Both the position numbers and the translations under genes were made by a program. Shown here piece by piece: positions 1 to 64,000 of a DNA stretch of 64,000 bases. The stretch lies in the IMG/VR virus record IMGVR_UViG_3300008448_012223. One strand, written 5' to 3'. The stretch comes from a virus. Under the pieces are notes generated by a model. It saw only the letters and a list, made by a program, of their open reading frames with translations, searched no databases and was not told the DNA's origin. Each line of letters begins with the position of its first letter. Position 1 is the stretch's first letter.

Positions 1-2
1 TT

Positions 3-755
3 CAGCAGGCTCTTATTACTGAAGCCGAACGTGCTCGTGATAGTGATGGTCTTCGTATAGCAGTATTAGCTGCTCCTCCGCGCACTACCCCTACTCTGTC
101 TGCCAGTGTTACACGTGGATTCAACTCCACCCGTGCGGTTATGGTAGCAGGCTGGTTTACGTACGCTGGCCAACCTAATAGTAGTCGCTATGGCGTGCCT
201 GGTGCTGCTGTTTACGCAGGTAAGTTAGCCTCTATTGACTTTTATGTCAGTCCTGCAGCGCGGTCTCTTGTAGGGTCTCTCCTTAACATCATAGAGTGTG
301 ATACTGATAACTATACCAGCCGCAGCAATCAGGACATCTATTCAGCTGCGCGGTTAGAGGTACTGAGTCTGGATTCAGTTGACCGTACCTACCGCTTTGC
401 TAGTGGTGTTACACTATCTACTGATCCTGCATGGGAGCGTATATACTTACGCCGGGCTCACGACGTTGTTAGGCAGGGGGCGCACGCTATCCTACGGAAT
501 TATGTGGCTATGCCTAATAGTCGTTTAGTCCGTAATCAGATGGCCGCTGCTCTTAATGCCTTTATGGGCGAGCTCAAGCGGAATGGCAGCATTGTTAGCT
601 TCCGACCTGCCATCATCGATAGCAGCAATAATAGCACAGCGTCTTACTTTAGCCGCGAACTATACGTTAGTTTACAATTCCAGCCCCTCTATAGCGCGGA
701 TTATATCTACGTGACGATTAGCCGCGACACAGAAACCAGTCCCTTAGGCGAGTAA
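3..755 (+). CDS. Contractile tail sheath protein, C-terminal part (5' end outside window)
   Basis: The frame is open from nt 3. The C-terminus (…RNQMAAALNAFMGELKRNGSIVSF…ELYVSLQFQPLYSADYIYVTI) has the typical sheath C-terminal pattern. It lies just upstream of a tube-like gene and uses high-expression codons (CGT/GCT/GGT). Confidence 0.8.
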   Translation, partial: QQALITEAERARDSDGLRIAVLAAPPRTTPTLSASVTRGFNSTRAVMVAGWFTYAGQPNSSRYGVPGAAVYAGKLASIDFYVSPAARSLVGSLLNIIECDTDNYTSRSNQDIYSAARLEVLSLDSVDRTYRFASGVTLSTDPAWERIYLRRAHDVVRQGAHAILRNYVAMPNSRLVRNQMAAALNAFMGELKRNGSIVSFRPAIIDSSNNSTASYFSRELYVSLQFQPLYSADYIYVTISRDTETSPLGE

Positions 756-759
756 TATA

Positions 760-1485
760 ATGTCATCTAAAGATGCTCTTTTCCTCACTCCTGCTGTCAA
801 TAACTTTGGTCTCGATCCCTTTAGTGGGTTTGACTTCGAGGTCTGGGTTAATGACACTAGTAGCGGACAGGTTGCCTGGTTCGGTAAGTTCCAGTCCCTG
901 ACGCTCAGTATTAGAAATTCGACTGAGACCTATTTAGAATTAGGCCAGCGCGTACCTGTCTATCTAGACGGGGAATATAACATCGCGTGGGTACTAGAAC
1001 AAGGTTTAGTTGATGGTGAATTTATGGGCCGCACGTTCGGCACTAATGAAATTGGTCGTGATCAAGTACTAGGTCGGAGCCCCCGGTTCCAGATTACCTT
1101 CGATGCTAATGCGTCTGAGTTAGTAACTAATGGTGGTCTCACCAATAATCTAACTCGTAGTGGAGCAGATAGCCGTAGATTAGGATCCCTCGACTCCTGG
1201 AATATCGCTTCTAATGGCGATAATCAGAGCGGCATAGAGTTCCCCACTAATAGTGCTGCTAGTCGTAATCGTAGGGCGAAGTTCAGATATGAAATAACTA
1301 GATGCAAGGTAGATAATTACAGCGTCGGCTTCATGCCTGGTCGTCGCGTACCTGCACAACGTTGGGAGGGTGTAGCTGAAGGTATTCGGTATATTGCTGA
1401 ATCTGTTCAGCAGTTCAAAAACACAACTCGTCCTCTATCTGTGGGAAGCTCTTCTTCATCGTTTGGGAATAGTATTACACAATAA
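760..1485 (+). CDS. Tail tube protein (putative)
   Basis: 241 aa directly after the sheath. It has a beta-rich tube-like pattern (FQSLTLSIRNSTETYLELGQR…LDGE…I.W..E.G) and is followed by a strong terminator. Confidence 0.65.
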   Translation: MSSKDALFLTPAVNNFGLDPFSGFDFEVWVNDTSSGQVAWFGKFQSLTLSIRNSTETYLELGQRVPVYLDGEYNIAWVLEQGLVDGEFMGRTFGTNEIGRDQVLGRSPRFQITFDANASELVTNGGLTNNLTRSGADSRRLGSLDSWNIASNGDNQSGIEFPTNSAASRNRRAKFRYEITRCKVDNYSVGFMPGRRVPAQRWEGVAEGIRYIAESVQQFKNTTRPLSVGSSSSSFGNSITQ

Positions 1486-1506
1486 TCCCACATTCTCTCC
1501 GCTTAT

Positions 1507-1536
1507 GGGACTCAGGATTTCCTGAGTCCCTTTTTT
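1507..1536 (+). terminator. Rho-independent terminator
   Basis: GGGACTCAGG-ATTT-CCTGAGTCCC, a perfect 10-bp stem followed by TTTTTT. Confidence 0.9.
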
Positions 1537-1543
1537 ATTAATT

Positions 1544-3415
1544 ATGCGCCCTAAGACACCTGCTGCAGTAATAACGCTGGCCACAGCTGTTGATGAAAAA
1601 CAACCTATATTATTTGGCACTCAGATATGCGCTACTGATATAAACAAGAGTCGCTGGACTGTACGCGCCGTAGATGTTATAATCAACGCCGATAACTGGA
1701 ATATAAATAGAGCTCGCGTAACGCTAACCGTACCAGATGCACCAGGATTACTACCAGCGTTACCTGATGTTAGTAAGTACAGGGGCGGGCGCTACCCCTA
1801 CCTCAGCGAGGAGGATGAGATACGAATTTACATGGGGATGGTGGGGTCAGATAAACAGGTACTGGATATCAATAATCTATCTGATATACCATTTCCTATA
1901 CCAGATACAAATATGAAACCGAAGGAGGGCGCTACTCTATTCCCTGTATTCTGGGGCTTCATTGAGAAGGTAGAGGTAACGGCTGATGCTAATACAGGTG
2001 TGCAGGTAGTGCTATCGTGTCAAGATCGTATGAGGCTACTACATAACACACGTGTTCTATCTAACCCAGATACCTTATTCAATGCCCCCACACCAGAACA
2101 GAAGGGCGATAGAGCCCTCATACTGCGTAAGATACTGAACTTTGCGGTAGGTTACTCCCCTATTGAAACAGAGAGCGGCTCGCAGGTAGCCAGATGCTGG
2201 AAGGAGTTCAAGGAGGGTATGACTGTACGCGGCTACGACATAGGAGCAGATGGTAAGATAGAATACTTATTCGCTAATAAACTAATAGCCGGAAATGCAA
2301 GTAATTCTGAGGTTAAGATTATACAGGACATGAATAATCTTACGCCAGGCGAAGAGCTAGTAGATGCGCCGCGTTGGACACGGGCTGCTATGTTCACGCC
2401 TATGAGCCCAGGAGGTAATCCCCGCACCCATATATGGTTACAGCGCCCGCCTATCGAACAGGGACAGAACCGCGGGGTATTCAACTTCATTAATGAGAGC
2501 CCCGCTGATATAATACAAGCAGCGTTTCTACTCAAGGAGGAGCGCGTAGTAGACGCCTCATTCAGCCATATCAATGGTGATTTTATAATAGCGCCTAATA
2601 GCGGCGATACTAGTGGCTTCCAAGATCCCAATAGGCTATATAGGACCTATTTCTTCCGCAGCCTACCAGCGGGTCTTAACATATGTCCTGATGAGAGACA
2701 GCGCATACTCTCCATGCGGGTAGTAAGTAGTAGTATAGCCACAACTAACCGCTTTATAGTGACTGATGATGGAGGTAATGGCGCATCTGATTCATTCAAT
2801 GATGCCATTGAGGTTACATTACAGGCCACGCCCTATAAGTACGCTGATAGAAAGCCTCCTATTGCATGTAGAGCCACTGTCGTTGAGGATAAGAACCTGA
2901 GCGCCTATACTGACGCAGGCATCAGTAAAGAGACAGGGGCTTTATTAGTTGGTTTAGGCATGGCCCGCCGTACCAGTAGAGATATTAGCACGATACAAAT
3001 CACGATAGTAGGGGACCCCACCTGGTATCCGAATGAGATGTTTCAGGTGTATAATACATTGATACACGATAGGCAGATTATATCAACATACGATTCTATA
3101 GCAGAGGAGAGCGCTATGCACGCTACTAAGAGGAAGTTGAGTGAACAATCAGCGCGCATGCGAGAACACACAGCAAGTAGTTCCTCGGCGCGGGCCATAC
3201 CCTTTCCTGATGGCAGTGAGATACTAACACGGTACGTGGGTGCCCACGTCAATGCCACTGATGAGGACTATGCTGATACTAATAGTGGCCGCATAGCCAG
3301 CGATGTAGGCGATAATCTAGCTAATGCGGTACTACCGAAGTACAAGGTACGCTCGATTCGTCATAAGCTAACACACAGAGATTACACTACTACTATTCAA
3401 GGAAGCGCTGATTAA
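1544..3415 (+). CDS. Baseplate hub protein (gp27/gpD-like, putative)
   Basis: 623 aa. Motifs IRIYMG…VFWGFIEKV…VVLSCQDRMRLL and C-terminal ITIVGDP…YKVRSIRHKL…YTTTI are typical of hub proteins, and the position after the tube fits. Confidence 0.6.
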   Translation: MRPKTPAAVITLATAVDEKQPILFGTQICATDINKSRWTVRAVDVIINADNWNINRARVTLTVPDAPGLLPALPDVSKYRGGRYPYLSEEDEIRIYMGMVGSDKQVLDINNLSDIPFPIPDTNMKPKEGATLFPVFWGFIEKVEVTADANTGVQVVLSCQDRMRLLHNTRVLSNPDTLFNAPTPEQKGDRALILRKILNFAVGYSPIETESGSQVARCWKEFKEGMTVRGYDIGADGKIEYLFANKLIAGNASNSEVKIIQDMNNLTPGEELVDAPRWTRAAMFTPMSPGGNPRTHIWLQRPPIEQGQNRGVFNFINESPADIIQAAFLLKEERVVDASFSHINGDFIIAPNSGDTSGFQDPNRLYRTYFFRSLPAGLNICPDERQRILSMRVVSSSIATTNRFIVTDDGGNGASDSFNDAIEVTLQATPYKYADRKPPIACRATVVEDKNLSAYTDAGISKETGALLVGLGMARRTSRDISTIQITIVGDPTWYPNEMFQVYNTLIHDRQIISTYDSIAEESAMHATKRKLSEQSARMREHTASSSSARAIPFPDGSEILTRYVGAHVNATDEDYADTNSGRIASDVGDNLANAVLPKYKVRSIRHKLTHRDYTTTIQGSAD

Positions 3416-4989
3416 TGTTTGCTAATAACAATGGTGGCCTATACTCTGAGCCCCATTCCTATAAGTACAGTAAGAGCCAGTGGGGCACACAGCGTGGGAT
3501 AGTCCATAGTATCAGTAGGGAGGGCCGCCTAGGTAATTTCTGCTCGGTGCGCCTATTGAAAGGTATGATCCTGGATAACGTTAGGATGAGCGGCCCCTTT
3601 GGTCATAATGGGCTAGGCGTCTATAATCCACTCGAGATAGGACAGCCAGTCATAGTGGGCTTCAATGATGGGAAGATGGAGGATGCCTTCATCCTAGGCG
3701 GATATACCTCAGAGGGTAACTACGATAAGCTATACGTAGATGGTGATTTACAGGAGCCTAATCAGCGCGGCCCCGAGGGTCAGACATTCAATCAACCACT
3801 GGGGCATCCTAATCGCATAACACAGCCCAATGCCTTCTTCCACGTAACAGGTATCAATTCACTGGATACGGCATATGATAGTCCTGATTATGGCTCACTA
3901 GCAGAGGCCTATGATAGACAGCCCCGCCCCGGCGTTATAGAAATACGCAATGACGCAGGCACCCGCTCTCTATATACGAGCGGAGAGAATATACTATTCA
4001 GTGATAGTAACATCTACCTGGTAGCTAACGGCGACCGCCGCAGCAGTGTCAATCACCTCCTACAGCTATCAGCACGGCACTGCGCCCGAGCGGATGGACT
4101 AGAGATGATGCAGGGTATCAGGCCTTCATCGGCTACCACGGAGTCACTGCCTAGCGGCATAACACCTATGGTAGAGGGGCAGGGGGAGGAGCCTGTATCT
4201 ACGACTACTGCTATAACAGTTTCCTATCGTATACAAGAGGAGAGGCGGTTATGTCAGGCCTATCTAGAGGCTAGCCGTCAGAATCTACAACGACAGGCTG
4301 AGGGTATAGCGCGCGTTGAGGATAAATCACAAGACATACCTACACAGAGGGGGTCTGAGGTATCTGATACATATAATGAAAGCCGTAATAATAATAAGGA
4401 TTGGCAGAGTGCCACTAATAAGGAGCCTACTCGCTGGTTCATAACAGCCGGCCACCGCGATGGTAAATCAGGTACTTGTGGAGCTGCTGGCATACCTCTA
4501 CCCCAGGCCCCAGGTCAGTCAGTAGAGAGTTGGATGAATGAACAGGTCGTCAAGATAATGGAGAGACTAGCCCCCTCTTACGGTCTCCAATTATCTATAT
4601 TCTTACCACCAATAGGTACCTCCTGGCAATCAGTGCTAGATAGAGCCGCGCAGGAGAAGACCGATGGCGCGGGTGTTCTAGAGATACACTTTGACGCAGG
4701 TACGGCAGGAGAGTATACGGGTTCCACTGGCGTCATACCTAGCCGTAAGGAAATACTACCATCCGAGGATAGACTAGCTCAAACATTCGGCGCCTTCACC
4801 AGAAATCACCGCAACGGCTTATACGGACCCAATAGAGGGGTACCGCTAGTTGAGGTAGGAGTATTGAATACGCAGGTAGAGGCCTTAATGAGAGGAAATG
4901 ATACAGCAGCACAAAATGCCTATTTCGAAGGGAAGGCCCGTGCTGTTTTACAATCCCTGAAGGGAGGGGCGCAAGATAATGTGGAATAG
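3415..4989 (+). CDS. gp5/VgrG-like spike OB-fold fused to a C-terminal N-acetylmuramoyl-L-alanine amidase-like domain
   Basis: N-terminal OB-fold pattern (RGIVHSI…PLEIGQPVIVGF…AFILGG). The C-terminus has Amidase_3-type motifs ITAGH, E…NEQV, LEIHFDA and PLVEVG. Confidence 0.6.
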   Translation: MFANNNGGLYSEPHSYKYSKSQWGTQRGIVHSISREGRLGNFCSVRLLKGMILDNVRMSGPFGHNGLGVYNPLEIGQPVIVGFNDGKMEDAFILGGYTSEGNYDKLYVDGDLQEPNQRGPEGQTFNQPLGHPNRITQPNAFFHVTGINSLDTAYDSPDYGSLAEAYDRQPRPGVIEIRNDAGTRSLYTSGENILFSDSNIYLVANGDRRSSVNHLLQLSARHCARADGLEMMQGIRPSSATTESLPSGITPMVEGQGEEPVSTTTAITVSYRIQEERRLCQAYLEASRQNLQRQAEGIARVEDKSQDIPTQRGSEVSDTYNESRNNNKDWQSATNKEPTRWFITAGHRDGKSGTCGAAGIPLPQAPGQSVESWMNEQVVKIMERLAPSYGLQLSIFLPPIGTSWQSVLDRAAQEKTDGAGVLEIHFDAGTAGEYTGSTGVIPSRKEILPSEDRLAQTFGAFTRNHRNGLYGPNRGVPLVEVGVLNTQVEALMRGNDTAAQNAYFEGKARAVLQSLKGGAQDNVE

Positions 4990-6175
4990 AGAGAATCTAG
5001 AACCTCTACTGAATAGACCTGAGTTTAGGGCCCTCCTGGATGTAATCAGTGATAGACAATTTGAGGGGGCCGATTACAATACACTATACGGTGGATCTAA
5101 ATTCAGTAGTTACGAGGATCACCCACGCCAGAGATTCTCAATAGGGGGTGGGGGGAACTACACCACGGCTGCAGGTAGATACCAAATTTTAGATGTGACA
5201 TGGGATGGTATTAATAAAGAGACTGGGGGAATGCTATCTGACTTCAGCCCTCTGAACCAGGATCTAGCCATATTATATTTAATACTCGATGAGACTGGTA
5301 CTACGGTAGAGGAGGTCATGAGTGGTAACATACTAAGCTACTATACCAAGCTACGGAAACAATGGACTAGTCTACCGGGGGCCTCTGAAGCACGAGGTGG
5401 AGAAAATACGCTAGATACTTTATATAAACAGTATCTAGCCTATAGGCGAGGACAGGGTCCGGCACCATCTACTTTGAGTGGTGGTGGTGGGAGTAATGCC
5501 CCCACTATACCGGGCGATAGTGCTTATTCTACTCAACAGTTGGCGCAGGCATTAGTAGAGGGTATAGATGGATTTGTTAATGCTATATTCAAGCGTACAG
5601 GAGAGTTCAAGTGGCCCTATAACCAACGCGATGCTATTACCCACACAGGTTCTGTACCTCAGGTTAATAGAGCTATGACTAATAATACTCTATCCTATGG
5701 AGCAGGAGCCCCCGGCTTTCAGTTCAATGAGGCGAGCGCATTGGCAGGGCAGGTAATACCCGGTAGGTCAGGCTCTGGGGGTGGCATAGTACCCGCTGAG
5801 GGATCTCTGACTAGTGGGTTTGGCTGGCGTTGGGGTAGGATGCACAACGGTATAGATATAGGGGCTCCAATAGGCACACCTATATTAGCCACTATGGCAG
5901 GCAAGGTGATATCAGTCGGATTCGAGAATAATGGATTTGGTAATATAGTTAAACTAGAACACGTAGGGGGCAATCAGAGTTGGTACGCACATATGAGCAA
6001 GTTTGCTGTTAAACTGGCAGATATAGTGCAGCAAGGACAAGTAATAGGTGAGATGGGCAGTACTGGTCATAGCACTGGCCCTCATCTTCACTTTGAGTGG
6101 AGAGTAAGATCTGGTATAGGTGGGGGCCTGAATGCGGTAGACCCACGCCTTAGTGTATTAAAGGGATTAATATAG
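4979..6175 (+). CDS. Lysozyme (lambda-like) plus M23 metallopeptidase two-domain protein
   Basis: N-terminal FRALLD.I…YNTLYGG…TAAGRYQIL..TW. C-terminal M23 motifs HNGIDI, YAHM and STGPHLHFE. Confidence 0.9.
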   Translation: MWNRENLEPLLNRPEFRALLDVISDRQFEGADYNTLYGGSKFSSYEDHPRQRFSIGGGGNYTTAAGRYQILDVTWDGINKETGGMLSDFSPLNQDLAILYLILDETGTTVEEVMSGNILSYYTKLRKQWTSLPGASEARGGENTLDTLYKQYLAYRRGQGPAPSTLSGGGGSNAPTIPGDSAYSTQQLAQALVEGIDGFVNAIFKRTGEFKWPYNQRDAITHTGSVPQVNRAMTNNTLSYGAGAPGFQFNEASALAGQVIPGRSGSGGGIVPAEGSLTSGFGWRWGRMHNGIDIGAPIGTPILATMAGKVISVGFENNGFGNIVKLEHVGGNQSWYAHMSKFAVKLADIVQQGQVIGEMGSTGHSTGPHLHFEWRVRSGIGGGLNAVDPRLSVLKGLI

Positions 6176-6179
6176 ACTT

Positions 6180-6692
6180 ATGAGAACTACCAGTAAAGAT
6201 GGGGATGAACTAGAGAGGGCTATAGCCCGCGCGGGCGGTATTAGCACTCACGTAAATCAATTCAGGCTACTAACACAATATACGTACGATGCGGATACTC
6301 GTGATGCGCGCGCGGGCTACGCACTAACAGTAATACTACCCAGGCCTTGTTGGTTAGATGCTGTATGGCTACTGAGTGGTATAGAGTTAGTTAGTAGCCC
6401 CCGTCGTATGATGCCGGGCCAGGTACTGGCACTGAATGCAGCTACTATAGGTGTAAGACTGCCGCAGACCATACAGATGCGAGCTGATAGTAGAGAGAGG
6501 CCCAACGTAAACGCCGAGGGTCTCGAGGTGTTAATAAGAAAGCGAATGCCTGATACACCACTAATTAACAACTTTATGATGCTAGCTAACTCGGCTAATA
6601 AACCGCTAGTGGCAGCTCAACTAGCGCGCTGGTTCGGCTACTCGGAGGAGTCAGTGCAAAGCATAGTAGGAGTAATATATCGTGCTAATTAA
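6180..6692 (+). CDS. Hypothetical protein
   Basis: 170-aa ORF in a tightly packed operon with phage codon usage. Confidence 0.6.
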   Translation: MRTTSKDGDELERAIARAGGISTHVNQFRLLTQYTYDADTRDARAGYALTVILPRPCWLDAVWLLSGIELVSSPRRMMPGQVLALNAATIGVRLPQTIQMRADSRERPNVNAEGLEVLIRKRMPDTPLINNFMMLANSANKPLVAAQLARWFGYSEESVQSIVGVIYRAN

Positions 6693-7776
6693 CCTAGAGG
6701 CCGTACCTCAATTACCCGGGGCTAATACAGATGCTGTAACACGCATAGATGAAGCGGCTATTAATAATCTATCTATTCTGATAGCGGGCTCTCACGAAAG
6801 ACTAGCCAGTATCATGCGTAACGTACCCCTCCCTCGTACCCGTCCTACGTGGAGAGATATAACGCGCTCTCTAGAGGGGCAGCTCATACTGTTATTATCA
6901 CTACCTACATCGAGTAATCTGGACTACACGGTCATTACGCAGCACGCAGATAGATACAGACGTATAGCGGAGAGGCCTAATTGGCTACCACCCAATGACT
7001 ATAGTGAGACACTACTACTAACTGATAGGCGAGTATGGGGGACCTCTGCTAGTAGTATAGGCTATTACCTACTACTGGGGGGCTATAGAATGCACTATGC
7101 CAGCCCTTGTCGTCTAGTCTACGAGGCTACTCGTACTCTATGGAGCATGCAGCCCAACTGGAAGGAGTATTACGCAACGCTAGGAGCAGAGGGATCACTA
7201 GATAGCCACCGCTTCTTCAAGGCATTTCTATCCCAACCCACTGGTATAACTCGCGTAGCTGGCTTCCTGAACGCCATACAGAATATAGAGGCTACCTATC
7301 TAGAACGCTACTGGGTAGTGCCGGGCGGGCCGGATCTACTATGGGATCTATGGCACGGACAGATAGACCCAGCGTTATTTAATCTCTATGAAGATCTAAG
7401 CCAGGACCCACCAGATGAGCTACGAGAGTGGTTGATACCTACAGAGCCCGGCCTACTACGGCAGGTAAGCAGCAGTATCATAACCTCATTACCGTATCCA
7501 GGGGGCCTCAATACGCACCTGGTGACTATGGCAGCACACATGACCAACCTAGCTTATATACATGCTTATAATTCTCCTCGACCCGATGTAGAGATATACG
7601 TTCTCGCTGATGATGCAGAGAGAACACGTCTAGGACGGGTACGTAATCTACTATATACCGCCTCGCAGTATTTGCGGCGGTCTACGCTAGATCACTGGGT
7701 AATAATGGGTAATAACCTAGCAGCCATATCTGAAATAGATAATCAACGAGGAGCCATACAGGATCTAGACCTATGA
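6682..7776 (+). CDS. Hypothetical protein
   Basis: 364-aa ORF that overlaps both neighbours by a few nt. Confidence 0.65.
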   Translation: MLINLEAVPQLPGANTDAVTRIDEAAINNLSILIAGSHERLASIMRNVPLPRTRPTWRDITRSLEGQLILLLSLPTSSNLDYTVITQHADRYRRIAERPNWLPPNDYSETLLLTDRRVWGTSASSIGYYLLLGGYRMHYASPCRLVYEATRTLWSMQPNWKEYYATLGAEGSLDSHRFFKAFLSQPTGITRVAGFLNAIQNIEATYLERYWVVPGGPDLLWDLWHGQIDPALFNLYEDLSQDPPDELREWLIPTEPGLLRQVSSSIITSLPYPGGLNTHLVTMAAHMTNLAYIHAYNSPRPDVEIYVLADDAERTRLGRVRNLLYTASQYLRRSTLDHWVIMGNNLAAISEIDNQRGAIQDLDL

Positions 7777-10700
7777 GTAAAATAGAAGATCAACTAGTGA
7801 AGGGAGATCTAGGGGCGGGCCGCAACACTCCTACGCTGGGGCCCGCGCTCAATGATCTCAATGAGACATCCAAGAACACAGCATACCAACAAGCAACAGA
7901 GACACTAGGGCAGGCAGCGGCATCTACCACTCCGTTCGAACCTCGTCGCATCAGCTCTCAGATTATAGTGGAGCCCGTGCGGGCGGTAGAGGGGCTATTA
8001 GAATTAAGAGACATGAACCTACAGGCCAACCAGGTTCTGCGGGAGGGCATAGCGCCTAATACAGAACAGAATATTAATGCTGTAGGTACGGCAGTTAATG
8101 GTAATACTGAGCAATCACTAGATGGAATCCGTAAGCTCAAGGAGAGCTCACTCCTTAGTGATAAAGCAGAGCTAGCTGATATAAGTCAGGGCAATGTCAA
8201 TATTGCCCCTGCCAATAGACTCACGCAGGTAGCCAATAACATACAGTTTGTGAGTGATACCAATATCACGCAACGGGCCCCCTTTATGCAGTCCGTCACC
8301 GATAACTATGTAGTGCAGTCCGGGAACTCCATTAATCACATTAGCGACCACCATTACGCAATAGGTAAGGATAGTACTCGAATTATAGAGGGGGACGACT
8401 TACAGCGATCAGGTAATAGACTACGCCTATCAAATAGAAGTGAGACAGTAACCCAAGTAGATAAGGCTACGGCCCTAGGCGAGATGGAGCGGGTCTCTGC
8501 TGATTACAAGAGTTATGCTACTACACACACTAGCACATCATTAAACGAAATGAGGCTCTATAGCTACGGTGAGATGGTAGCAAGAGCCACTAACGTAGAT
8601 CTAATAGCAGCCGCATCACCTGTAGGATCGGAGGCTGCAGACGATAAAGAGGAGCCAGCTGAGATACCAGTGGGCCGCGTTAATATATACTCATCGGTAC
8701 CAGGAGGCGGGCTATCAGGTATGACCTTCAGTCCTGAAGGTATGAACTCCTATGCACTGAAGAGTGCCTTCCAGGGCATAACTCACAATCACATAACTGC
8801 GGGGCCCAGCATATTCCAGGGCGCGGGTGCTGTATTCTCCCTAAGCGGAGTTATGACTCTCAATACACTACCGGCTATACCTGATGAGATAGAGTTGAAC
8901 GTCGACCTCATCCCACACATACCAGAGTTCCCTAAACTACCTGATTTACCTAATGGATGTGGGGCCATACTTGAAAATACAGATACTCCTGAGGAACCAA
9001 CTCAGTCTGATATAGAGCAGTCTGATCCAGATGGCGCTCAAGTACCCACCGAGTCTAATGACTCTGCCACTACGTCGGGTGACACATCGTCGGGTGCCAC
9101 TACGCCAGGAGGCGATGCTATAGGCTCACTAGGAGAGGATATACGGAGCTCTATATCAGCCTCTAAGGTAACTCCTAAGAACCCAGGTAAGGAGAACATA
9201 GCTAAGAGCGCTACTGATACAGCTAAGAATCCACCAGCGTTGGTAGCAGTAGAGCCGGCCGCAGTATCATCGGTAGCCAGTGATGTATATCTAGAGCGAG
9301 AGGGTGAAACGGTAGGAGAGTTGACTATATCTGTCAATACGCCCCTTATAGATATAGCGGGGGACGTGCAATTAGAGGTACAAAAGGTAGGAGAGGATCT
9401 ACAACAATTGGGGCTCAGTGTATCTGCTACTCAGGTAACCACTCTAGTCAATCAGGTACTAACTATCAGTAGAAATAATAGCATAGATGCCATAGCCATG
9501 CTAGAGGGCGGGACCAGTCAGGATCTAGTGCCCGCAGAATTGAAGCAATTGTTTCTTAATTCTCCTTCACTCAAGACTTATATAATCAATGAGATTAAGG
9601 ACGCCCTATCGCTATTATCTATTGGTTTCCTAGAACTAAGTGATCTAGACACCTCGGCCCGCGGGCTAGTAGTAAGTGATAACTCAACAGACCTAGCGCG
9701 GGTATACTCCTTAGTATCACCTGCATTAGACCGGCTATACGAGAGCACAGGTCTTAGCCAATACGGAGACACCACTCAACTAGCGCAGCTGGGGACCTCA
9801 CTATTAAATGGCGAGAAGCTAAACGAACAGACTGTAGACGCTCTAATAATTAACTCTATTAGCAGTAACCTAAATAGAACACTGGGTATAGATGGGGCAG
9901 ACGTAACTAATAAAGTATATAATTTAGCTAAACGACTGGCCAAAGCCAATGACAAAGCCGATGACGAAGCCGATGACGAACCCATAGACGTTGATAAGGA
10001 GATAACCTCTCTCATGAGTTCATTAGGCACTACACTGGACTCTGATTTACTAAAAGATGCTGTATATTATAAAGAACTAGGAGAGAGTATATATAACAGT
10101 GCCTCTGTACTGGCTGACAGTATCTCCACCGGGGATATAGGTAGTATCATACGCGGTGATGGCATCAAATCCCTACTATCAGGGGGGCTAGATAAAATCA
10201 TAGGTGAGAATAATACTGCCCTCATCAGGGCAGCAACTGATATAGGCCGCACCGGACTAGCCCTAGGTAAGTCACTGGCATTAATGCCCAGTATCGTAGG
10301 CGCGCTAAGCGGTAGCGCTATCCAAAAAATAGTGCAACTAATAGATATAATCTCTTGTCTAGATATCGTAGATCAGGCCCGTGACCTAGTTACCGCCATA
10401 GGTAATATCAGTACACAACCTAATAGTAGTCGACCGGGCCGCTCTGGTACTACTGATACATTAGACACACTAGATACTATATCTCTATTACCACGTCTAA
10501 CTCAGTATACCAATACTGTAATCGATCTATACAATAATGGAGATGAGGAGCTAAAGCAAGAGATCATCGAATTAATTGAGGGGCCCATTGATGACGAGGA
10601 TACTGTAACTCCCCGAGAGCCATTATCTACTACAGTAGAGCTACTGGAGGGCCGCTGGAGACTAGGGGTAGATGAGTGCTTCCGACTGCCGCGCCTCACG

Positions 10701-11075
10701 CTAGCCCTAGCAGATACACAGATATTATCAATCAATACTAAATTAACGTGGGGCCTAACTAATCCATTACTCTTCTATACTCAACTAGAGTTACTACCTG
10801 GTAGAGGGGACGACTTACAAATAATAGTAGATAGCTGGACATACGATAATAATACTCTGTACCCAGTGCAGGTTGATAATAGCTATACATCCTCAGTGCT
10901 AACCTACAGGATAACTGACTATGATTGGGGAACTAATGTAGGCCATGCTATATATGATGGTCAGTATGGTTATCTCCGTCTCATCGATGATAGAGGTACT
11001 ATATACACTATACCCAGTACTGCTATCGGAGGCCGCCTCATTCCTCTCATCTCATCATCGTACCTAGTGAAATAA
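7773..11075 (+). CDS. Large virion structural protein with a gp5 C-terminal-like beta-repeat segment (putative)
   Basis: 1100 aa. The segment QFVSDTNITQRAPFMQSVTDNYVVQSG…RIIEGDDLQRSGN resembles a spike beta-helix, followed by an acidic Pro/Thr/Ser linker and a helical region. Confidence 0.4.
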   Translation: MSKIEDQLVKGDLGAGRNTPTLGPALNDLNETSKNTAYQQATETLGQAAASTTPFEPRRISSQIIVEPVRAVEGLLELRDMNLQANQVLREGIAPNTEQNINAVGTAVNGNTEQSLDGIRKLKESSLLSDKAELADISQGNVNIAPANRLTQVANNIQFVSDTNITQRAPFMQSVTDNYVVQSGNSINHISDHHYAIGKDSTRIIEGDDLQRSGNRLRLSNRSETVTQVDKATALGEMERVSADYKSYATTHTSTSLNEMRLYSYGEMVARATNVDLIAAASPVGSEAADDKEEPAEIPVGRVNIYSSVPGGGLSGMTFSPEGMNSYALKSAFQGITHNHITAGPSIFQGAGAVFSLSGVMTLNTLPAIPDEIELNVDLIPHIPEFPKLPDLPNGCGAILENTDTPEEPTQSDIEQSDPDGAQVPTESNDSATTSGDTSSGATTPGGDAIGSLGEDIRSSISASKVTPKNPGKENIAKSATDTAKNPPALVAVEPAAVSSVASDVYLEREGETVGELTISVNTPLIDIAGDVQLEVQKVGEDLQQLGLSVSATQVTTLVNQVLTISRNNSIDAIAMLEGGTSQDLVPAELKQLFLNSPSLKTYIINEIKDALSLLSIGFLELSDLDTSARGLVVSDNSTDLARVYSLVSPALDRLYESTGLSQYGDTTQLAQLGTSLLNGEKLNEQTVDALIINSISSNLNRTLGIDGADVTNKVYNLAKRLAKANDKADDEADDEPIDVDKEITSLMSSLGTTLDSDLLKDAVYYKELGESIYNSASVLADSISTGDIGSIIRGDGIKSLLSGGLDKIIGENNTALIRAATDIGRTGLALGKSLALMPSIVGALSGSAIQKIVQLIDIISCLDIVDQARDLVTAIGNISTQPNSSRPGRSGTTDTLDTLDTISLLPRLTQYTNTVIDLYNNGDEELKQEIIELIEGPIDDEDTVTPREPLSTTVELLEGRWRLGVDECFRLPRLTLALADTQILSINTKLTWGLTNPLLFYTQLELLPGRGDDLQIIVDSWTYDNNTLYPVQVDNSYTSSVLTYRITDYDWGTNVGHAIYDGQYGYLRLIDDRGTIYTIPSTAIGGRLIPLISSSYLVK

Positions 11076-11425
11076 TGATAACACCAGTAGACGCCCCACA
11101 AGTCATACGCTACGGCATAGCAATATACGCGCCCCCTCTACCTAGCGTAGATAGTCTGACGCTCGAGATTCTTTATAGTGAGAGCCCCAACCCTCGCCTC
11201 ATACCCTGCTCTACTAGTGTGCGCCTATGGAAACGAGAGAGTGAGCAGGGAGAGAGGGGCACCCTATTCCTATGGAAGAAGGATAATCAATTAACTAAAG
11301 GCTACTATACGCTTATATTAGAGGCAAATAATAGACGAGGCTATTGTTCTATTGCGTTAACGGCGCCCACCGACTACTGGATAGTGGGGCTACCCTATAG
11401 TATTTATCCCCCTATAGCTTTATAA
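11075..11425 (+). CDS. Hypothetical protein
   Basis: 116-aa ORF, translationally coupled to the upstream gene. Confidence 0.55.
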   Translation: MITPVDAPQVIRYGIAIYAPPLPSVDSLTLEILYSESPNPRLIPCSTSVRLWKRESEQGERGTLFLWKKDNQLTKGYYTLILEANNRRGYCSIALTAPTDYWIVGLPYSIYPPIAL

Positions 11426-11427
11426 CT

Positions 11428-11805
11428 GTGGATATAGCGACGAGAGACGGAGATATACTCCTCAGCACAACTGGCGATCTAATGCTAGTAGACGAAAGAG
11501 ACTATCTAGTAAGGCGAGCTCTGGAGATTCCATTGGGTCACGTAGCTATATGGGTACCTGGTACTAGCGACTTTCGATTAGTTGATGCTGACGTGGGGAA
11601 TGCCCTCTATAATTATCTATCTGATCCCCTCAATCTTGACTGGGTAGGTAGGGCTGATATAGCTATAGCCAACGCTCTACGCGCCTTACCATCTGTGTAT
11701 AGTGTACGCGATGTGGATATTCAGGTAACAGGCCCGCGCGAGGTACGCATTAACGTTATATATAATGATAACCGCTCTCTCACGACTACATTGACACCTT
11801 CGTAA
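11428..11805 (+). CDS. Baseplate wedge protein, gp25/gpW-like
   Basis: MDI…GDILLSTTGDLMLVD…LVRRAL.IPLG…DVG…I..AL…V..VDI…V.INV, a gp25-like pattern immediately before the baseplate J-like gene. Confidence 0.65.
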   Translation: MDIATRDGDILLSTTGDLMLVDERDYLVRRALEIPLGHVAIWVPGTSDFRLVDADVGNALYNYLSDPLNLDWVGRADIAIANALRALPSVYSVRDVDIQVTGPREVRINVIYNDNRSLTTTLTPS

Positions 11806-11823
11806 GCGCCCCCTCTAGAGCGA

Positions 11824-11860
11824 GTTTCAATTAATCTTAAGCCTTATTAGGGACATAACA
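11824..11860 (+). CRISPR. Solitary CRISPR-repeat-like unit (single repeat, no array)
   Basis: Intergenic GTTTCAATTAATCTTAAGCCTTATTAGGGACATAACA matches 27 of the first 30 nt of the Microcystis repeat as I recall it (GTTCCAATTAATCTTAAACCCTATTAGGGATTGAAAC). The 3' handle is diverged and there is no second copy nearby. Confidence 0.65.
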
Positions 11861-11869
11861 GGTATTTTT

Positions 11870-12850
11870 ATGAATCTAAACACTATATTAAGTACCATCC
11901 AGCAAAAACTGCAGGGGACAATACTAAATGGTACCATCAGTCCACTCAGTAATCTCTACTTCCTATTACGAGCTATAGCCACCTGTATAGTAGATCTATA
12001 CGAGGAGACACGGCCCGTTACTATAATGGATGCCACCGACGTAGAGTTAGATGCGATGGCTCTATTATACGGTATAATTAGAAGAGAGGGCACACCAGCT
12101 AATGGCTACGCACTAGTGCTGGGCCCGGTACCAGCAGGTACTGTTATGCTGACACCTGATAATGTAACTATTATTCTAAGTGAGGCCATAAACAATAGTG
12201 GCGAGACACGCGTAGCTGTAACAGTAGGGAGGCCAGGTGAGGCTGTCATACCAGCTGGCACCCCACTGCGCGATCCCGTAACGGGTGCTACTGGCGTAGT
12301 AGGCCTATATAGAAACCCATTCAATGAAGCCGTAGGTGATATCGTAAATGGCACTGATAGAGAGAGTGACGATGATTTACGTCTACGCGCCCTTGAATAC
12401 CTAGACTTATCAGATAGCAGTAGTCTATCAGCTCTACGCGCGACTATAATTAACGAGATAAATACACTCAGCCGAATAGTCATAGTTGATTCTGACCCCA
12501 CGCCTGGCTATATAACTGTTTATACCGACGCGAGCGATGAGCGCACATTATTTCAGATAAGTAAGGTTATAGAGAATAATAAGGCAGTAGGCATCGGGTT
12601 CAGGGTCAGGACACTACAGCCATTCCCGTATAATGTACGTGTGGCCGTAGCAGGTAATGTCAACGCGGGTCTAGTTATAAGACAATACTTCAGAAACCTA
12701 GCTCCTCTCACTAGTCCATCAGCGAGAGGTATAGGTCTTGCTCTAGTGAATTCAGGAGCCAGCGCAGCCCGAGTGCTGAGTACATTACCACTCGCACCAG
12801 TTGATACTATGCCAGTCCTAGAGAGTGTAGAGGTGGTTCCAATTGGTTAA
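11870..12850 (+). CDS. Baseplate J-like protein
   Basis: LDAMALLYGIIRREGTPANG…IPAGT…GTDRESDDDLRLRAL…PGYITVY, the canonical baseplate J motifs. Confidence 0.85.
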   Translation: MNLNTILSTIQQKLQGTILNGTISPLSNLYFLLRAIATCIVDLYEETRPVTIMDATDVELDAMALLYGIIRREGTPANGYALVLGPVPAGTVMLTPDNVTIILSEAINNSGETRVAVTVGRPGEAVIPAGTPLRDPVTGATGVVGLYRNPFNEAVGDIVNGTDRESDDDLRLRALEYLDLSDSSSLSALRATIINEINTLSRIVIVDSDPTPGYITVYTDASDERTLFQISKVIENNKAVGIGFRVRTLQPFPYNVRVAVAGNVNAGLVIRQYFRNLAPLTSPSARGIGLALVNSGASAARVLSTLPLAPVDTMPVLESVEVVPIG

Positions 12851-15629
12851 TTATCGTTATAGGCTATCACGACTACTAATCCCGGGGGGCATACCTGATC
12901 CTGAGATAGGAGAGGTAGAGCTATTCCTGGCTAGTGATAGAGAGGGCTATGTTAATAATATAGACCTACCACCGGATCCCAATTGCCTGGAGATCAACTG
13001 TACCCCTACGCAATGCGTAGAGCGGATAGGTATATGGAGCAATCAGGCACTAGGCCCGCTGGGTACAGGAGGTTTCTTCATAGCAGGTGAACCTGATGAT
13101 GAGAATAGAGTTACTGTAATCAACGTGGGTGTAGTATGCCCCCTCACTGGCACACCGGGGCGCTCCAATTACGCTCTCTATCCACAGAAGCAAGGTACCC
13201 TTGAGCTAACTACACCTCTCATACCAGGTATGCCGTACGCCGAGATAGTGCGCGTCACCCCAACGGCAGGAGAGTTCCTATTACGCTACTACAAGATAAA
13301 AGGCCTTCCTCATGCGCAGCTAAGCATAGCTCGCTCCCTATCGAATCAGACGGTGGATACTGAGGAGTTAGCGTGGACTGTCATAGGTATGGTAGGAGCA
13401 TCTATACGGCCAGACGCTAATGTAATATACCGCAGTTCTGAAATAGATGCGACAGTCAGCGAATACATTAGACGAGCATGCTCGGGCCTACTAGAACTAA
13501 TGGATCCCGGCAGTCTACCGGGCAGACGAGGGAGTATCCCTCGCTTTGTGTATAGCCTGAGCTCTGAGGCCGATATATACGGCTCCGAGGCAGAGAAACT
13601 ACAGGCATTAACTGAGATACGCGTAGTAGAGAACTGCAGCGACTGTATAGAGGTGGGCCCCAATAATAAACGCGTATCTCGAGAGGTACGGGATAGATCA
13701 TGCGCCGCTGTACTGCTAGCGCTCTGCATCGCGGGCTACGGAGATAAGGCCACCCCACTAGCAGAGTATCTAGTGAGTCGTATAGATAGCCGCGGCAGAA
13801 TGATTACTGGCTGGACAGACGCACGGCCTCTAAGCACGTCACTTAGTCTAGATAGTCCTACAGCTAGTGGTACGATAACAGCGGCCCTAGCTATATTGGC
13901 CTATAGTCGTGTAGATAGATCATACCTACCCCATGCTCATAGATTAATAGAGAGTGCGCGCCTCTACTATTACACATCCTCCTGGGGTACTGATGCTATA
14001 GATAGAACACTAGGGGCCCTTATAAGCCGCGTGCTAGTTGACTACGCCGATACACCTAGCCAGGCGCAGGCGAGCCTCATTAATGTAATAGGGCAGGCAG
14101 GTACAGTAAGTCCTACATTCCTAGCACTCCAACTAGAGTTAATAGGAGATGTTAGTTTAAATACTACATACCGCGCTATATTAGATAATGACCCTACACT
14201 AGAGTGTGGATTATCACTAGCTAGAGAGCTATCCAGCACCTCATTTCTAAGAGTACTAGATGAACTGGGCCCTGTGTATAGGAATTATCTCTATCGTATA
14301 GATAAGACAATGTCGCGCGTAAGAGGGGCTCTACCTACAGACTTCGGCCTATTCAGTAAAACAGCTATTAGATCAGGTAATCTAGGCCGCATACTAGAGG
14401 CCCTAGTACCCTCAATTAGTGCGGCGTATAATAAACCACTAGTAGTACCTACGGCTCCGACTAAGGTCCCTGTGACTATATCGGGTATTCTTAACTGGTT
14501 AACAGGATTAGGGTATCAAGAAGTATATGTTACAGAGGCGTGGAGAGAGGCGCTGCACGTAGTTGGTAATCTACCTACTTACGGTAACACCACCCTAGGC
14601 ACAGGACTACTAGGTATGCCCCGCCCATCAGCGCGCGTAGGAGTACTAGGACGGTGGGAGGAGAAAATTAATCCTGCTCCTGGCGGCGTGCTGGTTATAC
14701 GAGAGGGTAATATACTGGGGGCTGGCATTATAGATGATACACCAGCAGTAGGCGCGCTAGTCCCAGATGACGAGGAGTGTAATATCTGTTACTGGTTTGG
14801 TATTTGTGAGGCACCAGAGCCATATGACTGTATCGCAGGTCAATTTGACTTCTGTGAATTTGAATTATTGTTGATATATTGCCCTGGGGTTTTACCCAAT
14901 AGGCCGATAAAAATCATTGAAGTCAACCAATCTGCTGTATATTGCCCTGGGATTTTACCTGATAGGCCAAAACTTGTCTATTGCTCCCTCTCTAACTCTC
15001 AATTAACAATCTTTAGACCAGTCGATACCGTTGATGGCACTTTTACCTATTGTACTTTTCCTATCACTGTTAGCGGCAATTTTACCTATTGTGCTTTTTC
15101 TACCGCCGAATTATCGACTTTTAGACCAGCCGAAAATCTTGTTGATAATTTACCTCCAGTAACCACCACCTCTCAAGGGCAGTGGATACAATTCAATCAA
15201 TGGCTAAGGATGGGTTTTACAACTGGGAATAACAGTAGTGGTTATATTATCAATTCGGTCACTCTTCGGTTAGCAGAAATCACCGCAAGTCCCAATTTAG
15301 TTGTCAGGCTCTATAACGACAGCCCTGGAGGACTCGGTAGTCGGATAACCACTTTTACTAACCCTAGTTTCACTCCTAACATTACCAACAATTACACCTT
15401 TACTCTTACTAATCCGCAAATATTAGCCGCTAATACTACTTATTGGTTAGTTGTCGAAATTTTAAGCGGTAGTGGGCAGTATATATGGGCCTTTACTACC
15501 TCTGGCAACCAATCAGGATCGTTGGGGTGGTCGATTCGCGACGATTCTTTGTTTAGCTCTAATCAAGGAGGCACTTGGGAGTTTTTCGCTGGATCTGTAG
15601 TTTTTCAATTTAAAGTAACAGGAACTTAA
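12843..15629 (+). CDS. Chimeric baseplate/tail protein: phage-native N-terminal ~650 aa plus an AT-rich Cys-motif linker and a choice-of-anchor-R-like C-terminal domain
   Basis: 928 aa with an abrupt switch to AT-rich DNA near 14830. The C-terminal NL…FTTG…INSVTLRL…VRLYND…YTFT…LAANTTYWLV…W pattern resembles cyanobacterial PEP-CTERM/choice-of-anchor R domains. Confidence 0.6.
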   Translation: MVNYRYRLSRLLIPGGIPDPEIGEVELFLASDREGYVNNIDLPPDPNCLEINCTPTQCVERIGIWSNQALGPLGTGGFFIAGEPDDENRVTVINVGVVCPLTGTPGRSNYALYPQKQGTLELTTPLIPGMPYAEIVRVTPTAGEFLLRYYKIKGLPHAQLSIARSLSNQTVDTEELAWTVIGMVGASIRPDANVIYRSSEIDATVSEYIRRACSGLLELMDPGSLPGRRGSIPRFVYSLSSEADIYGSEAEKLQALTEIRVVENCSDCIEVGPNNKRVSREVRDRSCAAVLLALCIAGYGDKATPLAEYLVSRIDSRGRMITGWTDARPLSTSLSLDSPTASGTITAALAILAYSRVDRSYLPHAHRLIESARLYYYTSSWGTDAIDRTLGALISRVLVDYADTPSQAQASLINVIGQAGTVSPTFLALQLELIGDVSLNTTYRAILDNDPTLECGLSLARELSSTSFLRVLDELGPVYRNYLYRIDKTMSRVRGALPTDFGLFSKTAIRSGNLGRILEALVPSISAAYNKPLVVPTAPTKVPVTISGILNWLTGLGYQEVYVTEAWREALHVVGNLPTYGNTTLGTGLLGMPRPSARVGVLGRWEEKINPAPGGVLVIREGNILGAGIIDDTPAVGALVPDDEECNICYWFGICEAPEPYDCIAGQFDFCEFELLLIYCPGVLPNRPIKIIEVNQSAVYCPGILPDRPKLVYCSLSNSQLTIFRPVDTVDGTFTYCTFPITVSGNFTYCAFSTAELSTFRPAENLVDNLPPVTTTSQGQWIQFNQWLRMGFTTGNNSSGYIINSVTLRLAEITASPNLVVRLYNDSPGGLGSRITTFTNPSFTPNITNNYTFTLTNPQILAANTTYWLVVEILSGSGQYIWAFTTSGNQSGSLGWSIRDDSLFSSNQGGTWEFFAGSVVFQFKVTGT

Positions 15630-15634
15630 GCACT

Positions 15635-16495
15635 ATGAATTTCCCTCTCATTAACAACGATACTGCTGGCAACTCCTATTATGGCTGGAGAGCTAATAAT
15701 CTTATTTACAGTCCTGATTCTATAGGATTTACCGCAGACAAATGGCAAAGCTGGATTAATGGTTTTTTTGGGCAGACTTGCGTTGACGACCAATTTCAGC
15801 TAATACTACCAGCCCCTTTTGAAACTTTAAGTTTGCCTGTGTCATCTTCTAATTGGAGATTTTCTAACCTACATATAAATACAACAAATACTACTGGCAC
15901 TTTTGCAGCATCGATGCCATCACCAACTGGAAATCATACTCTGTTTAATTCTCAAGCAATTGGCACTACCACACGAGCCCATTATGGGATATTAAATAAT
16001 TTAAGTTTTTCTATGTTTTCTATAGATCTCAATAATGCTAATTATTCTTTTTGCAGTATAGGCTGGCTCAAGAATCCCCTTTATAGTGGTAGTGCTTTTC
16101 CTAGAAATTCGTATTATTTTTTCCACAATGCAAACGGTGGCGACAATTTTAATAGCAGTGGTCGTCCTTCTGCCGAAAATACTACTGTTTCGCAACGGAT
16201 GCAGTATCCGGCAGTTAATACTACCGACTCTATTGCTAATTACCCCGTTTCTTGTCAGGCGGCAACTCCTGGAGCCAATACCACAGAACTTTACTTGAGA
16301 GACAATGTTGCTCCAAATAAAGCTATAGGATATGTACCAAATCTATTAAAAACGAGCTTACAGATTCCCGTAGGACAAGTTTACCGAAATACAGGAATAG
16401 ACCCTGATGGTTCTAATATAGATACTTGGATGTGTGTTGGGATATTTGGCTCGGAAAGAATATTAATGCGCGTCTGGAATGCAGGATTAGTCTAA
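15635..16495 (+). CDS. Putative tail-associated protein, AT-rich (cyanobacterial prophage-type)
   Basis: 286 aa ending CVGIFGSERILMRVW; similar to the next ORF. Confidence 0.6.
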   Translation: MNFPLINNDTAGNSYYGWRANNLIYSPDSIGFTADKWQSWINGFFGQTCVDDQFQLILPAPFETLSLPVSSSNWRFSNLHINTTNTTGTFAASMPSPTGNHTLFNSQAIGTTTRAHYGILNNLSFSMFSIDLNNANYSFCSIGWLKNPLYSGSAFPRNSYYFFHNANGGDNFNSSGRPSAENTTVSQRMQYPAVNTTDSIANYPVSCQAATPGANTTELYLRDNVAPNKAIGYVPNLLKTSLQIPVGQVYRNTGIDPDGSNIDTWMCVGIFGSERILMRVWNAGLV

Positions 16496-16606
16496 TCAAG
16501 TGATCTATCAAATCCTGAATTAGCCTAGCCAAAAAGCAATAAATCAAATTTCCATCTACTGTATACACAGGGCGAAGTTTGTATTTCACTATACCGGTAA
16601 GAATAA

Positions 16607-17421
16607 TGATTACCCCAATAAACACAATAAACGGCATTACATACTTTGGTTATAAATCAGGGCCCAGTCCTGGTATAGATATCACACGTTCTCAGTTAGT
16701 AGAGTTTCTAGACACAGCACTAGGTGCTGCTAATAATGAAGTATTACCTAATGTTATGGGGTTCCACGCGCGTATACCGTCCCGAGAGCTTATAACTGGA
16801 GCCGTTACGACTACTGCTAGTGATAGTAAAACTCGTGTGGTATTTGACAATAACTTACGCATAGCAGAGGTATATCCTCACAATGAGACTACGCCGGGCC
16901 CATTTGTTCCTGTGCAGAACCCATATATCCTACCTAACTTGACAGGTGAGCGAGTTGTATATATGTGCGCCTCTAGTGCGGGTCTAGGTATACTACAGAT
17001 ACGTCTGAACTCAGGTATACCAGACCAGAACGGCTATGTGTTTAATTATATAGGTTATTCGACTGAGGCATACACTGTTAACTACCCAATGGATCTGCAC
17101 TGTATAGTGTCGTATAAGATAGGGAACTCTACTGACAATGGCGTATTCGGCATAACTAGTAATATTAGTACTGCAGCCCGCACTATAACCCCCAGGCCTA
17201 ATGTGAGTTGTAGGGAGAATCGGGCAAAGCCAGTTAGTGATGTAGTCCTCGATGAATTTATTAAGGCGCAGCCATTTCTAGTATGGTTGGATAGGCCGCT
17301 GGCAATTGGAGGCGTAGCGAGCATAGTAGGTAATTCACATGGGTTATATATAAGTTGTGGTCGTCTAGGCTCCGGCAGTATACTGATGAGAGTAATAGGA
17401 CAACATCTAGTATATTGCTAG
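16607..17421 (+). CDS. Putative tail-associated protein, paralog of 15635-16495 with phage-native composition
   Basis: The likely start is MITPINTINGITYFGY (ORF track starts at 16579). It ends SCGRLGSGSILMRVIG. Confidence 0.6.
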
Positions 17422-17587
17422 CACCTGCGTATAGTTCTGACGCTGTATCTATTATTGGCTCTATTGCGACTGCCACGAACGACTCGTAACTGAGCGTTTA
17501 AGTGGTTTAACTTTGTTTCTAGCGTGTTCGTTTATTTGTCCTTGTTTTTTGAGTTTACTGATGATAACTGATAACCAATAAACTAAT

Positions 17588-17836
17588 TTAATAATTTATT
17601 TCTATAGGACATAACTGAATTTTATCACCTGTTTCAGACACTCCCCAAAGTTCTAAAATTTTGCGTGTATTTTTATCACCCAAAATATCTGTAATCCTCA
17701 TAATACAATTTATGTCAATTAAATTACAGTTACTAGAGTGATATGTATACCAATGTGATATAGCATCTTCTTCGCATTTAGCCATTATTAACGAAGCATG
17801 TCTTGTTATTTTGTCTTTAATCAAAAATAGTTTCAT
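17588..17836 (-). CDS. Hypothetical protein (AT-rich island)
   Basis: 82-aa ORF co-oriented with the island genes. Confidence 0.5.
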   Translation of the reverse strand: MKLFLIKDKITRHASLIMAKCEEDAISHWYTYHSSNCNLIDINCIMRITDILGDKNTRKILELWGVSETGDKIQLCPIEINY

Positions 17837-17993
17837 ATTTTTACTCTTAAGTAATTTAGTTTTTTACTGATAACTGATAACTAACACAACTAAATTCTTC
17901 CCCAAGTGACCAAAAAATCAAAAGTTTGTTCGGCAATTACATATATTTAACTACCTCTTGCCTATTCTAAGTTCTTTATTTATTGCCATTGTT

Positions 17994-18098
17994 TTAAGTG
18001 TCTGTAGCCTCAGTTGTTTTAATAAAGCCTAAAATAGTCTCCATTATCTTTGTTGCTTCTGGAATCAAAATATTGAACTCTTCTGCTGTTATTATCAT
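17994..18098 (-). pseudogene. 34-aa remnant duplicating the C-terminus of 18868-19365
   Basis: MIITAEEFNILIPEATKIMETILGFIKTTEATDT*. Nt 17985-18068 match 18859-18942 at 81 of 84 positions. Confidence 0.55.
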
Positions 18099-18520
18099 GG
18101 TGTTACCTCGGTTTGTATTTCATTTTCGATAAATGAAAGGATATTAATCATGATTTGTGTTCCTTTTTCACGCCATAGATTTAATTCTTCATGTTTAGCA
18201 GTCCCACTTTTCTTGAATGAGATTTTACTGTTTTTTCTATTATTTATCCATATAAGAAAACTTCCTTCCCAATCTATATTAGAGATAGTAGTTCGACCAT
18301 CTATATAATTTCTAAAATCACTAGGTGAACCGTCACTACTATAAGAGTTGTTGCTATTGACCTTTATATCTATTTGTATTCCATTTATAGAATTAAGAAT
18401 AGGGTGATACCCGTAAATCATGTCTTGAGTTTTAGTTAAAGACGTAAGTGACCACTTTATCTCTGGGTAAGTTTTTTGGCAGAAATTAAATATTTTTTGG
18501 GATGTTTCTTGTTTGTTCAT
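18095..18520 (-). CDS. Paralog family A member (hypothetical)
   Basis: MNKQETSQKIFNFCQKTYPEIKW…ILSFIENEIQ. Confidence 0.7.
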   Translation of the reverse strand: MNKQETSQKIFNFCQKTYPEIKWSLTSLTKTQDMIYGYHPILNSINGIQIDIKVNSNNSYSSDGSPSDFRNYIDGRTTISNIDWEGSFLIWINNRKNSKISFKKSGTAKHEELNLWREKGTQIMINILSFIENEIQTEVTP

Positions 18521-18530
18521 TGTTATTACC

Positions 18531-18863
18531 TTAAATACAAATAACTAGATCACCGACGCAAACATTGATAAATTTCTCGCAATTGTATCGAGAATTATTG
18601 CAAGCTTGAATAATAGAGGTATTTTCTTCAACAGAAATAATCCTTCCTGACCCTTTATAAAGAATACAATGACCAATGAAGTCGCTAGTTATCGGGTCGT
18701 ATATTGGTTTGTTTGTAATTGAATAAACCAAGTGAGAGGCATCTATTCGGATACTATTTAATTCACCGCGGTTTATTACTACTTTAAAATCATCGATAAC
18801 TTCAATTACCTTAGCTGGATACGTTCCTTTAGGCGTAAGTCCTAGTTCTTTATCTGTTGCCAT
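18531..18863 (-). CDS. Hypothetical small beta-barrel protein (FlgT C-terminal-like pattern)
   Basis: AKVIEVIDDFKVVINRG…IYDPITSDFIG…GRIISVEE. Confidence 0.5.
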   Translation of the reverse strand: MATDKELGLTPKGTYPAKVIEVIDDFKVVINRGELNSIRIDASHLVYSITNKPIYDPITSDFIGHCILYKGSGRIISVEENTSIIQACNNSRYNCEKFINVCVGDLVICI

Positions 18864-18867
18864 TGTT

Positions 18868-19365
18868 TTAAGTGTATGTAGCCTCAGTTGTTTTAATAAA
18901 GCTTAAAATAGTCTTCATTATCTTTGTTGCTTCTGGAATCAAGATATTTAAACCTTCGTTATCTCCCGCAACATCTGATTCTTCTTTAGTTGAAGTAAGC
19001 TGAACCCAGCTTTTATTTTCTCGGTGATACTCTCCTATTAGCAACATAGTCCTCTGAGTTTGTGTCAAATAACTTTCTACTTTAGTCTCTAAAATGTTGG
19101 ACGGCTTGGAAAGATATTTAATTGAAATATAATATCTTCCTAGTAATATGTCAAGAGGAAAAACTCTTTGTAGTAATTCGCTAGGATAAATAACAAAAAT
19201 CACGCCTTTTAAGACAAGCTCCCCATCTCTATCTAATAAATACTCGATATTGCCGTTCTTGTCGTAGGTATAGCTCTTCTGCGCTTCAAGACTCCAATTT
19301 TTAGGCTGCTTAAAAGTTTCTTTACAGAAAACCTCAATTTGTTTTAATGCTTCTGTTTTGTTCAT
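18868..19365 (-). CDS. Paralog family A member (hypothetical)
   Basis: MNKTEALKQIEVFCKETFKQPKNW…KIMKTILSFI. Confidence 0.7.
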   Translation of the reverse strand: MNKTEALKQIEVFCKETFKQPKNWSLEAQKSYTYDKNGNIEYLLDRDGELVLKGVIFVIYPSELLQRVFPLDILLGRYYISIKYLSKPSNILETKVESYLTQTQRTMLLIGEYHRENKSWVQLTSTKEESDVAGDNEGLNILIPEATKIMKTILSFIKTTEATYT

Positions 19366-19370
19366 TAGCG

Positions 19371-19781
19371 TTAATCCTCAGATTTAATTGTTTCGGTGAA
19401 ACTTAAAATAGTCTCCATTATTTTTGTCGTTTCTGGAATCAAGATATTTAAGGTTTCGTTGTCTCCTTCACTTTTTGGTTCTTTTTTAATCGAATCTATC
19501 TTAACCCAATCATGCCCAGTGGCTGTCCCCTCTACCCTAACTACTAAAGATTTAGATGACTTAGAACGATACTCAACCCAAACATCGTATCTTCCTTTTA
19601 GCTTGTTTGGATAGAGAATATTGATAGAGCCTTCTAATACTAAGTCGGTGAAAACATCTATTTGCCTTAGTTTAAGAGTCCATTTTGAGTAATCAACCAT
19701 TTTATAGGCATTATCACAAAAAACCCCGATTTGTTTTAATACTTCTATCATTTTGTAAGCATCTATTTTCCATGCGCCCAT
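19371..19781 (-). CDS. Paralog family A member (hypothetical)
   Basis: EVLKQIGVFCDNAY…SKW…GDNETLNILIPETTKIMETILSF. Confidence 0.7.
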   Translation of the reverse strand: MGAWKIDAYKMIEVLKQIGVFCDNAYKMVDYSKWTLKLRQIDVFTDLVLEGSINILYPNKLKGRYDVWVEYRSKSSKSLVVRVEGTATGHDWVKIDSIKKEPKSEGDNETLNILIPETTKIMETILSFTETIKSED

Positions 19782-19794
19782 CTGTTGCTCCTAT

Positions 19795-20157
19795 TTACTC
19801 TTGAATCTCATCAAGAATGAAAGTGAAAATGTCTAATATTACTTTTCGAGTTTCTCTGTATTTGTTGTCAAAATAATCAGATTTTGGCCTTCTAATATAA
19901 TTAAATACTATTTTATTTTCATAGGAACAGTTATTGTCTCTATCGTCAGGGTTTATCCATAATTCAAATGTGCCTACACTATACGCTTCGCATAAAACGC
20001 GCTTAAGCAGTCCATCCAGAAAAACCTCTATTATTAATTCATCAGGAAAAAGGGGACACTGAATTATATTATCTTCAGAGTCAAGATTCCATCTTAAATT
20101 TGGATAACTTCTGTGACAGAATTCCAATATTTTTTCTGTTACTTGTTTTATGTCCAT
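19795..20157 (-). CDS. Paralog family A member (hypothetical)
   Basis: MDIKQVTEKILEFCHRSYPNLRW…ILDIFTFILDEIQE. Confidence 0.7.
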   Translation of the reverse strand: MDIKQVTEKILEFCHRSYPNLRWNLDSEDNIIQCPLFPDELIIEVFLDGLLKRVLCEAYSVGTFELWINPDDRDNNCSYENKIVFNYIRRPKSDYFDNKYRETRKVILDIFTFILDEIQE

Positions 20158-20172
20158 TAATTTGACTCCTGT

Positions 20173-20571
20173 TTATTCTTGAATTTCGTTAGCAATAAAG
20201 TTGAAAATACCTAGCATCACTTCTCGATATTTTTTGTACAAGTCCCAGTCTTTTTTATCCCACTCTTTTGTTATTGGGAGACTACGAAAATCTATTTTTT
20301 TGTCACAATTTAGATGAATACCAAACATCCCCAACCAACCTACATTAACTAGGTCAAAGTGTCCGATTATATAATCATCAGTAGTTTCTTCTTATAAAGA
20401 AGAAACCTTATTTCTTTTGTCTGAGCAAATTTTTAGAGTTACTTTAAACGGAAAATCTACCCCACAAATTACGGTTTTATTTGCATACTCACTATTTACA
20501 TTCCACTCTAAATTTGGGTATTGATTTAGACAATAACCTGATATTTTATAAGCTATTTGCCATGTGTCCAT
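20173..20571 (-). pseudogene. Paralog family A member interrupted by an in-frame TAA at 20392-20394
   Basis: Manual translation: MDTWQIAYKISGYCLNQYPNLEW…KVSSL*EETTDDY…YREVMLGIFNFIANEIQE*. It is absent from the ORF track. Confidence 0.7.
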
Positions 20572-20679
20572 TGGTGTTACTCCTATTAGGTGAATTTACT
20601 AGACAGAATATCTGCTTAGTATTGTTTTTATTCTTGAATCTCATCAAGAATAAAACTGAACTATTTTGACAAGATTTCT

Positions 20680-20704
20680 ATTGCGAAAACGAAGGATATG
20701 ACTG
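20680..20704. repeat. Exact 25-bp direct repeat of a selO segment (24550-24574); attP-like core
   Basis: ATTGCGAAAACGAAGGATATGACTG occurs at both positions. It is flanked by TATTTTGACAA at 20662-20672 and 20729-20739, TTTGACAA at 20776-20783, and an inverted TTGTCAC at 20709-20715. Confidence 0.85.
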
Positions 20705-20828
20705 CACTTTGTCACAAAATTTTACTATTATTTTGACAACTCTCAATGGTTAGAGAGAAAACATCCAATCCAGTCTTTGACAATAGCTTGTAACGGTAAA
20801 TCACGACGCTGACTTTATTCTTATCTAA

Positions 20829-20870
20829 GAGATACCACAAGCTTTATAGAAATGTCAAGGAAGAAGTCTA
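20829..20870 (-). promoter_or_regulatory. Repeated promoter cassette, copy 1 (TTGACA -35, degenerate -10)
   Basis: Shares AAGCTTTATAGAAATGTCAAG..AGAAGTCTAA with the copy at ~21570-21610. The -10 reads TATCTC. Confidence 0.5.
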
Positions 20871-20935
20871 AGGGTTTTATCTAGAAAATACACCTTAACA
20901 GTCCTATCGCTAAAAATAACAGGGCTCCTTAATAT

Positions 20936-21220
20936 TTAATCATCCCCCCAGTCCGGGTAGTATTGCAAATAAACAGCTTGTCGCTCAATAGCCTGCTTCT
21001 TAAGTTTTTCAATTTCTTCATCATCAAAGTCATACTCCCAAACTATAGAATCAAGAAACTGGTCTTCTTTTTCCATAAACAATTTCTTTTTAACCATAAA
21101 ATCTTGGCAACCATAAGACATCCCTCCGCTTTTCCCTATAAAAATAAGGGCATTGTCTTCAACGGTCGCCAAAAGCTCTTTTAATTGTTTTGCAGTAATC
21201 ACTTTGTGTCTCCTAAACAA
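20936..21220 (-). CDS. Hypothetical protein
   Basis: 94-aa ORF; ITAKQLKELLATVEDNALIFI is a typical phage small-protein pattern. Confidence 0.6.
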   Translation of the reverse strand: MFRRHKVITAKQLKELLATVEDNALIFIGKSGGMSYGCQDFMVKKKLFMEKEDQFLDSIVWEYDFDDEEIEKLKKQAIERQAVYLQYYPDWGDD

Positions 21221-21522
21221 AAAGCTATCTTATCAATATAAAGAGGAAACCCTAATACTTCCCAGCATTCTAATAGTCTTGGCACGTCAACGGTTTGAGC
21301 CGTATAATTTAATCCTGTTTCAGTGATAATGAATTTTTCAAAAATCTCTGGGGCAACCTCAACGCAACAGCAGTTGGTGTCGTCAAATTTACCAGACTTT
21401 TCGGCTAATTCAGAAGTAATCTCGATCAAAACCTCTTTTGTGAGTAATTTTTTCCAAGCTACATTATAAATGTCGTTAAACTGAGCGATAAATTTAGCGT
21501 AATCAGATCGGGAATTAGACAT
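21199..21522 (-). CDS. Paralog family B member (hypothetical)
   Basis: MSNS…LAEKSGKFDD…NYTAQTVDVPRLLECWEVLGF; closely similar to 21644-22105. Confidence 0.7.
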   Translation of the reverse strand: MSNSRSDYAKFIAQFNDIYNVAWKKLLTKEVLIEITSELAEKSGKFDDTNCCCVEVAPEIFEKFIITETGLNYTAQTVDVPRLLECWEVLGFPLYIDKIAFCLGDTK

Positions 21523-21566
21523 AGCTTATGGCAGAAAAAGGTGTTAAACTATATTTGACTTACTTA

Positions 21567-21610
21567 AATCTACCATAAGCTTTATAGAAATGTCAAGTAA
21601 GAAGTCTAAA
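21567..21610 (-). promoter_or_regulatory. Sigma70-type promoter cassette, copy 2
   Basis: Minus strand reads TTGACA-N18-TAGATT with an extended TG, directly upstream of 21522. Confidence 0.65.
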
Positions 21611-21643
21611 AACTTTTTGGGATACCAGTCCCTGCATCAAAAC

Positions 21644-22105
21644 CTATGGGCAACTCTTATAAAAATTAAAGGCGGTAGTATCAATATAACCAGTAAACCC
21701 TAATGCTTCCCAGTATTCTAATAGTCTTGGCACGTCAACAGTTTGAGCCGTATAATTTGATCCTGTATTAGTAATAAGAAATTCTTGAAAAATTTCTGGT
21801 GCAATGTAAACTGAAAGATAGCTAGTGCCGTCAACCTTGCCAGTTTTGCCCTGTAATTCAGGAGTAATCATATCAGCATCGTCAAATTTACCAGACTTTT
21901 TGGCTAATTCAGCGGTAACCCCAAGTGAAATTTTGGTTACAAGCAATTCTTGATAAACTGAATCGCTTTCATCAGATAAGCCCCACGCAATAAATCTAAC
22001 AATATAATCAGGTTTTAATTCTGTAACTTGATCTTTGACAATTTTTCCAGTTACTCCATAAACAGGAGTATTAAAATTTTGTTGCACTTCTGGAGAATTA
22101 GACAT
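21644..22105 (-). CDS. Paralog family B member (hypothetical)
   Basis: MSNS…LAKKSGKFDD…NYTAQTVDVPRLLEYWEALGF. Confidence 0.7.
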   Translation of the reverse strand: MSNSPEVQQNFNTPVYGVTGKIVKDQVTELKPDYIVRFIAWGLSDESDSVYQELLVTKISLGVTAELAKKSGKFDDADMITPELQGKTGKVDGTSYLSVYIAPEIFQEFLITNTGSNYTAQTVDVPRLLEYWEALGFTGYIDTTAFNFYKSCP

Positions 22106-22148
22106 AACTTGTAGTAAAAAAGATGCTAAATTATATTTGACTTACTTA

Positions 22149-22192
22149 AGTCTACCATAAGCGTAATAGAAATATCAAGCAATAAGCCTAAA
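22149..22192 (-). promoter_or_regulatory. Sigma70-type promoter cassette, copy 3
   Basis: Minus strand reads TTGATA-N18-TAGACT with an extended TG, upstream of 22105. Confidence 0.6.
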
Positions 22193-22321
22193 AATTATTA
22201 TCCTCTTAACGCCCGTACTTCACTACTTGAATATGAAAGACTAAAAAAATACTGCAATTTCCAAAAGCGGTCAATAACCGAAGTAGTCTGGGAATTAATT
22301 AGAAGTTTACCCGATGACTGA
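22172..22321 (+). pseudogene. Small ribbon-helix-helix/CopG-like regulator whose start codon is ATA instead of ATG
   Basis: (M)SSNKPKNYYPLNARTSLLEYERLKKYCNFQKRSITEVVWELIRSLPDD*. The other cassette copies have ATG at the equivalent position. Confidence 0.5.
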
Positions 22322-22325
22322 TACT

Positions 22326-22355
22326 AAAAGTGCCAGTTCATAGACTGGTACTTTT
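22326..22355. terminator. Bidirectional hairpin terminator
   Basis: AAAAGTGCCAGT-TCATAG-ACTGGTACTTTT between convergent ORFs. Confidence 0.75.
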
Positions 22356-22752
22356 ATTTTATTCTCTGATTAATAGCCGACGGTTTTAGCCTGCTTTCGG
22401 TTTTTTCAACTTCATCTGGAAGCTTATCTGTTATTTCTGCGTCTAGTTTTTGCTCGATTTGTAGTTCTCGCCAAAAATTAGCAATAATCCAATCAGCTAT
22501 TTCTTTAAAATCCATTTGCTCACGGCATGAATGCCAGTAATCAATGTCGTTGTTTTTTTACCACCAATAGTAAAAAGCATCCCAGATTTCTTGCCGCGTT
22601 TCTTCAGTAAGAAGAAGATTGATTCGAGTAAGTACCTTTCCTCGATAGGAATCAAGGGAAGCAATAGATCGGTGATTATAGTTCTTTGAGCGATCAAAAA
22701 AGATTTCGGAATTTATGCGATCAATTATGGGATTAGTAGAAGGGAAAAACAT
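22354..22752 (-). pseudogene. Hypothetical gene split by an in-frame TAA at 22558-22560
   Basis: …WDAFYYWW*KNNDIDYWHSCREQMDFKEIADWIIANFW… continues in the same frame to a TAA at 22354. Confidence 0.5.
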
Positions 22753-22949
22753 TGATTTGTCCTCTTGTGTGTTTTTGTTTACTAGTAGTCGTACAAAATA
22801 AATTTCCCAGTGAAGAAAAGCAGGGGGGTAAGAGATAAGGAGGGGGTTAGATATATGTAATTAATTTTGCTTAGGTACTTATAGAATAAATACATTATGC
22901 ACGATAGCTTAACTCAACATTTGCATCTACCGCCTCATACCAAAGGCCA

Positions 22950-23156
22950 TTAGTTATCATCTTCGAGTCGAGACTTATCAATTATAACACAAGGTTTCCA
23001 AGTGGATTTTTCCTGAGATTTAATGTTTACTTCTTCGGAAAATAAGATTTTCGGTTGATGAGAAACTACATTAGAACGTTTAATTTTAGTTAAATCCAAG
23101 TATTCGATAATATTTTCTCCATCATCAAATTTGCGGTCAAAATCTTCAGCTTTCAT
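22950..23156 (-). pseudogene. BrnA/CopG-type antitoxin N-terminus fused to unrelated sequence
   Basis: MKAEDFDRKFDDGENIIEYLDLTKIKR is the typical N-terminus of this family, but the expected C-terminal RHH region is not present. Confidence 0.55.
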
Positions 23157-23238
23157 AAATTTTTACCTCTTTAGGTCTAGAGCATCGGACTGAAATAATA
23201 CGGATTTTGGTTTGACGATAGGTAACTACAGCTGACCA
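23146..23238 (-). pseudogene. BrnT-like toxin C-terminal remnant
   Basis: WSAVVTYRQTKIRIISVRCSRPKEVKIYES* overlaps the antitoxin ATG. The 5' part is missing, with selO abutting it. Confidence 0.6.
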
Positions 23239-23253
23239 TTACTTATTACTTAA

Positions 23254-24678
23254 TTACTGTTTATTCTGTAATTTTATCACTAATTCATGGAAAGGTTGCC
23301 AATCATCGTTATAAGTAATTGCCTCCCAAACCGATTCGATTAGCGGTCTAAGTAAAGCGGTTTTAGGATTATAATGCGTTAAGGTGTCGTCAACTTCAGA
23401 CAAGGAATCTAGGGGTAATTGATTTAAGACCAAACTATATAACTCTCGCCAACGTTGCCAATCAGCTTTTGGTAAATCCGTATTTTCAAGAATTAGGGAA
23501 CTATTTTCTCGCCAACCGTAATTAAATTGTTCACTTAATTGATAGAAAAGTTCGTGATAACCCAGATCAGTTTCTTGGAGAACTTCCACAGTTTTGCTGA
23601 CCAGTAAAGCGGATTCGGGAGTAAAAATATCCTCAAAACCTAACTTTTTGAGCATCATTTTTTGATAATAAAAATTGTAATGCTGGTCATAGTTAGCCAA
23701 AGCCATATCTAACTCTAACAAGGAGATGACCATCGACAGGGGAGATTGCAGTAACTCTAGATTTAAACGACAGATAAAAGGCTGATTACCATAACTATAA
23801 CGGCCACCGTAGTCGAAATAAGCCGCCGTAAATTGGGGGTTATAGGAAGGAATAAAAGCGTAGGGACCATAATCGAAACTTTCCCCAGTAATTGACATAT
23901 TATCGGTATTAAGAACCCCATGACAAAAACCTGCGGCCATCCATTGGGCTGCTAGTTTAGCGGTTCTTTCGATTAAAGCGGCGTAAAATTTTAAATAGCG
24001 ATCACTATCTTGGGGATTGATTTCAGGATAATAATAAATAATCACATGATCGAGGAGTCTTTTAATTAAATCGCCACGTTTAATATGAAATAAACGCTCA
24101 AAAGTCCCGAAACGAATATGAGAATTACTAACTCGAATCATCACCGAAGATCGCGTCGGGGAAGGTTCATCGCCGCGCCAGAGAGCTTCCCCCGTTTCCA
24201 CCAAACTCAGACAGCGAGAGGTATTCACCCCTAAACTGCGTAAAGCTTCCGCGGCTAAGACTTCTCTGACTCCACCCTTGAGAGTTAACCTACCGTCTGC
24301 ATGACGAGAATAGGGAGTCCGTCCCGATCCTTTCGTACCAAAATCGTATAATTTGCCATCAATACCCCTAACTTGACCGTAGAGAAAACCGCGACCATCT
24401 CCCAAGAAAGGATTATACTCGCCAAATTGATAACCGTGGTAACGCAGGGCCAAAAAGGGGGTCAGGGATTGAAATTTACCAAAAGCCTCGATAAAATGCT
24501 CATCTAAAGTTAATTCTGGCTGAATTCCCACCAAAGGTAATAAAGCATCATTGCGAAAACGAAGGATATGACTGGGAAAATCCGCAGCCGCAACTTGATC
24601 ATAGTATTGGTCCCCCAAGTCCTGCATGGCGCTTTCGTAAGGGAGACTGAGAAAGGGATTGGTGAGGTGGTCTGTCAT
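23254..24678 (-). CDS. selO: Protein adenylyltransferase SelO (YdiU/UPF0061), cyanobacterial type, intact
   Basis: Contains YHGYQFG…[22 protein letters not shown]…[15 protein letters not shown] and [14 protein letters not shown]…DYGP. Confidence 0.95.
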
Positions 24679-24919
24679 AGTGGTGGTGTTAATCGAGCGT
24701 TGAGGCGATAAAGTGATAAAGAGGGTTAATACTAAATCCGTTGAGTATGCGCTACATATCAGGCCGCTGCTCCCAGGGTTATGGTTAAATATGAGCTACC
24801 CTAATATTAGAATATATAGTGCAGGAGAAAAAAGCCATCCCACAAGTTAGAGTCCAGAGGTGTTTAGTATGACTCTTAATATGTGCAATATTTAACCCCT
24901 ACACTACAACGCAAATTAT

Positions 24920-26962
24920 ATGTCTATTCAAGATAATGCACTAGCATTACCATTACTCCCCAGCATAATAACTGGGGACTCAATGGTAATAGTACTAATT
25001 CGTAATGGAATGGTAACACCATACCGCACTAATCTAAGTACTCTATTACCTGGGCCCGCTACAGCCAGCGTACTAGGTACTATCAGGCTAACCGGCGACT
25101 TAGGTGGTACAGCAACAGCGCCTACCGTACCCGGCCTGACAACGCGGGCCCCTATCAATAATGCAGCACTAACCGGGGCCCCCACTGCACCCACACCTCC
25201 TAGTGGCGACAATAACACGCGGTTAGCCACTACTGCCTGGGTACGCACGCATATAAACAGCACTGGTATTAATACGCTGAGTGATGTAGCTATAACTACT
25301 CCTGTTATAGGGCAGGGCCTAACATGGAATGGTACTAACTGGGTTAATGCTACAGCATCTGGTGGGGGGGATTTACTGGCGCTCAATAATTTAGATGATG
25401 TAAATAACACACAGACTGCGCTCAATAATCTAATAGATGGTGATAATAACATACACACTACAGGCACTATTAGGTGGAGCACCAATATAGCTAATATAGG
25501 CGGCCTACCGCCAGCTAATACCTACCGAGGTATGTTTGCTGCAGTCAATGATGCGGGGGGTGCCTATTATTCTAATGGTACTGAGTGGCTACGGCTAGAT
25601 AGAGCCCTGCTCAATGATCTCAATGATGTTAATACTGCAGGCGTAACTAATGGTCAGGTTCTAGCATATCAGAGTGGTAACTGGATACCTACTACTCTGG
25701 TGTCAGGAGGGGCGGGTCCAGCCACTACTACTGATCTACCTGAGGGGGCTAATCTCTATTATACAAGCGCTCGAGTAGATGCGCGTATCGGGCTGGCGGA
25801 ATTATCTGATCTACTGAATGTCAGCAATACAGCAGCTACTAATGGGCAGTACCTAGCGTGGAATAGCGCAACTGGTAACTGGGTCCCTACCACACCAGTT
25901 ACCAGTGGTGGTTCTACTTTCACTAGCCCTCTTACTACTAAGGGCGATATACATACGTATAGTACTACTGATGCCCGTCTGCCTATAGGGGCTAATGGCA
26001 CCTTCTTAGTAGCTGACTCTGCAACGACGACGGGGCTACGGTGGCAGGCTGCTCTATCACTTAATAACATTGCTGATGTTAATACGCCAGATCCCAATGA
26101 TAATGATGTGTTAACCTGGACGGGCAGTCAATGGGAGGCTGTTGCACTTGAGCCTCTCTTACCACTAGACATAACAACTCCTAGCGCGGGGCAAGTACTA
26201 CGATATAATGGCACTGACTGGGCCAATGAATCTCTCCCTCTGACTAGACTATCAGACGTGAATATAAGTAGCATTGATCTAGAAGATGGAGACACTATAG
26301 TCTGGGATAACACTAGTAATAGATGGGTGCGCTCTAGTGTACAGCCGCCCCCTGATACTGATGATATAGCTGAGGGTACAACTAATCTCTACTACACTGA
26401 TGCGCGTGTAACTACTAGATTCAATACTCTAATCCCCACAGTAGCTAAGGGGGATCTATTGGTACAGGGTGCCACAGTACTAAGTCGGCTCCCCGTAGGT
26501 AACAACGACCAGGTACTACTGGCTGATAGCACTACAGCCACTGGTTTGCGCTGGGGCGCAGTTAGCGGCACTCTGGCAGGCCTATCTGATGTTGCTATCA
26601 CTAGCCCTGCGCAGGGCCAGGTGTTGACGTGGAATGCTACTACCAGTAGATGGAACGCGGCTAACCTCAGTAATCAGGTATCACTGAATAGGCAGACTCT
26701 CACTGGTGCGCTGACTCTCACATTATCTAGCGCTGGTACACAACACCTAGACCCTGGTGGTACGAACAGAGATGTATTATTACCGCTTAATCCTACGGTG
26801 GGGACGCGCTTCCGTATACTGAATCTGGCGCCCGCGTTTAATATTCTAGTTAAGAATCCCAATACTAGCGCTACCGTACTGACGCTGGGTAATAGCAGCA
26901 CGAGTATACAGGCAGAGTTCACATGGGATGGCGTAGATTGGTACTCCTGGGAACCTGCCTAA
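24920..26962 (+). CDS. Tail fibre protein with internal repeats
   Basis: Seven L.DL.DV….GQ.L.W.G..W repeats, two TDD(L/I).EG.NLYYT.ARV repeats, two KGD…RLP.G…L.ADS…GLRW repeats, and GAPTAPTP..GDN.TRLATTAWV. Confidence 0.85.
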   Translation: MSIQDNALALPLLPSIITGDSMVIVLIRNGMVTPYRTNLSTLLPGPATASVLGTIRLTGDLGGTATAPTVPGLTTRAPINNAALTGAPTAPTPPSGDNNTRLATTAWVRTHINSTGINTLSDVAITTPVIGQGLTWNGTNWVNATASGGGDLLALNNLDDVNNTQTALNNLIDGDNNIHTTGTIRWSTNIANIGGLPPANTYRGMFAAVNDAGGAYYSNGTEWLRLDRALLNDLNDVNTAGVTNGQVLAYQSGNWIPTTLVSGGAGPATTTDLPEGANLYYTSARVDARIGLAELSDLLNVSNTAATNGQYLAWNSATGNWVPTTPVTSGGSTFTSPLTTKGDIHTYSTTDARLPIGANGTFLVADSATTTGLRWQAALSLNNIADVNTPDPNDNDVLTWTGSQWEAVALEPLLPLDITTPSAGQVLRYNGTDWANESLPLTRLSDVNISSIDLEDGDTIVWDNTSNRWVRSSVQPPPDTDDIAEGTTNLYYTDARVTTRFNTLIPTVAKGDLLVQGATVLSRLPVGNNDQVLLADSTTATGLRWGAVSGTLAGLSDVAITSPAQGQVLTWNATTSRWNAANLSNQVSLNRQTLTGALTLTLSSAGTQHLDPGGTNRDVLLPLNPTVGTRFRILNLAPAFNILVKNPNTSATVLTLGNSSTSIQAEFTWDGVDWYSWEPA

Positions 26963-26973
26963 CGTTCAGGTTA

Positions 26974-27231
26974 ATGGCGCAGCATATAGTAGAGACTATT
27001 GAGACTATAGCAACAGGTAATACTAGCGATACTGCACTGTCACTAGGTACAATAGATCAGACGGTATGGTTAACTCACCACGCCGGCGTACGGTGTATAA
27101 CGGGGGCTATAATTTGTGATTGTAAATATAATGGGACTAGGCCCGCGTGGCCTATCAGTAGCGTTAGAAGCACTCAGTCGAGGTCTAACTGTACGCGCAT
27201 GGGACCCGAGGCCCCTGAGCAGCTGGGGTAA
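26974..27231 (+). CDS. Possible small hypothetical protein
   Basis: ATG at 26974 (MAQHIVETIETIATG…), but the 3' end overlaps the next gene by about 115 nt. Confidence 0.3.
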   Translation: MAQHIVETIETIATGNTSDTALSLGTIDQTVWLTHHAGVRCITGAIICDCKYNGTRPAWPISSVRSTQSRSNCTRMGPEAPEQLG

Positions 27232-28129
27232 AGATGAAGTAGTACCCAATTTACAGATGAGGAGTCCTATCTCCTTCGACCTATGTACTAATATAGAGGG
27301 TGCTGATTACAGCCTCTGTCACTACCTACAACGAGAGCGTATACTGGGGAGCCAGCGTGAGATAGAGGCAGTGCAGGAGCGATGCAACAGGGATATATTC
27401 GAGGGCTACTTACAGTGGGCCTTACAACGAGCACTGAGCATGGGTCTAGAGATAGGCCCCCTGGAGGAGGGGCCCCTGGTTATAGCTACAGGACAACGAG
27501 AGCAGCGCGTGCCTGATTGGACAATGGGTTACGATACTCATGCGCTCAGTCACTACCTGAAGCACCCGGCACGCAATAAGCGCCTCCTAGTACTAGGAGG
27601 CGGTCAGGGTGCGGCAGAGGCAGTAGCATACCTAGCGCAAAACAATGAGGTTACCTGGAGTCACGGGGGGTACCGTATAGATAATTACCCCGCCCCATCC
27701 TACGCGCACTGGTATAATAAAACAGCGCTGGGCGGATACTATAGAACCCTCCCATTAAATAAACGTGCTGAGTACCTATCTCGTGTTAAGAGATGGGGGC
27801 CCAGCATCACACCCTATATAGCCAATGAGCTAGCCCAATATAATTACAAGGAGATGCCCCGCATAACTAATAGTAAAGAGATACCAGGTGTGGATTCTAT
27901 TGTATTAGCGACCGGCTTCTACCCATCGTGGCCAATGAATTATCCTGCTGATCCAATATTAGTTAGATTTCCACTAGTTAAGCCCGGCTTTCGTCTAATA
28001 AAGAATGTATATATAACGGGAATAGGGGCTACAGCATACGACGGGCCTCGGCAGAACTCATTGATTAGTGCTGGTATAACCAGTCGCGAGATAGTCAATG
28101 CCATAATAGAAGACGACATAGTGAGATAA
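27116..28129 (+). CDS. FAD/NAD(P)H-dependent oxidoreductase, lysine/ornithine N-monooxygenase-like
   Basis: Two Rossmann motifs (IMGLGPRGLS, VLGGGQGAAE), LQMRSP, VLATGF and ITGIGA…GP..N. Confidence 0.75.
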   Translation: MIVNIMGLGPRGLSVALEALSRGLTVRAWDPRPLSSWGKDEVVPNLQMRSPISFDLCTNIEGADYSLCHYLQRERILGSQREIEAVQERCNRDIFEGYLQWALQRALSMGLEIGPLEEGPLVIATGQREQRVPDWTMGYDTHALSHYLKHPARNKRLLVLGGGQGAAEAVAYLAQNNEVTWSHGGYRIDNYPAPSYAHWYNKTALGGYYRTLPLNKRAEYLSRVKRWGPSITPYIANELAQYNYKEMPRITNSKEIPGVDSIVLATGFYPSWPMNYPADPILVRFPLVKPGFRLIKNVYITGIGATAYDGPRQNSLISAGITSREIVNAIIEDDIVR

Positions 28130-28686
28130 TGAGCACTACCATCATAAGTAAGACTACATCAGAAGGGCGGGTATATCGTCTGATACAGATGAGAGACACA
28201 CTGCCCTTACGTGTGGGAATAGGCCGCTATACGACATGGGCCCCCGATAACCCACTAGATATAGATGAGCCGCCGGATAGACCTATACCGCAGGACTCTG
28301 CATTCCTGAGCACACAGGTTATACTGCGCCCTCACCGAGTATCACTGGCCTATAGAGTAGAGAGCGGCGGTGATATTATACAGGGGGACCAGCGCTGGAA
28401 CATAATACCTAACGATAGAGCTGACCTTACATCACTCCTAGGCTTATTACCCCAGGCGCTATACGTAGAGGCAATAGTATCCGGTGAGCAGGTACCCGGG
28501 GCCTTTCGCTCTGCATCACTGCTAACTGATGTAGTATTACAAACAGGCGCGAATACTAATGCTGACTTCTGGCTACCCGGCGAATGGGTCGACACGGGCC
28601 CTGCGCAGATGGCACTCCTATTCACTCCCGTGATTCACGCGGCCCCTACTGACCGCACACGCGTTAAATTCATATTACCTATTTAA
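28129..28686 (+). CDS. Putative baseplate wedge subunit
   Basis: LRVGIGRYTTW…P…LYVEAIV…P.HAAPTDRTRVKFILPI; this type of gene commonly precedes DUF4815-like genes. Confidence 0.45.
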   Translation: MSTTIISKTTSEGRVYRLIQMRDTLPLRVGIGRYTTWAPDNPLDIDEPPDRPIPQDSAFLSTQVILRPHRVSLAYRVESGGDIIQGDQRWNIIPNDRADLTSLLGLLPQALYVEAIVSGEQVPGAFRSASLLTDVVLQTGANTNADFWLPGEWVDTGPAQMALLFTPVIHAAPTDRTRVKFILPI

Positions 28687-28689
28687 TCG

Positions 28690-31600
28690 ATGTCCATATT
28701 ACAAAGAGCAGATTACCCCGAGAATTATACCCTCAATAGTAATTGGGTGAAAGTACTACCAGAGGACGGCCAACCCTTAGTGGCACAGGACCTCCTAGAG
28801 ATGCAATCAATAGTGCAGGGCCAGTTCCAGACTGGCATGGATGCGCTCTATAGAGATGGTACTATACTCTCGGGTGTAGAGTTAGTCGTCGTAGGTGATG
28901 ACGGTACGACCATGGATATCCTGATAACTGAAGGCCGTGTATATGCTGCGGGTGTAGTAGTCAAGACTGAGCCCGCGCGCTTTCAGGTATCACGAGAGGG
29001 AGAGACTACATTTTATCTCGAGGTCACTACTACCGTACTCGAGGATGAGAGTATGCGGGCCGGTAATCAATACGGGCCCCGGGGGGCATCTCGATTAGTA
29101 GTTAATAGTAGTATAGTCCTTACGGGGCGAGGGTATCCCCTCTACTCTATACGCAATGGAGTAGCTATTAATAGAGCGAGGGACCTACCTGGTGGTATCG
29201 AGGAGACACTAGCAGAGAGAGTATTTGAGAGACACGGTAACTTCTGCGTGCGCGGTCTGAACCTAGCGCTCCTGGACCGCCCCCGCACTCTAGCTGATAC
29301 TAGTCTAGTGGCGCTCAATGAAAACTACTCTACACTAGAGGCGCGGGCTACTGAGTCGCGTAGCCTATACCTAGAGAGTAAGAGTAGACTAGATGGATTA
29401 CTACTGCGACTAGATGACGCACGGGATATAAGTAGTGTCAGCCCCACACCCGCTAACCTGACTATACTCGCTGATCTTGAGACGCGTGTAGTGGAAGAGG
29501 AGGCCCTGGTAGCTACACTAGAGGCTACCTACAGAGAGAGACAGACGGCAGCACGGAGCGGGCTAGCAGAATTAGAGGAGGCCCGACGTAGATCAGAGTC
29601 CTCACTTGGTATGTCACTGGCACCTGGAGTAGCCTACGTTGTGGGGCGTAGAGTAGTTATTGATACACCAATAAACCTAGCACTACAGCGTACCACAGAT
29701 AGTCAGGTAGTAACGGCGGCTACATTTACTTATGCAGGTGTAACTGCTATAGCTAACCGCACCATATCGCTGCAGGGTACCTCTACATGGGCTAATGTAG
29801 TAACACAGGGTACCCGAGTAAGCATAAGCTTTGCCCCTATCAATAACTCGACTATAACCGTGACGGCTAATACTTCAGCAGCCACCTCAGTAGAAACCTT
29901 CATAGACTACATAATAGCTCGCATAGCTACTGGTACTGATAATAATAGTACCATTACCGGTACCAACATTACTACGGATGCGGCCCGTAATCTACTCCGA
30001 GATGCCATAGCCTTCCGCCGTAATGGACTGACACTCGTCATGGAGTCCATAGGTATAGGTACCACGTCTAACCTAGTGAACATTACCATAGGTATCACTA
30101 TCACAGGGGGGGCCCCTAGTAGTATACTACTCGTCGACGTGCCCAGCGGTCCCATTGGAGGTGCAGCCAATACTAATGAGTTCAAGTTAACTCGCCGACC
30201 CGTCAAGGAGGTAACACGACTAGTAGCTACGCTCCAGGAGAATACGGCTGCCATAGTGCGCGGGCCTACACCTGGCACTAGTGACTACCTAGGGCGCGAT
30301 ACTGTATCTAGAGTGAAACGGGTATTCCAGGGCTCCATTAATTACGCAGAGGGCCGGGACTTCCAGGTTCTCGATGGTGGTAGACTGGAGTGGGCTCCTA
30401 ATGGCGCAGGAGCTCTAGAGCCGGCACCTGGCACTACCTACTTTGTGACGTATACGTACTCCAGTCAATTAGCACTAGGAGTAGATTTCAATCTCCTGAC
30501 GGCTACTGACACTATAGTATTTACTGGTACACGGAGCCCCGCACCTAATACCACATTCCAGGTAGACTATAGCTATTTCCTCAGCCGTATAGCTATAGTG
30601 ACGCTAGATAAGGAAGGGCAGCCCGCTGTCATATATGGTGAGGTAGGAGTTAATCCTCAGCCTCCTGCCGTTAGTGATTCAGTATTACCACTAGCACGTG
30701 TACTTATAAGTAATAATAACGCCATCATTGAGCCCATCGATTGCCGCCCTGTCAATTACGATAGTATACGACAGCTATCCAGCGCCGTATCATCGCTATC
30801 AGATGATATAGATAGACTACGACTCACAACGAGAGCAGAGGGGCTGGCTTTCACTAATACAGGGGCCGTACCCAACTTTACATCTATCGATGCTCTAGTG
30901 AATAGTAGTGGTATTAATCTAACGGAGAGCACAGGTATGCTCTCGCCTCTAACTAATAGTCTGACATCCAATAGAGTATATAGTGATGTCAGAGCAACGG
31001 CTCCCTCGGCTAGACCTAATAACGCAGGGGACCCCTACATTGTAGTACCTACATATACAGATAGTATATTCCTTGAGCAAACTAAGCTGACGAAAGAGAG
31101 GAGTATACAGCAGACTACAGCCCCGCGGTTATTCTGTCGTAGAGTCATCATGGCTAATCGCGATCTAGGGCGGATTAACCCCTGCGACGAGCTGGCCGTC
31201 CGAGGAGCTGCTCTATTCAGCTCCACTAGTAATCTCCTCTATCGATTTATCAATGAGGGGAATAGAGCAGAGTTCACGCGGCTATCTCGTCGTGTACGAG
31301 AGGCCATCTCAGCAGGTGAGGCTATACCAGCTATAGGCGCTAATCTAATGGGGAGCGAGGAGATAGATAAGGCGCGGGCCCAGAACATACGATACACTAT
31401 ACGAGGAGAGGGGCTCCCCCAGGGCAGCTATCAACTACTGATAGCTGATACTATCATGACTACTGCAGTATCAATTAATAACACACCAATATCGGGCACC
31501 CTACCATTCGCGTTCCGGCCCCGCTCTAATGGCATACTCGAGGTCGAGCTATTCCTACCCGCACTACCCCCCGGTGTCCATGCCGTAGTGCTACACTCTG

Positions 31601-32769
31601 ATACACTGAGTGTAAGTAATACGCTATCTATATTCAATAATAACCTGACCCACGTGGCGCTAGGCGGGGCGGCCTCCTGGGGTTTACCATCATCCTCAGT
31701 AGATACTCAGCCCCTACCCCTGATGCCGAGGGTAGGCTTCGACCCACTGATGCAGACATTTCAGGCACCCTCTGATATGTACCTGAGCGGCCTTGATATA
31801 AAAATAGCATCGGCGCCGGCATCAGGGGCCCTAGTTATATCACTACGGGATGGCACAGCTACTACACCAGGGCAGATACTACTAGGAGAGGCCCTTGTCA
31901 GTGGAGCCGTATTACCTGATATACAGGGGCGGCTCTGGACTAAATACGTATTCCCTACTCCCATCTATCTCAAGGAGGATCAGTATTATACACTAGGCTT
32001 CCGCAGTACAGAGGGAGACTGGAGCGTATTCACTAGTGAGATAGGAGAGGCCGATATACTAGATGCGGGGCTACTAATAGGACAGCAGCTAGGCATAAAT
32101 GGTAACCTCTGGTCTAGTGATGGTACTACCATCTCTAACCACGAGAGAGAAGATATCAGTATGCGTCTCTACCGCGCTGTATTCCCGACGACTCCGATTA
32201 GTATAGACCTAGGTAGTTACTCTTCCAATATGACGGCCTTCGCCCTCAATATACGAGACATAGTACCAGCGGGCTGCACAATAGATTATCAGTACAAGGC
32301 GGGCGTGAACCCCAACTGGATATCTATAGCACCTAATACGCCTATATGTCTAGATAAAGTAGAGTCTATACTCCTCCTACGTGCAGTATCCACAGGTACG
32401 GCAGCCCTAGCTCCTATCATAGAAATAGGGACAGTATCCATCTATCGTAACCTGTCACCCACACAGCACATATCTAACTGGCAGCCTATCCTGCAGACGA
32501 GTACGAGATTTACAGTAGCCATAACAGCGCTAATGCCGCCATCGAGTACGCTACAGGTAAGAATACAGTTCAACACAGGGGGTTGGCACACCCTAAGCAA
32601 CCCGACCACAGTCACGCTAGATGCAGGACTAGGACTATCTCGCCTAACTTATGTATATGTATCTCCCGGCCCGCGTAGTGGAGAGCTGAAGTGGTCTATA
32701 GACGCATTTGGAATCTCGACAACAGACGTGCCATCTATAATGGAGGTAGTGGTATATGGAACGAACTAA
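28690..32769 (+). CDS. Large virion structural protein, DUF4815-like
   Basis: DGQPLVAQDLLEMQSI, ERVFERHGNF.V.GL, MSLAPGVAYV.G, and DPLMQTF…YLSGLDI. Confidence 0.7.
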   Translation: MSILQRADYPENYTLNSNWVKVLPEDGQPLVAQDLLEMQSIVQGQFQTGMDALYRDGTILSGVELVVVGDDGTTMDILITEGRVYAAGVVVKTEPARFQVSREGETTFYLEVTTTVLEDESMRAGNQYGPRGASRLVVNSSIVLTGRGYPLYSIRNGVAINRARDLPGGIEETLAERVFERHGNFCVRGLNLALLDRPRTLADTSLVALNENYSTLEARATESRSLYLESKSRLDGLLLRLDDARDISSVSPTPANLTILADLETRVVEEEALVATLEATYRERQTAARSGLAELEEARRRSESSLGMSLAPGVAYVVGRRVVIDTPINLALQRTTDSQVVTAATFTYAGVTAIANRTISLQGTSTWANVVTQGTRVSISFAPINNSTITVTANTSAATSVETFIDYIIARIATGTDNNSTITGTNITTDAARNLLRDAIAFRRNGLTLVMESIGIGTTSNLVNITIGITITGGAPSSILLVDVPSGPIGGAANTNEFKLTRRPVKEVTRLVATLQENTAAIVRGPTPGTSDYLGRDTVSRVKRVFQGSINYAEGRDFQVLDGGRLEWAPNGAGALEPAPGTTYFVTYTYSSQLALGVDFNLLTATDTIVFTGTRSPAPNTTFQVDYSYFLSRIAIVTLDKEGQPAVIYGEVGVNPQPPAVSDSVLPLARVLISNNNAIIEPIDCRPVNYDSIRQLSSAVSSLSDDIDRLRLTTRAEGLAFTNTGAVPNFTSIDALVNSSGINLTESTGMLSPLTNSLTSNRVYSDVRATAPSARPNNAGDPYIVVPTYTDSIFLEQTKLTKERSIQQTTAPRLFCRRVIMANRDLGRINPCDELAVRGAALFSSTSNLLYRFINEGNRAEFTRLSRRVREAISAGEAIPAIGANLMGSEEIDKARAQNIRYTIRGEGLPQGSYQLLIADTIMTTAVSINNTPISGTLPFAFRPRSNGILEVELFLPALPPGVHAVVLHSDTLSVSNTLSIFNNNLTHVALGGAASWGLPSSSVDTQPLPLMPRVGFDPLMQTFQAPSDMYLSGLDIKIASAPASGALVISLRDGTATTPGQILLGEALVSGAVLPDIQGRLWTKYVFPTPIYLKEDQYYTLGFRSTEGDWSVFTSEIGEADILDAGLLIGQQLGINGNLWSSDGTTISNHEREDISMRLYRAVFPTTPISIDLGSYSSNMTAFALNIRDIVPAGCTIDYQYKAGVNPNWISIAPNTPICLDKVESILLLRAVSTGTAALAPIIEIGTVSIYRNLSPTQHISNWQPILQTSTRFTVAITALMPPSSTLQVRIQFNTGGWHTLSNPTTVTLDAGLGLSRLTYVYVSPGPRSGELKWSIDAFGISTTDVPSIMEVVVYGTN

Positions 32770-35278
32770 GCTACTATTCACGGATGGCCGGCCCCTACAG
32801 GCGCGAGAGCTCATAGAGATGCAGGATCTCTTACACTTGCATGTAGAGGAGATGAGCCGCAGTCTATACGATGTCTATTACCTAGCAGAGGTAGATATAA
32901 TATGGGCGTCCCCCAGTCTAACAATACAAGGTGGTCTGATATATATAGAGGAGGAGGGATGGTATCGTATCAACCCAGCCCAGCTAACTATAACCGGTAA
33001 CGCCAACGTTACACTCCGCATATACCGGATAGATTATGATGGGCGCAGTATCCTATTTCCTGAACCAGTAGTAGGGCAGGACGGTTACCCATTCCTGCAG
33101 ATATCGGGGGGCCAGATACTCATATACGATGGTAAGCGATTCAGTCGGGCCCCGCGCAGTAAAGTAGCGTCACTAGAAGAGACCATAGAATTAGTGGACA
33201 AGGAGGTATACGGCAACTACATCCAGCGAGGCCTAGAGGTACTGGGCCTGCGCTTCGATAGTGCACTAGAGATAGACCTAACACAGAATCAACCTATTCA
33301 ACGTCTGGCCGTCCAGCCGGGCCGGGCCTTCATAGATGGTAAGATAGTGGATCTATACGAGCCTGTCTATCTGCCCATGATGGTTAGTGGTGAGATCGTC
33401 ATAGATAAGAAAGGTGAGGTGAGAATAGGTACGGGGCCCCTCACGCTAGCGCGTATACGTAATAGTGAACTAATAGCCAGCGATAATAGATGGGTAGAGC
33501 CCGGCCTACTGCGAGATCTACAGGTTAAGTTGAACACACTACGAGAGGAGGCTATAGATATCGTTCTAGAACGACTTAACTTCTACTCGGGGGCCCCGCG
33601 TATTCTAGAGAGCGGCTTTGTAGAATCCTTCCAGAATACACTGGGGACTGACATCACAGCTCCTGGCTTCGATTGTGCTATGACGGGGTACATGACACTA
33701 CCTAGCTCGTATAACACGATCAGACCCGATAATCTAACTATAAGCAGTAGTAGTAATGTAACCATAACGGAGTCTGGAGGGAGCCTGCAGACGGCGTATC
33801 TACGACCTGCCCCTGGTACTATAATTGATCAACGACGCGCTACAGGCAGTCTGGCATTAGCAGCCCAGACACGAGACGTGCGTATGACGCTCAACCCACC
33901 AGTAGTAGCACCCGATGCAAGGCGCATCGAGTACCAGATAGGCCGTCTCACTATAGCCACCGAGGCAGTGCAAGTCACAATCACTCTACAGGGTCTGTTA
34001 TCTCTAGAGAGTGGTATAGTATTACAAATAGACGGACGGGCTCCCCAGGCTACAGTAACCCGTGGCTCTATAGAAGACGGACGCTATAGGGCTGATGTCA
34101 GCGGCACACTAGTAGCAAATATAGCAGTCCCTTCTAGTAGCGCAGCACTATCTATAACAGCAACAGGAAGTGGATGGACAATAGGGCAGTGTCTGGAGTT
34201 CGGTTCCACTGGAGCCCCCGCACCAGCTGTAGTACAGGTCAGGGAGGGTATGGCACAGCTATTTACTCTATCAACAGCCAATACTATAACGGGTATACGC
34301 GTATATCCTGCGGGGGCCATAAGCGCTTGGGTGAGTCTAGTAGCAGCACCCAATAATATACCAGAGGAGAGGGAGCTAGGACGGGTCCGCCTACAGGTAA
34401 CGAGCGGTAGCCCTGATACACCAGTAGAGTTGACCTTCGACCCGCCCATTAATCTAGTGGCAGGTAGTTACTGTGTGGTCATTAGTGCCACTAGCCCGGG
34501 CTCTATGCACATCAATACAAACGCACAGCTTGCTATATCACGAAACCAAGAAGGGCCCGACATACCCGGCTACCTCCTGACACGCAGTGGTAGTAACTGG
34601 CAGTCACAGACCAATAGTGATCTAACATACCAGCTAATAGGAGGGAGTCTAGGTTCGACAGGCTATATAGACTTCACCTATAGCCCAGCGCCTGAGGCGG
34701 ACACTCAGGTAGACCTAACACAGCTCAATAGCCTCTGGAGTTATAACCTAGGTCAGGGGGGCTCATTCTCTACCTTCTATAGGGAAGGGCAGGAGCTAGT
34801 GCCCTTACCCGAGCGAGCTACGGAGCTGCCAGATAATCTAGAGATGAGGCTAGTGCTCTTCACTACAGGTACGACACCCATAGTCTACCTCAACAGGAGT
34901 ATACTGATTATAGGGCGGGCCCGTTCTAAAGCTACCTGGATCAGCATAGATTATCCTACGCGTGACTACACTAACGTCAAGGTTATATACCGCGCCTTCC
35001 TACCGCAGGGTAGTAGTGTAGTAGCCAGTGTCAGCTCCAATGGGGGCCAGACGTGGACTGAAATGCCTACTCCTACCACTACGCTGGTAGATGGTAATAT
35101 ACCCCTCATTGAGAATGAGACTACATTGTCCGACCTCACTCCCACTGTATTAGTGCGTCAGGGTGATAATGATGTACCATTGGCCAGAAATCGCATACGC
35201 ATTAGATTACAAATAATCGTAAGCGGCACTATAACTAGATTACCCTATGTCTCGAGCCTGCAGTGTCTGACATATTAG
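32756..35278 (+). CDS. Second DUF4815-like structural protein (paralog of 28690-32769)
   Basis: FTDGRPLQARELIEMQD, KEVYGNYI.RGL, LAVQPGRAFIDG, and MAQLFTL. Confidence 0.65.
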   Translation: MERTKLLFTDGRPLQARELIEMQDLLHLHVEEMSRSLYDVYYLAEVDIIWASPSLTIQGGLIYIEEEGWYRINPAQLTITGNANVTLRIYRIDYDGRSILFPEPVVGQDGYPFLQISGGQILIYDGKRFSRAPRSKVASLEETIELVDKEVYGNYIQRGLEVLGLRFDSALEIDLTQNQPIQRLAVQPGRAFIDGKIVDLYEPVYLPMMVSGEIVIDKKGEVRIGTGPLTLARIRNSELIASDNRWVEPGLLRDLQVKLNTLREEAIDIVLERLNFYSGAPRILESGFVESFQNTLGTDITAPGFDCAMTGYMTLPSSYNTIRPDNLTISSSSNVTITESGGSLQTAYLRPAPGTIIDQRRATGSLALAAQTRDVRMTLNPPVVAPDARRIEYQIGRLTIATEAVQVTITLQGLLSLESGIVLQIDGRAPQATVTRGSIEDGRYRADVSGTLVANIAVPSSSAALSITATGSGWTIGQCLEFGSTGAPAPAVVQVREGMAQLFTLSTANTITGIRVYPAGAISAWVSLVAAPNNIPEERELGRVRLQVTSGSPDTPVELTFDPPINLVAGSYCVVISATSPGSMHINTNAQLAISRNQEGPDIPGYLLTRSGSNWQSQTNSDLTYQLIGGSLGSTGYIDFTYSPAPEADTQVDLTQLNSLWSYNLGQGGSFSTFYREGQELVPLPERATELPDNLEMRLVLFTTGTTPIVYLNRSILIIGRARSKATWISIDYPTRDYTNVKVIYRAFLPQGSSVVASVSSNGGQTWTEMPTPTTTLVDGNIPLIENETTLSDLTPTVLVRQGDNDVPLARNRIRIRLQIIVSGTITRLPYVSSLQCLTY

Positions 35279-35598
35279 AGAGTATAGTAACGCGTATACC
35301 AGTTAATCACGCTGTGCCCCTCATCATAGGGGCACTATACCGTCGTACTGTATCACAGCTGGCAGCGCGGGGCTACGATAATAGACTGGCCCTATTATTA
35401 CAAGGCCTCCCTATAGCTGACTTCACAGATGAGGAGCTCGATTACCTAACAACGCTACCACTAGGCCTCCTAACGGCAGGTATGACTAGTACGTATAGAG
35501 AGCTGTATTACCGCGGGCAGTATATTCATATACCCTCTTATCTATCTGACCACACCATAGCCCAATTCCTAGTAATAGTGGAGAGCCTACGTGAATAA
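35263..35598 (+). CDS. Hypothetical protein
   Basis: 111-aa ORF overlapping both neighbours. Confidence 0.55.
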   Translation: MSDILESIVTRIPVNHAVPLIIGALYRRTVSQLAARGYDNRLALLLQGLPIADFTDEELDYLTTLPLGLLTAGMTSTYRELYYRGQYIHIPSYLSDHTIAQFLVIVESLRE

Positions 35599-38500
35599 TC
35601 CCTTATCTTTAAATGGCACTATACCATCGGGTCATTCCGTTAGAAAAGCGTACTTTGAATTATTAGGTGAAGATGATACAGATGCGACTGCAATCCTATC
35701 GGTTAATACTGTTATTGTTGAATTAGGTGCTATTATACCTACTAGCTATAGCCCTTCTTATATAAATCTTCTATCTCAATTATTATCAACAGCAGATGGT
35801 AGCTTAAAAGCCCACGTAGTAGAGAAAGTAAGAGCAATAATTGGGAGAGTTGGTAATAATCCTAATATTCCACAGATGCAGGCGATTATTGGCGATACTC
35901 CCTCACGATTAGCGCCCGCCCCACCTGGCACAACAGTTAGCCCTAAGTTGGGGTTAACTGATGTAGTACCAGAGGAGGGGTTACGCCTTACCTCCTATTT
36001 TAATTTTGACCCCTCCGATAGCGATATAAATCTTCTTGTAGGACTACTAGTTGATGATCGATTAGATGATGAAGCCAGAGGACAGGCTATAAAGTACCTT
36101 AAAGATACAGTCTCTACATTGCCTATTAGTATGGACCTCACCGAGGTAGGAAAAGAGAAGGCTAGGGCGTATATAGCAAAACTTGACACTCCGAGTAGTA
36201 CAGTTATACCTACAGGTAGTAAAGTAGATATTTCTAAGGGGGATGCCAACAAATCAACAACTAAGCAGGAGCCGACTATAACGTATCCACCTGCGGCAGA
36301 CTGGGGTATGAGGGTTACACAAGTAGACACTAATAAGAGTTATTTCTTCAGTCTATTGCCGGCTATGGACTCAGTCATACCTATGACAGCGAGTAAGGAT
36401 GTACCCAACGCACTGCCGGGATTATACATACGAGTTAAGGCTAATATAGCTAAGTTGCGGGTACCAGGCAGCACACCTATCTACCAACACATGGGGATAG
36501 ATAGTGTGATGGTAACTGTAGTAGGGATGTTCACTGGAATGGATGGTGATAAACCGAGCCCGGCTACCTATCTATCTCATGCTACTGGTAAGGATAAGGT
36601 CGGGACTCTTATGGCTAAGCTAGATACTTATGGCGCTATGCAGAGTTTTTACGAGCACGCATACCTGAGTGGGGCTGATCTAGACGTAGAGATCAACATG
36701 GCACGCTACCAGGCCTTCGACGTAGAGGAGGGGGTGATACGTTCAGCTAAGACAGGTAATCCCCGCTTCCGCGGGCACTTGTCACTACTCGAGGTAGCAC
36801 ATGCACGTAGCGATAGAACATACTATACGCTACAATTCGAGACGCGCTCTCTAACGGAGGATAAGTGTGAGATAACTAAGATAGATCACATACCTGATAG
36901 TCTCAAGGAGAGACTAAGCCAGGTCGCAGTAGAAGAGCAGACCGTCGCAGTTGAGAGCATCAGGACTATAACTGACGACATTAATATGGCTAAGGAGGGA
37001 ACCAATGGCAAAAAGATATCTGAGTGGGAGAGTGGGGATCCTGACCCCAGCGGCCGGGCCCTTCGCGTAAATGAAGTATGTGATAACGACGGTAAGTGTA
37101 GATACTACGTCTTCACTCCAGGAGGGCAGCTATATGAAGAAACTGATAAAGAGGAAATAGATAAACTCAAGAATGAGAGAATAGGGGGCTGGAATACTAA
37201 TAGACTTATACGCACTGGAGCAAGTATTGCAGCTACAGTGACAACCTGTGCTGTAGCTGCAGGCTCCATACCTGCAGCTGTTACCATTGTAGGAGGAGTA
37301 GTAACAGCAGCGGCGGCCGCAGGTTGCGGTGCTGTTGCAGGTGATCTCATTAATACAGTTGCTAATGGAGATAACAGACAATACACGCCTGTCGAGGCGG
37401 CCATAGACGCAGTAACTATACTGGCTCCTACTAAGATAGGAGCCGCAACGCTAGGCAAAGTAGTTGGTGTTGGGGCTAAGGTTGCATCTGCCCCAGTAAA
37501 ACTCGCGGGTAAGGTTGTATCAAAGACTGGTATATTAAGTACTGGGCCAGCAGCTAAGATAACTAGTAGCCTGGCTCAGTCCACTCAAGGTGTTCGTAGG
37601 GCTATTCTCTCTACTGCTAATAAGGCTAAGAATAGCGCAGTAAACTTTGCACTGAGCCCCACTCCCGATATACTACAACCTCCCTCGAATTATCTCAGTA
37701 GTAGTAACGTCGCGGCTAGGTTCACTAGGTTTATAACTCCTGGCCTAGGCTCAGCCAGTAATACAACTAATGCAGTCGACGACGCAGGCCGGTCGACTGG
37801 CCGCGTTTCTACTGCTACTTCTCAGACTAATAATATTGTTGATGATACAGTTACTAACGCTACACGGTCAACTTTAACAAGAAGGGATATTCCTAATATA
37901 GATAAGGTAAGTCAAGAAAGCGGCAACATAGCCATCCAAATGCGTAATGAGAATATATCTATAGATGATGCGTCTAGATGGATAGTTGATAATTATCCAA
38001 ATGCTAATTCTGGAGAAGTACTCCGTGCTAGACAAATTATACGTAATAATGTTGATTTTCCAGTAGAAGATGATCCTGCTTCGTTGGCCACTGCCCTATA
38101 CAAAGAAGGTTATAACCCACAAGATATGAGCCCAGCTGAATTAATTAATTATATTAAGAATGCTAGGCCCGGCATATATGACGAGGCTAGGCCCGGCATA
38201 TCTGACGAGGTTGTGACTAGTTTAAAGAATCAGGTACTCAGTGAATATAATGAGAAGTATCCCAGAGCTATAACTGATGAGGGCGTATACAATGACATTA
38301 TAGAGATTGCCGATACTCTACGCCCAGACGCCACTCAGGCCCAGAAGCTAGAGGCTCTTGAGAATATCCCTGATAAAGAGGGGGGCCTCCAAGTACTTAA
38401 CGAGGTACTAAATAGACGATTAACTAGTAATATAAGAGTTACTTCAGTAAGACCTCCAGAAGAGGCGCTTCCTCCTCCACTTAATCCTGACGGTACCCCT

Positions 38501-39238
38501 ACTACCTTAGGTCCTGCTGCAGGCTCTATTGATGGTGAGCCCATTGTTATTATAGACGATACGTTCAATACTATTGATTCTATAGTACCTATACCTACGA
38601 ATACACTAACCGCGCCAGCCGCACCAGTAGGATCGCCTGGCAATATACAAACTAATACAGGTGCTGCACCTGTATCTGCACCGGCTTCTCCAGCTAATAA
38701 GGTTATTTCTATTACGGGAGGGGGAACCATATCAGAAGAAGCAGTTGCTAACGACATAGCTGCACTCATACCTGATGTGGGGAATATTCCGGATGCAGTA
38801 CTTGGAAATGAAGTAATAGACTATCTAGGGGCTAGTCAGGCAATATATAGTCCTGATCAAGTAAACGAGATAGTAAACTTAGTCAAGCAAAATAATCCTG
38901 GGTCTCCAGTAGTACCTAGAGTAGCTAATACAGGTGATATACAGGATATAGTAGAGCAACTACCTGATAGATTGGGTACGCCTACTAATCAAGTGGTAGG
39001 GCGGGCTCCAGATGCTACAACTGGTCATGCTACTATTAGCCGTTCTACTTCGCCTATACAAATAGAACAAATAGCAAAGAATCAGGCACAAGCAATATTA
39101 AATAATAATCCCGACATAAATCCTGATAGGCTATCTAATAATCAGATACTCGCTCTTGTTGACGTAACCTTTGCGATAGGTTTTAACAGAGATCTATTTG
39201 CTACTACTATACGTAATTATATAAGAGTTTTGAAATAA
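35591..39238 (+). CDS. Large mosaic protein (tube-initiator-like segment, hydrophobic Ala/Gly hairpin, acidic C-terminal half)
   Basis: 1215 aa. Contains KLRVPGSTPIYQHMGIDSVMVTVVGMF and ASIAATVTTCAVAAG…AAAAAGCGAVAGDLI. Confidence 0.55.
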   Translation: MNNPLSLNGTIPSGHSVRKAYFELLGEDDTDATAILSVNTVIVELGAIIPTSYSPSYINLLSQLLSTADGSLKAHVVEKVRAIIGRVGNNPNIPQMQAIIGDTPSRLAPAPPGTTVSPKLGLTDVVPEEGLRLTSYFNFDPSDSDINLLVGLLVDDRLDDEARGQAIKYLKDTVSTLPISMDLTEVGKEKARAYIAKLDTPSSTVIPTGSKVDISKGDANKSTTKQEPTITYPPAADWGMRVTQVDTNKSYFFSLLPAMDSVIPMTASKDVPNALPGLYIRVKANIAKLRVPGSTPIYQHMGIDSVMVTVVGMFTGMDGDKPSPATYLSHATGKDKVGTLMAKLDTYGAMQSFYEHAYLSGADLDVEINMARYQAFDVEEGVIRSAKTGNPRFRGHLSLLEVAHARSDRTYYTLQFETRSLTEDKCEITKIDHIPDSLKERLSQVAVEEQTVAVESIRTITDDINMAKEGTNGKKISEWESGDPDPSGRALRVNEVCDNDGKCRYYVFTPGGQLYEETDKEEIDKLKNERIGGWNTNRLIRTGASIAATVTTCAVAAGSIPAAVTIVGGVVTAAAAAGCGAVAGDLINTVANGDNRQYTPVEAAIDAVTILAPTKIGAATLGKVVGVGAKVASAPVKLAGKVVSKTGILSTGPAAKITSSLAQSTQGVRRAILSTANKAKNSAVNFALSPTPDILQPPSNYLSSSNVAARFTRFITPGLGSASNTTNAVDDAGRSTGRVSTATSQTNNIVDDTVTNATRSTLTRRDIPNIDKVSQESGNIAIQMRNENISIDDASRWIVDNYPNANSGEVLRARQIIRNNVDFPVEDDPASLATALYKEGYNPQDMSPAELINYIKNARPGIYDEARPGISDEVVTSLKNQVLSEYNEKYPRAITDEGVYNDIIEIADTLRPDATQAQKLEALENIPDKEGGLQVLNEVLNRRLTSNIRVTSVRPPEEALPPPLNPDGTPTTLGPAAGSIDGEPIVIIDDTFNTIDSIVPIPTNTLTAPAAPVGSPGNIQTNTGAAPVSAPASPANKVISITGGGTISEEAVANDIAALIPDVGNIPDAVLGNEVIDYLGASQAIYSPDQVNEIVNLVKQNNPGSPVVPRVANTGDIQDIVEQLPDRLGTPTNQVVGRAPDATTGHATISRSTSPIQIEQIAKNQAQAILNNNPDINPDRLSNNQILALVDVTFAIGFNRDLFATTIRNYIRVLK
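38162..38209 (+). repeat. 24-bp tandem duplication, in frame
   Basis: GCTAGGCCCGGCATATATGACGAG / GCTAGGCCCGGCATATCTGACGAG (ARPGIYDE ARPGISDE). Confidence 0.85.
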
Positions 39239-39249
39239 GGGAGGGTCTA

Positions 39250-40398
39250 ATGAGATTACTGATATACATAGGTCAGTCTGTAACTATGAGATATCTAGTA
39301 GGTAAGGTAGAGTCTCAGGTGACGGGTACGCTATCTATCACTGATAAGATAGTGACAGTAGGGCCCGCCCGTTCTAACCTACGAGATGTACTGATTATAA
39401 TACAAGGCAATAATACTATCTACACTAGGCCAGATGGCACGCCGACCTATAACGCCCCAGTGGCGCAGACACTAACACGTCCGTTTAACTGGGCTGCTGA
39501 CGCAGAGAGGGCTGTGATAGAGTACCTAGAGCAGGGTATAGCGCCAGAGGTACAGCTTATACGCCGTACTGCACTAGTCACATACATAGATAGCATCATA
39601 GTAGAAGCAGTCAGATTAATTGATAATGACCTCATATTAGAAACAGCAGCAGGAGACGTAAGAACGGCAGTCAACGCAATACTCCAGATTACTACTGGGG
39701 TTCCATCTCGATGGAGTGATAGTATAATAAACCTGGAGGTATGGTTAGAATCTCTGGGCTCAGGTCGTTTCTACATAGATAGAATAGGAGACGCCACAAC
39801 GATAGAGGCAGATACAGTCTATACTAGTCGGGGCCGTCAGATAGTAGGTAGACTAGGGGATATAACTGTAACAATGCCAATAGAGACAGTAGAGAGTGTA
39901 AGACAAGGCGATAAGACGTGGTTTAATACCCGGCCGCCGCGGGGGCCTATAATTCCTAACTTAGGTCTACTCCGTGCTGCTACTAGGTTTATACGAAACT
40001 ACACAATAAATGAGACTATAGGCGCAGAGTTATACGATACGTATCTAATAGATGGTACTCGTATAAGCAGCCGGGCCATGTATTTACAGGATGGCTGCAT
40101 AGTATTAGCAAATGGGCCAGAGAGCTGGTGGGTCAGTATAAGAGATGTAAGGTTACTGACGGCTACTATGTTCTCTGGTCTATCAGTTAATACGCTTATA
40201 CAGCCGGGCAGGTCTACTCCACAGGCCCGTACTGTATCTATACAATCATCGATAGGCGTAATATATAGGGAAGGTGACTATAAGCCCATATTCTTCTTAT
40301 CTATAAAAGAATGGAGTAATATATTCATTCTTGCTACATACGAGAATGATAATTACCTAGTAGCTAAAGAGGAGATTGGCCGAATTGAGTACTATTAA
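39250..40398 (+). CDS. Hypothetical protein
   Basis: 382-aa ORF with a GGAGG ribosome-binding site upstream. Confidence 0.7.
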   Translation: MRLLIYIGQSVTMRYLVGKVESQVTGTLSITDKIVTVGPARSNLRDVLIIIQGNNTIYTRPDGTPTYNAPVAQTLTRPFNWAADAERAVIEYLEQGIAPEVQLIRRTALVTYIDSIIVEAVRLIDNDLILETAAGDVRTAVNAILQITTGVPSRWSDSIINLEVWLESLGSGRFYIDRIGDATTIEADTVYTSRGRQIVGRLGDITVTMPIETVESVRQGDKTWFNTRPPRGPIIPNLGLLRAATRFIRNYTINETIGAELYDTYLIDGTRISSRAMYLQDGCIVLANGPESWWVSIRDVRLLTATMFSGLSVNTLIQPGRSTPQARTVSIQSSIGVIYREGDYKPIFFLSIKEWSNIFILATYENDNYLVAKEEIGRIEYY

Positions 40399-41221
40399 AC
40401 CATGGCAAGAACTAGTAGCAGAACAGCGGCGGCTCAACCCCACGCGGCCGTATCAGCCGCAGGCAGGTCTATTTGAGTATAAGGGCCTAGATGCACTAGT
40501 CATAGAGGTAGAGAGTTACACATGGGTAGGAATTCAGTGGCTGGGCGGCGATTTATGGGGCCGTCGTGGCTGGCAGGAGATAGCCGTATTTGTAAGAATA
40601 GATGGCCAGAGCTGGGCCAATAGGCGATATATCTACTTACCAGTAGATTTAGTAGAGCATCTCCTGCCATATATACCAATGGTAGATGGTGGTTATACAC
40701 TACGTTATCCCTCAGCGAATGATCTAGTACCTATATTCAGTGGTAGGGTGGTGTTGTTAAGTAGTCAGGGTATACACCCCCTATTACCCGGCTGGGTATG
40801 GACTGGGCGAGTGATATGGCCTTACTATGAATATCAGCATGTATCAGGTGATATAGCACCGCCTGATACTCTCCAGTGGAGTAGGTTGAGACCTACTAAT
40901 CTACTAGATCCCCTTGGTCCACCAAGCGTAGAGCAGATGACGCGTACACTACCTAATCTAGTAGGTGAGTTACCCACTAGATTAGAGGAACCCTGGATAG
41001 GAACGTATACGGGCTGGTCTACTATTAATTATGGTGAGGAGACGACGCTATATCAATATAGAGCCCAGACTCAGGAATTATTCCTACTAGATAGCCCCCC
41101 ATTATTAGATAGTATTTTATACAAACAGCAGTGGTTAATTGATAGGGTGCGCCTCAGTCATAGAGTTGTACAGGGCGTAGTTATACAGCAGACAGTAACA
41201 GCAACATTGAGATTATGGTAA
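40376..41221 (+). CDS. Hypothetical protein
   Basis: 281-aa Trp/Pro-rich ORF in the operon. Confidence 0.65.
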   Translation: MAELSTIKPWQELVAEQRRLNPTRPYQPQAGLFEYKGLDALVIEVESYTWVGIQWLGGDLWGRRGWQEIAVFVRIDGQSWANRRYIYLPVDLVEHLLPYIPMVDGGYTLRYPSANDLVPIFSGRVVLLSSQGIHPLLPGWVWTGRVIWPYYEYQHVSGDIAPPDTLQWSRLRPTNLLDPLGPPSVEQMTRTLPNLVGELPTRLEEPWIGTYTGWSTINYGEETTLYQYRAQTQELFLLDSPPLLDSILYKQQWLIDRVRLSHRVVQGVVIQQTVTATLRLW

Positions 41222-41583
41222 CTAAGCTAGATCTAGTTAAGGATAGAGCTATTATACGGGGGGCCCTCTGGGATCTACTGACTATACTACGTCAGGGAGA
41301 TCTAACAGCAATGCAGTGCCGGGGCCAGATACGAGATGGGGAGGATGGTGAGTTATTTGCTAACTTTGAGTTTGAGCCCCTAACTACAGTAAATAGAGAT
41401 GGAGTGATCTACACACGTATTAAACCCTATCTAGGTGCTACACGTACTAAGCAGATACCTACTACAGCGCTCCGCCAGACATGGTTCTATGATATAGAGT
41501 TATATGACCCCCTTGATGATGATATAGTGTATAGAATCATCGACGGCGCTGTAGAGAGCCGCCTTAACATAACACTACCTTAA
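41215..41583 (+). CDS. Small virion protein (BppU N-terminal-like/Ig-like pattern)
   Basis: DLTAMQCRGQIRD…A.F…WFYDIEL…IVYRIIDG.V…NIT. Confidence 0.5.
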   Translation: MVTKLDLVKDRAIIRGALWDLLTILRQGDLTAMQCRGQIRDGEDGELFANFEFEPLTTVNRDGVIYTRIKPYLGATRTKQIPTTALRQTWFYDIELYDPLDDDIVYRIIDGAVESRLNITLP

Positions 41584-41584
41584 T

Positions 41585-42055
41585 ATGTACACAAGAGCAC
41601 TATACTCCTTCCTACTATCTCAGATTAATACTAATCTAGTAGTCATTCTAATCAATCGACCCCAATTAGGTATCGGTACTGTATTAACCGCCGATGAGAT
41701 AGATGCCCGCCTGAATATCACTATGGCTCAGGCAGCCCTCTGGGAGATTAGTGGTTATAGTAGATTCATCATCACTACCCCAATCATCACTATCCCAACG
41801 CGTACAGCCCCCACTGCTAGTCTGGTTAGTACTGCCACATTCACGCCATCAGGGGGGACGATAGGGCCCTTTACTCATGCACTGGTAGTACGGGGGGCTA
41901 ACCTAACTGGTGCCACTCCAGCTAATGGTAATAACCGCGGCAGTAACGTGGGTACTGTAGTGCACATAGAAACCGTAGTTAGCGCACCACTCTCGGTAGC
42001 GCCACCTGCAGTATACAATTACACTATCAATTTACTGCTCAACGAGGAGGCATGA
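41585..42055 (+). CDS. Putative small structural protein
   Basis: EISGYSRF…ATFTPSGGTIGPFTHALVV, a pattern common in virion beta-sandwich proteins. Confidence 0.5.
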   Translation: MYTRALYSFLLSQINTNLVVILINRPQLGIGTVLTADEIDARLNITMAQAALWEISGYSRFIITTPIITIPTRTAPTASLVSTATFTPSGGTIGPFTHALVVRGANLTGATPANGNNRGSNVGTVVHIETVVSAPLSVAPPAVYNYTINLLLNEEA

Positions 42056-42222
42056 CCCATGTAGCTGCTACCTAGTAGAGAGGCCAGCAGGGTATAGTTC
42101 TCTGGCCTCCTCGACTGTTAGTGCCATTCATTCCCATACTACCATCTCAATACTAAGCATAGTGTCAATTACTACACGAGCCGTGCTATAGCCTTTCAAA
42201 TCTATAGTCAAGTACATGCGCG

Positions 42223-43011
42223 GTGCCTGCTATTGACCATATAGTAGGGGGCATACTACTAAAGCGTTGCTGTCTAAACTCATTATTCATTGTGATTAAC
42301 CTCGAGTCATTAATTAGAACACGGGCCCCCACACTATTAGGTGCTCTGCCACTATTAGATTGGTGGATAATACAATTACTCAGTAGTACTGATTACCCCG
42401 TCGTAGTTCTCAATAGGGATATACATTCTGTTAGAGTGCCCGCTCCCTACGACATGATAGATAGTAGGGGTAATTTTATCATGCGCTCAGAATTAGATAG
42501 CTGGGGTCTAGAACCACTGCAGAGAGCCATCCTCTCTACTAAGGAGGAGGGCAGTATAAGCGCATACATACTACGGTCAGGCAGCTCCAGTACTATTATA
42601 ATCTACACTGCATTCTCTCGAGACAATAGTCTAGATCAAGAGGTACAATTAGAGGTCCCGCAGAATATAACTGTAACGACTATCCGCTTCAATTCAACTG
42701 TGCTCTGGACACTACGCTATATAGAATCGCCACCCCGCTTAGAGGTACCAATACCAGACGAGTACATAGAGCTGGAGATAGACGCGGGCCCCTATATTAT
42801 GAGTACCGTATCATCTATATATCTGAATCCATCACTACCAGTAAACACAATATCGGGCCCTGCAGCAATACACATGATACCCCAAGGTGACGTATTCTAT
42901 GTTGCTATAAATGAGGATCCTAATTTAGTCAAGGCCATACAACCTGACATAGACATAACAGAATACACAGAGACTAAGAATATGTGTATGGAGGTGACAC
43001 TTGGCGCGTAA
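42223..43011 (+). CDS. Hypothetical protein
   Basis: 262-aa ORF upstream of the terminase; the start codon is uncertain. Confidence 0.55.
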   Translation: MPAIDHIVGGILLKRCCLNSLFIVINLESLIRTRAPTLLGALPLLDWWIIQLLSSTDYPVVVLNRDIHSVRVPAPYDMIDSRGNFIMRSELDSWGLEPLQRAILSTKEEGSISAYILRSGSSSTIIIYTAFSRDNSLDQEVQLEVPQNITVTTIRFNSTVLWTLRYIESPPRLEVPIPDEYIELEIDAGPYIMSTVSSIYLNPSLPVNTISGPAAIHMIPQGDVFYVAINEDPNLVKAIQPDIDITEYTETKNMCMEVTLGA

Positions 43012-44779
43012 ACGTAAGCTGGATCCAATAGAACTATTCGATGAGTTAGTATATGAAGGCCTAGCTCAGGTTAGGACTGGTCACGTTATAGGTATAGTTG
43101 AATTTGCAGAGCAGTATCTACTGGCCCCCGGCGATACATTATTCCCGCCTCAGAGAGCTATACTGCGCGCTCTCTATAATGAGCCCCTACCAGGGGATGA
43201 GCTAGCTATACTACAACGATGGGCTGAGCAAGATGTAACCACCTGGGTACCAGACCGCTCCTACGTCAACATGGTACTAGAGTGCGGGCGACGAGGAGGT
43301 AAGAGTGTGCTAGCGAGTATATGCGTGCTCTATGAATTCTATTGCCTTATCAACCTAGATAACCCAGCTAAGCACTATGGTCTCCTGAGTGGATCCCCTA
43401 TAGCCATATTTGTTATAGCGCGGAGCGGGGCCCAGGTCAATGAGACACTATTCGGCGCAATCAGGGGCTACGCTAGCCAGAGCGCGTACTTCAAGGGGCT
43501 AGTGAACAGTGGTCAGATAGAGATACTCACGCAGGAGATACGTTGCCCGACTAAGAATATAGCCATCTACGCTAAACACACTAACTCGCAGTCCCTAGTA
43601 GGTTATTCTCTTAAGATGTTAGTTCTAGATGAGGCGGCCCGCTTCGAGTATAACGAGCTAGGAGAATCGAAGGCAGATGATATATGGAGTAACGTAGCTA
43701 AGGGGCTGAGTACCTTCGGCGATAAAGGTAAGAAGATAGCCATTAGTTCTGCTTGGGGTGAGGGGGACTACATACAGAATCTCTATAAGGTAGCGACACG
43801 CGATGCGCGCATGGTGGCATTCCGCCTACGCACCTGGGATATCAATCTACGACCAGAGGTCAGTGAGTATAACCTCAAGAATAGTGAGGACTACATACGC
43901 GATCCCGTAACAGCAGCTCTGGAGTATGAGGGCATACGCTCTAGTAGGCACGGCTCCTTCTTCCAGAAGGAGTATATAGAGGAGGCAGTTAAGGGTCTCT
44001 CTTGTCTGGATGCGCGTTCTATACCACTGGATATAACCAATGGGGATGATACACGCCATTACGTATCACTGCAGATAACTAGACTAGAGAGACTCAGTGA
44101 GGGCCGCTCCTATCTACACGTAGACTACGGGCTCAAGAAGGATAGTGCCGCTATTGCCTTCGTAAGGAGCACTAAGCTAGAGGATGGTAGATGGGGTGTC
44201 ATAGTAGATGGTCTGCTAGTGTGGAAGCCCTATAGTGATAGAGATGATAGGGGGAGGGGCATACAGCGTATAGTCTCCTACCTAGATATAGAGGAGAAGT
44301 TAGTGCAGATATGTCAGGCCCGCCATATTGGTCTCTGCTCATTTGACTCGTACCAATCTCAGTCCACTATACAACGACTACACGCTCACGGCATACGCTC
44401 TACTGAGATGAGTACCACTAATACAGCGCAGCTGAGTTACTATAACCTAACGCGACAACTACTCAATGAGGGGCGCCTGATACTACCTCGCGATAGCACC
44501 TGGACGCATAGTCTGATGGCCGAGATGGGCGGTATATTACAACTGGCTAGTGGTAAGATAACTCACAACGAGCGGGCCAGTGGTAAGGACATAATAGATG
44601 CTGTAGTCAACGCTGTATTCAACTGCGTTAAGGAGGATAGCACTCTCATGGGATTCAGTATAAGTTCTAGTGGCATCAAGAGTATCAGTAGCAAGACACT
44701 CAATAAGAATAGAGAACTAACTACAGCTCGCGGTAAGGGGTTACTACTAGCAGCGCGTAAGCGGCGCCCCTCAATCTAG
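43001..44779 (+). CDS. terL: Terminase large subunit
   Basis: Walker A VLECGRRGGKS, Walker B MLVLDEAA, coupling motif ISS, and RNase H-like YLHVDYGLKKDSAA, SFDSYQS and KDIIDAV. Confidence 0.92.
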   Translation: MARKRKLDPIELFDELVYEGLAQVRTGHVIGIVEFAEQYLLAPGDTLFPPQRAILRALYNEPLPGDELAILQRWAEQDVTTWVPDRSYVNMVLECGRRGGKSVLASICVLYEFYCLINLDNPAKHYGLLSGSPIAIFVIARSGAQVNETLFGAIRGYASQSAYFKGLVNSGQIEILTQEIRCPTKNIAIYAKHTNSQSLVGYSLKMLVLDEAARFEYNELGESKADDIWSNVAKGLSTFGDKGKKIAISSAWGEGDYIQNLYKVATRDARMVAFRLRTWDINLRPEVSEYNLKNSEDYIRDPVTAALEYEGIRSSRHGSFFQKEYIEEAVKGLSCLDARSIPLDITNGDDTRHYVSLQITRLERLSEGRSYLHVDYGLKKDSAAIAFVRSTKLEDGRWGVIVDGLLVWKPYSDRDDRGRGIQRIVSYLDIEEKLVQICQARHIGLCSFDSYQSQSTIQRLHAHGIRSTEMSTTNTAQLSYYNLTRQLLNEGRLILPRDSTWTHSLMAEMGGILQLASGKITHNERASGKDIIDAVVNAVFNCVKEDSTLMGFSISSSGIKSISSKTLNKNRELTTARGKGLLLAARKRRPSI

Positions 44780-44852
44780 TCATGTCCACAATAGATAAGC
44801 CCATCTCATCCATGATGTATTAAAAGCTGTCCCCAGGCGCGCCATAACTATA

Positions 44853-45488
44853 ATGAAATTATCTCCAGTTGTATTTAAGTTCCAGGAATTATTCGGCTCG
44901 TGGCGATACTACCTGTATATCACGCCGCCGCGTTCTCTCCGTGGGGTCACGCCTGGCACCAGTCAGAGAATACATCTCCAGTCGACTATACCCCTACGCT
45001 TATTGCTGGCCCCCTGCGAGCCGGAGTATATACCGCTGGCCTACCCCCAGTACAGCACGCCGCGAGCCAGCGAGGCACTCAGGCTAGAGAATGCCTATAG
45101 GATAGAGATCTGGAGATGGAGGCAACAATCTAAGGTACCAGGGCGCGTAGTCCTGGACTATCAGGAGTCATTAGTAGACACACGATACTGGTGGATAGGT
45201 ATGTCTACCGGCCGCGAGCGTATAGAGGTAACACCAGTAAACAATATAATTAGTTTATTTGATTACCCCGATATACTGACAGGCATCATTGTTAAAAATG
45301 CACTGGGTGCTAGTGTAGATTACACCGTCAAGGACCAGAGCACTAGCCGAGCAGAGCGCTTCAAGGCAGAGATACAATTACCTAATAATGATCCCGTAGT
45401 AGTAGAATACGATACACCGGTAGTGCCGGTAGAGGTCTCCTATACAGATAATATAGAGGTCAATGAACAGTGGAATCGGATCTACTAA
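44853..45488 (+). CDS. Hypothetical protein
   Basis: 211-aa ORF. Confidence 0.6.
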   Translation: MKLSPVVFKFQELFGSWRYYLYITPPRSLRGVTPGTSQRIHLQSTIPLRLLLAPCEPEYIPLAYPQYSTPRASEALRLENAYRIEIWRWRQQSKVPGRVVLDYQESLVDTRYWWIGMSTGRERIEVTPVNNIISLFDYPDILTGIIVKNALGASVDYTVKDQSTSRAERFKAEIQLPNNDPVVVEYDTPVVPVEVSYTDNIEVNEQWNRIY

Positions 45489-48400
45489 AACAAATAGAGG
45501 AGGCAGGTAAATACCCATCGGCTGGTGTTGGTTCACTAGGAGACTACCCTAGTCGATTCGGCGTGTCATCTCTTAGTGAGACTCAGCGTTTTCTAAGAGA
45601 TGCGCGCCCGAATACTCTACAAGCAGCCCTGTTTTCACACAATAGGTTCCACTCAGATTTTACCCTAGAGTTATTACACGATACTTTTAATAAAGAGAGC
45701 TTCAGGACAATAGGCCAAGAGAGGCAAGATAAATTCTATCAGAGCATGAAGCCATATATAAAAATGGCAGAGGGTATATTTACTAATGAGATGGATTTAT
45801 ACGATAAGGTAGGTGGTACCGTCGTAGTTGACATGACTATATCTAAGAGAGAGTCACAGGCATTAAAGGCAGCATCTAGTAATCTAAACGTCATACCCTA
45901 TATTGCTAATAAGGGTCAGGGCACTACGCTGATGCACTCTAAGCTCGAGTTGATCACCAGAGAAGACGGCACCAATGTAGGTAGAGTACACACGGCTCCT
46001 TATATAACAGAGTACGGAACTAATGCCCTTGAGGTAGGAGCGGTAGTATCAGGTATCGCAGGAGCCGGCGCTATAATATCAGGCAGGGCCCCGCGACTAG
46101 GTATAGTAGGGGCTATAGCCGCTCCTCTACTCATGGGTGCTGGCGTAATGCTCAGGAATACTAATAGTAGTCTTCTTGACATAGGCCTTAAGTCTGATAA
46201 AAAGGACATATTCTACGAAACCAGTAACCCTAAGTTTGTTGCTGAACTCCGCACTTATATGCGTTCCTTAGCAGGCGGCAGGGAGCTAGATACTTCTAGC
46301 AATAGATTCATATTAGGTGAGTCAGAAGCTATATTAGCCATGACCCGCGACGCGCAGAGGGCCAATGGCATAGTACTGAGCCCAGCAAGCTGGAGCCTAG
46401 CTCAAGCAAGAGATGATAGTGGAAGTATTATCAGTCGAGATAATAATTTAGATAGGACTCACTACGCCAGACTAGAGAACTTCGAGAACACTATAGTAGA
46501 GCGGGCGCCCGACATACCAATATTAATGGCTACTAGTGGCCGGGTAGATTCCAGTATACGTAATCGTCTGCAGCAGGCCGGCGTTATAGTGGGCTCTAAC
46601 GTAGGTACTCATTATAATAAACACCTATTCGAGAATATAGATGAGGAGGGCACTGATGTACTCTATATGGGCACTCGACGCCTCAGTGCTCAGCACAATA
46701 GGGAGATCATGATACGGTTGACTAGCGGGGATGACCCCGCTGCCTTCGCGTATTATAAGGGCATGTTATTGTCTGATAATAAGTTCAACGTCTCCGATAT
46801 AGCGATGACGCAGATGGGTTATACCAATAAGTCATTTATACGTGCTACTACTGGTACTACTATATCTCAACTACCCAGCTTCCTGGGAGCCTCTCATTTC
46901 TATGAGGTGGCCATCAATAACGCAGCCCGCGCTCGAGTAAGCGGACACCTAGACTGGAGAGAATCATTAGAGTCTTATACCAATAGGCCGGGCATAGCCG
47001 CACAGAACTACCTAGCGCGCGCTGCGCTAAGTGGGACCCCCAGTGCTGTACCAGACCAGGTCCGCGATTACGATAGAGCTCTATTAGCGCCAGGCCTAGG
47101 CTCTCTCATTAATGAATACACTATCATGGCTGGCTTCGGCAGGCTATATAAGGATGAGGTGGGGGCCCTACCTAGTATAACGGGGGCCTTCGGTGCAGTA
47201 CTAGATAGAACACTGACATACTACGGCACATTCTTCGACTACGATGAGACGCGCGATAGTATGGTACCGGTGGCTGGTGTATACGAGAATGCGCTTACAT
47301 TTGCTAGTAGCTTCGTAATGACTACAGCGGCCAGTATGGGACTATACTTCAGTGTAGGTATACCCCTAGGTTACATAACTGCAGAACTAAATAAGTCGAT
47401 GGTCCAGGGCACTATCGATAGCGCTGTACAGAAGACAAAAGGAAAAAGATATCCTCAGCACACACCTATACTAGACTTTTCTCCCATCGATAATTTCGAG
47501 TTAGCTAAATACATGCAGGAAGTTCAGGGGCTTAGCGGAGGCACCCTCGACAATTATTACACTAATCGTATAAATACACTGCCCGCTCTCAATAACCTAT
47601 TTTATAGAGAGAGGGGGTCCACCTTCTTCGAGTATATAACTAAGCCCTTCATACTAGATGTCATGAATCCCTATGAGAGAGGGAGTGCAGAGGACATTAA
47701 GTTAAGGCGCTCTGCGGATGCCTTCCATGATTCATTGCGGCGTCCTATTGGTCTAGAGGCCACTTTTGAAGAGAGGTATAACCAAGTCTCGGGTAAGATG
47801 GAGCCATTCCTAGTGTCGCTCAGGGCCACTAACATAGGCTTCGAGAGACAACGAGAATTAGCAATACTAATTGACGAGGTAGGGGCTAGTCTACCTGCTG
47901 CACCCTGGCGCTGGGGATGGGGGGTGGGTAAGGAAGACAGCCGCTCCTTTGTGAGTATGGCAGAGGTATTCAGCTTTAGTGAGATGGCAGAATCCTTCCA
48001 TAGAATCTTAGGTACTGGAAGCCAGAGCCTCAACTACATAGTCAGTAGTAGCGAGAATAACACTAGAGGTATGAAGGGTCTCCTCATGCGAGGAGGGGCT
48101 ATGCTGGGGGGAGTGATGCGTTCTACTAAGGCGCGCCTCCAGGGCAATAACTTATTTATGGGTATAGGGCCCATAGCAACTACTAATCTAGCTGCAGAGT
48201 ATAAGAAACTCATGAAGTTAGAGAGACAGATGTTAGTAGAGAACCTACTGACATGGGAGGTAGGCATTAATGGACAAGGTAGTCGTCAGATAGGTAATGT
48301 ACAAACTAGCGAGCAGCGCCAGTTAGTTGCTAAGTTTGTAGATCAGTTGATAGTCTACAATCAGGCCATACAGAGTAGTCCTCACTATCAGCAGGCAGTA

Positions 48401-51400
48401 CAACGAGCAGCGGGGGCCACGGCAGCTCAAGAGGATCTATTCAGGTTAATATCAGGGCGTAATAGTCGCTTCCTAACCTCATCGTTCTTCCGCAATAAGG
48501 GTGTTATAGGTGCCTCTGTATTAGCTCTTATGAACGTACAGACTGGCCTAGCTAATATACTAGATGCCAGTGGGCCTAGCTTCCTGCGTTCTATTAACCT
48601 GCAGTTCGGTGCTGTCGACGTAGAGGAGGTGCGCTACAATAACCGCAATCTAATACTCGAGGGGCCCGTCATGGGGGCTGCCTATACGGCATTAGCAGTA
48701 GCCGGGGGTTATGTAGGTAGTGAGGTATTTGGCAGTATGGCTATTAACCGGTATAGTCTCAGCGATGAGTTGTATGCCAATGGTATCAGTCGTCTAATAT
48801 CCGCAGAGGCGGAGGAGGTACTGAAGCGAGGCACTCTAGTCAAGAAGGGTAATAGATTCATGACGTGGGGTCTAACTACAGCAGCGCTACTATGGGCCCC
48901 CCGCGTCATCACTGGTGTAGGTAACTTTATAATGAATACCTTCAACCGTATGACAGGGCAAGAGGGGCAGGTACTAGACGAGAACTACGCAACAGTAGGT
49001 AGTCTCCAGGCATGGAAACAATCAGTACTCAATAGGGTTAATACAGGCACGCTAGTTGGCAATAGAACTGAGAGGACTCTAGAGGCATGGTCTGCATTCG
49101 TAGCAGGACGCATTAGTGCCCACACACCGGTAGCAGCTATAAGTCGACGGGCCAAAACTATAGAGGTCTACGCGAGCCAGGCCCCCACGTCCTACATACA
49201 GTTCTTCATAGCGGAGTCACGGCGCCGTGGTTCTGAGATAGATAAAGGCGTATACAGTTATAGTATGGGGGTACAATCAGCACCTGTACTGGGTATCTCT
49301 ATGAGCGTGTCAGCCCCCCTAGCCTTCGACGCTAATAAGCCCTTCGCTGAGGCCTTCATATATAACCAGGAGAAGGATAACGTTATCAATTACATACAGA
49401 GCGCTGGTAATGTATCATTAGCAGTATCGTTAACGGCGGGTCTAGTTAGTCTGTCTGCTCTGTTACCAGAGTACGCGCGCTCTAAGATACTACGCGATCC
49501 AACGATAGGTGCGGGTGCGAAGGATCTCAGCAATAAGATGACTAACTTAGCAGTACTAGTAGATGACTGGGGCGGCCGGGCTATGAATATACCCATAGCA
49601 GGTGCACGAACTGCGGTTGGTTCCTTCTGGCATTACTCAGGTAAGGTAATAGACACAATGGCGGGGTTTAGTTACGGGGCACTACAAGGATTCGATAAGC
49701 TAGATAGAAGACTAGCTAAGGTCATAGCTCTGAGTAACTTTATTGTACCGCCTGTGCTAGGCGCACTATTTGGACTAACGGGCACGAGTCCTCTAACAAG
49801 TTCTCTACTTGTAGGTACTTCTCTGGCCTTTGCATATTCCTTCGCTATGAAGCACGATCCATGGCGTAAGAATGTAGCGGCGCTACAATCTCGTGTAGCG
49901 AGAGTAACAGGTATGAATGATATTAGTATAAGCCGCGGTATGCATACGGGTCTACGCAGATGGCGGGCCTATCGCATGCCACTACTTCTTGGCACTACAG
50001 CAGCCCTATTCCAGACTAAGACTGGGTGGAACATAAGTGAGGGCATGGACGACAATGTCATGACTCGACTAGCTACAGTGGGGCTCTATGCCGGCGTAAA
50101 CGCTATGGCAGTAGTAGAACTAGCAGACCTCGGGCTAGACCCAGGCGCTACTATAGAGCGGTATCGTAGAATGAGGGCCAAGGTAGGTAAGATGCACCCA
50201 CTGAACCCACTAGGTATGTGGCGGCGGCTACGTCTAGCCTCTCTTGAGAGAGACATACGGTCTGATTTCAATACTGTAGAGACCTACCTATCAGACTACC
50301 GTAATAATCGACGGGGCTATCATAGCTTCGATTTACTAGATGAACACCTGAAGACACAGCATGGCAAAGCATACCATGATGCTATGAATGAACACGGCCG
50401 GCGTCCATCTAACTTCCAGGTACGGGACATTATAGACGAGGCAGGTAACTATAGACTAACAGATTACGGTGAGAACCTACGCACCCTAGTAGATAGCCGG
50501 GACTACCTCAAGTATAGAAACGCCAGAATACTGGGGCCCGGCGGTAATAGGCTATTACGTTCTGCAGCGGCACTAGGTACCGTGAACATAGCCGCTACTG
50601 CTCTTCTATTAGGTGTAGGTGCTATATTATCTGGCTCAGGTAATCAGGAGGAAGCAACAGCGGGCTTCTATAATGCTATGGATGGCACGCCGCTGGAGTT
50701 CGTATCTAATGCATTCCGTCTAGTCACACGACGGGATATAGCTGTGGCACCGGATCCTCTGGAGCCTCTGATTGTAATGGCAGATGGCGCCTATAAGCGT
50801 AAGCGCGGCGTGCGCTTAATCAACCCCATAGAGAGCAACGTAGGGCGTATGAGTACTGCAATAGATAACCTACGCAGCAGCTTTGTATTAAATGCCAGTA
50901 ACCCATTCATGAGTGTCCTAGTATTCGGTACTAGTGTGCGAGAGGGAGAGCTAGGCTCGCGTCAGACCTTCTACATGCAGCTACAGTCTACTAACCAGGA
51001 CATCAGTACGGCAGTATATTCTACAGCGCCAGCCTATATGTTCAAGATGGTCAAGGCAGGGGCCATGGGCCAGCTATACGCGCGCGACTACCGTAAGGCT
51101 AATATAACTGATGCCTCGATGAATGACTTATCAAAGGATCAGCGCAAGTTTATGGCCATCAGCGTAGTCAGTCTAACAGCACGATTAGACCCACTGACTG
51201 ATAAGAACCGCCGGCGCGTAACTAGCCCATTCAATAGAGCCAGCCTGGCCCTCTATAGAGCGGATCCGTTGATGAACATAGCGTTGAGTAGTCGCCTGCA
51301 GGTAATACGCAACTTCGCATATCAGCGGCCCGAGTCACTAGTATCTGAGATGACTAATCTAGGTAATCCTGATGGTATGAATCCCCGGGATAGTAAGAAA

Positions 51401-54166
51401 CCCAAGTCATATCTAGACACGCTAATTGCATCGTTGAGTAAGGGAGACATGCGACTATTAGCAGAAACTGCATTCCCTGGCCTGGCATCCAGAGTGGCTA
51501 ATCCCCTCAACTTCGTACAGTACGAGAACTTCATTAAGTACTCGTCGGAACGGCGTACAGGAGGTAGACGGGTAGATATATATGCTGCAGATGGAGACTG
51601 GCTGGAGATGGGCGCGCCTACATCAATGAGGACAGAGGAGAGCAATATCCTGGGGATGATGGGATCCTTCTTAGTTAACTTCTGGGGTAAGATACCACTA
51701 ATCAACACACCCATTATGACGAGTCTAGCTGGGGGCGTTGCAGCCACTATGATTGCGGGCGCGATAGGCGCGATGATGAGTTTATTTGGCGTACTAGAGG
51801 GAGGTAAGCAGGCACGAGCTATAGATAACGTTATGACTGAGCTGCGTGTTCTATGGGCCGGTGAGAAGGCAGAACACTTTATTATAACGGCACCCCAGGC
51901 TAAGAGCCCCCTAGGAGAGAACCGTATGAAGTATGAGGTGAAGCGGGGCCGCTTCACCTATACGCTACACGCCAGTCCACCTGATGGCATGGGCGGAGAG
52001 GTAGGGAAGAGAATAGGTTATTTCCTCAATAGTTCTATGAGTATAACCGCAAATGACGGGATGGATGCTCTAATGGCGCGCGTATACGATGCCCCTATTA
52101 TAAACGAGAGCACTGTACGCAGTATAGGTGATAGGGATGCTCTAGTACGTAAATTAGTAGATAGTCTAGATGACGCTATAAGCCGCGGGTCCGATAGCTT
52201 CCTAACTAAGATATTAAACCTACTAGATAGCGATATATCAATTAATAACGGGCCCGCCCTCTTCTCACAGAAGGCCTACTCACTACTAGGATTAAACGAG
52301 GAGACATTCAAGATACAGTATGGAGATGCTAACTCATTCCTAAGACGTCGTATACGCGAGGTTATCGAGGAGACGATAGAGCGCGAGGTTATACGTAATA
52401 TATCTCTTAACCCCGATCCTGGTGATGCCTTCATGATATCATCGCGCTTCCGTGGTCTGACATCAGACGAACAGATACGCATCATAAGCGCTAGCGTACT
52501 AAATGAACTAGGCTTCCTATTCAAGGATATCAAGGAGAAGGCGCTGATAATGGCTGGGGCCACTACTGATATAGAAGTATTGCGTAGTCGCAATCAGAGA
52601 GTAGAGGGCTGGGCCAATAAGCAGGGCGGCATTATAGATATAGAGCGGAAGAAGGCCCCCCAATGGAAGCGTATATTCCACTGGGATAGCGGTAAGGCTC
52701 CCATAGCTGACCCCTCAGAGATAAAGGTCTACCCATTTTTTAAGGCGCGGCTCAGCGCATGGGGATCGCTTCAGGCATTAGGCGGCGGCGTTATGACAGC
52801 CTGGGGGGGCATAGAGAGTCTAGATGTGGGTAGTGCATTTTTAAGACTCGGCCGATCTCAGCGGGATGAGTTATACACTGAGGCAGAGAGACAGCTACTT
52901 GAGGAGCATGCTGGTATGACAGTGCGTAACTCCATAACTGGTATAGTCACAGGTCTAATAGCTGCTAAAGCAATAGGAGCTATAGGCGCGGCAGTCATGG
53001 GCGCCCCTCTAATAGCAGCAATAGGGGTGGTAGCAATAGGCGTAGGTATAGCAACAGGACTATTTGCATGGGGCTATAAACACCTAGAGGCAGTCACCAA
53101 GGGCGATGCCTGGCAGGACTTCAGTCAAGCTAGCGAGAGATTCTGGGCCGGCGTAGATAGAGCTATAGGCGACATAATAGGAGATAAGATACCCAGCGTT
53201 CTATCATTGGGTAATGATGAGGTCAAGGGCGTCATTACATCGGCTATAGGCATGGCACTAGGTGCAATGTCACTAGTCGGGGCGGCTGCAAGCTGGTTCA
53301 AGGGCGCGGGCTGGAGTCTAATAGCTAAATCAGGCCTGGGGGGCCTTCTAGGAGGGGCAGTTATAACTGCCACCCCAGGTGTACACGAGACACTGGCCCG
53401 CGGTAGTAGCGTCGCAGTAGAGGGCATGGGTAAGATAACAGGGCTGAATATGTTTGTCACGCCAACAGATTATCTACTAGCGCGTTATAAACAAGGGCCA
53501 GGCGGCATGACACTAGCTATGCCAGGGCGCGCCTTCCAATACAACGCGGATAGATGGGCCGAAGCTAGCAAGGACTCCGCTGGTAATAGGACGGCAGCTA
53601 TGCTGTTACCGACACCTGATGGAGGGGATAGTAACATACAACTACTAGATCCATTCACAGAGAGAGAGATAGCACGACGGGCCCGTCTCTTCAACGTAGA
53701 GATATTCGGACAGACCAGTTGGGTCAAGTCAGCGCGGGCCAGTAGTGATTGGGGCTCCATAAAGATATACGTTAGACAGCAGATGCTAGGCCAGTATAAA
53801 AACAACATGGCGGCTATTCGCGCTACTGTATCAGACACTATGAATAAGCTGGCCCAGTCAGCTACTCCTTATAATACAGAGGTGGCCCGTCTAGCCATAG
53901 CCGTCAGTAAGACAGTAGGCGGGCCCGCACCCGCTACTCAATCTCGAGCCATTATAAGCAATAATGGTAACTTCAGCCCCGAGCTGAAGGAGATAGCAGA
54001 GGAGGCAACACGACGGGGCCATATAGCACTAATATCTCAGGAGACCAGCGCCGAGCAGAATGGTAATACAGTAACAGTCACAACAAGACCCAGTGACGAT
54101 AATAGTCTCTGGGTCAATAGGTTAGATGGTAAACTTGATAGAGAGGCAATGTTACGCATGGGCTAG
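45470..54166 (+). CDS. Giant tape-measure/ejection-like protein with N-terminal PLD-like motifs
   Basis: 2898 aa with many Gly/Ala-rich hydrophobic helices. It has the HxK-like MHSKL and THYNKHLFENID…VLYMGTRRLS. Confidence 0.55.
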   Translation: MESDLLKQIEEAGKYPSAGVGSLGDYPSRFGVSSLSETQRFLRDARPNTLQAALFSHNRFHSDFTLELLHDTFNKESFRTIGQERQDKFYQSMKPYIKMAEGIFTNEMDLYDKVGGTVVVDMTISKRESQALKAASSNLNVIPYIANKGQGTTLMHSKLELITREDGTNVGRVHTAPYITEYGTNALEVGAVVSGIAGAGAIISGRAPRLGIVGAIAAPLLMGAGVMLRNTNSSLLDIGLKSDKKDIFYETSNPKFVAELRTYMRSLAGGRELDTSSNRFILGESEAILAMTRDAQRANGIVLSPASWSLAQARDDSGSIISRDNNLDRTHYARLENFENTIVERAPDIPILMATSGRVDSSIRNRLQQAGVIVGSNVGTHYNKHLFENIDEEGTDVLYMGTRRLSAQHNREIMIRLTSGDDPAAFAYYKGMLLSDNKFNVSDIAMTQMGYTNKSFIRATTGTTISQLPSFLGASHFYEVAINNAARARVSGHLDWRESLESYTNRPGIAAQNYLARAALSGTPSAVPDQVRDYDRALLAPGLGSLINEYTIMAGFGRLYKDEVGALPSITGAFGAVLDRTLTYYGTFFDYDETRDSMVPVAGVYENALTFASSFVMTTAASMGLYFSVGIPLGYITAELNKSMVQGTIDSAVQKTKGKRYPQHTPILDFSPIDNFELAKYMQEVQGLSGGTLDNYYTNRINTLPALNNLFYRERGSTFFEYITKPFILDVMNPYERGSAEDIKLRRSADAFHDSLRRPIGLEATFEERYNQVSGKMEPFLVSLRATNIGFERQRELAILIDEVGASLPAAPWRWGWGVGKEDSRSFVSMAEVFSFSEMAESFHRILGTGSQSLNYIVSSSENNTRGMKGLLMRGGAMLGGVMRSTKARLQGNNLFMGIGPIATTNLAAEYKKLMKLERQMLVENLLTWEVGINGQGSRQIGNVQTSEQRQLVAKFVDQLIVYNQAIQSSPHYQQAVQRAAGATAAQEDLFRLISGRNSRFLTSSFFRNKGVIGASVLALMNVQTGLANILDASGPSFLRSINLQFGAVDVEEVRYNNRNLILEGPVMGAAYTALAVAGGYVGSEVFGSMAINRYSLSDELYANGISRLISAEAEEVLKRGTLVKKGNRFMTWGLTTAALLWAPRVITGVGNFIMNTFNRMTGQEGQVLDENYATVGSLQAWKQSVLNRVNTGTLVGNRTERTLEAWSAFVAGRISAHTPVAAISRRAKTIEVYASQAPTSYIQFFIAESRRRGSEIDKGVYSYSMGVQSAPVLGISMSVSAPLAFDANKPFAEAFIYNQEKDNVINYIQSAGNVSLAVSLTAGLVSLSALLPEYARSKILRDPTIGAGAKDLSNKMTNLAVLVDDWGGRAMNIPIAGARTAVGSFWHYSGKVIDTMAGFSYGALQGFDKLDRRLAKVIALSNFIVPPVLGALFGLTGTSPLTSSLLVGTSLAFAYSFAMKHDPWRKNVAALQSRVARVTGMNDISISRGMHTGLRRWRAYRMPLLLGTTAALFQTKTGWNISEGMDDNVMTRLATVGLYAGVNAMAVVELADLGLDPGATIERYRRMRAKVGKMHPLNPLGMWRRLRLASLERDIRSDFNTVETYLSDYRNNRRGYHSFDLLDEHLKTQHGKAYHDAMNEHGRRPSNFQVRDIIDEAGNYRLTDYGENLRTLVDSRDYLKYRNARILGPGGNRLLRSAAALGTVNIAATALLLGVGAILSGSGNQEEATAGFYNAMDGTPLEFVSNAFRLVTRRDIAVAPDPLEPLIVMADGAYKRKRGVRLINPIESNVGRMSTAIDNLRSSFVLNASNPFMSVLVFGTSVREGELGSRQTFYMQLQSTNQDISTAVYSTAPAYMFKMVKAGAMGQLYARDYRKANITDASMNDLSKDQRKFMAISVVSLTARLDPLTDKNRRRVTSPFNRASLALYRADPLMNIALSSRLQVIRNFAYQRPESLVSEMTNLGNPDGMNPRDSKKPKSYLDTLIASLSKGDMRLLAETAFPGLASRVANPLNFVQYENFIKYSSERRTGGRRVDIYAADGDWLEMGAPTSMRTEESNILGMMGSFLVNFWGKIPLINTPIMTSLAGGVAATMIAGAIGAMMSLFGVLEGGKQARAIDNVMTELRVLWAGEKAEHFIITAPQAKSPLGENRMKYEVKRGRFTYTLHASPPDGMGGEVGKRIGYFLNSSMSITANDGMDALMARVYDAPIINESTVRSIGDRDALVRKLVDSLDDAISRGSDSFLTKILNLLDSDISINNGPALFSQKAYSLLGLNEETFKIQYGDANSFLRRRIREVIEETIEREVIRNISLNPDPGDAFMISSRFRGLTSDEQIRIISASVLNELGFLFKDIKEKALIMAGATTDIEVLRSRNQRVEGWANKQGGIIDIERKKAPQWKRIFHWDSGKAPIADPSEIKVYPFFKARLSAWGSLQALGGGVMTAWGGIESLDVGSAFLRLGRSQRDELYTEAERQLLEEHAGMTVRNSITGIVTGLIAAKAIGAIGAAVMGAPLIAAIGVVAIGVGIATGLFAWGYKHLEAVTKGDAWQDFSQASERFWAGVDRAIGDIIGDKIPSVLSLGNDEVKGVITSAIGMALGAMSLVGAAASWFKGAGWSLIAKSGLGGLLGGAVITATPGVHETLARGSSVAVEGMGKITGLNMFVTPTDYLLARYKQGPGGMTLAMPGRAFQYNADRWAEASKDSAGNRTAAMLLPTPDGGDSNIQLLDPFTEREIARRARLFNVEIFGQTSWVKSARASSDWGSIKIYVRQQMLGQYKNNMAAIRATVSDTMNKLAQSATPYNTEVARLAIAVSKTVGGPAPATQSRAIISNNGNFSPELKEIAEEATRRGHIALISQETSAEQNGNTVTVTTRPSDDNSLWVNRLDGKLDREAMLRMG

Positions 54167-54250
54167 GCCCTCGTGTCAGGAATCCCCAACATTATTAGCT
54201 TGACTCAACCTATCCTAATAAGCTAAGATGGGGGGATGCATTTGTAAAGA

Positions 54251-54280
54251 GCCAGTACCCCTACAGGTACTGGCTTTTTT
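54251..54280 (+). terminator. Rho-independent terminator ending the late operon
   Basis: GCCAGTACC-CCTACA-GGTACTGGC-TTTTTT. Confidence 0.85.
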
Positions 54281-54393
54281 CTAGCTTCGCATCATTGAGA
54301 TTAGCCCTCTCAACAGCCCACCAGGAGATTTAAAACCTTATTAGTGGACTCAAGAAGCCAGGAGGTCAATCAATAAATCACTTACTCATTGTC

Positions 54394-54522
54394 ATGCTCC
54401 TAAGCTCCCTCTTTTACGACGTAGCTCTGGGCGAGATCAAGCCCTACGAGTTCGTTTTTCTCCGTACCGTAACAGAACTGGTAAAACTCTACGGTGGGGA
54501 TAATCAAGGCGGGAAGCGATAG
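54394..54522 (+). CDS. Possible 42-aa protein
   Basis: MLLSSLFYDVALGEIKPYEFVFLRTVTELVKLYGGDNQGGKR*; no clear ribosome-binding site. Confidence 0.25.
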   Translation: MLLSSLFYDVALGEIKPYEFVFLRTVTELVKLYGGDNQGGKR

Positions 54523-54598
54523 GTAGAATGTTTACTGAATTCAAGCTGGGCAGTGCGACAACACTCGACTAGCTTTTTGTACTGTTTTTACTATTGCC

Positions 54599-54862
54599 CT
54601 ATTGTTCCATCTGAGATACCTCCCGCCGTGATAGTTTGTTTTCAATGAGCTTACCTCTAATTTTCAGATGAAATGGGCGTTGACTAGACCAGCTAATAGC
54701 ACAATAGATGGAGCCCAGTCGAATGTCCTGATAGAAGGTATAACCACATCTATCATAATTAATACTACCACCTAGGCCAAATATAAATGTACCGATGAAT
54801 ACATTGAAGCTATTATAAAGAAAGTATTCATCTAGTATATGCGTGCTATATTGTGATGCCAC
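54599..54862 (-). CDS. Hypothetical protein (87 aa; GTG start overlapping the upstream stop)
   Basis: This is the 3' part of track ORF 54599-55069. GTG at 54862-54860 overlaps the TAG of 54862-55572. Confidence 0.45.
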   Translation of the reverse strand: MASQYSTHILDEYFLYNSFNVFIGTFIFGLGGSINYDRCGYTFYQDIRLGSIYCAISWSSQRPFHLKIRGKLIENKLSRREVSQMEQ

Positions 54863-55572
54863 TACGCGCGGGGCTCCAACGTATTGAGGAGTGTCTTGGC
54901 CATCTGTATACGCCGGTAGATACGACTCGCTATAGCTGGATTCTCCTTGTTCACCTCCTCTATTACAATTTGCTTGAATCGGTCTATGGCCTCGAATTGC
55001 TTGACAGTCTCCATCAGTGAGCGCGCATCCTTCAGTAGTTGACGCTGCTCCTGCAACATAGATACCCATATTTCCTCCTTGACTTTCCTAGCCTTAAAAA
55101 ATGGTTCATCATCGGCCGACTCGAGAGCTATAATACCTGCTTTAAGATCATTGAATATAGTCTGTAGCTGTGTCTGAGTATCAAACACAGAGCCATAGGG
55201 ATACTCTACTCTCTCCATTATAGGCGCGCTTCTATAGGCGGTTATCCATTCACCTACCTCGCGCGCTGTAAGATCAACCCCGTGCATAGATAAGGCGCGG
55301 GATATATCACTCTCACTGGAACCCTTCTCTATTAACTGCACGACAAATTCTGTCATCCCACAGGCATCAATAGGGTGGCGGAGAGCCACCTTATAGTTAT
55401 CCAGTGGTTCAGATATTATAGGGTCATTGAATAATTTCTCTAGAGCTACTAACCGCTCCCAGAGGGGCTGCCAATCAATAGTTCCTATAAGCTGCTTACT
55501 ATCAAGCAGACTACCAAAGTCATTCTTCCAGTCCCGCAGCTCCTGCAGTATATTAGTGTAGTCTGCCATCAT
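54862..55572 (-). CDS. HTH/coiled-coil protein (possible small terminase-like)
   Basis: SESDISRALSMHGVDLTAREVGEW is HTH-like, followed by a coiled coil ending FKQIVIEEVNKENPAIASRIYRRI. Confidence 0.45.
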   Translation of the reverse strand: MMADYTNILQELRDWKNDFGSLLDSKQLIGTIDWQPLWERLVALEKLFNDPIISEPLDNYKVALRHPIDACGMTEFVVQLIEKGSSESDISRALSMHGVDLTAREVGEWITAYRSAPIMERVEYPYGSVFDTQTQLQTIFNDLKAGIIALESADDEPFFKARKVKEEIWVSMLQEQRQLLKDARSLMETVKQFEAIDRFKQIVIEEVNKENPAIASRIYRRIQMAKTLLNTLEPRA

Positions 55573-55999
55573 CTACCACGCTATCTAAGTAATCAGCGGC
55601 CGTATACACATTACCCTCGACGATCTCAGGGATCCTGATGTGCTTATCCTCTTCCTCCATCTGCATACGAATATCGATGGGGCCTAATACAGGCATGATA
55701 TTAGGATGAATCAGATAATTAAGTAATTGGATAGCAAAAGCATCAAACTTACGCTTAATAGTACTACTATCCACATTAAGACCGCCCGCGATGTCATTGC
55801 GACTGCGCTGCGTAGCCCAGAGCCAGGCGGCATGTCTATATATATCGGGGCTAGTTCTCATAATTAAATACATGCACTTACGCACTGTCTCATATGAGAA
55901 TGTTCGATTGTAACAGGCAGACTCGAAATCAATCTGCTGATAGAACCTCTTACGCAGGTAATACTTTACTTCATCAAGCCAGGGGTTAGGTTTGGGCAT
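55553..55999 (-). CDS. HTH DNA-binding protein (sigma region 4-like)
   Basis: WATQRSRNDIAGGLNVDSSTIKRKF. Confidence 0.6.
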   Translation of the reverse strand: MPKPNPWLDEVKYYLRKRFYQQIDFESACYNRTFSYETVRKCMYLIMRTSPDIYRHAAWLWATQRSRNDIAGGLNVDSSTIKRKFDAFAIQLLNYLIHPNIMPVLGPIDIRMQMEEEDKHIRIPEIVEGNVYTAADYLDSVVDDGRLH

Positions 56000-56022
56000 A
56001 CATATCCTCTATATACCCATTA

Positions 56023-56052
56023 ATCTTATCGTACTAAATACCAGTATGTCAA
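56023..56052 (-). promoter_or_regulatory. Sigma70-type promoter
   Basis: TTGACA-N18-TAAGAT upstream of the ATG at 55999. Confidence 0.55.
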
Positions 56053-57191
56053 ATCAATAATCTATAGAGATCGAGTAGGCTCTGTTCCTCTGCGAGCTCA
56101 GGGTAGCAATCATGGAGATAGGGACAAGGCTTACCGAAGGAATCGAGACAGGGACTATAATTATCCTCAGGGTAGTGGTGAGGATAGAAACCCGCCGTGA
56201 TTAATTTGTGCGTGCCAAAGAATGAGGTTAGTACGCGATCCATGATGCTACGGTCAATAGGTGTTAGTACTAGACTACCCTCCCTGACGTTATAGATACC
56301 CATAGCATCAACGCGAGTGCCTGTCAATTTCTCATAGGCATAGGCATAGGCACAGAGCTGAGGGTTATACGCCAGCTTATCTGTAGTATAGGCAGATTTA
56401 CTGGTCTTATAATCAACTATAGTTAGGCCATGAGAGGTGATTCCCACCCAGTCAATGAAGCCCAGGAGGTTGATACCGGCATCACCGCCGCAGTCAGGCG
56501 GCATAGACACCTCATTGATTATAGTGCCGTCATTATACTCACTGATAGGTAACTCAACATAGATAGTGCGCTTAAATTCCTTAGGAGGGATAAAGGCCCG
56601 ACATAGGTTAAACGCGTCAGTCAATGCGCCAATAACATCAAGCTCAGTATCCAATTCAGGATTAAGCATAAGCATATATTCATTAGCTGCATGCCGTAGA
56701 GCGAGAAGGGGCTCCTCTGCCTGCTTCCATGCAGTAGTAGACTGATAGGCACTACTCACCTTACCGGCAGCGGTGCGTATGGCATCGGGACCCTTATAGT
56801 CAGCGCGGGCTCTGTTATGCAGTGCTGCATAACCATCTACTAGACCCATTAAGTAACTAGAGATAGTGGTCTGGTCCGACGCAGGCGTATTAGATACAAT
56901 GACACCAGCGGCCATAAGCGCGCTTATGTAGGTCTCCTCGAGGCACTGCTCTAGATTATAATCATGTTCTACTTCAGGATCATAGAATAACTCGAGGGCC
57001 TCATGCACTAGGTTACCCAATAGAGTAGAGCGCGTAGCCCCACTCTTCCTATTGAGGTCAACGTATTTATGATAGAACTCCATCCCACAGCGGCGATATA
57101 CGCGCAGTGCACTAACAGAGTAGTAGGGCGGGCGTTCTGCTATAGATCGACTAGTAATAATATTAGAGGTCATCGATAACCTCTGCGCCAT
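56049..57191 (-). CDS. PD-(D/E)XK exonuclease (RecB/Cas4-like, with Cys cluster)
   Basis: YSVSALRVYRRCG, GNLVHEALE, GFIDW…IVDYKTS, QLCAYAYA, and C-terminal C…C…C. Confidence 0.85.
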   Translation of the reverse strand: MAQRLSMTSNIITSRSIAERPPYYSVSALRVYRRCGMEFYHKYVDLNRKSGATRSTLLGNLVHEALELFYDPEVEHDYNLEQCLEETYISALMAAGVIVSNTPASDQTTISSYLMGLVDGYAALHNRARADYKGPDAIRTAAGKVSSAYQSTTAWKQAEEPLLALRHAANEYMLMLNPELDTELDVIGALTDAFNLCRAFIPPKEFKRTIYVELPISEYNDGTIINEVSMPPDCGGDAGINLLGFIDWVGITSHGLTIVDYKTSKSAYTTDKLAYNPQLCAYAYAYEKLTGTRVDAMGIYNVREGSLVLTPIDRSIMDRVLTSFFGTHKLITAGFYPHHYPEDNYSPCLDSFGKPCPYLHDCYPELAEEQSLLDLYRLLI

Positions 57192-57714
57192 AATGAGCTA
57201 ATAATAGTGCCTCAGCCATACCATCATGGGGCTTGTGGCAGAGAGGAGTCCTGAATAAATTAACAGCAGGATAGAGATCCACAGCAATAGATACGCTGCG
57301 TGTCTTAGTAGGTTTACTATAGGTCCATTTAATAGGCGGGGCCATATCGGCATAGTGCGATTGCCACTCACGGGAATCTACTACTACATAATTCAGACCT
57401 ATACCCTCCAATAGGCCAATTAGTTTCCCATAGTTAAGCATAGTCTTAGCAGTAGAACCCAGACCCTGACGCCGCGTCTTTCCCGCAACTATCCTGGGCC
57501 GTACTACTATCTGGCGTTCAATAATAGTAAGATGAGGTCTATAATAAGACAGGTAATTCTTAATTACCCCCATGTTTATATCCTTATCAGACGTAGAGAT
57601 TGGCATGATTCTAACATCAACTACATTATGGGTATCCCCCTTTTGTAGTATACAAAGTCCCCCAGTTAAACCTGGGTCTATCCCACATATAAATTTATCC
57701 AAGATAATCACCAA
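57163..57714 (-). CDS. Holliday junction resolvase, RuvC-like
   Basis: ICGIDPGLTGG, IIERQ, NYGKLIG and HDGMAEALLLA. Confidence 0.85.
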   Translation of the reverse strand: MVIILDKFICGIDPGLTGGLCILQKGDTHNVVDVRIMPISTSDKDINMGVIKNYLSYYRPHLTIIERQIVVRPRIVAGKTRRQGLGSTAKTMLNYGKLIGLLEGIGLNYVVVDSREWQSHYADMAPPIKWTYSKPTKTRSVSIAVDLYPAVNLFRTPLCHKPHDGMAEALLLAHYGAEVIDDL

Positions 57715-57727
57715 CTAGTATATTATC

Positions 57728-57736
57728 ATTATAGCA
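57728..57736 (-). promoter_or_regulatory. Extended -10 promoter element
   Basis: TGCTATAAT 14 nt upstream of the resolvase start. Confidence 0.45.
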
Positions 57737-57762
57737 CATAACGCCTGCTACACTGAGAATAA

Positions 57763-57969
57763 CTAATCGAATTGAAACAACCAGGGATTCCAGGTTAGTT
57801 CAGTATTATCATCTAACGTAACAACCACTCTGTTCTTATGGCCAGCGTAGCGGTGAGAAAGATTACCCTTCGTGTTGTAACTATAACCCGCTGACCTAGG
57901 GTACGTTGATTGATATGCTATATTAGTAACTACCTTATTATTAATCTCATCGCCTAGCCTGATGTGCAT
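57763..57969 (-). CDS. Hypothetical protein
   Basis: 68-aa ORF. Confidence 0.5.
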   Translation of the reverse strand: MHIRLGDEINNKVVTNIAYQSTYPRSAGYSYNTKGNLSHRYAGHKNRVVVTLDDNTELTWNPWLFQFD

Positions 57970-58871
57970 GGGAAGCCTGTCTGGAAGTAATCGATTAGTG
58001 AAGTAGAGTCGAATGACGTACGGTTATAACTACGACTAGTAGGAGCATACTGCTGCTTAACTGCATCAATATACATAGTAAACTGGAAGTCATCGCCCAT
58101 ATAGAAGCGGGCCCACCCCTCATCAGTGAATAAACGTCTGAGCTCTAACTGTTCGATAGCCAGGTTATCAAAGGAGAGATTACACTTACCTATAAGAGAG
58201 GGTAGGGAACGCCGCCACTGCGCTATGCCTGCATCTACCTCAGGGCTATGATAATCTATACCGAAGCCGAAGTTCTTATAGCCTAGTACGAGTACCTTAC
58301 TGGTTACAGCGCTGAGGCTAACCAACTCATCGATTATACTGACGGGATGGATACCAGCGATGATGTGATACACGATGTTATCTGAGAGACGCAGTACTGG
58401 TATCAGACTGCTATAGTTACTACTAGTGATTGAGATACCGAGGCCCCGCACTAACTCCTGACTTACTATGTCCTCTATTAGAGTAGCGTAGCGATGTAGA
58501 TGACCCTGGTTAACAGTAATGTTAGCTATAAGCCCGCGGGCCTTAAGTTCTACTAGGAAGCCCACTATATCAGGATGAGATAGTGGGTTACCCCCTCCAT
58601 TTGCTAACTCGACCCCAGCAGGTATATCACTAAGGACATCGAGTAACCGTGTTAGGTCAGCGTGTTTACCACTACGAGTAGAACTCTCATGGCAGTACCT
58701 ACATCCCATATCACAGTAGTCAGTGATCTTAATATCTATAGAGCAGGGATAGGCAGGGCGGGCCCCAACCACACTTGTAGTACGAACTAGGGTACCATCA
58801 GCATATAGAGTACACTCATAATCACCATTAATATAATGCGCTAACGCTATCGCTTCATTAAACCTATTCAT
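57954..58871 (-). CDS. Radical SAM (Fe-S) protein
   Basis: CxxxCxxC motif DYCDMGCRYCHE, ELANGGGNPL and NITVN. The likely start is MNRFNE at 58871, overlapping the upstream stop. Confidence 0.9.
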   Translation of the reverse strand: MNRFNEAIALAHYINGDYECTLYADGTLVRTTSVVGARPAYPCSIDIKITDYCDMGCRYCHESSTRSGKHADLTRLLDVLSDIPAGVELANGGGNPLSHPDIVGFLVELKARGLIANITVNQGHLHRYATLIEDIVSQELVRGLGISITSSNYSSLIPVLRLSDNIVYHIIAGIHPVSIIDELVSLSAVTSKVLVLGYKNFGFGIDYHSPEVDAGIAQWRRSLPSLIGKCNLSFDNLAIEQLELRRLFTDEGWARFYMGDDFQFTMYIDAVKQQYAPTSRSYNRTSFDSTSLIDYFQTGFPCTSG

Positions 58872-59220
58872 AGTCATAGAATGACGGATAATCATCAGTA
58901 TTAATCCCCATGATCTCGCAAGCTTCAACTAATTTATCTATCCCCCCGAACCATTTGGCGGTAACATTAGGATTGCTCAATAAACATCGGAGCTCTTCGA
59001 TGAGGCATTCACCTCTACGCTCTTTTGTGTAGGCTTCTGGAGAAGTATATAATTCGCATTCCCAATCTCCTACTTGACGGTGAGTATCAATATCAAACTC
59101 CTTGCCATCAACCACTATATACTTTCGCCCGACTGATTTAATAGTTCCCCATGTACCATCCTCGTGGGGAATTACTGCCCATACCCTGGCACCCTTTTTA
59201 ATAAAGTCTTTCGGCAACAT
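58864..59220 (-). CDS. Hypothetical protein (SH3/KOW-like N-terminus)
   Basis: KKGARVW…GTIKSVGRKYIVVDG.EF. Confidence 0.6.
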   Translation of the reverse strand: MLPKDFIKKGARVWAVIPHEDGTWGTIKSVGRKYIVVDGKEFDIDTHRQVGDWECELYTSPEAYTKERRGECLIEELRCLLSNPNVTAKWFGGIDKLVEACEIMGINTDDYPSFYDYE

Positions 59221-59269
59221 TTACTTTTCCTCTGGTAAATTAGTTTAGGCGAGCCCTAGCTAGTGATAT

Positions 59270-59764
59270 CTAATTGCCCTTGTAAAAGAAGTCGCTAGCA
59301 TACTCCATCACTCCCTTATTATCAATCACATAACTGTAATCATTATCACTACCGGTTAGGATAAAGCTATAGGGCGAGAATAGATAACGCATCATCATAT
59401 CCTTATTAGCTACAATAGCATTGAGGAAGCCGTTCAACTCGTTGGCGTGGTCCATGTAGCCGCCATTAAGACTTTTGTATTTGTCATATACTACATCCTC
59501 GGCAGTTACAGCAATACCCTCTGATAGCAGATAGAGTATCATGTCATAGGCGTCTTTCATTCTATCGTTAGCGGCGAAGCCCGTGTATAAATAACTGGCC
59601 TTGGCTGCTATAGAACTCAGGATACTAGTTTCAGAACCGAATTCGCCAATCTCGAAATGTATTAATTTAGGGATAGTAAGGCTAGTCTGACAGGGAATAG
59701 ATATACTATGGGTGCTCGAACTATTAGTTTCAAATACACCCTGACGGACTTGAATGCTAAGCAT
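59270..59764 (-). CDS. Conserved phage hypothetical protein with an N-terminal FETNSSSTHS motif
   Basis: QVRQGVFETNSSSTHSISI; AAGGAG ribosome-binding site upstream. Confidence 0.7.
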   Translation of the reverse strand: MLSIQVRQGVFETNSSSTHSISIPCQTSLTIPKLIHFEIGEFGSETSILSSIAAKASYLYTGFAANDRMKDAYDMILYLLSEGIAVTAEDVVYDKYKSLNGGYMDHANELNGFLNAIVANKDMMMRYLFSPYSFILTGSDNDYSYVIDNKGVMEYASDFFYKGN

Positions 59765-59824
59765 AAAGACTCCTTAAGAAATTATAGATCTACTTACGAC
59801 ACAGCGGTACGACAGTGAGGAGGG

Positions 59825-59905
59825 TCAAGTTAAGTCATTAAACAACAAGCCAATTATTGTGATAAGAGCGAGAGCTAGCCCTATAACTAACGGTGCATTA
59901 TCCAT
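59825..59905 (-). CDS. 26-aa single-transmembrane peptide (not in the ORF track)
   Basis: MDNAPLVIGLALALITIIGLLFNDLT*, with GGGAGG a few nt upstream of the ATG. Confidence 0.55.
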   Translation of the reverse strand: MDNAPLVIGLALALITIIGLLFNDLT

Positions 59906-59971
59906 TTTAACCTCCCAGGATTATTAATAGTGATTTGACATTGACTCTAGGGGAACGAGAACCTCAACCCG

Positions 59972-60772
59972 CTATCGTTTATCTGCGGCGAAGGCGCGTT
60001 GTGTTAACTTAGCCATATCCCTAATAACATCCCATCCTGCTTCACCGTATTGAGATACAGCATATTGCTCAACAGCGAGTAATAGATCAGCTAACTCACA
60101 TTGTCTCAATAACGAATTAGTGGCCTCGCGGCACTCGAGCAGCTCCTCGTATATCTTATCCAACGTATTAACAGAATATTTAGGGATAGGGCTAGAGTGA
60201 TAGCCGGGCCGGAAGGAGTCATTAACTGCTATACTAAAGCGGGGCTCAGCTATACCAGTGCCATAATACCACCAGTGATCATCATAAGAGCGCTTACCAT
60301 AGGAGCCCAGCTCTAGATTCAATGGAGTATAGATTATATCCGTCTCATTGGCACAATGCACGTACTTGAGATTATGTGGATTAATGTAATGTAGCATCCA
60401 CTGGTAGGCATCAGTACAGATAGTATTTACAGTCATACCAGGCATACCCTTGTACACAAATAACTCTAGCTTCATAAAGTAAGGGTAGCTATAATTGTCA
60501 TTATCCAGTGGACGAAAGCACGGCGTAATAGCTTGCAGTGCGTCACCTGCCTGATAATGTCCATTTATCGCATTATAGATGAAGGTCTGTTCTGCGCTAC
60601 CTACCAGCACAAAAGTGTCGTAACAGCTATAGGGGGCCTGACTGTTAGGCTCTGGTGAGGTTATAGAGCCAATTCTGCGGGGCACGACCCATTTTAGATC
60701 GACTACTCTATAGCCTTTTTGTTTGTAGTATTCCTGCGCCTCTGTTAGATAGCGATAATTAATAGTAAACAT
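59972..60772 (-). CDS. Class II aminoacyl-tRNA synthetase catalytic-core homolog fused to a MazG/PRA-PH-like helical domain
   Basis: GSAEQTF, motif 2-like ITPCFR…FMKLEL, LELGSYG, motif 3-like YGTGIAEPRF, and C-terminal KIYEELLE…CELADLL. Confidence 0.65.
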   Translation of the reverse strand: MFTINYRYLTEAQEYYKQKGYRVVDLKWVVPRRIGSITSPEPNSQAPYSCYDTFVLVGSAEQTFIYNAINGHYQAGDALQAITPCFRPLDNDNYSYPYFMKLELFVYKGMPGMTVNTICTDAYQWMLHYINPHNLKYVHCANETDIIYTPLNLELGSYGKRSYDDHWWYYGTGIAEPRFSIAVNDSFRPGYHSSPIPKYSVNTLDKIYEELLECREATNSLLRQCELADLLLAVEQYAVSQYGEAGWDVIRDMAKLTQRAFAADKR

Positions 60773-60943
60773 TTGTCCTCTACTCTACAATATACGTTAG
60801 GTTGCGCGTAGTTAATACATACTAGGCCCTACTTTTCTATCTGTTACCCGTCCCCCAAGTCCGTAAATTTGAAAATCCCCTTATTCCTGCCGCTTCTCCC
60901 AGTCCCACCCTCTCACTAATCCTGTTCCCCCTCCCAGATAAAA

Positions 60944-61273
60944 TTAGTCCCTTGCGCTTTTCCCCTCGGCCACATCTGCAAATGGAGTAATAGGAATGTG
61001 GCTATAAACTTCGGCATTCTTTGCCCGAGCTTGGCGGAGATCGTAGCCTGTTTGAAGATTCAGCCAAAACTGAGGACTGTTACCGAAATATCGTGACAGA
61101 CGCAAAGCTGTATCCGCAGTGATACTACGCTTACCCGCTAAAATCTCACCGATACGAGTTTGAGCTACGCTTAAATCTTTGCTCAGTCTGTAGGGGGTAA
61201 TATTGAGCGGTTCCAGAAAATCTAACTTGAGGATTTCACCGGGATGAATATTGGGTAAATGGTCGCTGTTCAT
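60944..61273 (-). CDS. higA: HigA-family antitoxin (orphan)
   Basis: IHPGEILKLDFLEPLNITPYRLSKDL…RIGEILAGKRSITADTALRLSRYFGNSPQFWLNLQ; no higB upstream. Confidence 0.9.
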   Translation of the reverse strand: MNSDHLPNIHPGEILKLDFLEPLNITPYRLSKDLSVAQTRIGEILAGKRSITADTALRLSRYFGNSPQFWLNLQTGYDLRQARAKNAEVYSHIPITPFADVAEGKSARD

Positions 61274-61287
61274 CGCATTTAGCTAAT

Positions 61288-61629
61288 TTAGTCCTTAATT
61301 AATAGAACGTTTCTTTCTTGATAATACGCTAGGCGGCCCTCGCAAAATTGAATTACAGAGTTAGGTAGTGCTCCGAGCACCTTTTCTACCTTGACATTGT
61401 CAAAGAAGCGCACGTCCTTATCTATAAAATTAGGAGATAATAGGTCGTTGATCTCCATGAAGATACGCGGAAGCAATTCAAATAAAGCGGGGGGCGGCTC
61501 ATCCTCGATTACTCTCTCACATAGGGCTGCATCTATCTGACAGAGATACACATGGAATGGCTTATCAGGGTACTCTTTCATCAGATACTCTAGATTAAGA
61601 CTAATAAGCGTAGATAGGTTAGCAGACAT
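61288..61629 (-). CDS. Hypothetical protein
   Basis: 113-aa ORF. Confidence 0.55.
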   Translation of the reverse strand: MSANLSTLISLNLEYLMKEYPDKPFHVYLCQIDAALCERVIEDEPPPALFELLPRIFMEINDLLSPNFIDKDVRFFDNVKVEKVLGALPNSVIQFCEGRLAYYQERNVLLIKD

Positions 61630-62119
61630 TGAATAATCTCCTGTTAATATCAGATGATAGGAAAGCCTCTAACCAGACAGGGCGGGGCTCTATAAGATAA
61701 CAGGCCCGCGCTGCGATAAGAGGATGATAGAAGTAGGGTAAGAACTCTAGCTGAGCTAGAGCCTCTATATGCTGAGGTGTAGCTATACCCCTATGATCTA
61801 GTATACCCAGGGTAGGGTAGCGCTCGTGATATATATTTAGGTTATAGTCATGCAGATACTCAGTAGTATCTAGACAGTACCAGGCAGCGCCAGAGCGGGG
61901 CCGCCCCATATCAGGTAGGTAGCCTGTTATAATCGGCGGGCTTTCATTATCCTCACGTAGATACTCTATGGCACGCCGATACATACGCCACTCCTGGGCC
62001 CAGCCCGACTGTAGTGTTATAGTAACAGCACTATAGCGGCCATCAGCGTAACGCCCTACATAATAGGGGTATATCATACAATCGCGAGCAGGTATACTCA
62101 CGTGATAATTAGTCATCAC
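61619..62119 (-). CDS. Hypothetical protein
   Basis: 166-aa ORF coupled to the primase. Confidence 0.55.
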   Translation of the reverse strand: MMTNYHVSIPARDCMIYPYYVGRYADGRYSAVTITLQSGWAQEWRMYRRAIEYLREDNESPPIITGYLPDMGRPRSGAAWYCLDTTEYLHDYNLNIYHERYPTLGILDHRGIATPQHIEALAQLEFLPYFYHPLIAARACYLIEPRPVWLEAFLSSDINRRLFNVC

Positions 62120-63336
62120 GATCCGAATAGTAGAGAGGCATATTCAAGGGGCCCTAATTGATTATCTACATAAGGAGCCAGTAGCCCTAAGGGGGAATGA
62201 GTAGCAGTCAATACCCGCAATATATCTACGTGATGACTAATGTCGGGCCCCCATTGAGCTAGTAAATCATCTACGAATAATATGCGGTTAGCATTGATAG
62301 TATCAGCAGCATTAACGCGAGGCTCTGCTACCAACCACTCATTAATATCTTTATAATCAGCAACCATATACGTCATAAGCTCAGCTAATGGTAAGTTAAC
62401 CTGTAGCTGAACTAGTTGAGGTATGATACGCACCCAGCTCTTATATACACCGGCATGAGTAGGATGATCATCGCTATACTTATCTGAGTCGAATATAAAT
62501 GTGATACGACGGAAGGGCTTGAACTTACTGGTGTGACATAATAGATACTCCAGACCCAATAGTCCCACTACAGGTAAACCACGACCTATTAGTGATGTGG
62601 CATCAGGCGGGCCCTCAACTATATATAGCTCGCGAGCTGGGTGCTTACTATACTCCTTAAGACAATGTTCTAGATAGAGATAGCGCTTACTATTAATAGC
62701 GGCCCGCGTATCCTTATAGCGGGGGGCCCTCTCACTACTACCTATATAGCGACCAACCATATGGACTAGATGGCCTCGTGTATCTCGTATAGGGAATATA
62801 ATGCGTTCCCTATAGTAATCCTCGCCGTCCTCCTTAATCAGACCCTCGCGGGCTAATGCCTCATGATCTATATCGAATTGACGTAGACCACTAGGAGGAG
62901 CATACCCTATACCAATGCTACGAGCTAGATCGAGGGACCAGCCCCGCCGCAGTATATAATCCTGAGCAGCAGGCGTAGTATCAAAATAATAATGATAGGC
63001 CTCTAGCGCGCTCTCTAGTACTATACTGCGAGCATCCATAACCTCGCGGGCCTGACGTATACCAGCGCGGGCCTCTAACTGCTGCATAGCCCCAGCATAA
63101 TCAAGCTTAGTATGCCAGCGCCAGGCATTGACTAGACCCATACCTGCGTTCAACTCACAACTAGTCCTCCAGCACTTCATATAGTGCGGATACACGCTCA
63201 GCTTACCGCGGCCCCCACAAGCAGGGCAATCATTAGTACCATGCCGTAGATTTAGTAGCTCTGGTATAGTTAGCCGCTCCATTATCAGTTGCTCATTCTC
63301 TCTCGTCACCGCTCTCCGTATATTGGATGAATGCAC
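62116..63336 (-). CDS. DNA primase (DnaG-like: zinc-binding domain plus TOPRIM)
   Basis: CPACGG…KCWRTSC, YILRRG…IGYAP, YRERIIFPIRD…GR, RYKD, and YIVEGPPDA. Confidence 0.88.
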   Translation of the reverse strand: MHSSNIRRAVTRENEQLIMERLTIPELLNLRHGTNDCPACGGRGKLSVYPHYMKCWRTSCELNAGMGLVNAWRWHTKLDYAGAMQQLEARAGIRQAREVMDARSIVLESALEAYHYYFDTTPAAQDYILRRGWSLDLARSIGIGYAPPSGLRQFDIDHEALAREGLIKEDGEDYYRERIIFPIRDTRGHLVHMVGRYIGSSERAPRYKDTRAAINSKRYLYLEHCLKEYSKHPARELYIVEGPPDATSLIGRGLPVVGLLGLEYLLCHTSKFKPFRRITFIFDSDKYSDDHPTHAGVYKSWVRIIPQLVQLQVNLPLAELMTYMVADYKDINEWLVAEPRVNAADTINANRILFVDDLLAQWGPDISHHVDILRVLTATHSPLGLLAPYVDNQLGPLEYASLLFGS

Positions 63337-63502
63337 TATAATAACTAAGCTTAAACTTTAACACTAATACATATCGCCTGTTAATGGCAATATGCTCGAG
63401 ATAAGTGATGTCACTTACCCGTGGCCCGTTCCATAAGAATATCTCGGATAGTTTTTTCAACAGGTACCTTAATATACTACTACCGCCAACGTCTAGGGCC
63501 AC
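63293..63502 (-). CDS. Hypothetical protein
   Basis: 69-aa ORF at the boundary with AT-rich DNA. Confidence 0.3.
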   Translation of the reverse strand: MALDVGGSSILRYLLKKLSEIFLWNGPRVSDITYLEHIAINRRYVLVLKFKLSYYSAFIQYTESGDERE

Positions 63503-63681
63503 CCCACGTCATCCATACTACTGTTCTTAAGCGATACCTAACGAATTTCTAATTGACTAACATCAAAATCACCGCCATTTGGCAGAGTTTTCCCTGAAAA
63601 AAGATGCTGTTGCTTGCGAAGCCATGATATTAGATGATTGTGTTAATTTTAAACGCTTTAGTCTGAGTCCATATTTTAATT

Positions 63682-63999
63682 TCAATTAAATGTAAAAAGT
63701 TTGTCGATAAAACTTGATATAGTTTCTGCTATTTCCTCTGTTTTATCACGAATAAAGGTAATCTCTTCCTGTTTGTCAGAGATTCCAAAACTTGAGTAGT
63801 ATCCATCATCTGGATCATCATACGCTCTACATATAGCTATTTCTTTTATTTTTCCTGTTCTTAAATCAAATATCGTACCAGTTACTCTGGTTTTTGGTAT
63901 TAAGCTAAAGCTTGGTACAAAACCACAAAAAACCTTGACATGGGCTACCGTCTGACAATCTAAAAGAACCTTAGCATTACCTGTTAGGTAAATTTGTTG
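63682..63999 (-). CDS. Partial AT-rich ORF, possibly another family A paralog (5' end outside window)
   Basis: Manual translation: …GTIFDLRTGKIKEIAICRAY…KTEEIAETISSFIDKLFTFN*. The C-terminal helix resembles KIMETILSF. Confidence 0.5.
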   Translation of the reverse strand, partial: QQIYLTGNAKVLLDCQTVAHVKVFCGFVPSFSLIPKTRVTGTIFDLRTGKIKEIAICRAYDDPDDGYYSSFGISDKQEEITFIRDKTEEIAETISSFIDKLFTFN

Positions 64000-64000
64000 T

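Follow-up and report, generated by a model that had tools for sequence, protein, structure and literature searches.

The 64-nt gap just ahead of a baseplate gene of a cyanophage contains a sequence resembling a host CRISPR repeat, and the question raised by this locus is how such a repeat came to stand there and whether it still serves the phage. A first-pass annotation, made from the sequence, had proposed either an RNA decoy against the host type I-D system or a site at which host Cas6 cuts the late mRNA of the phage. The DNA analyzed here (the window) is the complete 64,000-nt stretch of the IMG/VR record IMGVR_UViG_3300008448_012223, which belongs to a Fukuivirus (Ma-LMM01/MaMV-like Microcystis myovirus; 96.5% identity around the repeat site). 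The gap, located between ORFs 11428-11805 and 11870-12850, is one of three longer than 50 nt among 14 consecutive genes of the + strand, in agreement with its previous description as one of the few of this operon. The features of the region are the following:

11428-11805, + strand: upstream gene (125 aa), ortholog of Ma-LMM01 gp100, probably sheath-initiator/gp25-like
11806-11823, + strand: left flank, native phage DNA with a variable poly-C tract, ending in GAGCGA like the repeat-less sister lineage
11824-11852, + strand: positions 1-29 of the host repeat DR1, standing where the sister lineage has the 3-nt PAM GTC
11842-11852, + strand: Cas6d-type hairpin, with a predicted cut between 11852 and 11853
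11852-11853, + strand: point at which 10 nt were lost, the 8-nt crRNA handle plus two bases of the flank, as aligned against the full-length alleles L058 and L062-L065
11853-11869, + strand: 5' leader of gp101, conserved in all alleles, putatively the remainder of the start of a former protospacer
11870-12850, + strand: Baseplate J-like/wedge gene, ortholog of Ma-LMM01 gp101 (PF04865, E 1e-10; phrog_6, E 1.5e-25)

The 30-mer quoted in the first-pass annotation lies on the sense strand at 11824-11853 (+), is present as a single copy in the window and was found in 0/100 shuffles. Its first 29 nt match 27/29 positions of the G18 variant of DR1, the Microcystis type I-D repeat taken from Table 3 of Yang 2015 (PMC4428289); this variant is common in host arrays and the two differences are C4T and C21T. 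The next best match in the window reached 18-19 and the maximum over 200 shuffles was 21, so that a chance match was ruled out. Along the 30 nt the identity is 27/30 with the A18 variant and 28/30 with G18, the same values given in the first-pass annotation. None of the other Microcystis repeat types scored against the window, Rfam gave no match to the unit, and neither a second repeat nor a cas gene was seen near this intergenic unit. The type I-D identity, the host origin, the sense orientation and the solitary character previously proposed were all confirmed. On the other hand, the handle had been described as replaced, and it was actually deleted (10 nt), since relatives keep all 37 nt. 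Judged from its sequence, the unit is a real host-derived solitary repeat and, anatomically, a remnant of a solitary repeat unit (SRU). The window allele covers 29-30 of the 37 nt and falls outside the SRUFinder criterion (near full-length, 90% identity; applied here without the program). Nor does it correspond to a viral mini-CRISPR array, which requires a promoter or leader and a spacer enclosed by two or more repeats, as every allele of the gap has one repeat.

Regarding the neighboring genes, the downstream one is a Baseplate_J gene (PF04865), as had been anticipated, whereas the gp25-like identity of the upstream one comes from Atlas look-alikes, PF10934/PF07409 (sheath initiator/GP46) at 0.92 with language-model features, the searches against Pfam and PHROG having given no match. 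As to the late character attributed to the operon, gp100 and gp101 were classed as 'middle' by Morimoto 2018 (B5) (PMC5780444), yet during Ma-LMM01 infection both are silent at 1 h and rise afterwards (log2 FPKM in Table S3 of PMC5780444: 0 at 1 h, ~7.5 at 3 h, 10.4 at 6 h), with similar levels for the two genes. No promoter-like site was seen in the 64-nt gap, nor was there any terminator or strong structure in it (z +1.4). With both neighbors silent that early and no promoter-like site in the gap, the profile does not look like that of a dedicated early inhibitor.

The Cas6-1 protein of Synechocystis cuts its 37-nt repeat at position 29/30 (G29/A30) (PMC5741207) and, by analogy, Cas6d would be predicted to cut the window allele between 11852 and 11853. 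This cut would leave a 17-nt leader with the Shine-Dalgarno-like CAGG (11859-11862) intact, which may be translatable. The CCT-TATT-AGG hairpin indicated by the first-pass annotation is a possible register, but the host register, with pairs C19-G29, C20-G28, U21.G27 and U22-A26, is equally likely (0.25 each). C21T converts one stem pair of the window allele into a wobble, while the two basal G-C pairs and G29/A30 are kept. In context, the hairpin pair probability is 0.25 for the window allele against a mean of 0.15 for host copies, and folding does not separate them.

Conservation among relatives had been put forward as a check of the proposed function, and the gap was collected from 57 loci of GenBank phages, IMG/VR and metagenome contigs. 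The following counts come from exact-protein look-ups and are biased, so they are not population frequencies: the full 37-nt repeat is present in 5/57 loci (L058 and L062-L065), with G36 for A36 plus either G29A or two stem wobbles; one locus of the 57 lacks 2 nt of the handle and 3/57 lack 6 nt; the allele of the window, with 10 nt missing, appears in 10/57; a 13-nt deletion including G29 and A30 is found in 9/57 (Ma-LMM01, MaMV-DC, DH01, CH01, CH02, DL01 and others); a 39-nt deletion, giving a 35-nt allele in which the last six repeat bases alone are kept, occurs in 12/57; and the sister lineage, accounting for 17/57, reads flank-GTC-flank where the carriers read flank-37-nt repeat-flank. 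The repeats of L063-L065 are full length and show 34-35/37 identity to DR1, and no allele combines a perfect hairpin with an intact handle. Window-type gp101 is present on 69 contigs, and the window allele is carried by 9/9 contigs among the matches listed. Conservation was thus not observed: the unit is absent in the sister lineage, nearly deleted in a close relative, and its cut site is damaged in Ma-LMM01 as well as in every MaMV isolate.

The divergence of the sister lineage is 6% in gp100, 8-11% in gp101 and 18% at four-fold sites. The gene order is shared by a distant relative (36% identity), whose gp100 and gp101 orthologs overlap and leave no gap. As the two genes of this relative overlap without a gap and the sister lineage has GTC only, the repeat is a gain, its acquisition being most simply placed after the separation from the sister lineage, with repeated damage since then. 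A different reading of the 35-nt allele, as an empty pre-insertion site with an insert of exactly the 29-nt crRNA 3' handle (RNA-templated insertion), was considered and rejected, because comparison with the full-length alleles shows it to be a deletion in which the six terminal bases of the repeat are still present.

No sign was found that selection maintains the unit, such maintenance being expected of a working inhibitor even if it is outside the formal definition of an RNA anti-CRISPR. In the core (positions 1-28), 6/28 sites are variable against 49/231 four-fold sites of the flanking genes (Fisher p = 1.0), a comparison of 28 sites in 11 related, recombining carrier alleles that would miss weak constraint. 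Diversity is 0.055 in the core and 0.058 at four-fold sites. Five different deletions all overlap repeat positions 29-37, which contain the cut site or handle; under uniform placement this has a probability of ~0.002, a post hoc figure that leaves out homopolymer slips in the left flank. The four partial deletions spare positions 1-28. Neutral-rate variation and repeated loss suggest that the window copy is probably a decaying relic.

The trinucleotide of the sister lineage bears on the origin of this relic. The type I-D PAM is GTH in M. aeruginosa and GTN in Synechocystis (PMC10212523); GTC fits GTH and is immediately followed by the sequence that full-length carriers have after the repeat. 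At this site the signature is confounded, GT and C being also the first two and the last bases of the repeat, and taken alone, with one outgroup lineage, it is ambiguous: a deletion could also have left GTC. Further DR1 copies elsewhere in Fukuiviruses gave independent repeat-to-phage junctions. At four of them the orthologous repeat-less allele (69-79/80 nt identical) shows GTG, GTT, GTC and GTT, respectively, before the right flank. GT represents 5.7% of dinucleotides, and its presence at 4/4 junctions would occur by chance at ~1e-5. In the first, a 35/37 solitary repeat of Ma-LMM01 at 13.6 kb (L084:1496-1532, corresponding to Ma-LMM01 13614-13650; the repeat is also in L118 and L119) bridges a deletion of ~860 nt, and repeat-less relatives have GTG. 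The second is the same 13.6-kb repeat with another right junction (L119), where GTT is found in 3/5 loci and ATT in 2/5. The third is a captured host leader plus first repeat (L105:1390-1426, L113 and L115), with GTC in the repeat-less allele; this leader of ~130 nt in Fukuivirus contigs is near-identical to the Microcystis one. The fourth is a partial repeat (L115), with GTT. The array ends of Ma-LMM01 and MaMV-CH01 were left out of this count, as long flanks did not confirm them. Inside the Ma-LMM01 array, one spacer has a non-PAM flank, GCC.

At these four sites, and with the mentioned confounding at the window site, the 3' end of the repeat is joined to the base that follows the PAM in the repeat-less allele. 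The junction rule read from these alignments is that the repeat 3' end joins the first base of the protospacer, as in the host array. A comparison of both flanks with 568 spacers and 17 Microcystis genomes gave no matching host spacer, in a sample that is tiny relative to Microcystis spacer diversity and for an old event. The left flank was also considered as protospacer, and no GTN was present 33-40 nt upstream.

With moderate confidence, we consider that the unit is the scar of a CRISPR escape by PAM replacement that is now decaying. The ancestral phage would have carried the GTC PAM followed by a protospacer covering the ribosome site and start of gp101, with a matching spacer in a Microcystis type I-D array; both this donor array and its spacer are inferred. 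Protospacer-spacer recombination or break repair would then have copied into the phage the repeat preceding that spacer. The right junction would have been set by the spacer homology and the left one by the 2-nt GT common to the PAM and the repeat start; in general, left junctions would be illegitimate or due to microhomology, and the copied piece would be sometimes partial and sometimes accompanied by the leader or further spacers. Once the PAM was replaced by the repeat end the site would read as 'self', PAM loss being the immediate gain. Afterwards, the full sense-strand repeat would have let host Cas6d cut the baseplate mRNA, attaching the 8-nt handle straight to the gp101 ribosome site with its start codon. 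According to the crRNA maturation model of PMC10212523, such a handled leader would be a substrate for Cascade loading and 3' trimming, and the repeat would be costly. The handle would have been removed because it would make a crRNA of the gp101 ribosome site. There were at least five distinct deletions, which took the handle, bases of the cut site or, in one case, almost all of the unit, with the remainder drifting at the neutral rate; these deletions would remove the cost without restoring the PAM. The window allele would be one handle-less survivor, which may still be cut by Cas6d. An origin by PAM replacement appears better supported than the decoy and processing readings previously proposed.

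The alternative that survives best is that the handle-less unit, whatever its origin, now works as an RNA anti-CRISPR (Racr), which we regard as unlikely. According to this scheme, Cas6d would cut after G29 and stay bound, Cas7d would coat the upstream gp100 RNA and, lacking the 5' handle, neither Cas5d nor Cas10d would be recruited; Cas proteins would thus be titrated while the phage replicates (from 3-6 h onwards). RacrIF1 does not need its handle, and its inhibitory activity resides in the RNA upstream of the cut (PMC10651486). The window allele, which is widespread, keeps the basal pairs and the cut-site bases, and the four partial deletions take only the handle or the cut site, as the decoy model predicts. 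Moreover, CRISPR seems ineffective against Ma-LMM01 despite matching spacers (Morimoto 2018, PMC5780444). Nevertheless, the core substitutes at the neutral rate, the unit is almost completely lost in the closest neighbor on the local tree and absent in the sister lineage, and Ma-LMM01, every MaMV isolate and L063-L065 no longer have an unaltered G29. It also has no promoter of its own and its flanking genes show FPKM 0 at 1 h. If deletions must take the handle, the sparing of positions 1-28 is mildly unlikely at most, and these phages contain better candidates elsewhere, 35-37/37 copies, some of them behind strong promoters. It is similarly doubtful that a captured escape repeat was trimmed several times independently to a handle-less form that spares the baseplate gene and would still trap Cas6d and Cas7d. 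If this were true, the window allele would be the first type I-D RNA anti-CRISPR and the series a natural one of Racrs born from escape scars.

It is rather improbable that the unit has another origin, as the likewise decaying relic of some old solitary repeat or mini-array, and that the GTC of the sister lineage is a deletion leftover that never had to do with PAM replacement. GT and C are indeed the terminal bases of the repeat, whole-unit deletion demonstrably happened once (the 35-nt allele), and the search of 568 spacers and 17 Microcystis genomes did not find the matching spacer. However, this requires a deletion that happened to leave exactly a GTH trinucleotide, the PAM signature recurs at four unconfounded junctions and the repeat-less allele sits in the outgroup position.

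Regulated mRNA processing and an attachment site, for their part, fit the allele series poorly. In the former case, host Cas6d would cleave the baseplate transcript 17 nt ahead of the gp101 start and stabilize or activate the downstream message, for which we see little likelihood. The predicted cut is just upstream of CAGG, Cas6 leaves a more stable 5'-OH end (PMC10651486) and degenerate repeats precede ORFs at another Fukuivirus locus, but the operon stays the same among the alleles, most of which are without the unit or an intact cut site, Ma-LMM01 shows comparable levels of gp100 and gp101, and several Microcystis genomes are devoid of type I-D (PMC4428289 and the genomes examined here). 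Integration into host CRISPR arrays at the repeat, as in a Streptococcus pyogenes phage, is a known function of some repeat-like sequences (PMC10651486; bioRxiv 10.1101/2020.10.09.333658) and seems here highly implausible given the position inside an essential virion operon, the truncated or repeat-less state of most alleles, the presence of several such repeats at unrelated sites and the lack of any phage-flank/repeat junction in 17 Microcystis genomes.

Other repeat copies were observed in these phages. Type I-D mini-arrays with 36-37/37 identity are found in Ma-LMM01 (three repeats; L100:3001-3180, corresponding to 35763-35942) and MaMV-CH01 (two repeats; L101:3001-3113, corresponding to 40326-40438), and also in MaMV CH02, DL01 and DL02, directly behind a perfect sigma-70 promoter and beside early genes; their GenBank annotation is only '56 bp repeat unit'. 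The spacers of the Ma-LMM01 and MaMV-CH01/CH02/DL01/DL02 mini-arrays match sibling phages. The spacer of CH01 is identical at 39/39 positions, with a GTT PAM, to this promoter as present in Ma-LMM01 and in four IMG/VR phages, and CH01's own copy of that promoter differs at spacer positions 7-10, making this mini-array a candidate inter-phage weapon. An AT-rich cassette of small unknown genes (L090/L103; MaMV-DH01 ~163.1-164.1 kb, CH01 and DL01), which could be anti-defense or Cas6-processed, contains three degenerate, minus-strand DR1-like repeats, and two of these stand directly before ORF starts. A 3' partial repeat (last 25 nt, handle intact) is present in an inverted-repeat region of several Fukuivirus contigs (L104:1016-1052, L105, L106, L108, L111 and L112), for which no repeat-less allele was found. 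At one IMG/VR contig end (L015), two DR1 repeats and one spacer are fused to an apparent capsid gene of a different phage, by capture or misassembly, and three further viral contigs (L114, L116 and L117) carry a three-repeat mini-array of a related cyanobacterial repeat whose last two spacers are near duplicates.

In the window itself, position 11075 (gp098/gp099 junction) is an empty site, occupied in relatives either by a miniature element of 130 nt with hairpin ends or by a full element that encodes an RRXRR (IscB/IsrB-type) protein. Positions 17588-24678 form an opposite-strand island with duplicated blocks (repeat families D1-D4, D7 and D9) inside the virion gene region. Microcystis type I-D spacers match at 19779-19814, 22654-22694 and 63920-63947 (35/36, 35/41 and 26/28, respectively), two of these matches being in the AT-rich opposite-strand island.

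Solitary repeats of phages are usually read as RNA decoys, and this allele series points to another source, the overwriting of a PAM by a host repeat, at five sites in one cyanophage genus. PAM replacement offers an origin for SRUs and mini-arrays, and many predicted Racrs may be scars; the presence of a PAM in the repeat-less allele would be a simple test for this. It also bears on why Ma-LMM01, part of a cultured phage-host pair, infects Microcystis strains holding matching spacers. The genus-wide junction rule and the intact mini-arrays deserve more attention than the window copy, whose probable relic state limits its own interest.

Comparison with known systems indicates that the window unit resembles the SRU RacrIF1 (Camara-Wilpert 2023, PMC10651486) in being one host-type repeat, intergenic, sense-transcribed and without array or cas gene, and apparently in keeping the Cas6 hairpin part (repeat 1-29) that suffices for inhibition in RacrIF1; for SRUs, see also Faure 2019, as cited in PMC11656645. 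Unlike RacrIF1, it has 29/37 nt, no promoter of its own and no adjoining acr genes, and it is neither early nor conserved. The subtypes tested for Racrs were I-C, I-E, I-F and V-A, not type I-D (PMC10651486), and no Microcystis entry is present in the part of the supplements of that paper examined here, which may not include its large SRU table. With respect to DR1 (Yang 2015, PMC4428289), the orientation is the same and the identity is 27/29 to the G18 variant, the handle being deleted and C21T giving a wobble. Virus-borne mini-CRISPR arrays (Medvedeva 2019, PMC6858448; PMC11656645) likewise consist of host-identical repeats in a virus, but at the window site the repeat is single, without a second one to enclose a spacer, and neither leader nor promoter is present. 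In the literature searched, which left most subscription papers outside reach, no description was found of CRISPR repeats in Ma-LMM01/MaMV genomes, of PAM replacement by a repeat, or of the Fukuivirus junction rule and mini-arrays. Spacer-mediated recombination between phage and CRISPR locus in staphylococci, reportedly a route to transducing particles, is the subject ascribed to Varble 2019 (Nat Microbiol 4:956). The window site is like that process in that phage DNA is joined to a repeat at spacer-protospacer homology, and unlike it in that a lone repeat would have replaced the PAM at five sites within one genus and has become fixed there in the genomes of viable phages.
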